From: Camelus dromedarius
Taxonomy: Eukaryota
Reading direction: 5' to 3'
DNA: 64,000 nucleotides
NCBI RefSeq assembly: GCF_036321535.1
Contig: NC_087472.1
Location: 93,622,001-93,686,000 of the forward strand
Position numbers and translations under genes: made by a program. Positions 1 to 64,000 of the stretch are shown here, one piece after another (position 1 is the stretch's first letter; the number at the start of each line of letters is the position of its first letter). The notes below the pieces were generated by a model that worked only from the letters and a program-made list of their open reading frames with translations, was not told the origin of the DNA and did no database searches.

Positions 1-344
1 AAAAACACAATGATGGGTGAAAACAAGTGACAGAAGAATAATTAATGATTTTATTTTTATGCAGGTCTTTATAGTTTTCATATGTAATAAAACTATTTTT
101 AAAGGTGAGAAAATAGTTGACCCAAAATCCAGGATAATTATTACCTATGGAAGAAAGGAGGAAGTTAAAACCTGCTAGAAAGGAAGCTTCAATAGTCTTA
201 ATAATATTGATAGCTTACCAGGTATGTAGATATGTTGTTATTCTTTTTATTATTTATTGCCTGGCATACACATTTACATACCCTTTTCTATGTATCATAT
301 ATTGCATAGACTTTTTTTTTAAAGAAATAATGTTCGTTAACAAG

Positions 345-473
345 GGATCTTGCTCAGCCATGTAGCGCAGAAACAGGAAAACCAGATAATCAAACCCTTG
401 TATGCCCATCCTGGCATTGTCCAGGGAAGGAAGCCTTATTAACTGGCTTTGGAAGTGTCTTGTCCCATTGCAG
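345..473 (+). CDS. Candidate penultimate coding exon of an unidentified host gene (DLAQPCSAETGKPDNQTLVCPSWHCPGKEALLTGFGSVLSHCR)
   Basis: Acceptor ttaacaag| at 344 (alternative tcttgctcag| at 357) and donor CAG|gtaaca at 473/474. The 129 nt are open, phase 2-2, non-repetitive and join in frame to the exon at 4659. Confidence 0.65.
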
Positions 474-639
474 GTAACAGTTCCATTGTTTGAGGTTGAA
501 TCAGGTTATTTTAACCTGATGCTATTGTATTAGTTTGCCTTTTCTATATGCTCATTAAGCAAACTTTGACTATGAATTGGCTTTTCATTCAAGTTTGCTT
601 TTAATTTAATAGATCCATTTGGTATATTTCCATTCCCAT

Positions 640-1440
640 TTATTAATTTATTCACCACAGATTCATTTAGCGCTTCTTTGCACCATGTACTGTTCTAGGT
701 CCTGACAGTACAGTAGTGAATTAAAGTGGTAATCCCTTCACTCATGGAGTTTATAATACAGTGGAGGAGAAAACACAGTAGGCATGTCAATATATAGATG
801 GATCATCCATGGCAGTGATGAATTGTATCAAGAAAAATAGAGATGTGTAAATAGATATAGACTGAAAGTTGTTGTTTTACATAGTGCATTCAGGAAAGGT
901 CTCCTTTATTGGATGACATTTAAGTAGAGGGCTGAATGAAAAGAGAAATAGAGCATGCAAATATCTAGGGGAAGAACATTCCTTGTAGAGTAACACCACG
1001 TGCAAATGTCTAAAATTGTAGCACAAGTTCATGGAAATTCAACGAGGCCACTGTGACTGAAACAATGCAAGTAAGCACTAGGAAGAGTGTCAGGGAATGG
1101 GATTGAAAGAAACAAAGGCCAATTAAGCAGAGCCTTGTTGTTCATAATAAATAATTTTAATTTTTATTTCATTCTCTGTGTACTGTAAAGCTCTTAAAAG
1201 CTTGTGATCAGGGGAATGGCATTATCTGACTTACTTTTTAAAAAGATGATACTGGATGCTGTGTGGAGAGTAGAATGGGATAAGAGGAGAGAGCAGAAGT
1301 ACTACACTATTGCTCTAATCCAGGTGAGAATTTAAAGTAGTTTAATCTAGGGTGAGGATAGTGTAGGTCATGAAATCTGGTTAGGTTTGAAATATATTTT
1401 GAAAGCAGAAATTATAGCATTTACTGATAAGTTGAATATG
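640..1440 (-). mobile_element. L2 LINE 3' portion
   Basis: Antisense L2 3'-end signature (catt..gcgc..catgtactgttctaggt...ctcatggagtttata) followed by typical decayed L2 body; boundaries approximate. Confidence 0.75.
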
Positions 1441-1449
1441 AGTGTGATG

Positions 1450-1830
1450 TGGATTAGTCAAGCTACTGGCAACAAGCACGTGTCACTGGGGCAGTTTGAA
1501 GTAGTTCAATAAGTGGTTTGTTTGTTTATTTGTTTGTTTTTACAAAGGTGAGAAAAGACTATAGGGAAATTACAAGGGAAAGGTCAGGACCTCAAGACTG
1601 TTACCAACAGGCAGATATTATAATCCTAGGCCTGATGGTGTGGAGGAGAAAGAGCAGTTTGTTTTCAAAAACCTGAGACAGAAAAGGCAGTGTGGAGAGT
1701 CTGACCTGACAGGAGCTATCATTAGCCATTCCTCAGTGAACCTGCAGGGAGCGAGCCAAGGGAATAAATTCCCCAGTTTCAGTCTTCTCCCTCTGCTCTC
1801 TTGATGGTACTTCCCACTGAGTCATGTGAA
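1450..1830. mobile_element. Ancient LTR-like fragment (probably ERVL class)
   Basis: Interrupts the L2; composition resembles old ERVL LTRs; family not assigned. Confidence 0.35.
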
Positions 1831-1838
1831 GAAGGTGG

Positions 1839-2513
1839 GATTTTGTATCCTGTAACTTTACTGAATTTATTAGTTCTAATAGTTGTGTGTGTGTGTGTGT
1901 GTGGGTGGGTGTGGGTGTGTGTGTAGTCTTTAGAAGTTTTCATATATAAGGTCATGTCATCAGCAAACAGATAATTTTACTTCTTCCTTTCCAATTTGGG
2001 TATGTTTTATTTAATTTTTCTTGCCTAATTTTCCAGTCTATGAGTTCCAGTACTATGTTGAATATAAGTGTCAAAAGCAGGCACCTTTTCCTTTTTCCTG
2101 ATCTTAGAGAAAAAGCTTTCAGTTTTTCACTGCTGAGTATGATGTTAGCTGTGGGCTTTCAATATATATCACCTTTATTATGTTGAGGCAAATTCCTTCT
2201 ATATCTAGTTAAGAGTTTTTATCATGAAAGGATATTGAGTTTTGTCAAAACTTTTTTGCATCTATTGTGATAATCATGTGGTTTTTATCCTTCATTCTGT
2301 TAATATGGTGTATCGCATTCATTGATTTGCTTGTGCTGAACCATACTTGCATCCTGGGGATAAATCCCAGATGTTCATGGTGTATAATCCTTGTAATGTG
2401 CTGTTGAATTTGGTTTGCTAGTTTTCTGGTGACGATTTTTGCATCTCTGTTCATCAGGAATATTAGTTTACAGTTTTCTTTTCTTGTATTATCTTTGAAT
2501 TTGGTGTCAGAGT
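1839..2513 (-). mobile_element. L1 ORF2 RT fragment, inverted arm of a 5'-inverted L1
   Basis: ORF 2245..2454(-) [39 protein letters not shown] matches L1 ORF2 RT; contains a (TG)n at about 1885-1924. Confidence 0.92.
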
Positions 2514-2517
2514 AAGT

Positions 2518-2995
2518 GACAATGAAATATTTAAAAAGGAAATTAAGAAAATAGTCTAATTTATAATTGCATCAAAAAGAATAAAATACTCAAGAATCAA
2601 ACTTAACTAAGGAGGTAAAAGCCTTGTATAGTGAAAACTATAGAACATTAGTGAAAAAATTTAAAGAAGACACAAATAAATGGAAAGACATTCCATGTTC
2701 ATGTATTGGAAGACTTAATATTGTTAAAATGCCCATACCATCCAAGGTGATCTATAGGTTCAATGCAACTCCTATCAAATTTCCAACAGTCTTTTTTCAG
2801 AAGTGGAAAGGGCAAACCTCACATTCATATGGAACTGCAGTGGGAAGTTCTAGGCATATATTTACAACATTGGACTTATAATTAACAATACTGTATTGTA
2901 CACTTAAAAATTTGTCAAAAAGGTAGATTTACAGTAAGTGTTCTTACCAAAATAAAAACACATAAGTAAAATATTTTAATTAAATTTTAAAAAAT
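2518..2995 (+). mobile_element. L1 ORF2 fragment joined to an L1MA/L1MB-type 3' end (non-inverted arm)
   Basis: ORF 2624..2881 [23 protein letters not shown] is L1 ORF2; from about 2845 it reads as L1 3'UTR (aatactgtattgtacacttaaaaatttg...ttcttacc) and an A-rich tail. Confidence 0.9.
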
Positions 2996-2999
2996 AAGG

Positions 3000-4200
3000 G
3001 AAGAGAATAAATTTGAATGGGCAAATATAAGCTATCTAGTCCCTGGAGGATAAATAAGAATTGATGATAACCCCTAAGGGTTCTCTAGCAGCAATGAGTG
3101 AATGGTGGTGAAATTTACTAAAATAAGGGCTAGGAATGGGGATGGAGGAACCAAGAGTTCTATATTATTTATATCAAGTATAAAAATACCTACTAAACTT
3201 TGGGAAAATAGAAATATTGAGTTGACAATTGAATGCAGATGTCTGGAGTTTATAGGACAGATTATAAATACAAATTTGGAAGTCATTACCCACTGGTAAT
3301 AAAGGATATCACCTAGGCAGTGACTATACACTGAGAAGACCATATAGCTGAGGATTGGGCACTGGAACACTCACATATTTACTTTAGGAAGAAAAGGAGA
3401 ATCCAACCATACGGAGTAAGAGTTATGTAGAGGAAAAACATGAGAACATGAACAGAGTGTAGAAACTATTTCACAAAGGGAGGATTGATCAACTGTGCCA
3501 AATATTGCTAAGAGGTTAAGATAACGCATGAGAACTGACCATTGAATTTGGTAACAAGTAGGTAACAAATGACTTGTTGAAACTTTTATAGCACATGTGA
3601 GAACAAATGCTTGACCAGGAAAGTTTGGGAAGAGAAAGGAGAAGGAAAAAGACAGTGAGTAGAGACCACTCTTATAGGAGTTTTGTTGCATGAGGGATAA
3701 AGAATTGGACTGATAGCTATAAGGGTGAATACAGTCAAAATAATTCTTTTTTATCTGAATTATCCCAGGATGTTGTACGCTAGTGATAATGGTTTAGTAA
3801 AAACTGATAATATAGGGAAGATAGGAGAAATTTCAGGAGGAAAGTCTTAAATAGGCAATTCACTGCACAGGTAGAGGAATTCTTACAAGAGAGGAGACAA
3901 AGTATTTCGTACAGAGGCAAGTAGGTTGTCAGATTTGATGGTAGAAGAATGGGCATACTCTCTTCTATTGTTTCCGTTCTCCCAGTGAATAAAGAAGGAA
4001 GGATATAAGCTGTGAATGAGGAAGATTGAAGCTGTGCTGAATCTTTGAGGCAGAAGAAGCTGTGGAATAGTCAACTCAGAAAACAGGAGAATGAGTCTAG
4101 TAGGGGTATGGGGAATCTCAGTGGCCTGGAAGCAGAGAGGGTTCACTTGTGGTTTCATATTCTACAAGTCAAATGAGGCAGCATGGTTATTTGTTTCTCT
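3000..4200 (-). mobile_element. L2 LINE body, continuation of the 640-1440 element
   Basis: Purine-rich antisense L2 ORF2 remnant (gatgtctggagtt...aaatttggaagtcatt...tcaactgtgccaaatattgct). Confidence 0.75.
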
Positions 4201-4658
4201 CTATTTCAGACCCTTGAGGACAGGAGTGGAGTAGGCAAATACCTGGATTCAACTAAATTCTGAATTCTTTTGCTAGTTGAGGATAATGGAGAGTTGGGAG
4301 CAAAGGAACTTAGACTCTACATAATGAAATTATCTTAATAATGAGCCTTGAAATTTAACTATAAAAAAAGAATTAAGAGGGGGGGAGATGAAAAGAGCAA
4401 ATTTGGTAGGGTCGGCAGATTGGAGGTCCCATTGGAGCCAACTTTCACTGTAATCACCAAGTGTGTTCAACCAGAGAAGAACTAGAGTTCCCTTTTACTT
4501 CACTACTGTATGGCCTGTGAGTGTATATAGTTTAGGAGAACAGGATGAGCCAGAGCACTATAATCTGTACCCAAGCTATTAAAGCAAAAGCAATTTGATT
4601 ACAAGATTAAAATAATTCACTCTAAGACATGACTGACTGATAAGCTTAATTTTCCCAG

Positions 4659-4830
4659 AAGCTATTACCTTAATCTAAGAGGAACTTCCTACTCCGGGAC
4701 AGAGATTTTTTTAGAAGAAGCCTTCCAGAACCATTTGAACATCCCAGGACATTACTATAACTACTCTTACAGTCCAGCAAGACGGCAGCCTGATTCTGAA
4801 AGTGACAGTGAAAGAGGGGCTTTTATGTGA
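4659..4830 (+). CDS. Candidate terminal coding exon of an unidentified host gene (SYYLNLRGTSYSGTEIFLEEAFQNHLNIPGHYYNYSYSPARRQPDSESDSERGAFM*)
   Basis: Branch-like ctgac about 25 nt upstream, acceptor ttttcccag| at 4658, then 56 open codons to TGA at 4828-4830. An in-frame stop lies just upstream of the acceptor, and the phase matches the donor at 473. Confidence 0.68.
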
Positions 4831-5119
4831 TTGCCTCTGTGGGTTTGGGGATTTAAGAAACAGTCATTTCTATAACACCTATATTACCTCTGTCACAGAA
4901 AGGGCTTGTCTTGTTTTCTGCCCTTATAGATACGACACCCCCTCGAGGGGGAAGAGATTTGTAAACCAGTATCATGAAGTCCATACCAAGATTAGTAAAA
5001 ATTTTTCTGTAAAGATTTCATAAGATATTGGCAAAACTTAAATTTAAATGTGCTTCCTAGATTTTAGAATTACCCATTCAAATTTCTGGGAAGCCCAGAA
5101 ACTTCAGGATGCCATTTGG

Positions 5120-5125
5120 AATAAA
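5120..5125 (+). terminator. Polyadenylation signal AATAAA for the candidate gene
   Basis: AATAAA about 290 nt downstream of the stop at 4830. Confidence 0.5.
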
Positions 5126-5579
5126 AGATTAAAAAAAAAAACCTTTATATTCTAGACCAAATTCCATTACAAACAAATAATTAAAATAGCAAAATGTATG
5201 CTAATCAAATTATTAACAGAGGGTCCTGTGAAAGAGTGATAGGAGAGACTGTTTTGGGGTAGACATGGAGCTTAGATGGGCTTCCAGGAGAGACATTTGA
5301 GCACAACATTGAAGGAAGAACAGCAGAGCAGCACACAGCCACCTAACACAAATTTTCTTCTGGGCTCTTGTGTATGCATATCCCCACTCCTCTGCCTCAT
5401 CCTCATTCTGCCCCAGTCTCTTTTCTGTGTGGGATCCAGCAAGGAAGCAGTTGGAGGTTAACACATGGTCTGTGACGGGAGGAAGGAGACAGCATGACAT
5501 ATTTTAGAAAATGGAAAGTCTTGGTATGATTGGAGCACGAATCAGTGCAAACAGCAGTATAACTTGGAATGCTTTATTG

Positions 5580-6109
5580 TGGCAGTTCTCAAACTTTTTG
5601 ACCTCAGGATCCTTTGCATGCTTAAAAATTATTGAGAATTACAAAGTTCTTGTACTTAAGTGATTTACATCTCCTGTTATTTGCCGTACTAGAAATTAAA
5701 GCTGAGAAGTATTTAAGTATTTATTAATTTATTTATTTTGAAGAAGAATAAATCCATTGCATGTTAACATAAATAATATATTTTTATAAAAGGTAATTAA
5801 TTTTTCCCAACAAAATAAATTTAATGTAAAGATTACCATTGTTTTACAGTATTGAATTTTTTATTATCTGGTTTAATAGAAGGCATCTGGATTCTCATAT
5901 CTGCATCTTCAAGCAATCTGTTGCAATATCACAAATTATTCAGTGTCTGGAAAACTTGACTGTACATTTGTGAGGGAATAAGGCAAAAAAGGCAAATAAC
6001 ATTTTAAGATTATCATAAATATAATTTTGACCTTTCAGACCCACTAAAAGTGTTTCAGGGACCCATCCTCACTCCCCATGGGTCTCCAAGCAGACTTTGA
6101 GAACTGCTA
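5580..6109 (+). mobile_element. hAT-Charlie non-autonomous DNA transposon (MER119-like)
   Basis: Terminal inverted repeats gcagttctcaaa / tttgagaactgc; decayed 8-bp flanks ctttattg / ctttctta; about 530 bp. Confidence 0.8.
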
Positions 6110-7254
6110 CTTTCTTATAAAGGCACATAGAGAACAAGTTGGATTTTATCTAGTAGGTGATGCATAGAAACTTGAATAATTTTAGCAAGGATTGGATTTG
6201 CATTTTAAATGATTACTCTCAGCATGGGAAATAATTGGATAAAGGCAAGGTTAGATATTTGGAAACTAGTTAAATCTGAACAATTTTTCACATTCTATCT
6301 AGAAGGACTGTTTTACAAACCCATATATCATACTGGTGATACTTTTTATATCTCTACCTTCCCTTATTTAAGAGTGTTACATTAAAGTAAGTATTGCTTT
6401 TGATTCATCTTTATAACTACAGCTTTTGGTAGAGTGTCTACAAAGTAGGTACCCAGTAAAGATATGTTAAAAATAATGAAAGAAACAACTAAATGGCTGT
6501 CAGAATATTGCAGTTAAATGATCTAGTCTTGAACTTGAAAGCTGTGGCAACAAAGATAGAGTGGATTTGCAAGATATATTTATTTCACTGTTGACTGACT
6601 GGAAATGCTGTTGACCTACTTATTGGATAAGGACTGAAAGAAAGATAAGGAACATGGGACCCTGATTCAGGGAAGATAGGTGGGTAGAATAAGGTGGGGT
6701 TTGAAAGAGTGATTTCTGGTTTCATTTTGAATATGGTGAATTTCAGATGCTTGTGGGGTTTGAGCCTCTCCTAGCACCTTAAGCGGTTTTAAAGCTACAT
6801 AGTGTCTTATTTAATTAAGCCAGGATCACAGTATATTCTAATATTTGTTTTCAGTGCTTTAATATTTTAGTATTTGTTTTAATACATTTGATGTTTTAGT
6901 GTTTATTTTTAATGTCTCAGTATTTTAAATATTTAATCAGAATTCTTGGATTTTTGCTGTCCTAAATTTCTGATTCCATTAGCAGATGCCGATTTACTGC
7001 CAACCAAGTGGGATTAATTTGGCTGTTGCATAGTGACTTTTCAAATTCACTACTTCTAAGTTCCATCCATAATGTGGGAAGTAGAACTACCCCTATAGCT
7101 CTGTGAAGGAATCTGCTGATCCCACTCTTAATATGAATGTGCGGTGCATAGCAGGAGATACAGCATTTGACTTAGAGAAATTGATGAGCTTTCCTGTCAC
7201 CATCCTCCTACTTTACAATCCCCAGCTAGGGTTGATGACAGATTTAAAAGTATG

Positions 7255-7470
7255 CCTATCCAGCTTCTAGAAGCTGGAAAAGGCAAGGAAATAGATTCTC
7301 CCCTAGAACCTCCAGAGAGAAGTACAGACCTGTCAGAGCCTTGATTTTAGCCCAGTGAGACCCATTTCCAATGTTTGACCTATACAGCTGTAAGATAATA
7401 AATCTGTGTTGTTTTAGGCCAAAAATAAGTAAATGTACACCTTTCAGGAAGCATGGATTTTGGTAATTCA
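7255..7470 (+). mobile_element. MaLR LTR 3' half (MLT1C/D-like)
   Basis: ctagaagctggaaaaggcaaggaaatagattctcccctagaacctccaga...gtaagataataaatctgtgttgtttta. Confidence 0.88.
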
Positions 7471-8072
7471 CAATTCATTAAATAGACATCATGTGATTGA
7501 AAAGAAAGAAGCATCATGCAAAGAAATGTGTTGTGAACAACTTAAGATGAGTTCAGAAGGTAACAAAACAATCTAGCTTCATGTTTTCAAGAGAGTAACC
7601 CCAATAGACAGGAAAGAACACTGTAAACACTAAAGGGATGCAGTTCTCATGTTCTTTATTGCCGCTCATTTTTCCATTTGGCCAGAGTTGCTGTTTTTCC
7701 AGTACTTTTCAATTTAATACCATCCTGTCTTCACATTTTGTTTCCAATGTACTCTGCAAGCCTAATTGTTGCCCTGTCCCAGGAGGATGTGAATAATTTT
7801 GAAGTTAGAAAGAGAAGCATCTGCATAGATAGAAAATAGCAGTCATTTCATTATAATTAGTCTCTTTGTCTTTTATTTATGCCAGAAATGTATCAATATC
7901 TTCAAAAAATGAATGACTACCACCTGCCTAAAAAGCTGAATGCAGCCCCCCAACTCTAATTGTTTTCTTTGCTTCAAATTAAAATCATGTTGGTGAAAGT
8001 TTGAGCTCTTGATTTATATCACACATTTCTACTGGTTGCATAGTTCAGTGACTTACAGAAAGTGTACCATTG

Positions 8073-8074
<2 letters not shown>

Positions 8075-8106
<32 letters not shown>
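8075..8106. repeat. (AT)n microsatellite
   Basis: Direct reading. Confidence 0.95.
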
Positions 8107-8110
<4 letters not shown>

Positions 8111-9689
8111 GCAAAATAAATTATCTTTGATTTTCATCAATTATTAGTTGTGCATTTAATAAAGCACATAGTAAACATAGAAAACTGAATATCCGTGCAT
8201 CTCACTAGAAATAATTGTATAATTTAAGTGAATAACAGAACATTATTTCTAAGGGTATGTAAAGTGAATATTCATGATAATGTGTGAAATAAAGCTATAA
8301 AACTAAAATACAAAATGATCCCGGTATAGTCTAATGGAATTCTTACCTTCTCTCATGATAGAGAATTAAACATGTTAGATTTAAAAGTAATCAAAGGTGT
8401 ATTTTATGAAACATGTATCATTGGAGTAGTGCCACTATTTCTCCTCTCATTTATATGCAGAGGGGAATTTCTATTCTTCTCCATTTTTGGAATAATTCTG
8501 CCTTTACTCCTAATGTGATACTGAAAGACTGAAATATAAGCAGGCCACATTTCACTGGTGGGCAGACCCACTGTTCACGTGTAGCACACTCTCTTGCTCT
8601 CTTGCCCACACTTTTGCTTCAGTGCTCAGACATGTTGGGCACTCTTGGGCTTCTTGTCAACATGAAGTAAGTATGCTTGGACGGTGTTGAGGGCCCACCT
8701 TTAGTGGAAATGCTGGCTATCTTTCCTGCTAGTGTTGTCTTTCACCATTGAATCTCTGTGTAAGTTGGACGTGGCAGCCTTGTCTATGCACTGTTTGGAT
8801 ACAGAGACTCACTGCTCTGCAAGTCACATCAACTCTCTGTTTATATGTTTGTTTGGCTTTTTTCCCATCTTTCTCTCCCCTCCCCCAACCAACCCATCCA
8901 CTTTCCATGGACATTCAGTTCAAAGATTTAGATTCTGGGTGAGTTAGGAGATCCCCACTTCAGTTTCCAACTTGAACCATGTTTCCTAGTCCAGCTTTTA
9001 CTGGAGAATGTTGTGGAGGTCAGGGAAATGGTGGCTATAAAATACTTCAAAAATTAGTGAATCCACTTGATGTGAAAAGGGGTGAATGGAGGATTTGGTT
9101 GCTTGGATTCAGTTTTATAAAATGCAAATGAGAGGGCTACAATACATGATGTATGTGGCCAGTTTTAGCCAAATACAAGTTGAAACTCTGAAGCAACATG
9201 GCTAATTTTCTTATATAGCTTCTAAGTAAACCCTAAAGTCAATTGTGAAAAAAAATGAGACTACAAATAAAGTATAATATCATATTCTTTGGAATAGATA
9301 TATTGCTTTCCACGGTGACTACTCTGAAGGGTAGTGCTCTTTTGGAACAGAAATTATTTAGTGGGTTTGTTAAAATTAGTACGTATTGTCATTCATTTTA
9401 GTTATACCATTTATATCAAGAGAAAATCACTCAAATAGCATGTGTTCATTACTGAGTGACCTGTAAAGATACTTATAACCAAACAGATCCAGATTAGGGA
9501 AGGGTCCCAAAGATGTGGGCAGTTGGGAAACAATTTTAAAGAGTTGAGAGAAACAGATCAGTTGAACAACTGGCAAGAGGAAAAAGAAGAGTCCTCCTGG
9601 CAAAGGTTAAAAAGCCACAGGATTGATACTACACAAAGCTTGTTTCTTTTCAGAACATGAACAGATACATTTTCATCAGGCTGATGATT

Positions 9690-10052
9690 CACATATGGTA
9701 AAAGGGGATTTGCGTGCGTGATTAAATTAAAGATTTTGAGATGGGGAGATTATCCTGGATGGGCCCATAAGGATCCTTGCAAGAGAGAGGCAGGAAGGTC
9801 AGAGTCAGCGAAAGAGACCTGATAGTGAAAACAGAGGTCAGAGAGATGTGGGGCCATGAGGCAAGGGATGTAGGCAGCCTTTAGAAGCTGGAAAAGGAAA
9901 ATAAATATGTTTTCCCCTGGGGCCTTCAGAAGGAATGCAGCCTTGACTACCCATTTTAGGCTCTGACCTGCAGAACTATAAGATGACAAATTTGTGGTGT
10001 TCTAAGCACTAAGCTCATGGTAATTTATTACAGCAGCAATAGGAAACTAATA
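9690..10052 (+). mobile_element. MaLR LTR (MLT1C/D-like)
   Basis: gattttgagatggggagattatcctggatgggccc...cagcagcaataggaaactaata. Confidence 0.88.
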
Positions 10053-10199
10053 AGGTGATGTATGTGTAAATTAATCTCTGCAAGGCACTTTACAGCATCT
10101 TTAAAGTATTTCTGAGCTGAGATGGAGGAGTTAAGACCATGCAATGTTGTGTGCTGTCAGACTGGAAACGGCCGCACTAGATCTGCCCAAAACATGATG

Positions 10200-10480
10200 G
10201 TTAAAAACATAGAATCCAGGGCATGGGTTTGAATCCTGTCCCTGCCCTTTCCTAGTTATATAATCTTGGGCAAGCTATTTGACATTTCTGTGCTTCTGTG
10301 ACCTTATATGTAAAGTGGGATTAGTTATTGCAGCTCTCTCCTCAGAGAGAATTGTGTGATAAAATTAATACAAATTGATTTTATTTAATTAATATTACAT
10401 AAATGCACACTTTTGAAATATTTAGAACATTTCATGGTACATAGCAAGCACTATGTAAAGGTTTGCTGTCATTATTATTA
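10200..10480 (+). mobile_element. MIR SINE
   Basis: Core gggtttgaatcctg...cttgggcaagctatttgac.tttctgtgcttctg...tgtaaagtggga. Confidence 0.8.
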
Positions 10481-10519
10481 TTTAGTGTCATCCTAAGGTA
10501 AATTCTGTGGTCACAAAGC

Positions 10520-10660
10520 TCAAGGCTCTGTACTTGATTTTATGTATTTTAACATTTGTATCAGTGACTTGAATAATGACATTAAAGGACAGTGACATTA
10601 AATTGGAGCTATAAATCTAATGCCAGGCTAAAGCCAATGGAATGAAATATATTTAGGCTT
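10520..10660 (+). mobile_element. L3/CR1 LINE RT fragment
   Basis: ggctctgtacttg...tttaacatttgtatcagtgacttg resembles the CR1 RT segment (GSVLGP.LFNIFINDL). Confidence 0.5.
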
Positions 10661-11199
10661 AAAAAAACAAAGGTTTACATCCCAAATATTCGCCAGCATT
10701 TTGATATATTTACTTTAAATATGAGTACCACATTGTGATCTGTTACACAGCTTGAATTGCAAATACACTTAAACAAACTTTAGATATTTTTCAAGGATAA
10801 ACCATGCAGTTTTATATATCATAGGACTAAATTAGCAGAAAATCCATCATCTCTTTTCTCGCCGTAACCACTCCTCAGGTCCAATTTGTTGAAAACGTAT
10901 GGCTTATACAGACCTAAATATTGGCAGATATCATGGGGAGGGAAGGTCAGTCCAACTTCTAAACCCAAGTAAGGATTATCAGATAAATATCTTAATGTTT
11001 TGTCTTAACTACTTCCAGATAAAGATATTTGACAACTAAAATCTTACAATCTTATAGCTAATCCCTACAAAAGCCACCAGTAAGAATCTTCAAGGGAGGC
11101 TGATTTCATTCCTGCAATACTTAGCTCACCCATGGAGTCCTTTGTTTTCTGTACCCATGGATATACTTTTTAGGACTCAGGATTATTCATTCTATACCA

Positions 11200-11480
11200 G
11201 CTAGGAATACACCACCAAAATTGCTTAAAGACAGTAATTGAAAAAGTTAAAAAAAAAAAAAAAAAAAGATCGGTCATCGCTTGCCTAGAGCTAGGGTCAT
11301 GGGAGAGGAATGAATGCAAAATAGCATAAGGGAAATTTTGAGAGATGATGGAAATTATCTATATCAAATTATCTATATCATGATTGCTGTGGTAGTTATA
11401 TGATTGAATACATTTGTTAAAACTCATCAAACCATACACATAAAATGTGTGAATTGCTTTGCATTTGAATTATACTTCCC
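11200..11480 (+). mobile_element. Old L1 3' end (L1MC/MD/ME-like)
   Basis: gatgatggaaattatctatatc...catttgttaaaactcatcaaaccatacac. Confidence 0.75.
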
Positions 11481-12029
11481 TTAAGCTATTTCCTTCCATT
11501 CTCCTTTATTCTCTTGCCCTAGAGAACCAGGGTCCTCATTTTCATCTTCCTAAGCCTGAAGTATGTTGTAGAACTATCTTTCTGTGTCCAGAGAGCTTTA
11601 TATTCCACTTATTTTTAAATTTAGGTTTTAATTTAAATATAATAAATTGCCCTTTCAATACTTATTAAGTCTGATATTTTCTTATTTTACCCTCTTTACA
11701 TAAATGGAAGCATACTCTTCACACTTTTTCAAAAAAATTCACCCAGCAGAATATCTATTGAATGCACACTGTTAGGCAGTGTATAGCTGCACTGGATAAA
11801 ATAGGGAGAAAAACAAATAAAAACCTAATATATTAATGTTAGGTGATATGCTAAGTCCAGAAAGCCCAGAAGCATACCCACACCCATAAGGGCACTCAAA
11901 TTATGAAAAAATGGTCACTGAATTTTGTATTGGGAGAATAGCTTCATAAACTTGGAGAAAGGGGACAATTTCACCAACTATAAAGGCAAAGATTGTCATG
12001 TTGGAGTATTTTAGAAGTAAGAAATTCTC

Positions 12030-12950
12030 CTCATCAAAAGACACCATTTTAAAACCTAAAAAGCCAGTTTATTTATAACCCATACAACTGACAAAGCAGT
12101 GTATCCAGAATGCACGAAGAAGACCTTTAAATTAATGAAAAAAGAAAATCCAAGTGAAAAAGGGACAAGATATTTTTTTAATATCAGTTATAGAAGAGAA
12201 TACAAAAATAGCTAATAATCTTATGGCAAATTGCACAACTTCATTAGTAAGTAGGGAAATTCAAATTAAATCTACAATGTAGATGTTCATTAGAATGGAT
12301 ACAATTGAAAAGACTGAAAATGCCCAATATTATTGGCAAGGATATGGAGAAATGGAGCTTTCATATACTTCTTAGTAGGATGTATATTGATAGACCTACC
12401 TTGGAAAATTGCTTGTCAGTATCTACTAAATTTGCTGATATGCATATCCTCTGATCCAACAATACCACTCTTGAGTATATACCCAACAGAAAGGCACATA
12501 TATATTCAATAAAACATGTAGGAAAGAAAGTTTATAAAAACATTATTCATAATATCCCAAACTTGGAAACAACCCAAATGCCACTCAACAGTGAAGTGGA
12601 TATATGAGTTGTCTATTCATACAATGGCACTGCTGCTGCACAAGACATCACTGATGAATATAATAGACATATGCAGCAAAAGAAGCCAGATATAAAAGAA
12701 TACATACTATATGATTCCATCTGTAAAATGTTCCAAAACAGGCAAATAATCTTTGGTTGGAAGTTAGGATAGTCATTATCTTTTGGAAAAAGGCAGGGAG
12801 TATGATAGGGCCTCTGGAGTGATGAAAATACAGTATTTCTGGGTCCTCATGCTTTATGTAGGTGTGTTCACTCAGTGAATAACTAATGCTGTTCACATAG
12901 GATTTGTTGAGTTTTGTATATGTAATACTTAATATTTTTAATTTTGTTTA
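12030..12950 (+). mobile_element. Old L1 ORF2 C-terminus plus 3'UTR (L1MD/ME-like)
   Basis: ttcattagtaagtagggaaattcaaattaaa, gatccaacaataccactcttgagtatatacccaa, aaacttggaaacaacccaaatg. Confidence 0.85.
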
Positions 12951-14313
12951 AAAAATTGTACCTACCTTCATGTGTTCTTAGAAATGTGAGATGATGTATG
13001 TCTCATGACTGTCACAAAGTAAGTATATAATGAATGTTAGCTAATGACATAAAGAAAGAGCCTACATAATATTTGCCCTTAAGTAGAACTGTGAATTAGT
13101 CTGGATAAAGAAAGAGTTAAGAACTGATACCCATAATCTCATTCAGATTAGGACAGTCAGGGGTTACGAGAACTGATAAGGGAGAGAATAATCACTTAGC
13201 TGCTCCTGAGAAAATTTATTACGGAGAGAGGGAATGGAGAGTGATGCCAAAAGGGGCACTGAAACATGTTAATAGAGGGTGGCCTTTAGTCTACATTGTG
13301 ATGTATAAGTTACCAAGCTTTGGTTAGACTGAGTAGGGTACGTAAGCAGAAGTTAGCACTGTATTGATTTAGATAGTACAAAACTATTAAGATGGCCTGC
13401 TAACTCATTCCTCTGGTTCTTTTCAAAGGTAGCTACATTATTAATGGAAAATAAATGGAAAGAATATTTATATTTGCAGTATTTTATCTTTAACAGAGGT
13501 TCTGATTTATATTTATCTGTAATTACTTTGTTTATCTTATGTATTTACACTTAAAAAGATTAACTTCTTGTTGTGACCAATTTCATAATATACTTTGGAC
13601 TATTCCTAGAAATTCATATTTTAACATTAAATTTAGTTCATTTATAATAATTTTAATTTGCAAGTTATGGTATTCTCTTTGTAAAACTACCCAGGTGTGT
13701 GTGTGTGTATGTGTGCATGTGCATGTATTCAGTGGCATTTAAAATACAATGTATGATCTTTACCTTTACAATTTCCAACCATTTATATATTGGGCTCATC
13801 TAGACCTTTATAAAATATAAAATCTGAAAATAAAGAATCAAAACATAAATATATCACCTTTTTAAAATGTCACATCTCTATTTGGTGGCTTGAATTTGTT
13901 ATTTATAATTATTGCAAATAAACCTGTTCTTTGGTAGAGAAAAACAAAACTTCCAATCCTAGCTGCTGTTAACTCTCAGTGTAGTCTCCATTTGGGAATT
14001 ACTGATCTGAGCCCTTACCTTAATACTTAAAGGGCATTTGAAGTATTTTAGAAGGGAAATGTATCACTTAGACAGTTTGCATGTCCTTTGGAATTGAGCT
14101 TAGTATTTGATTGTGTTTTCCTACATATTACAAATTTAACTATCACTGGGAATGAATCTTAGATGGTTACTGAAAGACTCAGCAAAAATTCTGACTTGAT
14201 TCATGGAGTTTGTCTTTGTGGATGGAGTCTTTCTGTCCTAAGTTAGAATGTGATACAACTTCTTATCATGTCGCTTATTTTTTTTTAAATATTGAATTAC
14301 AAACATGGTTTCT

Positions 14314-15844
14314 TTTTTTAATAGTATTTGATATATAGTTTTTTTTTATTTTTATTGTTTATTTATTTATTATTATTGAAGTATAGTCAGTTACAATGTG
14401 TCATTTTCCCATGTACAGCACAGTGTCTCAGTCATGCATATACATATATATTCATTTTCATATTCTTTTTCATTAAAGGTTATTATAAGGTATTGAATAC
14501 AGTTCCCTGTGCTATACAGAAGAAACGTATTTTTTATTTTTTAATTTATTTTTATATATAGTAGCTAATATTGGCAAATCTCAAACTCCCAAATTTATCC
14601 CTTCCCACCCCCTTTCCCTGGTAACCATAAGATTGTTTACTATGTCTGCAGGTCTGTTTTTGTTTTGTAGATGAGTTCATAGTGTCCTTTTTTTTATTTC
14701 TTTTTTTTTTTTTAATATTCCACATGTGAGTTATATGGTGTTTTTCTTTCTCTTTCTGATTTACTTCACTTAGAATGACAATCTCTGGGTCCATCCATGT
14801 TGCTGCAAATGGCATTATTTTATTCTTTTTTAATTGCTGAGTAGTATTACATTATATAAATATACCACAACTTCTTTATCCAGTTATCTGTCAGTGGACA
14901 TTTAGGCTGTTTCCATGTCTTGGCTATTGTATATAGTGCTGCTATGAACATTAGGGTGCATGTATCTTTTTGAATTAGAGTTCCCTCTGGATATATACCC
15001 AGAAGAAGGATTGCTGGATCATATGGTAAGTCTATTTTTAGTTTTTTGAGGAATCTCCATACTGTTTTCCATAATGACTGCACCAAACTGCATTCCCACC
15101 AGCAGTGTAGGAGGGTTCCCTTTTCTCCACACCCAATCCAGCACTTATTGTTCATGGACTTTTGAATGATGGCCGTTCTGACTGGTGTGAGGTAATACCT
15201 CATTGTAATTTTGATTTGCATTTCTCTAATAATTAGTGATATTGAGCATTTTTTCATGTGCCTATTGGCCATTTGTATGTCTTCATTGGAGAATTGCTTG
15301 GTTAGGTCTTCTGCCCATTTTTGGATTTGGTTGTTTTTTTTTTGTTATTAAGTTGTATGAGCTGTTTATATATTCTAGACATTAAGCCTTTGTCAGTCAC
15401 ATCATTTGTAAATATTTTCTCCCATTCCATGGGTTGTTGTTTTGTGTTGCTTATGGTTTCCTTTGCTATGCAAAAGCTATAAATTGAATTAGGTCCCATT
15501 TGTTTATTTTTGCTTTTATTTCTATTGCCTGGGTAGACTGCCCTACGAGAACATTGCTAAGATTTATGTCAGAGAATGTTTTGCCTATGTTTTCTTCTAG
15601 GAGGTTTATTGTGTCTTGTCTTATATTTAAGTCTAAGCCATTTTGAGTTTATTTTTGTGTATGGAGTGAGGGAGTGTTCTAACTTCACTGATTTACATGC
15701 TGCTATCCAGTTTTCCCAACACCACTTGCTGAAGAGACTATCTTTTCTCCATTGTATATTCTTGCTCCTTTGTCAAAGATTAATTGACCATGGGTCTGTG
15801 GATTTATTTCTGGGCTCTCTATTCTGTTCCATTGATCAATGTGT
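14314..15844 (-). mobile_element. Younger, 5'-truncated lineage-specific L1 with TSD
   Basis: ORF2 C-terminal ORFs 14847..15272 ([18 protein letters not shown]) and 14552..14815; TSD caaacatggtttct (14300-14313) / caaacatggattct (15845-15858). Confidence 0.95.
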
Positions 15845-16639
15845 CAAACATGGATTCTGAATGCAATATTTGATTTGGATCCTATAACAACACTTTCTTT
15901 CTTTTCCTTAATAATTACTTAGCATTAAATGTTTAAATATGCAAGTTGTTACTCCATTTTCTCAGAAACAGGGGAAATACACTTACTTATTTCCAAGACA
16001 GTTCCTTTTGTCTAAAATATTACTCGTTTTTCTCCCATTTAAAAATACATGTGAGGTGGATTTAAAATAGAAATATACCTAGAATATGTAAGCAGATCAG
16101 TATTTAGTTAAAAATCAGGCAACTATCTATCATGTTAATAAATGTGAATATGGTTGTGTTATTTGGAGACTCCATTCTGTAGCAGTGAAGAACTCAACAC
16201 TAATAGTTTTTTGTATTTTAAAAAATTAATTGACAAAATGGGTTTTTATAACCTGCTTTTATGTTACATTATGAATTTAATATATCCCAGGAAAGTTAGT
16301 AGACAGGTAACCTGCTGAATTATACGGCAATTACAGCTAAAGTAAAAAGTTGTGTTTTTTTCCTTCTTCTTTCTAGCAGAAAATTAAACAATTTCTGTAT
16401 TCCAAACTGTTACAAACTTAGTTTCCTGGTAGTTTATCCCAGTTTTCAATAATATGTGAAATAAACAAAGGACATTGTTCCTCACAAAGAAGTAGAAACA
16501 ATCATTAATGAAATATGTTTGTCTTATATTTGGAAGATACATAAATCCTCTAATATCAAATTTATCCAGTAAAATTTTTCTGTGTGTAACTATATGTTTC
16601 AAAATAAAGTATAAACATCAACTTAAACTATTATTTAAG

Positions 16640-18130
16640 CTGTACTTCAGATGTAGAAAGCAGAGACATACTCCTATTGATTATTTTTAACATTGAAAGT
16701 TTTGAAAAGGTAGTATCTGTACATGATTTAAAAATCAAAATAATATAAAATACATTTTCAGAAGTCTTCTTACTATCCTAACCCTTCAATCCATTCTACT
16801 CCATTGTACTGATAAATATTTTTATTAGATTTTATTTTCTCAGTATTTTATGCAAATATGAAAATATAATCATTAGCTTCATGTCATCAAAAATAGGTAG
16901 CATATATAGTATTTCATCTTGTTTTTTACTTTAAAATTTCATTGGTGATCATGTTATCTTGGTACATAAAGACTACACTTGTTCTTTTTACAGATGCATA
17001 ATATTGCATTGTATAGCTGTAGCCCAGATTATTTAATCAATTTCCTACAGAAATTGGTTTATTTCCAGTTGTTCACTATTACACTGCCTCAATGACTGAC
17101 CTCATTCATATGTCATTTAGAATGCATGTAGACATTTTTGTAGGGCAAATACCCAGAAGTGAGTATCACAGGTCAAAGGATAATTGTATTTGTATTTTGG
17201 TAAATAATGTTAGATTTCCCTGAATAGGAGTTACACCATTTATCACTGTTACCAGCAATGTATTAGAATGCTGTTTTCCCACAGCCTTACCACCATGTTT
17301 AAAAAATAATTTGGAACATGAAAGGTGAGAATAAACCATCTTTATAGTGTGTATTTCCATTTCTCTTACTATAAGTGAAAAGTCAGAAAAGTATTTATTA
17401 TGTTTAGAGATCATTTGTTAGAAAGTACTACCCAAATGTATACTTAGAAAAAATACACTTATAAAAAATATTTACTTTTGATACTTGTGCAGTTTCTTTT
17501 TTTTTTCCTATTTAAGTTTTTAATCCATTGAAGTTAATTCTGGTGTATACTGTGAGGGATAGAACTAAAAATTATCTTTTTCCTCCTAAATGGCTCCCAG
17601 TTGTCCAAACAAGATTTGTTTTAAAAATTGACTTTTATCAACTAATTTTTAGATTCCATCTTTTCCATATACTAATCTTCATGTTTATTCTGATCTATTT
17701 CAGAACCTTTCATCCTATTCCATTGCTTTCTCTATCTATATACAAATAAAATGTGGTTTTAATTATTAAGATCTTATGATATACTTTAATTTAATAGGGC
17801 TAGTGTCCTTTAATTGATTTTTAAGTGTTATCCTATGTATTTTTGCCAACTTCTTTTCCCCTATATACTTTTAAACATAGTTTCTTAATTTTAGAAAACA
17901 AAGCAAACACAACAACAAAACTGCTAGTAGTAGAGATTACATTAATTTGTTATTTATAAATTTTATAACATATAAATTCACTTTCAGAGGAATAGACATC
18001 TTTTTATCATTGAATCTTCCTAACCAAGGCATGGGATATATTTTTCCATTTGTTCAACTGTATCTGGGTTCTTCAGAAAACCTTTAAGTTTCATTTTAGA
18101 TTTATTTCTAGACATACTCTTTTTTTCTGT
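16640..18130 (-). mobile_element. Old L1 (L1ME-like) fragments
   Basis: Antisense L1 3'/ORF2 motifs (caaatacccagaagtgag..tcacaggtcaaagg; tttaatccattgaagttaattctggtgtatactgtgagg). Confidence 0.7.
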
Positions 18131-19549
18131 TGCTTTCTTAAAAAATGGAGTCTTTTTTGATTTTTACATAGATTTTGTTTATATGGAAGATGTATATTGA
18201 TTTTTAAAATTTCCTTAGTGACTGATTATTTATCCATATAATTTTTAATTTCATATTTTAGTGCTTTATTTTGGCTTTACCAAGGATAATGATGATTCAT
18301 TTATTGGTTTTGTTTTGTTTTGTTTTGTTTTGTGTTTCAATCTGAAACTCAAAAGAAAATAAGTGAGTTATGTCCACTGGTATTTATTTAAATATGTTTT
18401 GTGTTTTGCAGTCCCTCTTAATGTTTAGAACTTAAAAAAATCTTTGTCTAGCAGTTACCATTAAATGTATATATTTATATCTTATCCTTAGTCTTTTTCT
18501 GTAAACAATATCTGTTGGTGAGCAGCAGTGAAATTAATTAGCTTGTAAATTCTCCTTTTCCCCCTCCACCCAGGTCCAACTTGTTCAGTAGTATTACCTT
18601 TTATAGTATTTACCACTATTATGTTCAATATTATACTGGAAGACCCAGACAGGGCAGAAAGATAAAACTGAGTGAATGGATGAATAAATAAAAAGCACAC
18701 AACTTAACTGGGTAATAAAGAAGTAAAATTTTATTTGCAGATGATCTGATTATGCATGTGGGAAAATGTGAAAAAAAATTACACAAAAGTTACTACAATT
18801 AACAAATACATTTAGTAAAGTTGCAGTTTACAAGGCCAGTACACAAAAATTAATTGTATTTCTATAAAGTGTGAATGAATATTTAAGAAATAATATTTAA
18901 AGTACCATTTAATATAATGTAAAAATAAAAACTATTTAGAAATACATTTAATGAAGGATATTCAAAATCTGAATACTGAAAAATTACAAAACATTCATTG
19001 TTGAGGTTAAATTAAAAACATATATATATGTTCATGAATTAAAGGACTCAATGTTGTTAAGATGACAGTTCTTTACTAATTGACCTATAAATTCAATGCA
19101 ATCCCAGTCAAATCAATAGGTTGATTTTAACAACTATATGAAAATAAAAAGAATCTATAATAGCCAAAAGAGCTTTGACAAAGAAGAATAGCATTGGGAA
19201 ACTTACATTACTGATTCAAGATTTACTCTAGTGCCAAAATAATTAATACAGTGTGGTGTTGGCATAATAGAGTACATCAAGAGCAACTGAATAAGATCAA
19301 TATTTCACAAGTATCCCTACAGATATATGGCAATTCATTTTTGGCATAGTTGTTAAGGCAACTGAATGGAGGAAGGATACTCTTTTCAATAGATGTTACT
19401 GAAGCAATTGTATAATCTGTAAGGTAGAAAAATAATAACTGACTCTTTACATCATATACACAGTTTAGCTTAAAATGTTAGATGAAGATATAAAACTTCT
19501 TGAGGAATAGGATAAAATCTTTGTCATACTGGCTTTGACAAAATTTCTT

Positions 19550-19700
19550 CTTTTCTTTTTTTAAATAAACAGAAATATCGGACAAATACTAACCAAAGGA
19601 AAGCAAAAGTAGCAAAATGCATTAATAGAGATACATTAATACATTAAGCAAAGTACATAATACATTTGACATCATGACAAACGGTTCAAGTCACCAAAAA
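19550..19700 (-). mobile_element. About 150-bp retroposed insert with a perfect 13-bp TSD
   Basis: gacaaaatttctt at 19537-19549 and 19701-19713; T-rich tract at the left end, i.e. an A tail on the - strand. Confidence 0.7.
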
Positions 19701-19913
19701 GACAAAATTTCTTAAAGAGGACAAAAAAGCATGATTCATAAAGGAAATAAAAGGTAAAATAGGCTTCTTCTTTGATAGACATGGTTAAGAAAATGAAATT
19801 TCCAGCCACAGACTAGAAGGAAATATTTTCAAATCTTTTATTTGACAAAGATCTTGTATGCAGAACATATAAAGTATAAATTTAACTGAATATTAAGAAA
19901 ACAAACTATTTTT

Positions 19914-20973
19914 AGATTTTTTTATTGAAGTATAGTTGATTTACAATGTTGTGTTAGTTTCAGGTATACAGAAAACTGATTCAGTTATACGTATATATAT
20001 GAATCTATTCTTTTTCAGATTCTTTTCCACTAGAGTTTATTACAAGATATTTACTGACTATAGTTCCCCAAGCTATACAGTAGGCCCTTGTTGGTTATCT
20101 ATTTTATATATGGTAGTGTGTATGTGTTAATCCCAAGCTTCTAATTTATCCCTCCTGCCTCCTTCTCCTTTGGTAGCCTTGAGTTTGTTTTCTATGTCTG
20201 TGAGTCAATTTATGTTTCATAAATAAGTTCATTTATATCATTTTTTTAGATTCCACATATAAGTGATATCATATGATATTTTTCTTTGTCTGACTTACTT
20301 CACTTAGTATGATAATCTCTAAGTCCAACCATGTTGCTGCAAACAGCATTATTTTATTCTTTGTTATGGCTGAGTTATATTTCATTGTGTATGTATAACA
20401 CAACTTCTTTATCCATTCATCTGTTGATGACTATTTAGGTTGCTTCCATGTTTTGGCTATTGTAAGTAGTGCTACTTGGGGTGCATGTATCTTTTCGAAT
20501 TATAGTTTTCTCTGGATATGTGCCCAGGAATGAGATTGCTAGATCACACGGTAACTCTATTTTTAGTTTTTAAAGGAACCTCCATTCTGTTCTCCATAAT
20601 GGCTGCACCAATTTAGATTCCCACCAACAGTGTAGGAGGGTTCCCCTTTCTCCACACCCTTTCAGCATTTATTATTTGTAGACTTTTTGATGATGGCCAT
20701 TCTGACCAGTGTGAGGTGATTCCTCACTGTAGTTTTGATTTGCATTTCTCTGATAATTAGCGATTTTGAGCATCTTTTCATGTGCTTGTTGGCTGTCTGT
20801 ATGTCTTCTTCGGAGAAATGTCTATTTAGATCTTCTGGCCACTTTTTGGTTGGGTTATTTGCTTTTTTGATATTAAACTGTATGAGCTATTTGTATATTT
20901 TGGAAATAAATCCCTCATTGGTCTCATCGTTTGTGAATATTTTCTCCCATTACATAGGTTGTCTTTTTGCTTT
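19914..20973 (-). mobile_element. Younger 5'-truncated L1 with TSD
   Basis: Antisense L1 3'UTR and ORF2 C-terminus; TSD aaaacaaactattttt (19898-19913) / aaaacaaaccattttt (20974-20989). Confidence 0.93.
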
Positions 20974-21353
20974 AAAACAAACCATTTTTTTAAATGGGGG
21001 AAAAATTTAAAGAGATATTTAACAAAAGAAAATATACATATGGCCAATAATCACATGAAAAGATTCTCAGCATCACTAGTTATCAGAGAAATTAAACTAA
21101 AGCCATAATGATGTACACACTAGAATTGCTAAAACCTAAAAAAACCTGAAATACTAAGTTTTGACGAGGATATGAGGCAACTGATGCTTTTCTCATACAT
21201 TGCTGGTGGGGATGCAAAATGGTGTAGCCATTTTGGAAAAAAAGCCATTTTGACAGTTAAACATGAACATTAAACATACACTTATGACCCAGCAATCCCA
21301 TTTCTAGGTATTTACCCAAGGTGAATTTGATAAATAGGTCCACAGAAAGACTT

Positions 21354-21409
21354 TGTATTAGGGTTCTCCAGAGAAACAGAACCATTACTATGTATATGTG
21401 TAGTCATGC

Positions 21410-21452
<43 letters not shown>

Positions 21453-21899
21453 GATAGATAGATAAATAGATATTTATTATAAGGAATTAGCTCATGTGAT
21501 TATGGATTCTGAAAAGTCCTGAGATCTGCAGTCAGCAAGCTGGACTCCCAGGGAAGCAAATATAAGTTCCAGTTGGAAGGCGGGCAAGCTTGAGACTCAA
21601 GAAAAGCTGATGTTTCAGTCTGAATCTGGAGGCTGGAAAAGGCCAGTGTTCCAGCTCAGTTAATCAGACAGGCAGAGTTCTGTCTTATTTGAGAGGAGGT
21701 CAGGATTTTTGTTTTATTCAGGCCTTCAACTGATCGGATGAAGACCACACACATTAGGGAGGGCAATCTGCCTTAGTCTACTCATTCAAATGTTACCCTC
21801 ATCCAAAAACACCTTCCCAGACACATTCACAATAATGTTTCACTAAATATCTGGGCACCCCATGGTCCAGTCAAGTTGACACATGAAATTAACCATCCA
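21354..21899 (-). mobile_element. ERVL solo LTR (MLT2B/D-like) with (TG)n(GATA)n microsatellite
   Basis: tgtattagggttctccagagaaacagaacc...aaattaaccatcca; TG..CA ends; 5-bp TSD gactt (21349-21353, 21900-21904). Confidence 0.93.
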
Positions 21900-22869
21900 G
21901 ACTTATACACAAATTTCCGTACTAGCATTATTTGTATTAGCCCCAAACTGGAAAAAAAACCTATGTCTCATAACTGGTGAATGAATAAACAAATGGTATA
22001 TCCATGCTATGCAATAATACTCAGTAACAAAAAGGAAAAAAGTACTGATATACACAATAACATGAATGAATCTTAAAAACATGATACTAAGTTAGAAAGT
22101 AAAATGCAAAAGACTGCATAGTATATGATCCTATTTTTATCAAATTCTAAAAAAGACAGAACTAGTGATATAAAGCAGAGCAGTGTTTGCCTGGGGCAGA
22201 GGATGAGGGAAACAAAAGCAAAGAGTTACTAGGGAACATTTTGAATTGATTTAAAATGTTCCTGTTTATGGGGATGGCTACACAAATACAATTGCCAAAA
22301 CTTATCAAACTGTACACTTAATATGGATTGGTTTTATTATATGTAAATTATTTTTAATGAAGCTGGGAAAAAGAAGATGTTAATTACAACATTGTTTATG
22401 AAAGTAGAAATATAATATTTTATAATAGAGAAATGATCAAGTTATGACCTGTCAGTTGAAATATTATGCACCCACGAGAATGATGGAATAGAAAATGTAA
22501 TTGGAATCATACATGGTTGGTATGCTATGATTGAAGCTATTCAAAAAAATCACACATTTCAATAGAAACTAGAAGGAGAGCATAGGCATTTACAAATAGT
22601 CGTTTTAAGGAAATAAAAAGGTACATATTTAAAAATTTTGTTAAAATTTTTACAATAAATGCAGTTTAAAGTAAAATATAATAATTAGATATTACAAGTT
22701 CCATAGCCTCAGAAATACATCTAGTCTCAGTTTCCCCCATTTTGAAAACTGAATGATATGTTTTCCAAAGGGGCTTATAGTAAGAGTTGGAAAGCCAATG
22801 ATGTAGACAATCTGTACCCTAGATGCCTGAAGCACAGATTCCACCCTGGAGCAGAGCTCAAAGGCATTT

Positions 22870-23020
22870 TTATTTATTTATTTTTATTTGTTTTTGGGGG
22901 GGACGGGTAATTAGATTGATTGATTGATTGATTGATTGATTTAAATGAAGTTACTGGGGATTTAACCCAGGTCCTCATGCATGCTAGGCACACATTCTAC
23001 CCCTGAGCTATACCCTCCCC
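22870..23020 (-). mobile_element. tRNA-derived SINE, camelid Vic-1-like
   Basis: Reverse complement begins ggggagggtatagctcaggggtagaatg..gaggacctgggttaaatccccag (A/B boxes); (GATT)n within the tail. Confidence 0.88.
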
Positions 23021-23924
23021 TCTCTAAAAGTGAAGATTTTATAAATATGAGGAAGATGCTAGTATATAAGGAAAAGTGTTTTATTTTTATTTATTTTCAA
23101 TTATTCTTGAGCCATTTTATGACAAGATTTCTCTATGTGTTTTTCAATTGCTTTGTATCTTTCATGATATATCAGAATTAATGGGGAAAATGCTTGCATC
23201 TGACACTTAGTAACATTCAAGCATTTTTATTGGGTACACTATTATTTGTAGTGCCCTCACAATTTTACATTTTAGTTAGAGACCCCCTGTGCCTCAATCA
23301 TTCTCTGTTAATGACTTAGGCACTGGAGGCACATTAAAGCTTTTAACCACTAAGAAATCACAGGTCTTTTAGGAAATTGCTGCTGCCACGCATAATTTGG
23401 TACTCATGGCACTCACCTGTGCCTGTTGCAATTAGAGCTTTCCCCACTGATTCCACAACATTCTGAAAGAGTTAATGGACCTCTCTGATAGTACAACTTT
23501 CTAACAGGATCAGATAAATTGTTTCACTGCAGTCTAATCAGATTTCTTAACAAAGGTAAAAAGTGAGTTATTGGCATTCCAGTTTATCTGATACCATTGA
23601 AAAGGAACATATTTAAGTTATGCAATGATTGGTTCAACAATGTTAAAATGATAAAAATGCTAAAAGGTCTGAGGTAGAAAAGCAAAAATATTTTTATCCA
23701 TTCTGAAGAAAGGGATATAATTAATCTAGCATAAGACATCTTAGAAAGTCTGGTTGTACTTGGAGCTACAGTGAGATAGAAATGACCTGAGGGAAAAATA
23801 CCATTGTGAGTTTCCCTCCTCTTTGTTCTTATTGTGACATAACTTGAGGCAGTGATGCCCCCTAAATTCTTTTCCTGTGCCACTTCCTTTTGTATCAATA
23901 ACTTCCCCTCATATATTTTTTTAA

Positions 23925-24140
23925 AATTTTACTGACACTTACCATGTTCTGAGGCACTGTTCTAAGTTTTTGACAAATATTAAAACAAATATTAAAATAT
24001 TACTCCTTGTCATAACTGTATGAAGTAGGTATTGTGGACGCCTCTTTTTTAAATATGAGAAACCAGAGATCCCGGGACGTGAAGTAACTTTCCCATGCTT
24101 GTGAGTCTGGATCCGGCGTCTGTTTTCTTAACCATTGAGT
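23925..24140 (-). mobile_element. MIR SINE
   Basis: actgacacttaccatgttctgaggcactgttctaag...atgagaaaccagag...gaagtaactttccca. Confidence 0.78.
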
Positions 24141-26103
24141 TAAAATGCCCCGATGCTTTATTACTTTTTTCCAAATTCTACTCCTGATATCAAGAATAGA
24201 TCTGACATTAGTTACTTATGACTTCCATTCCCCCCATATATGCCATTTTCCTTTGAAATTATGGTGCATCATACTTTGCGGAGATAAAAATATTTTGTTG
24301 CCACAGTAAAAGCACTTTAAGTCCCCAGCATGCAGGTGAGGAGCTATTTTCAGAAAATTCTGTCTGTACCGAGAAATATATGCCTTTGAAGTTTTTTTCA
24401 AAAAAAAATTATCTATGTTTTTCTACTTTAAACATGTTTTATAAGGTGGCCGAAGGCTTTTTATCCATGAGACTGAGGTAATATGGCCTTAAACCCAGTA
24501 GAATCCAGGGCACCAATATTTCCAATTACTTCAAATTTTGGAGGAGTAGGGGAGATGGGCAGGTTGGAAAGCACTTGTCAATACATTCCATCTCACAGAA
24601 AACATGATTTTCTGAAATATCTGTACCGTTACTGCTATTATTTTTGCAATCTCCATAGTTTACAGCACCTTCTGTAATGATGTTGGCTGCCAAAAAAGTA
24701 CTCCTTCACCAAAATGAAATGCTTTCCAAATCCTAGTGATGTTGAAATATAGTCATTTTATACAATAGAAATAAACATTTCTATACTAAACTAAGCATAC
24801 ATAGAGAAAAATTCTTCAGAGTTGAAAACAAATGGCTAGGAAGGGAATTGCTAAGCAGGCTTCTTTGTCTTCTTAGGATATGCAAACAGGAAAAAGAAGC
24901 TAGGCGCACTTTAGAAAACTCTCAAGTGAAGAAAGAAAGCAGTGGATTAGTGTAAAATTAACATATATTTAGAATCTGGCTTGGTAAAATTAAGGGTTAA
25001 AAATAATTCCTGTAGCTTGATTTCTTAGACTAATTTATCTTTTTAAGATTTAATAAGTACAAAGCCAAATTAGAGTTATGGGAGAATCCATTAAAAGGCG
25101 TCATTTTGCACTTTCCTTTATTTCCTCTAGTATAAAATGAATTTGCTTTCCAGGAGGAAACAAACTGAAAAGTGCAGTTTTTATATATTAATTGCCTTAA
25201 ATACCATCACTTGATCACCATCATGTTTCCTCTTGACTACTCAGGCACTTAATAGGTTTTCAGGCCAGAGATGGCCCAAGTCACTGTGGTGTTTTATTGA
25301 AATACAAATAGATGTCAATATCAAAGTAAATGTAGATCCCCTTAAACAATTAAAATTAGCATATACATTAATTATAAACTATAATTAGCAAAAAAATCAA
25401 CTAATATCAGCTAACATTAATACAGGGGTCACAGGACCCAAGCAAGAGGTATGCGTGCTCCATCACCATGCCTCAGGATAAGCCACTTATCTCCATCCTC
25501 GACTTCTTTTTGAGGAAGAAAGAAAGACGCATTAATTTTTTAAAGTACTTTCTGTAACAATGATATAAGTCAAATGTACCTGCCAGTGGCCATGTTTGCC
25601 ACTAGTTATTCCCTGCCTAATGTTGAAACTAATACAGAGGAAATTGGAGCTTAGATGTGGAGAAAAAGGTAGAGTGACCTGAAGGTATTCATTTATCATT
25701 TGATAAAGCCATATTCATGGTTAACAACCTTGTAGGTAGAGAAAGGACATTTTCAAGGAGAAAGTAGTGATTCTGTTAATGGTAGCATGGGGTAGGACTG
25801 GGGTAGATAAAGCTGAAGATGTTCAGTCCAAAGACGGATTGGAATATTAAGGTCAGGTTGATGATTTAACATTTCCTAATATGGAGAAATAGAAACAATC
25901 TGAAAAGTTCTACATGCTTCTGCAACCACAATCTTCCATTCTACCTTCATCAGAACCCCATATTCCACTTTACATTCTATTAAAATGGATAAATTTTCTC
26001 TGTTTTTATCTAATGATAATCTATATACTTGTACACTGGATCCTATCAAGGCTTACCTACTCAAGAACTTAAGTTTTTATTTTATCCCTTTTTCTTCTAC
26101 ATC

Positions 26104-26325
26104 AGGGACCAGTAAACTATGACCCACAATCTAAATCTTGCCTTTCATCAGTTAGTTAATAAAGTTTTATTAGAACACAGCCATGGCCATTCACTTACAT
26201 ATTATCTGTGGCTGCTTTTGTGCTACAACGACAGAGCTTAGTAGCTGTGAAAGAGATCATGTGGCCCAGAAAGCCTAAAGTATTTAATATCTGGTTCTTT
26301 AGAAAAAATGTTTGCCAACTGATGT
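26104..26325 (+). mobile_element. MER58A-like hAT-Charlie element
   Basis: caggg..cagtaaacta...aataaagttttattagaacacagcca...aatgtttgccaac. Confidence 0.85.
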
Positions 26326-26339
26326 CTGACATCCTCAAT

Positions 26340-27290
26340 ATATTTTTCTTATTGATTAGATTATTCCTATTAGCAAATAAACATTCTGTAATATTTTTCA
26401 TTAAAAGTAACACCTCTCTTGACTCTCTTTTCCTCCTTCAACTACTGTCCCATTTCTCTGCTCACCCTTACATAAAATATCCTCAAAAATCTCGTATATA
26501 GCCTAGCTGTTTCACCTTTTCTTCTCTATTTTTTCTTGCATTCACTGAAGAGTTTTAACTATTTTATACAAACTGCTTTTTTAAGGGGGAAGGGTATAGC
26601 TCAGTGGTAGAGCGTATGCCCAACAGACAGGAGGTCCTGGGTTCAATTCCCAGTACTTTCATTAAAAAATTAATAAATAAACCTAACCACCTTCCCCCAC
26701 CAAAAAAAAAGTAAAAAAAATAAATAAATAACAGCACCAAACTGCTCTTTTAAGGTCGTCAATAATGTGCATGATTCCAATTTCACTGGCCAATTTTTAG
26801 TCTTCGTCTTATTTCATTCATTAGCAACCTTTGACATTATTTTAATCCAATTTTCTAGGAACATTTATTTGATTCTCCTAATACCTCATAGGCCGGTTAT
26901 TCTATTCTCAGTCGCCTTTCCTGGTACCTGCTCATTTTTATGGCTCCTGAACTCAGAAGTACTCCAAGATTCAGTCCTCAGACCTTTATCTACAATTATT
27001 CCCTTCATAATTTCATCCAGTATCATGAATTTAAATACCATATATCCTATACACTGGTGATGCCAAAAATTTTATTTCCAACTCAGACTTCTTCCTCCAA
27101 TTCCAGACACCTATTTAACTGCCTCAGCATATCTTCTTGGATTATAAATAGGTATCTCACACTTATGTGTCCAAGACAGAACTCTGTGCATATCTTTGAT
27201 GGCTCCACTTTGCTGAGGCCCATGCCTTCGCTCTATTCCAAGTGAACGTAGTCTTCCTCTATAGAAATAGATAATTATCTATTTTAAAGC
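26340..27290 (+). mobile_element. L2 LINE fragments (interrupted by a SINE)
   Basis: Pyrimidine-rich sense L2 (ccaatttcactggccaatttttagtcttc, cagacttcttctccaattccagac). Confidence 0.72.
26585..26737 (+). mobile_element. tRNA-derived SINE, camelid Vic-1-like, with TSD
   Basis: ggggaagggtatagctcagtggtagagcg...ggtcctgggttcaattcccag, A-rich tail; TSD caaactgcttttttaa (26569-26584) / caaactgctcttttaa (26738-26753). Confidence 0.92.
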
Positions 27291-27299
27291 TTCCATTAG

Positions 27300-30200
27300 A
27301 GGTTTCTGCTTCCAGTATGGAGGAGTAAGACCCTTATATACTGATCTTCCAACAAATTCAGCTATGAATAGACAGAAACAAACAAATAAACCAAAATACC
27401 TCGAGCCCTGGGAACTGCACAAATACAAACAGATTTGTAAAGGAGAATCAAAACTTGGACCAAATGAACAGCACAGAGTGAATTCCCTGTATTTTACAGC
27501 TTTGTCTTAGGGTAATACTAGTCGCAGCACACTGGGGCAGCAACAACTCCTGTAGTAAACCTGAAGCCTTTCTGGTAGGAGAGTGATCAAGGAGCCCTGG
27601 AATGGAGAGATCCAGAGAAGAGAAACCTTAAATTTTATGTTTAAATTCAGCCCAAACCTGTAAAACATGCATGGATAGAGGAAACTGGAAACAGTTTCCA
27701 GCCAAGGCTAAAAGAACAGAATTGAAATCTGAGCCACTTTCCCCTTCAGTCTTGGTATTTTTCAGTTTGGGTCTAGTCAAGTAAACTACTAAAAGAAAAA
27801 GAAAAACAAACAAACAAACAAAAGTATTACTACTCCTCAGAGCAATGAACAGAATCCGGAGTGTCCACAGTCTGAAATTCACAATGGCCATGATATAACC
27901 CAAAATTATTTGACATAAGAAGAGCTAGGAAATTTAGACCCAAGTTGAAAGGAAAAGGCTATCAGCAGATATATTATTTGATTGGATAATAAGCAAGACC
28001 CAACTATATGCTATCTGTAAGAGATACACCGTAAATATAAATAAACAGATAGATTTAAAATAAGTAAAAAAGGAAAGATACATCATACAAAGAGTAAATC
28101 TAAGGTGCCTGGACCTGTAATATTAATATTAGATACAATAGGCTTTGAAACAAAGCTTGTTCCCAGAAATAAAAAGGGGCATTTCATAAAGATATAATGG
28201 TCAATTTATTAGGAAGACATAACAATTATAAATGTGCATGTGCCTAATTATGGAGCCTCAAAATAAATAAAATAAAAATTGAGAGCATTAAGGAGAAAAA
28301 AAAAAGATACTTCCAGTTTCATGGAAGGAGATTTTAACTCCTTTTCTCAAAAAAAAACTGCCACAGAATAACTAGCCAAGATTTAGTTAAATCATGGATA
28401 TTTGGAACAATACTGTAAACCACTGTGGCCTAATTTACATTTATAGAACACTATACCAGACTACTGCAGGATACACAGTTCTTTTCAAGTGGACGTGGTA
28501 AATTCACAAAGATTATATGCTGAGTCATAAAAAGAGCCTCAAAACTTAAATATATCGAAATCATACAGAGTGTATTCTCTAACCACAACAAAATTAAATT
28601 AGAAATCAATAATAAGACAACATCTAGGTAAATCACACACACACACACACACGCATACCAAAGAATGCTAAGAGGCAATTTTATGACTTAAAACACATTT
28701 TTTAGTAGAGAAGTGAAACCTAAGTTCCTCGATCTAAGATTCCATCTCAAGAAAATAGAAAAATAAGAGAAAGTCAGGCTAAAACCATTAGAAAAATGAA
28801 AATAGTAAAATTATATGCAGCAATCAAAGGATTATAAAACAGGTTAAATAGTAAAGATAATAAAGCCAAAATCTGGTTTTTGGAAAAGATCAATGAAATT
28901 CACAACCTTTAGCTATACTGATTAAGAATAAAAAAAAAAAAGATGAAAAATCACCAACATCATGAACAGAAAAATGGATATCACTGAAGATTCTACAGCC
29001 ATTAAAAGGATAGTAAGAGAATGTCATGAACAGCTTTATGCAAAAAAATTCTAAAACTGAGATGAAATGGACAAATTCTTTGAAAGATTCAAGCTACCAA
29101 ACTCAGTCAAGAATATATAGATAACCTAAATAGTGCTATATTAATTAATATTAATTAAGGAGTATTATTTAATTTGAATTTATAGTTAGTAATCTTTCCA
29201 GTAAAAAAACTCCAGGCTCTGATGTTTTTCTCTGTTGAATCTTAACACACATTTAAGAAAGAAATGATACAAATCACAAACACTTTCAGAAAATACATGG
29301 GTTGGGGACACTTTTCATACTCATTTATGAGACCAGCAGTACCTTGATGTCAAAAGCATACAGTGGTATTATAAGAAAATTATGGATCAGTAATATCCCT
29401 TGTGAATTTAGACACAAAATCCTAAAAAAAGTATTAGTATATCTATTCCAGCAATATGTAAAAAAGATAATAAATCATGACTAAATAGGGTTTATCTCCA
29501 GAATATAAGTTTTGTTTAATATTAAGATAATTAATGTAATTCAAAAATATATTAAGAGAACAAAAACATATTGAGAGAAAAATAATTTCATCATTTCAAA
29601 AGATGCAGAAAAATTATTTTACAAAGACAAATATTTATTCATGATAAAAATACTCATCAAACTATAAGGAGAAGAGAATTTTCTCAGTTTGATAAAGGGC
29701 ACTTACAAAAACTGAAAAACCTGTGGTTAACATCTTACTTAATGATGAAAGAATGCATGCATTTCCCTAAGATCAGAAATAAAACAACAGTATTTTCTTT
29801 CACCACTTAAACTTTGTGTTGGAGGCTCTAGACATAGCAATGAGGGAAGAAAAAGAAATGAGTCATAAAGATGTTAAAGGAAAAAAGAAGATTGATGCCC
29901 AAATGCAGATGACATCATTCTTTGATAGAAGAATCCTGAGGAATCTACAGCTACCAGAAAAAAAAAAAAAAAAAAGAGTGAATTTCACAAGGTTACAGGG
30001 TAGAAAGTTATTATCCAAAGAACAGTAACATTTAAAAGACTGTACTTACAAGTGCACCAAATCACCATATACTTAGGAACAAATTTAACAAAAGTTGTGT
30101 AAGACATAACAATTAAAACTAGAGAATACTGACAAGGAAATTAGAGAATGAATTAAGAAATCTGAATTAAGAATCTACTATAATATTGGATTGGAAGAAT

Positions 30201-30310
30201 CAGAATAGATAATATACCAATTAGGCCCAGATTTATCTATACTGGATATTCAACAAAATCCCAATAAAAATTCTAGCAGGCTTTTTGGAGGGGTATAAGT
30301 TGACAAGTTC
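27300..30310 (+). mobile_element. Old L1: 5'-region fragment plus decayed ORF2 (endonuclease and RT)
   Basis: caagacccaactatatgctatctg (EN QDPTIC.L) at about 27994; gatgaaatggacaaattctttgaaaga; gatgcagaaaaa; gcagatgacat. ORF1 not evident. Confidence 0.88.
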
Positions 30311-31924
30311 ATAGCTAATTTTTAATTGTGGTTAGTAAAGGATAAATTAAAGACAGAATAATTGACAAACTATTTGTAAAATTTATCTGTTTCTGGTTTG
30401 TTTCAGTTAAGTTGTTTTATAGAATTCCTGAAAAATATTTCAATCCTCCAGCTCTGCATTTAGTATACAAATTTAACTGAGCACTAAGAACACTTACTGA
30501 AAAGTATATAGAATATGTGTGTATCTCTTTTTATCACACATTATTGGACATTATTGTCATTTTCTCAATCCCAGAAGCTATCAGGAAACATAAAGACTGT
30601 ACATATCCAGACCTTTGGTTTTGAGAAAGAGGATTATATAAATGGTGAAAAATGCTATACAATACAAATATTAAAGTTGACATAAGTAGATTTGCTTTAG
30701 CAATTATTTAATAACTTATAACCACTGCATATTTTTTATCACCTCTATAAAGTTCTTTTGAGGCCATTCCCCTGTCAGTCAAACTAGTGCAAAATTGTGA
30801 CCTCAGTTTATTTTGCTGGAAACTTTTACCTGAAAGAAGTGCCAGTCAGCTTTTAACTGAGTATTAAGGATTAGGTCAGGTTAAGAGACTATTGTATACA
30901 TTTTTAAAAAGAAAGTATTTTCCAATTCTTCGTAGCACATACGGTGGTGCCCTCCTCAACCCCTTATGACCCGATAAACTGATAATGCCAGGTTAAGCTT
31001 CCCAATTTAGTTGTGAAAATCTCCTTTTTGGGATACAGTTTATTCAATACTAAAATAAAAAAAAAAATGCTACTACTTCTAAAGGGTGCAAGTCTTTCCA
31101 ACTCGACTCTAAATGTCTTCTCTGCCATTGGGTTGTTTGTCAGGACTGCCCTATGGAATCTATTTAAAGAGAGATTAAAGAATCAAACCAACAGACAGTC
31201 TCGCAGAAAGATTCCATGTTGCACCTGACAGGAAGTGGCTTATCAATCTTCTGGAGGCCTTTTGTTTAGAAAATCAGTGTTTAGCAAATCTTGAGGGGCG
31301 TTTGCTCATAACTTGCCCATGTTTATATGCCTTAAAGTATTTCTTCTTGTTAAACTATATATATTTTGGCAAACTACACTATTCCTTAAATAGTAAATAT
31401 GAGAACTAGTTATGATAGAATTAAAACAGAAAATGGCTTTTTTAGGTACCCAGTCTGAATCCTCTTTCATTGAAAAACATACAGCTGAACAAGGTGAAGC
31501 ATCTTGTTCAATGCTCCACAGCTAGTTAGAGTTGGTCTTAGCTATATTCTTTCTATTATGCCACCCACTGCCCTACATTTTAATGATAGCAACATTAGCC
31601 TACTTTTATCGAGTTGTAAAAATTTACATTTACATGCAAATTCAAATGTAAAGTTTAAAATGTAATATCTGAATCATAGTTCCTAGTACTCTGAAAAAAT
31701 GCTGGGTAGCTTAAGTCTTACCTGTAAGCATTAAAAAATCTTTATTAATCAGGACATAAATGTTGATTACTGTCTTAATTATAGAGAGGATATAATATTT
31801 ATAACTTTTAAGAGGAATATAATATTTATAACTGCTCTTCACTATGATTACATTACCTGCCAGGCACTATGCTACACTGTACATGTATTTGATCTTGTAG
31901 GTACTGTTATACACATATATTTTG

Positions 31925-32046
31925 TGTGTGTGTGTGAGGGGAGGTAATCAGGTTTATTTATTTATTGATGGAGGTACTGGGGATTGAACCCAGGACCTAG
32001 TGCATGCTAAGCAGGTGCTCTATCACTGAGCTATACCTTCCCCCCA
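31925..32046 (-). mobile_element. tRNA-derived SINE, camelid Vic-1-like, inserted in a MIR
   Basis: ggaggtactggggattgaacccaggacc...cactgagctataccttcccccc; flanked by acatatatttt on both sides; MIR remnants at about 31840-32180. Confidence 0.9.
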
Positions 32047-33414
32047 TACATATATTTTAGATGAGTATATTGACACTCAGAAAGTTAAAGGACTTCTCAA
32101 AGACACCCGTTAATTAATGACAAAGGATTGATCCCATTTCAGATCTGTTTCATTTCAAAGTCTAAGCTCTTATGCATTTTCATAACTCCAAAATGCCATT
32201 TTCTGTAGCCCATGCCAATAGTGAATCAAAACTATTTCTCTTCTGGTTTATTTTAAAATTTGTTTATATAATTTTGTTTTCTGTTGGCAAGTTAAGTTGC
32301 TCTGCATAAATTCCTATATATTATCATAAATCCAACCTGCAAAAACAATAGTAATCTTCATCAAAAGTGGTCCTTAGGTTACCACTTAGTCATCTTTTAA
32401 CTAAACATAAAATTTTACAGCAGTAGAGAGCCTTAGAGTTTGTCAGATATAAACCAATAATTTTTACAAGGGGAAACTGAGACCTACTAATGTGAAGGAT
32501 CATGAAGCCAACTAAGTTTCAGAAGGATGTGAGCTCTCAGAAGGCCAGGTGTGAAAAGCAGGTCTCCAAACTTCTATCTGCTTTGTATGCTGTGCAAACT
32601 GGTATGGTTGAGGGTACGAAAGGAGGAAAAAATAGCAATTTAAAACACATTATGTAGGCAAAATTCAACTCTGAGGTGGTCCTTCCAGAATAAAAATTTC
32701 CTACAGTGTAGTTGGAGTGTTATTATATTAGGCATGCTTACATTTCAAGTATAGTCATATTTCTATTGTCAAAATAATGACAAACAAAGCTGGCATGGGA
32801 TGCTTCAAACTTCACAGATACGTGACAAGAAATAATGTATGTGACTTTCTCTAATCCAGTTGATACCTTTGAATACCTGAAACTTATCTATAGAACATTA
32901 TTTTAAAATTTGAGGGTTTTTTTCTGTTACTATTAATAGAATAAAAAAGGAAAATATGAACCCAAGTGTTTAATTAGGTAGACAGATCATCTTTTCAGAT
33001 AGTTCAACTTTTAATGTTAATCTGGCAGTAGCTATTACTTGACATGTTTTAAAGAAACAAATTAGTAACATCATCTTTCACACATGCAATAATATTGAAT
33101 TGTATACTTGAATTGTATACTTGATCAGTGACATTCCACATCTGAGATTTCTTTATCTTAAAAAAGATTAGTTTCATAGAAATGTTAACACTTTTAAAGT
33201 TTTCAAATAAATTTAAGCATAGTTAAACGGGGATATTTAAACACAAAAATAAATAAAGTTGTTAAAAATATAGTGGTAAAACTGTAAAACAGATTTCTAT
33301 GTGACAGGAACATAATAGAGGAAAAAATTATTTTAAAAATATATTATTTAATTAGAGTAGAATAGAAGTTATACATCAGGTGGAAGTCTAAAATGATTCT
33401 TGTGTAACAACTAG

Positions 33415-33700
33415 TAACAAATATTAATATGGTGACTATAGTTAATACTGCTGTATGATATATGGAAAAGTTGTTAAGAGAGTAGATCCTGAGAGTTCTC
33501 ATCACAAGGAGAAATTTTTTTTCCTTTATTTTTATTGCATTTATTTGAGATGATGGATGTTATCTAGGCCTATTCTTGCTGTAAAATACATGTAAATGAA
33601 ACCATCATGGTGTACACTTTAAACTTATACATTGATGAATGCCAATTATTTCTCAATAAAACTGTGGGAGGGAGAAAAAAGAGAAAAAAAGAGAGATAAA
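33415..33700 (+). mobile_element. L1MA/MB-like 3' end
   Basis: atggtgactatagttaatactgctgtatg...gagagtagatcctgagagttctcatcac...attatttctcaataaaactg. Confidence 0.85.
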
Positions 33701-34131
33701 TAATTTATGGAAAGCTGGCTTTCCTTGTTTCCCAACATTTAATTTTTATTTAATTTAGACAGTCACTCACATGCAATATTAGCTAACTTCATAAATTTCC
33801 TGATTTATAGAGCTAAGTTTCTATTGTTATTTGTTAATGAGTTCCATAGTTTTACTGATGAAGCAAAGCATGCAGGATTTTAATTTCCATATATTTTAAA
33901 CAGCTTCAAAAAGATCCTCTCAAATATCTGTATGTATTTTGTTTAAGGGAGGGGATCATTTGGTGTCAGAAGATTCTAGTTAAATGATAGGCTCATAATA
34001 CAAATCACGTGAAGTACATCTATCACTAATTTGGGTAAAGTAAATTTTTCCTACACTGGTGGATAGCTTGCATAACAAAATATTGCAGTCCATCTCCTTT
34101 ATATTATCATAGGACCTGGCATGGGTTAAGG

Positions 34132-34345
34132 CAGGGTTTCTCAGCCTAGGCTCTACTGACATTGGGAATGGATAACTCTTTGTTGTTGGAGTCTGTCCTG
34201 TGCACTGTAGGATGTTTACCAGCCTTCTAGCCTCTACCCACTAGATGCTGATAGAAGCCCCCCTTCCTTCCTGACCATCATAACAATTGAAAGTACTTGC
34301 AGACACTTGCCAAATGTCCCTTGGAGGACATAATCGCTCCCAGTA
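34132..34345. mobile_element. MER20 hAT-Charlie element
   Basis: cagggtttctcagcct...ctgtcctgtgcactgtaggatgttta...ctctacccactagatg...cagacacttgccaaatgtccc. Confidence 0.88.
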
Positions 34346-35229
34346 TAAAATATCTCACCAAAATAAAGAAACTGTTTTCTCTTAGCCTCTGATTCTTCAC
34401 TGTTTAGAGTCATGGATCTATTTGAGAATCTTACTGTCCTCGGAAAAATTCCATGCAGAAACAGCATTTTGCTTATTACATCTTGGTGATAAGGACCCTT
34501 TGGATCTGTCCATGCTCTTTTGTTTAAAATAACTAGTCTGGACGGTATTTCTAAATAATACATTTGAATGAAAACAAAGAACAAATTGTGAAATGAGAGA
34601 AAATGTATATTCTTTAGGCACTTTACACATTAAATCATTTTACAAAACCCCTTTGGATTCATTTTAACTGCCAATCAAGTCCCATCCTGCATGTCTGTAG
34701 GTAAGTAAATCCCGTCTTTCTCACAATACTATGGAAAGTCTGCCAGCCTGTTATTTCTTTGCCTTGACATTCATATTAAGTTGATGTTCAACTTTAAGTG
34801 TATATCTCTCAGAAATCTGAATGTAACAACTCCAATGACAGGCAATTTTGTAGTAAACCTAGGCATGTCTACACAAATAAAGCAGAGTTGTGCTATGTTA
34901 TTTTGGAGATATTTGGAATAAGTCAGTCCTTACAATAAACTATACCTTCCCCTCCCCTTGGAATGATATTCTAAGTCAAAACTCTGATATTTCCAGCTGC
35001 TTGCAAAATGTCTTCAAATATATCAACTATATTAACCATATCTTCAACTGAAGCACGTTACAATCAATGTGTTGATAATGGAATTAACACTTCCCCTAAC
35101 TTCTCTTGTTTTGATGATCTTTTTTCTACTAATTACAGCTCCATATTTTAATCTTCTAGGTTTCAAATCTAAAAAGAGCATTTCATTCACTTTCTCTCAT
35201 TACTTATCCTTGTTCACACTGCTCACATA

Positions 35230-35490
35230 GTAGCGTGGTTTTTAGACTGATAATCTGAGTATGAATTCAATCTCTGCCATTTGTTGGCATGCAATTTTTG
35301 GCAAATTATGGACATGGCTCTCTGAGACATTCCTTATTTGTAAAATAAACATAATACCTATATAATAAGCTTGTTTCATATAAATTCCTTAGATATTCCA
35401 TTGCACAATATCTTAATAATAACATTTATACTTAAAATGAAAACAGGACAAAGAAATAGACATAGATGTCTTAGTGAAGATTAGCTATCA
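35230..35490 (+). mobile_element. MIR SINE
   Basis: ctgagtatgaattcaatctctgccattt...ggcaaattat...ctctgag...atttgtaaaat. Confidence 0.6.
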
Positions 35491-36359
35491 TTATTTATTC
35501 ATTTTTGATATTTCTATCACATATAACTATACCTTTCCCTTCTGACAACCAATATTCTAGTTTTGATATATACTAATGATTTACATAGAGATTTAAAACT
35601 TCATTTTTTTTCTTAATGAATTGCAGTTGTACCTATTTTTTCCCTTCCTGACATGGATTTAAATTCACTCTGTAAATGCTTAGGAGACCTAGAATATTAT
35701 AACCTATTTCTCTTAAAACAACTTTCCAGAGATAAGTAGAGCAAAAAGCCCCATGTCTATTTAATATAAGAATAATTTATAGTATAAAATCAGCTACTTT
35801 ATAAAGAGCTATAACCTTGTTAGATTCATAAAGTTAATGAATTGCTACAATTTGATTTGGATCTTAAATGTGATATTTTGTTAGCTTTTTCCCTTAATAT
35901 ATTAAATGTCATTCTGATGGAATGATAAATGTGCATATATCTAAAGAAGTTTGAAGTAAATGTGCAAAGAAATACAGAAAAATTGCTTGGCATGGGGAGA
36001 TGTGTTTTTGTCCTTCATTTAAAAAATGCTTATTTCAGTGGTACTTGTTGACACATGGAAACATAATAGACGTGAGTCTTTATGTTCTCAATTTGTAGTT
36101 TCCATGTAAGTCAAGAAAAACTTCAAAGTAGTTATATTTTAGGGATATTACTTGTTCTAAATAGAATGACATTTTGTATCAATTCAATTGAGTTGTAAAT
36201 AGTAAATTTTTTCCAAGCCTGATTCACACCTTTATGTTATTGGAAGACTACCGTTGGCATTTGCGCTTGTGATCCCGATGAATATTCAAAGTGAAGATCA
36301 TTTTATTACTCATAGCTTGTATGCATCCAAGCTCCTGGCCTCCTCGAATCTATCTTGTT

Positions 36360-37200
36360 TTATTATATGGAAAATAATATATGCACATGACTTTAAAAAA
36401 TTGTGTGTAGAAAGTCTACACCACAGTGAGTTATAATATAATGTTATTAATATTTAAATTTTTCTGTCATAATTTAGTCCCGCAGCTGCTCTCCAGAAGT
36501 ATCCACTATCAGCAGTGTCTTATGTATCTCCTCCCAAAATGTTTTATGCATATATGTAATTTATATATGTATAGTCCCTTTACTTTTTACAGAAATAAGA
36601 CTAATTTTATTTCTTTATTTTTACTGAGCAATATATAATTTTTGTTTCTATTTTAAAATTTTTCTTCATGGCACTTATCACTACATTGTATTATACAACA
36701 TACATTATATATTTGTTTGTTTTTCTTTTTATCACCTTTTCTCAGTACATCATAAAATCCATAAAGGCAGGGACCTGGTCTTGTTCATGGCTACATCATT
36801 AGTGCCTGGAACTTAGTATGAGCTCAAATATTTGCTGAATGTACTAACAAATGAATAATTTATATTGTACCATGTCAGCCTATATTCTGCCATCCCATTC
36901 TTCTTAATGGTTACATGGCATTCCACTGTACAAGTAGCACTAATTTATGTAATTATCTTTCAGTTGCTGGTTATAAAGGCTGTAATGTGGCAACATATTC
37001 TTGTACATGTATCTTTATGTGCATATGTGAGTACATTTATTATATATGCATTTTGGAATACATTCATTAGGTGAATTCTTAAGGAAAATTGTTAAATCAG
37101 AGTATGTATGCTTTTCAATTTGATAGATATGGCCAAATTGTACTCCTAAAAGCCAGGGCTAATTTAGAATACAGCAGAACAATGTGTTTTCCCATATCCT
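36360..37200 (-). mobile_element. Old L1ME-like 3' fragment with a nested L2 3' end (about 36660-36860, +)
   Basis: Antisense L1 3' motifs; nested ccataaaggcagggacctgg...gtgcctggaacttagtatgagctcaaatatttgctgaat. Confidence 0.65.
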
Positions 37201-38969
37201 TTCTGATTATCAACCTGGGGTGTCAGATGCCAGGAGTAAACTGAACAGATGAGAGAGAACATTAATAAGATATTTTGCCTCTTGGAGATTGGGTTTATTC
37301 ATTGATAAAGTAGAGATGATAATAAAACCTACCTTGAGTGTGGTTTCAAAGAGAGGAACTTGTCTTTGGATTTAAAAACAAATAACAAATGAAAGTGAGA
37401 AAATGGCCTCCATGTAGTTACTTACCAAATCTACTAAGATATTCATATTTTAGTGGCAAGTTTTTCACTGGCATAATTTAAGAATATACATTTTCCCCTA
37501 TGGGAAAATTATATACCATTAGCATTTTAAAGTCTTCTGAACTGGACTTTTATATAAAAGATGTCTCATAAAAAATTGTTCTGGATTATCTTTTGGTATT
37601 GTCAGATGATTTTTAGAAGAAAAAGCACTCAGCGATAACAATACAGCAAAAAAGCTACTGCTTTTTCATCAGTTATTATAGATGGTCATCATACTAAATG
37701 CTTTCCAAATATTTATTTAATATTCACAGTTGTACTTTTGGGTTATGCATTATTATTTCCACTGTACAAATGAAAAGCAAAGCAATACAAACAAACTAGT
37801 GCACAAAAGTTTTAAGTAGTTTATCCAAGGCCACAGACCTAGCCTAGAAGATAAGATGAGCTCCAGTCCTAGCTTTGCCATTGATTTGCTGAGGTAATTT
37901 AAACAATTTAATTTTCTGTGTCTGTATTTCTTGGTCTTAAAAAAGAAGAGGCGAGATTGGGTGGTCTTATACTCCCTTGAAGTTCTAGTGTTTGTAAAGG
38001 TAGTTGCTGACAACTTTTCTAAACCTCATCCTGATAAGCCCATTCTGCTTATCATCAATTAGATAATTAACCAGTTCTTCTTCATGTGTGACTGAAATCT
38101 TTTCCCTATTTCATGTAAGCCCATTTCCTTTTACTTGATCCTCTGCAGACAAAACAATATTCCACTCAAAAACAATAATGAATTCATTCTTTTTATTCAA
38201 CTTTTTTAGTAGGCAAAAACTCTGCTTAGCATTTTAATACAACTAGATTTCTCTCAGTATTTTAAACAATTCTTCAGCATACACTTCAATTTCTTCATAT
38301 CCATTATTAAAATAGAGACTCAAATCAAACCTAATACTCTAATGAGATTTTTAGCTAGGCAACTAAAGCCAAATACCTTTATAAAGGAAGAATGATTTCT
38401 TAATGCTTTAATATCATTGTATTTTTAACACGTTGTATTTTTCTGAATTATGAGGATTTTATTCTTATCATTATATTACTGATACAGTTTAAAGATGACT
38501 GTTATCTTTTTTATTTAAAAATATTTTTAGTACTTGTATCTAGTTATTTTTCTCTTGCTATCTTACCTTGAGGTTATGGATATCTCTGTATCTTTACTCA
38601 TTCAGTTTTATGTATTCTTAACCAAGTGTTTCCCCCTGATTGTTTAAGTAGATTGTATTCTAACAGTGAGGATGTGGTAAAGAAATTTGATAATTATATT
38701 ATATTTCTCTTATATATTTATTTAATATATTCATTGAATGAAATTCTATTGTCAGACAAAGTCTTGTAATTCACAATTATTTATTTCTTCACCCCAAATT
38801 ATTTTCAAACTGTTGACAGATATATTCTTGGTGTGGTCTGCCCCTAGTGTTCTGCTTACTTAAAAGTGGTAGAGGCAATGCCAAACTTCTTTATCTAGTC
38901 ACTTTGTTTTTTCCACATAGATTTTTTTTTTTACATACTATTTTCAGTTAGAAATTGGAAAACAAAAAT

Positions 38970-39430
38970 TATTCTTCATTTATTCATGAGGGTCATTTGC
39001 AAAACATGAAGTTTCTCTATAATACCCTCAGTAGCAGAGAAAATAGTATGACATATAAGCTCAGTATATAATGCTGATAATAGGTTATTACAACGTGTTC
39101 TAAAGCTAATCAGCTACAGTGATTCCAGAGAAGAGTGACCAAAAGGGTTTCATCATAAAAAGAATGTTAAAGTAAGCATGAGTTTGTAATTTAAGAAGAG
39201 AAAATTAAACAGAAATCCAGTTACCTACCAATACTATAAGTAGGATTAATGGATGAAAGTTACAATGTTTATAATTGAGCAGGCCTACAAATGATCATTA
39301 ATCTCAAGAGTGAGTGAGCTTTGCATCATTAAAATGCTGAAAGAAAGTCTGTAGAATTAAGTGTAAGAGCTCTTATATTTGTGTAGATAGATAGCTTGGA
39401 CAAGATGACCTATACAGTTCTATATATTTT
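38970..39430 (+). mobile_element. L3/CR1 3' remnant
   Basis: ccagagaagagtgacc...gtgagtgagc...ttggacaagatgacct resembles the L3/MIR3 3' end. Confidence 0.45.
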
Positions 39431-40181
39431 AATTCATATCAAAGGTGTGCTAACAGGCAGAACATTGGATTAGGTGGCTCATACGAAATTTATTATTATT
39501 ATTATTATTATTATTTTTACCATTTTGACCTACATTAATGATGCATAGTTCTACCTAATATAGTAGGATTTGCTATTAAATTCTGAATCACCTACATGTA
39601 GCATATTTATGTCTCCACCCTTAGAGGGATTTGATTTGCTATCAGTCTCTGGACTAGTCTCTCAACTTTTCTTTTTATTGTCCACCTGTGCGCTTCACTC
39701 ATCTTTGCCATTCTGTGGCCTGCTTTAACTGGGCATAAGCCAGTCTTTGCAATTCAAGTCTGCAGCTATTGAGTTTTAATACATGGAAAATTCTTCTTTA
39801 GCCTCATCTGATGTTAAAAGATGCTGAGATAGAACCTGGAAGTGTCTGATGCATCTCAGATGATGAGATTCTGTGGTTCTGATGCTCAGTAAACTGCTTT
39901 CCTTCTCATGCTGCTTCCCCTTTTTTCCTAATGACAGCCATGCCGACCCTACCTGTGGTCATATTGACTATCACTTCTCTTTTGGTTCCAGAGAACATTA
40001 GCTCTTTGAGGTAGAGATAATGCCATTGTGTTACTTTTTAAAATCTCTCTCAGTACCTGTTACAGAGCAGGTATTCCATAGAAAGGTCACACAACAAAGG
40101 GAAAAAAACAACTCTGATATTCTTAATGTTGCCACCAGGCGGAGCTATTTTGGCATGACAGTGAGGTCTCTATTGTAAGTA

Positions 40182-41297
40182 TGTCTTAAGTTAGACATAG
40201 ATCCTTTCCTTTCCGGTTGATTCATCGTTAGTGTAAAGAAATGCAACTGATTTTTGTACATTAATCTTGTAACCTGCTACCTCGCTGAATTCTTTTATTC
40301 TAGTAGTTTTTATGTGGAACTTTTAGGGTTTTCTATATATATTATCATGTCATCTGCATATAGTGACAATTTTACCTCTTCTTTTCCAATTTGGATCCCT
40401 TTTATTTCTCTCTCTTGCCTGATTGCTGTGGCTAGGACTTCCAAGACTACATTGAATAGGAGTGGTGATAGTGGGCAGCCTTGTCTTGTCCCAGATTTTA
40501 GTGGGAAGCTTTTGAGTTTTTCACCGTTGAGTACTGTGCTGGCTGTAGGTTTGTCACATATACCTTTTATTATGTTGAGATATGTTCCCTCTATACGCAC
40601 TTTGGTGAGAGTTTTTATCATAAATAGGTGTTGAATTTTATCAAATGCTTTTTCTGCATCTGTTGAGATGATCATGTGGTTTTTGTCCTTTCTCTTGTTG
40701 ATGTGATATATTACATTGATTGATTTGCATATGTTGAACCATCCTTGTGTCCCTGGGATGAACCCAACTTGATCATGGTGTATAATCTTTTTTACGAGCT
40801 GTTGGATTTTATTTGCTAATATTTGGTAGGGATTTTTGCATCTATGTTCATCAGTGATAGTGGTCTGTAATTCTCTTTTTTGGTGGTGTCTTTGCCTGGT
40901 TTTGGTATGAGGGTGATGGTGGCTTCATGGATCCTGAGATGAGGATGCGTGTTAAAATAATTTAAGAAAGTGCTTCCAGGGGTGTCCTGTAAGAGATAGT
41001 GGAAGCCAAGGAAGGGTGTAGACTAGAGTCAAAGTCCCTCAGATGGTAACATTAGCCTGATCCCACTGGGGAACTCTGCAGAGTAAGTTATGCCTTAGAT
41101 TTACCCTTATTCCAAGCAAGGGAGCTGCAATTTCATATTGCTACACTGTTCAGTCATTGGTTAAGACCCACCCTGGGGTGGGTGGTGGGCACATTAACTC
41201 CCAGATGCTTCAAACTTTTTGCAGCTCCAGTAGCTTGAGGATAAAAGAGCTGCATACTGGTCCTGGTGCTTGGAAGGAAAAGGGAAATGGATGGTGC

Positions 41298-41328
<31 letters not shown>

Positions 41329-41375
41329 AAGGGATTTGAGGAAATCTGGTTGGAGCACAAATATTAACAGCCACA
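40182..41375 (-). mobile_element. Ancient ERVL LTR (LTR16/LTR33-like), split by an L1 fragment
   Basis: tgtcttaagttag..agatcctgagatgaggat...; continues 40931-41375. Confidence 0.55.
40206..40925 (-). mobile_element. Internal, tailless L1 ORF2 RT fragment (younger L1)
   Basis: ORF 40310..40675 with [22 protein letters not shown]...SLYADDMI; flanked by catagatcct (40196-40205) / catggatcct (40926-40935). Confidence 0.93.
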
Positions 41376-44349
41376 GTGTATCTAAAAGCTGGCTATTGGG
41401 AGCGCTTTGTTGCTACTGCATATGCTGATGTTTGTAGATACCTAATTAGGAAAGTGAAACAAAACTAGAGTCATAGTGAACAAATGCTATTCACTTCCCC
41501 AAACTAGCTGGATGGAGGGTTTGAATCCCACATTTGCCACACACCACTTCTGCCTGTTGAATGAATGATCTGGAGCATAGTGATGGAGAGCAGGGACTGA
41601 CAGTGGAAAGGTCATTTGACGCCCTCAGTGCCTACCACTGGCAAATTAACACACAGAAAGTCAATTACTTTTCCTTTTCTTGCATGGCGCAGAAAGAAAA
41701 GTTTACAGTACAAAGTCAAAATCTTGGTAAACTTAAAACTAGGAGGAAAAATATTATGGAAGGACTCAATCCTCAGCTACTAGTTAGTCCTTTTTAAAGA
41801 AATTATTTTCAAAACAAGTCTCATATGTGATTTATAATGATCTTTGGACAAACTGATACATGTTAACGTGTGAGATGGGTCTCATTGTAATAGTTGCCAG
41901 TTCCTGAAGATGAAAGCTTTAAAGGTTTATTCAAATAAAGCAGTGACCCAACTCAGAACCTCTTATTCAATATCTTGTGGCTTTAACAGGAACTATTAAA
42001 TATGTCAGGAAGACAAAGAGTCAATATAAATTACATAAAACTTTACAGGATTTTTTTCTTGAGAAATACAGTCTTCTTCCTTTAAATAAAGGACTCTGGG
42101 AAGACTCTTGGCAGCTTCAACAACATATAAAAATACTCATTTTGCCAACATTGTGAACTTAAATTGACCTGAATCACAATGACCCATGATCTTTTGTCAT
42201 GTGGAAATTTAATTGCTAATATCTGCAACTACAAATAATACAGTAATATTATATAAAATAACTTTAATGGTAAATATAAAGTGTTTACTCATTAAATAAA
42301 GACAAAAAATTTTCAAGAAGAATTAAACCTCATATAAAATAAGTTACTGTAAAGTAGAAGACAATAATCCATCTTTATTGGATACCCTTTAAAACAAATT
42401 TTTGTATTTTGCTTTCTCATATATCCTTTTCAATATTGGTCTTTCCCTTCCCTGATTTCATAGGAAATTCCTGTATGCAGAGACAATTCTTAGAATGCAT
42501 TTACTAAATATACCAGCAGTTTGACCTTAATAAAATATTTGTATGTGTCTAAGTCTTATTTAAATATTAAAACCAAAAAAAAAAAAATATGATGCGGTTT
42601 TGTTCTGGTATTCTATGACCAGAAATAATTATTTGAATTTCTACAATATGTTAGTTTTGTAGTAAAAGTAATTTTGTGGTATAAACATAGACTCTGGGAA
42701 CTTCAGGTTAGAAAATATGTAGTATCTGAGCAATCATATAACTTAGACCACTTATCTTACAAATGAGAAAACTAAAGTCAAGAAAGTCAGAGAGTAAAGG
42801 CTTAAAATGTGGACTATTTCTGAAAGATACTTCAATAGCGAATTATTCAAAGAATTGATAAACCATTTCAGCCATGACTATATAAATTTAACCCAGTCAC
42901 ATAAGGCAAATATACTGCTCTTTTTAATAAAATGAATTACTACTAACTGATATGCTTTTACATGATGAAAGATTGTACAGTAAATGATTGATCTGATTCA
43001 AATCAGTGTACTGAAAAAAATTGTTTTTCTGCTTCAGTTTGCTTTTGTTAATGGGATTTAATTTTAGAGAGAACCTCCCATAGAACATGAATGCAATTCA
43101 GGGTGGTGCAGCGGTAATGACCTGGTTGTCTTGCCACCTATTCAGGAGAAGAGACTTAGTGTTTCACAATCTAGGGATACGTTATGCCAGGGCTATTCCC
43201 TGTCTCTACTCCTATTTACTGTATCTGCTTTTGCCACCACTCTACCCTCTTTCTGCTCTTATCTTTATTGCAAAGTCTCTACTGATCCACTGCTTCTGCT
43301 TGCTGATGTGTGTGTGTGCATGTGTGTGTATTTAATTTCTGCCTTTGCTATAAACAGCTATGTCACTCACATCCAAACTTACCCAAATAAAGGATTCCTT
43401 TAGTCACCGCTGAGTACAAGGGGCTCCTCCATTAGCCCAACTCAAGGGCGCTAGCCCATCTCTATATATTTACTCCTAAGACAGGACCCCATCTTTGGGC
43501 AATAAACTTTGGTCAGAGAACCTATTCCTACTCCTTCAGCAATATATTGGGTCTAACCTTTAGCAGAGCCATCCCTGTCTGACCTCACCTTCCATGTTGT
43601 GTTTCTAAGTAAGCAAGGAGAATGCAGAGTTAACCTTCTAATTCCACCTATCCAATCACCTAACACTGACTAAATCAAGTTTATTTTCATAGATAAAGTG
43701 TTTTCAAATGTATTAACAACTCAAAGTGTATTTCCTATGCTTGGCAATGCCTGGAATTCCTTCATGGTAGAACACAACAATTAAAGCATTAAAGTACCAA
43801 TTCTTGGCTGAGGGCAGAGGTCAATTAACCAGTTGCTCAACTACTCTAAATGCTTGAATATTGATACTTCCCTGTTTCAGAGAGGAATTGGACAATAGAA
43901 ATTGGATGGGCAAAAAAAAAAAAAAAAGAGAGAGAGAGAGAAGGGAGTAGTAGCCTATAATGTGTAGGGAAAGAACTGTTGAAAAGGAAGACTAGGAATC
44001 CGTGAATACAATTTCCAGTCTTTAAGAGATTTTTTTCATTATTGTTTAGCTCTAATTTTACATAAAAGGAGAGAAATGACTTACAGTGTTACTGATTTTT
44101 CTCATACACATTCATACTCATGCTTATTTTAACACCATTTTTAAGATCCTGCATGACTGTTGACAGTGGTTGATGTGTTTTATGAAGTTTTTTTTTTTCC
44201 CTGACTCAACCACATTCATTGTAGAACAGTTTTATTATCTTGGGATTTTAGGGCAGGAGCAAACTTTCACAATCTTGCCGTTGAATTATATCCACTCTTA
44301 AACTCTGTGCCACTGTTTAATCCATAGAGACCCTGTCTAACTCATCCTT

Positions 44350-45290
44350 CTGATGAACCTCTATAGTCATGACTTCCTGCAATAGGATCTAGGAAGAAGG
44401 AAGTAAACAGCATCTTAAATGCCTGAGTATGGTGCCAGAGATTGAGAGGGATGGGTTTTGCTACCTAGGAAAAAAATTTTGGATCTCAGCTATCTGGTAC
44501 AAAATAAAGAATATGCTTGCACATCTTGATTTCCCTACCACTAAACACCCTTGGGTGACCTCTACAGATATTTGAGAAATATACCATATTATGTTGTTCT
44601 AGTTAGATCTATTTGCTGGATAAAGCAAAAGCCTGTCAGCTTTAGTGGGGCCCTGAGCAAAGACTTTCTAGCTGGTCCAAGGCACAGGACAAGTGACTTT
44701 GTCAACTGGCCCTGCTAAGACAGCACATGCTGTGGTGCTTGAATTGTCGAAGGCAGATGAGGATGTGCTATCAAGGCTGTTGTCAACCATGGAAGAAGAA
44801 TCATGGAGGAAGATCCAAGACTCTGGGGGCTAAGTTACACCTGCTTTACCAACTGTTTTCTTCTTGAGAAGAACCTGTGGATCAGTTCACAGAGACTGAA
44901 TTCCTACCATGGGAATACTTGACTCTAGCCACTATCATAAACTGGGTACAATCCATTGTGCCCAGCCATAAAATCTGGTATAGTCAGCAGCTCTTAAATA
45001 TCAAGTGAAATCATACATGTACAGCACTGAGCCTGAGCAAGTTCTAAAGGCATAAGTAATTTACATAAGCAGATAACTCATACTTCCAGAGTGCCTTACT
45101 CCTACCAAATGACTTCTCCTTCTTCAAACTACATCTGTGGCCTGCTGGGGAATTCCCTATGACAAATTAAGTAGGGGGAAAAAAGCTCAAATCGTAATTA
45201 CAAGTAGCTCTGCCTTATAGCAAAAATGAACTCCTGCAGCATTACAGCCCCCAGGAGGAACCTTTAAGATAAGTGAGAAATGGAATCCTT
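44350..45290 (+). mobile_element. Highly decayed ERVL/MaLR internal (pol-derived) fragment
   Basis: gctttagtggggccctgagcaa, cttgagaagaac, atcataaactggg, aggcataagtaatttacataagcag resemble the ERVL RT connection region. Confidence 0.6.
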
Positions 45291-45611
45291 GAACCAAGAG
45301 TGATCCAAGTAGTGTTGAAACATTTTTGATCACTGGCTCCTAGAAATACTCTTTCCCCTTAACTTCTCTGATATTATTCTCTTTTTGTCTTCCTCTCAAA
45401 TTTCTAGTCATCCCTTCTCTGTACGTTTTGAAGACTAATCTTCCTCCATATATAATTAATATTTGAGTTCATCAGGTTTAGTTATATACTCTCTTTTCTT
45501 TCCATACTACATTCAAACTAGGCAATTTTACATGGCTTCAATTGTTATAGATACCTCAATAATTCCTTCATTTACATCTCTAGCCTAGGACTCTAAGCTT
45601 TAGATCCATAT

Positions 45612-46220
45612 GCTTTTCTTTATTGTGGCAAAAAGAAAAATATATATATATAACATAAAATGTATTGTTTAAACTATTTTAAAGTGTATAGTTTAGTAGC
45701 ATTAAGTTCATTCATATTGTTATGCTACCATCACCACTATCCATCTTCAGAACTTCTTCATCTCAAACTGAAACCCCATACCCACTAAATAGTAACTCCT
45801 GTTATCCTCTCCCTTCAGCCCCTGGCAACCACCATTTTACTTTCTGTCTCTATGACTTAGCCTATTCTATGTACTTCATATAAGTAGAATCATGCAATAT
45901 TTGTCCTTTTGTGTCTTTCTTATTTCACTTAGCCTGATATTTTCAAAGTTCATCCATGTTGTAGCATGTATTAGAATTTCATTCATTTCTAAGGTTGAAT
46001 AACATTTCATCAATATACCACATTTTGTTTATCCGTTCACCCATTGGTAGTTATTTGTGGTGTTTCCATTTTTTTAGCTACTGTGAAAGATGCTACTATG
46101 AACATTGGTGTTCAAATATCTGTTTGAGGTCTCTGCTTTAAATTCTTTTGTGTAGATACACAGGAGTGGAATTGCTGTAATATATGGTAATTCTATGTTT
46201 AATTTTTTGAGGAGCCACGG
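45612..46220 (-). mobile_element. L1MA/MB-like 3' end inserted in an L2 (about 45300-47000, +)
   Basis: cctggcaaccaccattttactttctgtctctatga; ORF 46074..46433 includes LKKLNIELPY. Confidence 0.85.
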
Positions 46221-49200
46221 TACCATATACTTTTGATATACTTCCCTTTGCATTTGAATGTGACATAGACTCTTTAAAATAAAATAAAATAAAATAAAAA
46301 ATAAAGTTTTGTCTTTTCCCCAAATATGGTCCTTCATTAGTGTTCCCTTGGAGAATGGCACTGCCAACCAGGAGGTATATAAACCAGAAAATAAGAAGTT
46401 ACTTGTGATATAACCCTGTTCCCCACCTTTCATATCATTGTCTTGTCAGTTTTAATTCTGCAATATTCTTTCACTTGTTTATTTCTGTCCTTATCACCAT
46501 TTCTCTAGAAAGAATTCTCACTATAATTTTGATTATTGCAATAGCCTTCCTACCGGTTTACTCACAACCATTCTTACTTTACCTCCTTACAAACACTGCC
46601 CTACAATATGTTCCAAAAGTTCAAATCATAATCGTGTCACCCACCTGCTGAGAAACATTCAATGGTTTAACACTGTTAGGACAAAGGGCATAATTCTTAA
46701 TATGGCTGGCAAAGCCCGCATCATCTGGCCTCCACTTCCTAAGCTTCATCTCCACAGAGCCTGCCTCTTTCTCTGATCTCCCATCATATTGCGCTTCCTT
46801 GGATTTTTTAACGGATCTCCTACCTGGGTTATATGGTAAATAATACTCACTCTAACTAGGAACCTACTCTCTTTTCCTCATCATCACCATATAGAAGCTC
46901 TCCTTCACCACTAAGATCAGGTTAAACCTCCTCTTATGGCTCTCATTAATGCATTTCTCTTTTTCCTAACATCTTATCACAGAAATATTTCTGACTTTTA
47001 TTTGTTTGGGTTTTTATTAAAATCTATCTTACCCATTAGAAAAAAAAATGAGTCAATTTATGTCTCTATGGAATCCCCAGAATTCAAGCTCCCTTCTCCG
47101 ATAAGGGTCTGGCATTGCCTTATTCGTGTTGGCATCCCCAGCATCTAGCATATTTAGGGATCAGTCATGTTTCCTGAACTGATCACTGTGATTCCAAGTT
47201 GAACAGAGCTTTAAAAATTAGCCATAAGCACACCCTTGTCCACCGTTATGTTTCTACCCATCTCTTTAAGAAAATCCTACAAACCTTTTCTTTGTAGGGT
47301 AGTTAGCTCACTCTTTCTTTTTCCTAGAGGAAAAGGACAACATTTTGTTCAGTCAGGAAAATAAGAGAAGCAGGGGAAAAAAGTCTGGAGAGAGTTAAGA
47401 AACGAGTCTAGGCAAATTTGTTCCAGGGTGAATGCAAACTCCTAATTGTCACAATTTGTTGAAGTGGAGAAAAATACATTAAAATCAATAGATGAATACT
47501 GAATGCCAAGAACTACACTGATTTCCTCTAGTTAAAAAAACACATCTGCAACAGCAACTCTAGTTGGAGTTGTTGCCTCATTAAGGTTATGGTAATCTAC
47601 TGCCCTTCAAGTCCCATAAACATTCTGCACTGACCAAACTGAAGAACCAATAGTGATGTGCTGACAAGGGCCACTCCTGCTTCTTTTGATTCATTCGTGG
47701 TGGCTCCAGTCTCTGCTATTCCCCCAGGGATGTTTTATTTACGATTTCGGTGAGAAACAGAAGATTCAAAGGATTCTTGAAACTTCCTAAGGTAACAAAA
47801 CACCCATGTTATTTATATCATGTTATTTATAAGTAGGTGTGCATTTATGCATACACACATACATACACAAATACTAAACATATACAAATTTATATATCAG
47901 ACCATGCAGACTTAGATTGAAACTTCCTTTGAAATCTGAGCACTGAAAATTTCTACTCCAGACTACAGTGACATTTGTATTTTCAAAAATTAGTGTTAAT
48001 CAGTAACTTTTACAATTGTACCTGTGGTATTTGGATTTCACTTTCTCAGTATTTAGTGACTCAGGTTAATCAGCATAAGTCACTCTGAGAAGAGAAGAGA
48101 TACAGAATACTTTACTTACATTTGGTGTTACAGCAGTGACTTCACTGGTATCACAAACTCCTCTGGGCTTAGGAACTGATTCAAGATTGGAAATGGGGTA
48201 GTAAATTGTGACTCTCTTTCAGGTTGCCTTAAGGCAGAGCTAAAGTTTTGTTTCATTTTGCTCAACATTTGATTATGCAAATGAAGTCAGACTTAAGATA
48301 TCTTATGATTAATTAGGCATAGCCAGAGATCTTTGCAAGTCAGGGCATCCTTTGACAGCTGAGGACCATGCTTTCTCTGCTGCCTGTTGTGTTAAATATG
48401 TCCACTTTGTTTCTGGTAGGTTATTGCATTCTGCAACCTTTTGATACCATGGAGACTGGGAAGCCAATTAAATTGTATTTCATCCTAGTAGCATTTCTGG
48501 TCTAAAACCAATAAAGCACTCTTTAAATATTTGTGTGTTGTCAATATCTACGTCTTCCTCAAGACCTTGGTGAAGCAAGGCTCTTTGGGTATGAGAGTGA
48601 ATATGTGGGTCACATGGTATGAGTACCACAGAGCATTCCTATTCCTCAGAGGATTTGACTACCTTCTGTGCTATGTCATTATCATTTAAAGTGTTTAACA
48701 TAATCACATCCAAGTTTGCATTAGTCAACCGGAAGACTATTAAGGAATCAGCCATCTGTCCAACTAGTGCACTGGATGCATAACATCTACTAAATTAATA
48801 CATGTAAAATAATCAGTCTGATCTAAAGATATATTACACCTTCTTTGGTTGGTATTTTCATAATTTATTTCCATGATTATTTACCAGATTTTTTGATGTT
48901 TTTAACAAACTCTATAATATTTTAACTTGAATGCCGCTTTATACTATTTTTACTTTACACTTCACTATGTCCCCCTACCAGGCCATGCTGAATTTGGATG
49001 TTGGTGCCCAGGCAAGCAAATAGGGGATAAAAGTGAATTTGTTAGTGTCCTCAACCAAGAGACAGGGGACTACTTCCCTCGGCAAAGTCTACATACTGGG
49101 ATTTTGGAGGGTGTTTTGGATGGTCCAAGATCATCTATGTCTTCTAAATCTTGCCATTACATTGACTAAAATATTACTGTTTTTCAGATCAATTTTACAT

Positions 49201-49223
49201 TTGGGACTTTGATTTTAAATGGA

Positions 49224-49224
49224 A

Positions 49225-49272
<48 letters not shown>

Positions 49273-49290
49273 TTTTTATATATATATATA
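49224..49290. repeat. Compound (TA)n(TG)n(TA)n microsatellite
   Basis: Direct reading. Confidence 0.93.
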
Positions 49291-50014
49291 GTGCTTGGAA
49301 CAAGAAACGATCACATGGAATATTCATAAAAGCAAGTCCAAGTTTGTCTTTTTCAGTACCTATAAAACCTGCTTGGTGCAGGTGATCCTTTTATCACTGG
49401 ATGTTAAAAAGGGCTGGCCCCTTGATTTCTCAGCTCTTAAGAAGCAGAAAGTCCTATGGTTACTCCAAGCCAAAAACAAGTCCTGGATTCTGTAACTGAC
49501 AGCAGCCAGTCCAAAATATTGTTCAGTCCTTCCATCTCAGTTTGTAGATAAATATTCTTTCACCTTTCTACAGCCTAACGTTTCTACTCCTCCCTTAGGT
49601 TCCTTAAACTCTGCCTGTGTCAAAACACTGGGAGAGATGAACATTAAGGCAAATAAGGAAGTTCTTCCCTGAATGCCATTATTGCATGATGGCTGCAGAC
49701 TCTATGAACCTGAACATGAGGAAGTCAGTGTGTGCACTTTCATTGATTCTTCAGAGGTGCTACTGCTTGGCTCTCTAGCTCTCCTTTGGCAGAGGTGATA
49801 CATTCTATTTCTCCAGCTTCTATTCCCTACCTTAGGCCCTAGTTTTCTAGTATTCCACTCTTTCTAATTTTGTCTAAGGAAAGAAGGCCCATATAATTAG
49901 TATTTTGGACTAATGTGACTTAACATTCTTCCTGGAAATAGGCAGAGAGGGCAAAATAAATGAAATAAATAGCATCTACTGAAAATAATAACTGCTTGGA
50001 AAAGTGATGTTATC

Positions 50015-50017
<3 letters not shown>

Positions 50018-50068
<51 letters not shown>
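50018..50068. repeat. (CA)n microsatellite, about 25 units
   Basis: Direct reading. Confidence 0.95.
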
Positions 50069-50072
<4 letters not shown>

Positions 50073-50329
50073 CATATTTTTTAAACTAACCTCTTACATA
50101 ATGATACATCTGTACTCCAATTTTACAGAAAATTAAATTGTTAAATAGAGGGACAAAGAAGTTAACTTGCCAAATGTCACACAATGTAACAAGTGGAAAA
50201 GTATGTCTGGCTAAATGTCCATACTTTTAACTATTATGTTATCCTAATTCACTAAAGAAAAAAAAAACTGATTTGATTCTAACAAATCCATATTTGGAAA
50301 AGTAAGGAAATTTGCAAGTTAGGATGGGT

Positions 50330-50650
50330 GATTCAGGGTGTGGTCTCTAGGTACAGGCTTCCTGGTTTGATATGTAAAGTCTTTTACCTTCTAGTTTTGC
50401 AATCTTGGGCAAGACAGTTAAACACCATGCCTGAGCTACATTATCTAATAAACAGGAGTACACATAGAGTATTATACCTTGTTAGTATTGGGTTGTTATG
50501 AAGGGTTGTTATGAAAAATAAATGCATTAATTACATGTGAAGCATTTAGAAAAATGCTTGGCATACAGTAATGATGTACTACATATAAAGTGGCTCAAAA
50601 ATATTTGGCATATGGAAAGAATTCAGTAAAAGTAATTATTATCACTGTTA
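50330..50650 (+). mobile_element. MIR SINE
   Basis: aatcttgggcaagac..ttaa...gggttgttatga...gaagcatttagaaaaatgcttggcataca. Confidence 0.75.
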
Positions 50651-52059
50651 TGATTGCTAATATTACTCCTACTCTCAACTCTTTTCTAAAGCTCAGGTGG
50701 ATCTTTGGATTCTTTAGAACTTTCAAGAAAATAAATTATAGTCATATAAATATAACTGATACATCCGAGAATATTTCCAGTTGCCTTGCTTTAGGAATGG
50801 CGTGTGTACATCTGTGAGTGTGTGTCTGTGGAAGAGATATAGTTACCCCAAACTCAGGAGCTTCTGGAGACTCTAGGCCTCAACTACTATATATTTAAGT
50901 CAGTATGTCCTGAGGAGAAATTTCCTCTCTCTTCAATCTAAAATAGTATAGAAGCAGTTGCTAGCTTCATAACTAATTCAAATAATATGCAGAGACTTTT
51001 TTTTTATCGCTCCAACTGGAAATCCAGATTTGACACGTGAAAAGGCAATGTGAAAGATTTTGAGGAAATAACCACTCTTTATCCGAAATTGAGGGATTTT
51101 ATTTATCACATATAAAGGTTAACCCTGTAGTTGTCTTGGCCTCAATTCTTCAGACTACACTAGTCAAAAATAACTTTTTGCCAGCTGCGTTTATTCTTGC
51201 TATAGGTGAAGGCCATTTTTCTCAAAGTGATTAACTGGCAGTAGTACTCAATCCATTTATCCTTCTTAGGCTCCCCTATTGTAATGCATTGCAATACTCT
51301 CCCCTCTCTGTGAAGCTACAAATAGGCAGGAGCTGTGAAAACTCGAACTTGGAGTTTCTTAAAAATGAAAGTCTGAGACCTAATGAAATTGCTCCAACAT
51401 AATGTTGGGAATGTTTGAGAAAATGTAGTGTTCTTCATCTTCTTGAGTGGTTTGCTTGGCACATGTTGTATTTTAACTGATCGCAAGCCAGAGAAAATGA
51501 TGTGAATGTCACTGAATAATTAATTAGCATAGGCTAGAAATGCTAGCCAATGCAAGGTTCAAAAGTGATTGCCCAAATAACCCAGACCCTATGCTTTGCA
51601 TTACCTCAGTTCCATGACTACCTTTGGATAAGCTAAACTGCACAAACTAGATCTGTCAAAGAATATTTCACACTAATAATATTAACAGATTATTTCACAG
51701 CAATTCAACCAAAAGCAAACACTCTGTTTGATATGGGATCTTTATATATGTTGAAATTATTTTGATATAATACTTCAGCATGCTTTTCTCTAGGTCATGT
51801 CAGTTTCTAACATTGCATACATAATTTTGTTTTCCCTTAGGGAATTACTTTCATTCTGAAGATTTTAGTCCCATATTTAGACTGTTTATGAGCTTAATTT
51901 AAACTTCCTTTAGTATAGTATGTAAAATTCAATACTTCATTCTGGGTTCATTGTTCTAAAAATAGACATGCTTTGAGGTTTCAAGGAACTCAATTCAATA
52001 AGTCAATTCATGACTTATTTTGAAAATGATGCTCTCTAAATATATTAAAACTACTGAGT

Positions 52060-52237
52060 GTATATTTCAGTTGAAAGTGACAGAAAACAGCCAAAATTAG
52101 CCTTAGCAAATAGGAATGTGTAGTGTCAAGAAAATGCAAAGACCAGGTATGGCTTTTCAGAAACTCAGGAATATCTCTGGGCCTTGGGTTTCCTCTCTTC
52201 CTCTCTTGGCTCTGCTTCCTTTGGGTGGGTATCATTG
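52060..52237 (-). mobile_element. Old MaLR LTR (MLT1J/K/N-like), target of the ERV-S insertion; resumes at about 56110
   Basis: tttcagttgaaagtgacagaaaac..caaaattagccttagcaaa...tggctctgcttcct...cattg|aagcaggttctc. Confidence 0.65.
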
Positions 52238-52589
52238 TGTCAGCAGTCTTAAGTGAGTAGGCCGTGGGACCCAGGTCAAAGTTCACAATACCTTTCATGT
52301 GTATGAGGTAAGAAGTAAATGTATGCATGTGCTAGTGGCATGAGTAAGCATTATAAACAATACGCATGCGCCAATAGCATGAGTCAGCATTATAAACAAT
52401 ATGCATGCACAAGCATAATAAAAGGACAAGCATGTACACCTGCGGGCGCCACCTGCCACCAGCTCGTACTGCAATAAAGTGCCGTTTTGCTCCATGTCAG
52501 CTCTTTGCGCATTATGTCGGCTCCTCATGCCTTTTTCCTGTTGGGCAGCTCACCTCCTGGGATCCCTCTCCAGCCTCCCGCGGCTGACA
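52238..52589 (+). repeat. 5' LTR (352 bp)
   Basis: Termini tgtcagc...gctgaca (7-bp inverted repeat); tandem U3 repeats; AATAAA in R; homologous to 55778-56104. Confidence 0.96.
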
Positions 52590-52591
52590 CT

Positions 52592-52609
52592 TGGCGTAGT
52601 CGGCAGGAT
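52592..52609 (+). promoter_or_regulatory. Primer binding site complementary to tRNA-Ser
   Basis: TGGCGTAGTCGGCAGGAT is the complement of the tRNA-Ser 3' end AUCCUGCCGACUACGCCA and lies 2 nt after the LTR. Confidence 0.93.
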
Positions 52610-52656
52610 GAAGTGAGTGCCCCTCTGTTCCCCCTTCCTCTGATGGGGAAGCTCGG

Positions 52657-53920
52657 ATGGAAACAATGTGGCCCCCTACCTCTTTATGGTACCTGGTAGC
52701 AGCTTACTTGCTGGCATGGGACCCACCTGAAGATTGGGATACAGTGGCGCACTGGCCAGATGACTTCCGGAAAGCTCTGGAGTTGTTGGAAAACAATGTC
52801 CCACAGGCCCACCAGGAGGCGGCCGGGAGGGTAGCCTGGATGTTTTTATTGTCTTACACCATGCCAGCTGAGAAAATAGAGAATTACAGATACATTAGAG
52901 CAGTTACAGCGTAAGGAAGAGGAACTCGAGCAGACTCGGTATGGCAGAAAGATGCCTGCATGGCTCCAGTTCCACCGCCTCTTCAACAGTGGTAAACCCA
53001 GTTCCCCCATTCCGCTGTGTCTACGACCCATGGTGCGGCAGCGGGTGGAACTAGAGGAACCCATGGCCCAGGGAGGAGCTCCTGTGGGACCACAGCGAGC
53101 GACTCGACAAACCACCTACACGTCTTACACGTCGATGGAATTGTGGGACCTGGCAAAGCAGTGTAAACAGCTTATGGGTGAGTCAGTCCCCGCATGGCTA
53201 TTACACCTTTGGGATGATGGGGCCGACCAGACTGAACTATCTCCAAAGGAAATGGGCCAGATGGCCAGTATAACAACCGTCCCTTCATTGCGGCAACGGC
53301 TGCAAAACATTCCCCAGTCTAATACTAATGCTGGCAACCATACATTAATAAACTGGTTGATGGCTCCTGCATGCACTATATGGGATATTTCAGGGGATTT
53401 ACCTGAACACGTGAGTAAATGGACCACGTATTTGGATCTAGCGCAAGTTGTCTGAGAAATGGGAATGCACCAAATGATGTTTGCTTTGCAATTCAGCAGC
53501 CCAGATGACGAAGTTCTTACAGCTTGGATGCAGGACTTGATTTTGGCTAATGGCCCAGCGGGAACGTTTGGGACCGTGGTGGCACTACTAGCGCCGTATA
53601 TAGACCGCCCCATACATGAGGTAATTGAGGCTCTGGCTCATCTAGGGGATGTAAAGGTGTGCCAGAAGAGGGTACGTACTGCCAAGACTCAAGGTGAATT
53701 CACAGCTTCCTCCCATGCAGTGACTCAGAAAGGAAAGCCCACACAAGGGGGAAAAAAGCACCAGAAAGTAAGTCGCTGACAAATATGGTGCAGCTTACTG
53801 GCGGCTGGCTTGACCATGCAAAATTGGACAGCCAACCATTGGAGGCCCTGATGGCCCTATGGAGGAAATTACAGCCTGAGCAACAATATACCCCATTGCT
53901 GACCTCCCTACAAGCCTGAG
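52657..53920 (+). pseudogene. gag: ERV-S/ERVL-type gag, disrupted
   Basis: ORF pieces 52657..52914, 52952..53455 (AWLLHLWDDGADQTELSPKEMGQMASITTVPSLRQRL) and 53459..53779; the last two are separated by a single in-frame TGA. Confidence 0.85.
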
Positions 53921-53959
53921 AGGTGGCCCTTACTGATTTTCTCCCAGGCTACGGGGAAG

Positions 53960-54865
53960 GCCAAGGCGTTCAGGACATGGGGAACCTCGGCAACCAGAGG
54001 CCACATGTTGAACTGACTATCCACTGGTCCCCCATGAACAAACAGCAGGTATTGGCATTAGTAGATACAGGAGCTGAAATTACATTATTACATGGAAATC
54101 TGGATTGCTTTCAGGGACCATGAAAGCAATCCCGTAGAGGGATATGAAAGCAAGCAAATGCAAGTTAAACGAGTGAGTCTGACTTTAGGTATTGGCCACT
54201 TGCCCCATGCTGCATGTAAAGTACATATATCCCCAGTAGCTGAGTATATCCTGGGAATAGACATTTTACTAGGATTGCAAATACAGATGACCCAAGGAAA
54301 ATTTCGCCTGAGAGTTCCTGTGGTGAAAACAGATAGGACGGACTATCTTAAAACTTGAGAAAGCCGGTATTATTCAGCCAACACAGCCCGTATAACTCTC
54401 CAATGTGGCCAGTATGGAAGCCAGATGGCTCCTGGAGGATGACAGTGGACTATCAAGAACTGAACAAAGTCACCGCTCCATGCATGCAGCTGTGCCAAGT
54501 ATAACAGATTTGATGGACCACCTGTCCCACAAACTGGGTACTTACCTCTACATGGTTGACCTGGCCAGTGCATCCTTCTCTATAGATAAAGCCCCTGAGA
54601 GCCAGGAACAGTTTGTGTTTCTACCTGGGAAGGTAGACAATGGACGTTTGTTGTGTTACCATAGGGATATTTGCACAGCCCCCACACTGTGCCATGGCCT
54701 GGTGGCTCAGGACCTGGTTACATGGAGCAAACTGGACACTGTTCATTTGTTCCATTATATAGATGACATAATACTAACCTCTGATTCTCTTTCAGATTTG
54801 GAAACCAGTGCCACAGCTCTGCGGGAAGCCCTGGTGGGCTAGGGGTGGACTGTAAACAACAAAAT
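53960..54865 (+). pseudogene. pol: Protease plus N-terminal RT, truncated (no RNase H or integrase)
   Basis: LALVDTGAEITLLHGN (protease DTG); [39 protein letters not shown]. Confidence 0.92.
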
Positions 54866-55768
54866 GGCAGTACCTGGAGGGCAAGGAAACCTGCTCTGTG
54901 GCAGTACTTGTTCATGTAAAATGGACAAGTCTTAGCCCCTTCTGTATCGAACAGCAGTTTGAATGCAAGGCCCCAAACCGCACAGTGAGATGGCTCCCCA
55001 AAGGGCTATGTGCCCACATTACTCGCAATGTAAATGCCTCTACTTAGTGGGATGGACAGCGTTTGATTGGCACAAAACCCACAGATTTCCTGCCACCAGG
55101 GTATCTCTGGGTATGTGGCACCCATGGATGGTCATATCTCCTGGCTAAATGGACAGGGCACTGTACTTGGGGTAAAGTGTACTTGCCTGGTCATATCCGG
55201 CCCACTTTAACAGAACACCCCACGAACCGGAATCCGCTGCACACCTGGTGGCACCACGAAGGGTGTGCAGCTTGATGGTGTTATCCCATGGCCCTGTTCC
55301 TGCCTCGTGCGGGGACCATCAGTGTAGAGTTGCAGGTAAAGGCTTTAGCTCAGCACATATCAGCTGCATTAAATGTCACTAGAAAAACCATAGAAGAATT
55401 ATTAGATGAGACCACCCAAATGCAGAATGTGGTCTTACAAAACAGGATGGTGTTAGATATTCTCACTGCAAGCCAAGGCAGCACATGTGCTATGTTACAT
55501 ATTGAATGCTGTATCTATATAGCAGATCACCAGAAGGAAGTAGCTGAGGCACTACAAAAAAATAGATCAAGAACTAGATCACATAGACCATGTAACTCAA
55601 GACCCCCTTAAGAATTGGTGGTCATCCTTAAACTCCTCCTGGAGATGGGGCCTAACTGTCCTGGCCGTTGTAGCTGCCTGCTTAGTGATAGGATGCTGTT
55701 CACTATATTGTTGTTGTAGTCTTTGGGCACAGGGCTTGGCTCTATGGGCCATGGTCCCCATTACCTAG
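54866..55768 (+). pseudogene. env: env remnant (C-terminal SU plus TM, gamma-type)
   Basis: GYLWVCGTHGWSYL..WTGHCTWG; ISD LQNRMVLDILTA; CX6CC CAMLHIECC; membrane anchor WRWGLTVLAVVAACLVIGCC; TAG at 55766-55768 overlapping the PPT. Confidence 0.92.
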
Positions 55769-55777
55769 GGGGTGGAA

Positions 55778-56104
55778 TGTTGGCAGTCTTAAGTGAGTAG
55801 GCCGTGGGACCCAGGTTAAAGTTCACAATAACTTGCATGTGTATGAGGTAAGAAGTAAATGTATGCATGCGCTAGTAGCATGAATAAGCATTATAAACAA
55901 TACACATGCGCCAATAGCATGCGTAAGTATTGTGAACAATATGCATGTGCAGGCATAATAAAAGGACAAGTGCATACACCTGAGGGCACGCCACCCGATT
56001 GTACAGCAATAAAGTGCTGTTTTGCTCTATTTTGGCTCCTCGCGCCTTCTTCCAGTTGGGCAGCTCACCTCCTCAAATCCCTCTCCAGTCTCCCGCGGCT
56101 GACA
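55778..56104 (+). repeat. 3' LTR (327 bp)
   Basis: Follows the PPT; ends cccgcggctgaca; followed by TSD cgttg. Confidence 0.96.
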
Positions 56105-56499
56105 CGTTGAAGCAGGTTCTCACCTGACTACATGAGAAATTATTATCAAGAGAAGATGGAATAGATGTTAGATAGATAAAAAATGTTTACTACATTTAGA
56201 AATGGATTCATTTTTGTGTATTCAGGAGTGTTAACACCTTTAAGGCTGCAAATTTGGAGTATGGGAGAGAATAGAGGCAGAAACTTTGAAGCATCCTAGA
56301 AATTGCCCACAGACCATTCCTACTAAAGAGTCATGCGATGTTACTTAATGCTATTTAAGATTTAGTAAGTAAATGGGAAATGCATAGCAGTGTTTGAGGT
56401 CAGATGAGGGTGACTTAGGTGAAAAAATAGAAGTTATCAGTAAAAATAGGTTTTTATATTTTAACATTTACAAGATTATAGTGAAGTACTCAGAAGTAA

Positions 56500-57051
56500 C
56501 CAAATAGTAGACTTTGTCCTGATATTGTGGCAGATGCAAATTAGTACAAACACCTGGGTTGGTTTGCCAAGTGGCCATGTCTGAGATTAAGATAATAGAG
56601 CAGAGTCCTCTGGACTTGTGACTAAAACATGACCCAAATTGAGCCAATCTCAGAACTGCGTACCACTCTCTTCTCAGTGTATTTGAGCTAAAAGATGTGC
56701 ACATGATTCAAGCTGGGCCATGTGGATCCTTTCCTGATCGTCTTCAAAGTGGTGCTGCGAAATAGAAATCTTTCAGCACCAGTCACAGCACTTAAAGACT
56801 GTAAGCTGAGAAGAGCCTGCAGCAATATCCTACTTCATGTGGAGATATTGTTTTGAGAGAATAATTAGGCACATGGAGACAGGCAGAGATGAGAGATGGA
56901 GGGGAAAGCCCAGTGGCATTTCACTTACTAATTCCAGTGCTCTCAGGCCAACTCAAGCTCTACCCTCCCCAGATACTCAGCCAACAAAGACCACTTAAGT
57001 GTAGAGTTTCAGTTGTGTGTTTCTTACTTGAAATCCAAGTCCTGACTAAAC
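56500..57051 (+). mobile_element. MaLR LTR (MLT1K/L-like)
   Basis: catgacccaaattgagccaatc...gagtttcagttgtgtgtttcttacttgaaatccaagtcctgactaa. Confidence 0.65.
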
Positions 57052-57629
57052 CAAGCAATTTAGAAACAATCTGAAATATTAGGGAAGATTTTAAGAAGCA
57101 CTAGACAAAAACAAAAACAAAAACTAAACAAAAAATAAAACTCAGGAAGTGTGGTAGCAACAAAGTAAACAAAAATTTAAAAACCCCTATGAAACAAAGA
57201 CAGAAGAATCATGGAATTGAGACTAGAGAAACTTGCTTCTGGGTTTCTTTTTAGAAATATTGGATGGATGATCTAGATTAAGCAGCTGCGGTAGTTAAAT
57301 AATCATTCTCCAAGGAAAAAAAATAGTAAAGTGCTGTGAATGAAGCTCATCTGTGAAAGAGACTTTAACACAAAGGCACCTATGACTTTTGGGTTGGGAA
57401 GGGCCAAGACCAGGGATAACTGGTTAACAGAAAGCTCTGCAGATAAGCAGACTTACACTAAAGAGTAACAGTAAAAGTTTCCTGTCACTAATTTGGCAAA
57501 CACGTGAATATTTTCCCATTATTAGTTGACAGTATCACCTTTCTGTGATAGAGTGAGGCAACACAAATATTATTTTAAAAAGTAAGCATTTCTCTTATGG
57601 TCTTGTTTTGTATAATTGGGAAGGGCAGC

Positions 57630-58117
57630 CTATTCTGTGTTCTGCTCACACTCTATCAGGCCCCCTTTACTGTTTTTGTGCACATGGCTTCCCAGTAAGC
57701 TTTCACTCCTATCTGCCAGCACCTGTGTGGTCTGAAACGCCCCTCCGGCTGCAGAACTGATTTACCTGAACTGAGAAAGCCAGAAGTTCCTGGTGATTTA
57801 CGATCCCCAAGGCGCAGTGCTTCACTACTGAAGGCTGGTCAGCTGATTGCAGGGGTATAAATACTCCAGCTTCTTTGCCCTCTGATTGAGACAACTCAAG
57901 GTGTGATCCAGAGAATGGTAACTTTGACACTAATTTAAAGTTACTCTCTGTGGGACTCTGCTGACATAGTCACTTTTTGTTTTCTCTATCCCACTTCTTT
58001 CTATTCATTGACTTTTTTCTCCCCATTATTTGTTCACTTGTTTGTTTTTCCACTGAAAAGACTTCATAATAAACTACCTTCATGCAAATCCTCATCTTTG
58101 GGAAAACCAAACTGAGA
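57630..58117 (+). mobile_element. Ancient ERVL LTR (LTR16/LTR33-like)
   Basis: ggggtataaatactccagcttctttgccctctgattgagacaactc...aataaactaccttcatgcaaatcctcatct..gggaaaaccaaactgaga. Confidence 0.65.
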
Positions 58118-59299
58118 ACTGGATGTACCTTATAGGCTGACAATATGTTAGCTGGCAGTACATATCCAGGACTGCCTTTTATTTTTTCCCCTTACAGTAG
58201 TGTTTCTTGGAGGTTATTTGTCCTGAGTAGGGATATTTTCGCCTCATGTCCAGTAAGTAAGCTTGTGATTTTTATTTTGGTAAAAATGCAATGACTGATT
58301 ACTTGGGTGGGGACCTTTTTCTCTGCTTGGAAAGGAGCCTTACTGACTGGAACCACTTCTTTATCTTGAAAGCTTTCAGAGCCACAGCCATCACCTTAAG
58401 AAGGAGCACTCCACACTGATAAGATATGTCTTGCAAATCCATTATTTTTAGTGAAAAAACATCACAGTTTCTATCAATTCAGTTTATAAACTTGACCACT
58501 AATTCATGCCATAGAAGTCTGTCTCTTTTATGTGTAAAATAAGCAAACAGGAATATTTGAAGTGAAACTTAATAAATTAATAGGTTTGGTAATGATTATT
58601 TAAGAAAAAAATTCCTGGGAATTTTTCTCTTTCACAATACAAAATGCTCACAGAATAATAAAAAATTATTTTTAAAGTATTTTGACAAGCAAATATTCTC
58701 CTTGTTAATCTCCATTGTTATTTGTACTTTTAAAACAAAACCATAACTGCAAACAACTACTTATGAGCAAAATCTTTGAGTCTGTCAGGATTTGATTTGC
58801 TCTAGCTGAACTAGACTTTGTGACTTCCATTTTCTCTTTGTTCTCACTGCTGCACATGTGCTATCTAGTACTGTGTCCTCTGCGTAGCTCTCTGTGGTAT
58901 TATAAAACAGACCTTTGAAACTACTGTTGGGCTTTTTTTTTCTTTCTATAACTAATCTCAGTTTCCTCTTTTTGCTTAGTACATTGTTTATTTATTTATT
59001 TTGAGGTTACACAAATAGATGTTACAAAAGCAGGTTACAAAAACACATTGATTCACTGAACCTCATGTATAACTTAACCTAGTTGTTGCTTACCAGACAA
59101 GAAAGGATTATTTTACTTATTCCTAATAATTAAATCATTTTAAGAAAAGACCAAATACTCATAGGACAAAAGTCACTAGATCAATGCCTGTACCTGTCAA
59201 AGGAAAGTTACAACATTTTCTATCAGTTGCCTTTTATCTTTCCTTTAACTCCTCTTCTCTTCCCACTACCCCTCATCATGGACCTTTTAATCATAAATG

Positions 59300-59470
59300 T
59301 TGGCTATTCCACGTATAGTCCTTGGACCAACAGAGCATCTGTAAGTATCATCAGGAAGCTGGTTAGAAATTCAGAATCTTTGGCCCTCCCCAGACTTACT
59401 GAATTGGGATCTGCTTTTTAACAGGATTCTCCAGTAGATTCATATGTACCTTTAAGTTTGAGAAGCATTA
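59300..59470. mobile_element. MER5A-like hAT-Charlie element
   Basis: gtccttggaccaacag...gttagaaattcagaatct..ggccctccccagacttactgaat...aagtttgagaagca. Confidence 0.85.
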
Positions 59471-60059
59471 GTGTAGAGGACAAGCTATAGTGTTTATTGT
59501 TGAAACCAATTAGCCCTTTTAATCTTCTGTGTGGGTATTATTTTACAATTAAATAGCATTGGACTTGTATTCTTTTTAAAATGGTATTTATTTAAGGCAT
59601 AAATATACTATAGATATAAAAGATGGTATATGCTGAAAATAATTTTGTTACAAATTGTGTAGGATTTTTACTTTACAGCATACAAGCATAGAAAACAAAA
59701 TTATCTTTTAAACCAGAAATGAAAAAAAGAAAAAGATTATCATCTGTCAATTGCCTACATAGTATATTCCACAAAATAGTACTGAAAAACAAATATGCCA
59801 TGTTACTGGCAAGGTTTGTCAGAGTTAGAAAAATCAAAATTATTTAGACTATCTTGACACATTTACACTATAGAATATTTTCCATCCAAGCAAAATTATG
59901 ATATGTTACCTGGATAGATATGACCTAAAATTACGTAAACTGTTTACTTGTAAGGTTAAGTAGCTACTTCTTATATTTTTTTCTTATACTATTTTATAAA
60001 GTAATCAACGTCTCGAAAGCAACCAAATGTATTCAAACACAATGCTGTTCTTTCCAGAA

Positions 60060-60340
60060 GAATGGAGTGACGTGAATCAGTGCTCTGGAGTCCAAGCTCT
60101 CAGGGACCGGGCAGGGCGGGGCTGCTTTATAGGTAAGTGGGGGAGGGGGCAGAGTGCTTGCCCGACAGGCGCAGGCGCACTGCTCACGCTCCAGCTCGCA
60201 GTGCCAGGCGCGTCTCTGTACCCGCCGCCGCCATTTTGAAGGCGTCCGGCGCCGCGCTTCCGCTCGCGCCCTCCCAAATTGTTTCTGCGCTGGGAACTCT
60301 AATTCTACATGTAAAGGTGCAAGGCTTCTGCGCTGGGGTC
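60060..60340. promoter_or_regulatory. CpG-island-like promoter region
   Basis: About 22 CpGs in 60101-60340 (hand count) in an otherwise CpG-depleted window. Motifs: TGACGTGA 60068-60075, GC box 60114-60121, NRF1-like GCGCAGGCGCA 60169-60179, YY1 CCGCCATTTT 60228-60237. Confidence 0.8.
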
Positions 60341-60615
60341 CCTACAGGCAAGTAAAACTAGACTAAGATTAGACCTTATCACCTAGATTCCGTTTTATTT
60401 TTCCCAGGGACCCCAGTGGGCTTTGCTAGTGATAAAACCCCCCTCTGCCTTTCGTTCCCTCCTCATTCTCAAGGGACGCTGAGGGGCGCAAGTCCGTCTT
60501 CCATAAGGGCTTCCTGCTGAGTTTGGGAATCCTCAGAACCCGGGGTAGGGGAGGAGAATTTCTCCTCAGTTACTTTTAGATATGTGTGATTGTCACTAGG
60601 CTTAACTGCTCAGGC

Positions 60616-60930
60616 CTATCCAGCCCTGAGCGACCTCTGTTTGTCTAATCTTTTGGAAACAGAGGACACCAGACAGTTTAAGATACACAGCCCAAATGTC
60701 AGCAAGAGAATAGTGGTTATTAAGGGGCCCAGGAGAGGTACAAACCAAGTGACGCTGGGGAGGGCTTGTGTTACCGTGCTCCACATTCGTTTGGCCAGAT
60801 TAGGCTGGCTGCCTTCCGTTTGCAAGTTGCATTTTCCAGTAGCCTGTCCATACTTTCTTCAGTCAGGCCACCTGTTTTGACGTAAAAGCAACATGATGTA
60901 TTGGGCATCACACAGACCCTTTAACCCTGG
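60616..60930 (-). pseudogene. env: env TM C-terminal remnant
   Basis: CX6CC CVMPNTSCCFY at about 60875-60915; membrane anchor WFVPLLGPLITTILLLTFGLCILNCLVSSVSKRL. Confidence 0.88.
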
Positions 60931-61029
60931 TCAGCTCAACAGATCCTGAAATCTCTACTGCTTGGCAAGGCATATAAGAATACTTACCTTTTGCCGTTTT
61001 TTCAGAAAGGGAGTTTTAGTTCAGAGACA

Positions 61030-62169
61030 GATTCACAAGAGTAATCAGGGGTCCGTTGTCTTGGGTTGTTTCTCTGGAGGTTGGGGCTCAGGAGCCCTCT
61101 TCACTTGGCTATGATGCCCCTCATAGAGTGATCCCTGAAGCTTTGGGGCCGAATGAGTGGTTAGGATCACTAAATGGGGTCCGTTCCACTTAGGAGTGAG
61201 CTTATCTTGTGGGCTTTTTAGATGTAACTTTAACGTATCCATTGGGGCTAACCTCATGCTGAGCAGGGCAATCAGGAGCAGGTTAATCCAATTTTCTTGA
61301 GTTTAATGCTTCTATCCACTTGGAAAATGTGTCTACTAACACCAAGAGATACCTAAAATTGCCCGGTACTCTAGGCGTAGCAGTGAAATCAGTCTGCCAA
61401 TATTCTCCAGGATAAGTCTCTCTGCTTTGAATGACTGAGTCTGGGAGGGCCAGGGCAGGGGCCTGAAGTAATTGCTTTTTCACTTCTTGAAAGGCCCCTT
61501 CATATTCTTAATTCCATGCAAAAGAATCATCATCCTTTCCTTTCAACTTTTCATATACAGGCCCAGCTATTAGACCATAGTTAGGGATCCAGATGTAGCA
61601 AAATCTGGCCATTCCCAGGAATCTCTTAAGCTTTCTTCTGGTTTTAGGAGGGGGCAAGGATGCAAATGGTTTCTTTCCTTTCCTGGGGAAGGCTTCTCTG
61701 ACCTGTTCAAATGAAGCCAAAGTAGTTCACCGTGCTTTGTGATATTTGAGCCTTTTTCTTGGACTCTTTATATCCTTTATTGGCTGGGTGGTTTAGGGTG
61801 GTTACATGTTTTTGTCAGAGGCCTCTTCAGTAAGGCTAGTGATCAGAACGTCATCTATATACCAGAGGAGGGTTTCCTCCTCCAGATGTAGATCTTTTAC
61901 ATCTTCAGCTAAAGTGTCCCCAGAGGTGGTGGGGGAAGTTTTGAACCCTTGGGGCAGGACTATCCAACTGTATTGTTTTTGTTGCACGTTGAGTCCTGCT
62001 GCTCAGAAGCAAAAATTTCTTTCCCTGATACGCCTATAATTTTACAACTCTTGCGATTGAGTTTATCTGATCTGGTGTTCAGAACTAAGTGGCACTGGTA
62101 TCAGCTAAGAATTCGATAGGCTTTCCCCCTATGTTCATTGTCAGCCAGGGCTCCTTGAGGGTCACTGGA
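61030..62169 (-). pseudogene. pol: pro/pol remnant with large deletions
   Basis: Protease IEFLADTSAT; RT WIVLPQGFKTSP..WYIDDVLI; FLGMARFCYIWIPNY; QAPALALPD fused to integrase PGEYWQTDFT..LVLVDTFSKWIEA; IN C-terminus PKWNGPHLVILTT. Confidence 0.92.
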
Positions 62170-63745
62170 GTGTCAGCTTAGGAACCCTCTGTCCCCATCA
62201 TTCTTCATCTACTTGGACGATCTGCCTTCGAGGGTGGTGGCCAGGATTTGCCTTTTCCATCTCCCTTCAGGGGTGGTGAGGGCATTTTCTCTTCCAGTGT
62301 CCCTCTTATTTACATATGGTGCACTGATTGGGTCCTAGTTTCCTTGGTTTGTTATCCCTTGTTGTGGACCTGGGGTCACTCACCTGAGTTGAGTGTCTCC
62401 ATAGGCAGTTAGTCCAGATTCCTGTGCCAGCGGGTTGCCATTGGAGGACAACAGCCAGTAGGTGGGCTTGCCTCTGGGCCTTTTTGTCTTCTGACTTTTC
62501 CTTCTCTGTATCTCAGTTTTTAAATACCCAGTAGGCAGTCTTGACCAGGCCAAAGGTAGGGGTATCTGGTTCCATTTCTAGTTTTTGAAGTTTATGTCTA
62601 ATGTTGGGGTCACTTTGGGAAATGAAATATGACCTCAGGATTGCATTCCAAGCAGTTACTCAGGGTCAGTTATAGTATGGATTCAGACGCATTCCCCTGA
62701 GGCACTCTAGGAATGCCAAAGGGTTTTCTGTTGGCTCCTGATTGATTTCCTTTTTCTTATTCTGACAGGTTTCTTTCTTATTCTGACAGGTTTCTTCCCT
62801 GCTGCCTGGATTCCCTTTAGGATTATATTTTTATGATGGGTCATCCTATGTCTTCCACCCCTTTCTCCATTGTCTTGATGGTCCCAATTGGGGCCATTAT
62901 CTGGGATCACTTGATTCCCTGCTCTGAGAATAGAATGGCCTTCATTGCTTCTGTTCTTTTTGTCTGCTTCCTCTCAGGCTTTCGAAAAGGCCATGGCCTT
63001 TTCTTCCCCCATTAGGAGTACATTGAGGGGGCTCTGGCTGTCAGCCCTGGTGGGGTCATGGATCTGAAAGACTCCCCTAATCAGATTCAGCAACCCCTCT
63101 GAATCGTCCCTTAGCCCGTTACTTTGACTTTTTCAGTTACATATATCAGAAGTGGTAAATGGGACATATACCTGAATAAGCCCTCCTTCTCCATCAGGGA
63201 CCTGCCTCAAAGAGAGTACATTTCCTGGTGGGTTGTAGGACCCTGGCTGGTAATTAGTCCTTCTTCGTGTACTTGCTGGACTGGGTTCTGGGGGATGGGG
63301 CTGCTATGGAGGGGGACCCTCAGGCCTGTGGCACAAATCAGGATATATAAAGGAAGAGGGGAGGGAGGGAGCAGTAAAAGGAGGGTTAGGGAGGAGATCA
63401 AGGAGGCCCTCAAGAGGAGGGTCAAGGACTGGTATTGCCTCACTGGAGGAGAGCCCACATCCCTTTTGAAAGCCTTTGTTCTGATAAAAGGCCATAAAAA
63501 ACCGGACACAGGGAATTTCATCCTATTTCTTTTGTCTCTGGCCTAGTCGGTCCAGTTGTAAAATGATGTAATTTAGAGACCCACTGATGGGCCAACTTTC
63601 CCCATTTCCCAGCCAGTATTGTAGCCAGGCTGTATTACATAGGAAAATTAAATGTTTTGGGGTCAGGGTGATACCTGAAAAACTTCCAGTTCTATGAGAT
63701 GCACCCTAACATGCTATCCAGTATGGTGGACATTTGGTTTTCCAT
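62170..63745 (-). pseudogene. gag: Gamma-type gag remnant (MA-CA-NC)
   Basis: ATG at 63745 (MENQMS..LGC); LIFLCNTAWLQY..WPISGSLNY; CA YVPFTTSD; single zinc knuckle NQCTICK*EGHWKRKCP at about 62280-62335. Confidence 0.88.
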
Positions 63746-64000
63746 ATTTTAGATTTTGATTTATTTCCAACTACCAAGGGGGACAGTTGGAGTGATTTCT
63801 TGGCACGCAGTTGCCACAAGATATGACCCAAATAAGATTTCTGGTTTGGGAAATTTGGAACCAACACCAAACTGTTAAAGGATTCCTCAAAAGACCAAAA
63901 TAGGTGTCCAGGTGGCATGGACTCTGATATAACTGGGGATCCCCTTGAATTTGCAACAGCCTGTGCTTGAGATAGTCCCTCCTCATTCAGAATATCCACC

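Follow-up and report, generated by a model that had tools for sequence, protein, structure and literature searches.

A broken ERV-S-like provirus in the dromedary and its relatives in camelids and bats

Env-bearing class III endogenous retroviruses (ERVs) are already described in several groups of hosts: primates, bats, rhinoceros and frogs. In primates, HERV-S (HERV18/HERVL18 with LTR18A-C in Repbase; HERVS in Vargiu 2016) joins a class III gag-pro-pol with a YIDD motif and a Ser primer-binding site (PBS) to a class I env. ERV-S.1-Dbi of the black rhinoceros (bioRxiv 10.1101/2024.03.17.585361) is likewise a Laurasiatherian class III element with env, a Ser PBS and a 5-nt repeat, and is reported as intact and recent, with identical 792-bp LTRs; it uses tRNA-Ser(CGA), and its alpha-like gamma-type Env carries a SIRP-like domain. 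Bats harbor HERV-S-related ERVs (PMC12402889; Molossus, Rousettus, Saccopteryx). The frog element XtERV-S (PMC8278194) has a class III backbone, a class I TM, a Ser PBS, a 5-bp target-site duplication (TSD) and deleted copies; it is ERV-L-related and intact, includes a dUTPase-like segment and takes its name from its PBS. ERV-L, HERV-L and MuERV-L have the class III Gag (Fv1-like by Atlas), the YIDD motif and the 5-bp TSD; they are env-less, carry a dUTPase and use mostly Leu or Met PBSs.

The element described here lies in a 64-kb stretch of Camelus dromedarius DNA, called the window below. It is very probably a provirus of the ERV-S lineage, now defective and missing part of its interior, that goes back to germ-line entry in a camelid ancestor and has decayed since. 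It shares with HERV-S all the features named above, together with an LTR of similar size, the same type of immunosuppressive domain (ISD) and a similar SU C-terminus; both are coding-dead, and LTR divergence is comparable (8-20% in HERVS rows). It differs from HERV-S in host order, in RT (about 61% identity to a HERV-S-like protein) and in its large internal deletion, and the start of its LTR, compared by eye, looks unrelated to the HERVS consensus start. From ERV-S.1-Dbi, compared by description, it is set apart by the rhinoceros element's intactness, LTRs and Env; from XtERV-S by host, ERV-L affinity and intactness; and from the ERV-L group by env, PBS and RT.

Anatomy of the provirus

The provirus is real, and every sequence feature listed for it in an earlier note on this DNA is present, all on the plus strand. 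Both LTRs begin with TGT and end with ACA, the 5' LTR (352 nt) at 52238..52589 and the 3' LTR (327 nt) at 55778..56104; they are identical at 289 of 327 aligned bases and differ by two indels of 5 and 20 nt. Consensus matches alone define putative motifs in the 5' LTR: CCAAT at 52371, TATAAA at 52352 and 52391, and AATAAA at 52473. The 5-bp TSD consists of CATTG (52233..52237) and CGTTG (56105..56109), which agree at four of five bases, the sole mismatch being a CpG position, as the note had it. A match of at least 4/5 at these fixed junctions has a chance probability of p=0.02, and 4-bp or 6-bp readings at the same junctions do not align.

The PBS (52592..52609) begins 2 nt past the 5' LTR and is complementary at 18/18 positions to the tRNA-Ser 3' end (UGA template seen), again as claimed. 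The identical 18-mer opens DNA templates for human tRNA-Ser transcripts (PMC3299991); the exact string is absent from the Vargiu 2016 supplements, and related PBSs were found row by row among HERVS rows. Directly 3' of the PBS, GTGAGT (52613..52618) resembles a splice donor and may act as one; the gene model of an alpaca relative leaves its leader at the corresponding position and resumes within gag. A polypurine tract (PPT) lies at 55767..55777. The order of the element is gag-pro-RT followed by a gamma-type env TM, and its 5-bp TSD, TGT...ACA ends and YIDD are class III features listed in PMC8278194.

No second copy of the element was found within the window, where Rfam and ARAGORN returned three tRNA-like SINE heads and nothing else. 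The element is not an assembly artefact, since 0.88-0.91 of the words of a 6-kb stretch are present in 15 of 24 listed runs (one organism, six studies). The RNA or possibly-RNA runs (n=5) hold 0.06-0.20 of these words and give no evidence of expression.

Decay of the coding regions

With the RT thumb, RNase H, integrase and the N-terminal part of env deleted, the interior measures 3.2 kb. Judged by HERVS chain lengths of 5.4-7.0 kb, it would have lost nearly half its length, about 2.7 kb, at an approximate junction (54855..54870) where RT homology ends and env SU homology begins. What is left is broken in gag, pro, RT and env alike, by stops or frame changes. The ERV-S-type gag (52666..53950, 3' border approximate) changes frame near 52890, 52930, 53005 and 53820 and has stops at 53453, 53777 and 53917. 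Its nearest Atlas cluster is Fv1/DUF5535 (0.93); Pfam and PDB gave no useful match for Gag, and a match to DUF997 was rejected as below its cut-off.

The protease and RT announced by the note are likewise present. The protease (53995..54330), with DTG at 54064, changes frame near 54120, and by eye about 30 codons are absent at the protease/RT border relative to HERV-S. The RT fingers and palm (54330..54863), with YIDD at 54756, carry four frame changes and two stops and end abruptly. The corresponding Pfam matches, RVP (1e-3) and RVT_1 (1e-4), both lie below the curated cut-off.

The env remnant (54865..55768) comprises the C-terminal SU and the TM; stops lie at 55045 and 55273, the frame changes near 55550, and the cleavage site near 55252 is degenerate. 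Its TM, gamma-type as claimed, has the ISD LQNRMVLDILTA at 55435 and CX6CC at 55486, followed by a membrane span and a short tail; it matches Pfam TLV_coat (1.3e-12) and syncytin/MLV-type TM structures. A domesticated, syncytin-like env is ruled out by the truncation, the two stops and the frame change. As read from these lesions, Gag, Pol and Env cannot be made from the element, and if it still has any effect, that would be exerted by the LTRs as putative promoter or poly(A) sites. The earlier judgement that the provirus is much less decayed than the ERVL relics around it holds relatively (the relic near 44200 is a 36-aa match at 47%) but not absolutely: the note mentioned neither the missing 2.7 kb nor the breakage of every gene.

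Placement in the ERV-S lineage

Membership in the known ERV-S (HERV-S/HERV18-like) lineage of class III ERVs, as proposed earlier, is supported by an RT tree, an AU test and a by-eye fit to HERVS consensus proteins. With its breaks read as X, the RT is 61% identical to the HERV-S-like protein P0015 and 36-37% identical to the HERV-L-like P0075 and P0113. The tree (47 rows) took in the 46 of 149 matches that cover at least 105 aa and left out the 103 shorter ones; the top HMMER match, P0016 (5280 aa, 23 stretches, 25%), was excluded as a repeat artefact. The element belongs to a clade of 18 rows (95/89), which also contains P0015 and an RT from a Saccopteryx bat and lies apart from the HERV-L-like rows, and a clade uniting it with those rows is rejected (AU test, p=0.0002). 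The labels HERV-S and HERV-L in this tree denote unnamed database proteins assigned by eye against the HERVS and HERVL consensus, and named sequences of HERV-S, foamy viruses or ERV-S.1-Dbi are absent from it; the alignment has 171 columns and leaves branching inside the ERV-S clade unresolved.

By eye, the Gag N-terminus, capsid, protease, RT and SU/TM resemble the consensus puteins of HERVS, not those of HERVL, and the SU C-terminus and TM resemble HERVS Env. Hand counts over the ISD-CX6CC segment give 20/28 identities to the HERVS consensus and 18/28 to syncytin-1, the ISD alone being weakly diagnostic. There is no profile match to dUTPase, whose expected region falls inside the element's own deletion. 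ERV-L membership is contradicted by the AU test together with the presence of env.

Relatives, age and history

The best relatives of the Gag, among four matches from 2112 candidates, are Vicugna XP_072817704 and Camelus KAB1282868. The alpaca protein is 79% identical in Gag, and its translation even covers the same LTR end and the PBS; in the dromedary protein env is present as well, and 186/234 positions over Gag and Env are identical (79.5%), with 71/88 in the env region. Since relatives are annotated in both alpaca and dromedary, a camelid family is supported, in line with the camelid ERV-S invasion proposed earlier, and it probably spans or predates the camel-llama split, which is dated to 11-25 Mya (PMC4884201). 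The suggestion that intact relatives or an open env might exist finds no support: both relatives are about as diverged as the element itself, and a search for env relatives of 334-2000 aa, a weak test, scored 0 of 385 candidates. A word search for longer RT relatives yielded 1 of 496 candidates. Searches for the relatives' DNA gave three pattern matches in viral contigs and 70 in metagenome contigs, none confirmed, and the LTR-end/PBS pattern had no match in metagenome contigs. Repbase contains alpaca LTR families; PMC6726744 gives a 351-nt match of LTR2_Vpa in a dromedary, a length about equal to that of the element's LTR, and its table includes the family names LTRn_Vpa and ERV3-1_SSc.

The nearest proteins outside camelids, known here as proteins only, come from bats. 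The Gag of Molossus KAF6403649 is 72% identical, the Rousettus KAF6485485 cluster (fruit-bat ERV-S) 60-63%, and the Saccopteryx XP_066124192 RT 64%. The Molossus Gag is closer to the camelid Gags than to the Rousettus cluster, a similarity hinting at cross-order spread.

The LTRs diverge by a K2P distance of 0.128 (0.089-0.175), or 0.098 without CpG. At usual rates the former corresponds to about 14-29 My; the four rates tried span 14-64 My, and 5e-9, the rate used in PMC8605555, gives about 13 My. Simulated neutral decay at 0.05-0.064 per branch leaves 76-80% protein identity and so matches the 79% between camelid copies. Camelids lived in North America at the proposed time of entry.

In the history that we favor, the germ line of a camelid ancestor would have been invaded by a retrovirus that combined a gag-pro-pol of ERV-L/S type with a captured gamma-type env; its reverse transcription was primed on tRNA-Ser and its integration left a 5-bp duplication, as the anatomy shows. 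Copies would have been left at several loci in the ancestors of camels and llamas, at least two of which are seen. About 2.7 kb would then have been lost, most simply after integration, with neutral decay for roughly 14-29 My, depending on the rate.

Old ERVs commonly suffer deletions after integration. This weighs against the rather unlikely case of a non-autonomous subfamily, in which the deletion preceded integration and a complete helper virus copied the shortened genome in trans; no other copy with the same junction was seen, and the two camelid relatives, as gene-model proteins, do not display their pol/env structure. Such a subfamily, which would change nothing except the timing of the deletion, is consistent with the retention of all cis signals (LTRs, PBS, leader, gag and PPT in a short genome) and has parallels in XtERV-S, for which PMC8278194 gives 19 deleted copies, 11 of them structurally similar, and in short, possibly non-autonomous ERV1 LTR clusters reported in alpaca (PMC8605555). 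The note's use of a Ser PBS, a 5-bp TSD and a gamma-type env as diagnostic of ERV-S was too strong: a Ser PBS occurs in XtERV-S (PMC8278194) and in 2 of 87 HERV-L chains, and class III ERVs have captured class I env repeatedly (HERVL32, HERVL66). An ERV-L-like element of the XtERV-S or HERVL32/66 type, with an independently captured env and a mere resemblance to HERV-S, is nevertheless highly improbable in view of the RT clade and AU test and of Gag, protease, SU and post-CX6CC Env, which resemble HERVS rather than the HERVL, HERVL32 or HERVL66 puteins.

An insertion older than the bat-camel split would be expected to show a neutral distance of about 0.3 or more, and the LTR divergence of 0.128 lies well below that. 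Descent of bat and camelid copies from one germ-line ancestor, in an old, vertically inherited Laurasiatherian ERV-S family, is improbable on this ground; moreover, simulation at a total distance of 0.3-0.35 leaves 51-55% identity, not 72%, and the Molossus Gag lies closer to the camelid copies than to those of the Rousettus cluster. In favor of such descent are ERV-S relatives in many bats (29 and 34 species, PMC12402889), ERVS-like elements throughout amniotes (PMC5753468), the slow evolution of Gag under purifying selection in a replicating lineage, and slow camelid rates, which would push the LTR age older. The least probable reading of all is domestication, as a gene or as a regulatory element, of the locus or of a sister copy. 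In the annotation of the alpaca relative, about 317 Gag residues are free of stops where about four lesions are expected (open frame p=0.018 per copy), its model starts within the LTR and seems to splice from the donor after the PBS, and the element's LTR CpG o/e is 0.53-0.57 vs 0.05-0.26 across most of the window. Against this, the element has no intact gene, gene models may pass over breaks, and tens of copies are expected to include an open frame by chance; the alpaca protein and the element are both 72% identical to Molossus, with end branches of 0.13 and 0.13, so that the alpaca protein is no nearer the outgroups and shows no sign of conservation.

As a single dead copy, the locus is by itself of little importance; its family extends the hosts of env-bearing class III retroviruses to camelids and might be useful as a presence/absence marker for the time around the camel-llama split. 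The main interest is the close cousin in a free-tailed bat. We tentatively consider that an unreported ERV-S lineage may have been infectious and enveloped in Oligocene-Miocene mammals and that stem camelids and free-tailed bats may have acquired it in their germ lines independently, plausibly in North America. If so, the camelid family would document cross-order transmission, with a date and a geographic anchor, in a retrovirus group of which no living member is known. Should the Molossus link be borne out in DNA by dated orthologous insertions, this would mean that ERV-S viruses crossed mammalian orders rather than following host descent alone.

A defective provirus and its surroundings

An LTR-to-LTR provirus with its flanking duplications spans 52233-56109 of the window, and each structural feature ascribed to it in the earlier note was found. 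The 5' LTR (52238-52589) and 3' LTR (55778-56104) both have TGT...ACA ends; their alignment matches at 289 of 327 bases and contains two indels, of 5 and 20 nt. The 5-bp target-site duplications, CATTG on the left and CGTTG on the right, agree at four of five bases, the single mismatch lying at a CpG (p=0.02 for a match of at least 4/5, given local base composition). An exact 18-mer of tRNA-Ser type (18/18) forms the PBS (52592-52609); it equals the start of DNA templates for human tRNA-Ser (excerpt of PMC3299991), and decayed versions occur at HERV-S loci in the available supplement rows. The PPT lies at 55767-55777. Between them are gag, a protease and RT that Pfam matched under its cut-off, and an env TM (Pfam TLV_coat, E 1.3e-12) resembling TM structures of gamma type, including syncytin-1 and MLV-like ones, in structure-database matches. 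The locus is real, since 15 of 24 listed sequencing runs (one organism, six studies) contain 0.88-0.91 of the words of a 6-kb stretch; the list comprises the best holders, which is uninformative on polymorphism, and one run may be the window's own source.

The interior measures 3188 nt; HERV-S chains total 5.4-7.0 kb in the available supplement rows. Because RT homology directly abuts C-terminal SU homology near 54860, we infer a deletion of about 2.7 kb that removed RNase H and integrase together with the RT thumb and the 5' part of env. About 30 further codons are absent at the protease/RT border, judged by eye against the HERVS consensus. Lesions comprise four frame changes and three stops in gag, one frame change in pro, four frame changes and two stops in RT, and two stops, one frame change and a degenerate cleavage site in env. 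No gene is open, and the copy is inert at the protein level today.

The parent would have been an enveloped class III retrovirus with ERV-L/S-type Gag-Pro-Pol, its reverse transcription primed by tRNA-Ser and its integration leaving a 5-bp footprint. A captured gamma-type Env would have been made from a spliced message, with a putative donor. Such a virus would have infected the germ line and then reached further loci, the window copy subsequently losing central pol and the beginning of env. Deletion after integration is the likelier course; deletion beforehand, which would have given a short, helper-dependent genome, is rather unlikely, with a precedent in deleted XtERV-S copies (excerpt of PMC8278194).

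Other repeats share the window. A second relic, class I (gamma-like) and on the minus strand, lies 4 kb downstream (60400-64000) and continues past the window end. It gave sub-threshold matches to Gag_p30 (62710-62973, E 1e-3) and to the C-terminus of MLV integrase (61048-61302, E 5e-5), looks internally deleted, and showed no env within 60400-64000. A short CpG-rich stretch (60060-60300) in an otherwise CpG-poor window bears GCGCAGGCGC and GCCGCCATTTT, presumably NRF1- and YY1-like motifs; it could be a host promoter or a piece of the class I element's LTR. A heavily decayed ERV-L-like pol relic (44200-45100) gave a sole tblastn match (36 aa, 47%, 44224-44331). ARAGORN/Rfam tRNA calls at 22946-23017 (-), 26590-26661 (+) and 31969-32040 (-) were rejected, each being a tRNA-derived SINE head with an A-rich tail, which we take to be of camelid Vic-1 type. 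L1 fragments (14362-15444, 19911-20969, 1936-2497, 40328-40894) are pairwise 73-75% alike. AT-rich sequence makes up the first 59 kb, and none of the long ORFs outside repeats resembled a host exon.

Classification as ERV-S

The RT query, read with X at every break, was compared with HMMER representatives (best 150 of 184 matches, E to 0.001) and P0015, a HERV-S-like database RT; tree rows were the 46 of 149 BLAST matches spanning at least 105 of 180 residues. The window RT falls in an 18-row clade (support 95/89) with P0015 and a Saccopteryx RT; two HERV-L-like rows lie apart from it, as do class III RTs of caecilian, fish, turtle and crane. The identity of the window RT to P0015 is 61%, compared with 36-37% for the HERV-L-like rows, and an AU test rejected its grouping with the latter (p-AU 0.0002). 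The RT phylogeny proposed in the earlier note supports the ERV-S placement. The HERV-S and HERV-L labels were set by eye from consensus sequences compared over about 400 letters (excerpts of Vargiu 2016, PMC4724089): P0015 lies near the HERVS consensus, and the Gag start, capsid, protease, RT, SU C-terminus and TM of HERVS parallel those of the window, those of HERVL, HERVL32 and HERVL66 much less.

The Ser PBS, 5-bp duplication and gamma-type env, which had been put forward as ERV-S markers, are not diagnostic singly. In the available excerpts, ERV-L too has a 5-bp duplication and XtERV-S a Ser PBS (PMC8278194), 2 of 87 HERVL chains have a Ser PBS (PMC4724089), and HERVL32/66 also carry class I envs (PMC4724089; PMC5753468). 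The region where a dUTPase would be sought lies within the deletion. The nearest Atlas clusters were TLV_coat for the window TM (0.95) and Fv1 for an alpaca Gag (0.93).

Camelid and bat relatives

The Gag search gave four matches among 2112 candidates: Vicugna pacos XP_072817704 (the alpaca Gag, P0003), Camelus dromedarius KAB1282868, Molossus molossus KAF6403649 and a cluster with Rousettus KAF6485485. Each camelid relative shares about 79% identity with the window copy; since any camelid host belongs to one tribe only, at least one of them is a paralogue. The dromedary model (186/234 identical) fuses gag and env pieces. There is thus a camelid ERV-S family of at least two loci, present in both tribes and env-carrying in the dromedary. 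These matches and the three tRNA-derived SINEs point to a camelid as the host. The alpaca model starts in a similar LTR, is translated through the same PBS and jumps to gag at the donor position; this predicted splicing may reflect an LTR-driven transcript. Its Gag runs for some 317 residues without a stop, which has a chance probability of p=0.018 per copy. The hope of intact relatives or an open env found no support: the alpaca Gag is as distant from outgroups as the dead window copy, and none of 385 candidates scored as an env relative of 334-2000 aa in a weak search.

In the capsid core, Molossus shares 72% identity with each camelid copy (124/173; 125/174), and the two camelid copies share 79% with each other; identity is 60-63% between camelids and the Rousettus cluster and 60% between Molossus and Rousettus. 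A five-row tree places Molossus with the camelids at 100/100 against two Rousettus-cluster rows, a near-forced split given so few rows. The bat-camel neutral distance is roughly 0.3-0.35, over which simulated neutral descent leaves 51-55% identity. Cross-order ERV-S spread is plausible because Molossus exceeds that expectation, the evidence being one 178-residue fragment; the alternative explanation of the likeness is a Gag that changed slowly under purifying selection, combined with hidden paralogy. Excerpts of PMC12402889 already record HERV-S-related ERVs from 29 species of bats. Transfer of ERVs between mammalian orders is known as well (PMC9604959). The Rousettus Gag fragment (P0005, P0007-P0013, a cluster of eight) recurs across several Logan contigs, each time as an open frame of 187 aa.

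Novelty and age

Excerpts record an intact mammalian ERV-S in black rhinoceros (bioRxiv 10.1101/2024.03.17.585361) and Ser-PBS ERVs, assigned by PBS alone, in horse (PMC5682256); no title on camelid ERV-S appeared among the matches listed from the open-licence literature. A camelid TE survey counts, in its available part, about 1000-1300 full-length 'ERVL' per genome with ERV-S not set apart (PMC8605555), and its libraries may include this family. Repbase holds alpaca LTR entries, of which LTR2_Vpa gives a 351-nt match in a table of PMC6726744, comparable with the 352-nt window 5' LTR by length only. The camelid element is a new, or at most uncharacterised, ERV-S member.

The LTRs differ by K2P 0.128 (95% bootstrap 0.089-0.175), or 0.098 without CpG sites, corresponding to 14, 19, 29 and 64 My at 4.5, 3.3, 2.2 and 1.0e-9 per site per year, and to about 13 My at the rate in the available part of PMC8605555. 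The differences are unevenly spread: 8 fall in the first 120 aligned bases (52238-52360 against 55778-55900) and 29 in the next 180. Chance may explain this, or else partial gene conversion, in which case the LTR-based age is an underestimate. Simulated divergence of 0.05-0.064 substitutions per branch yields 76-80% protein identity, in agreement with the camelid pair. Camelids arose in Eocene North America and camels and llamas split 11-25 Mya (excerpt of PMC4884201); the ERV-S invasion probably predates or spans that tribal split.
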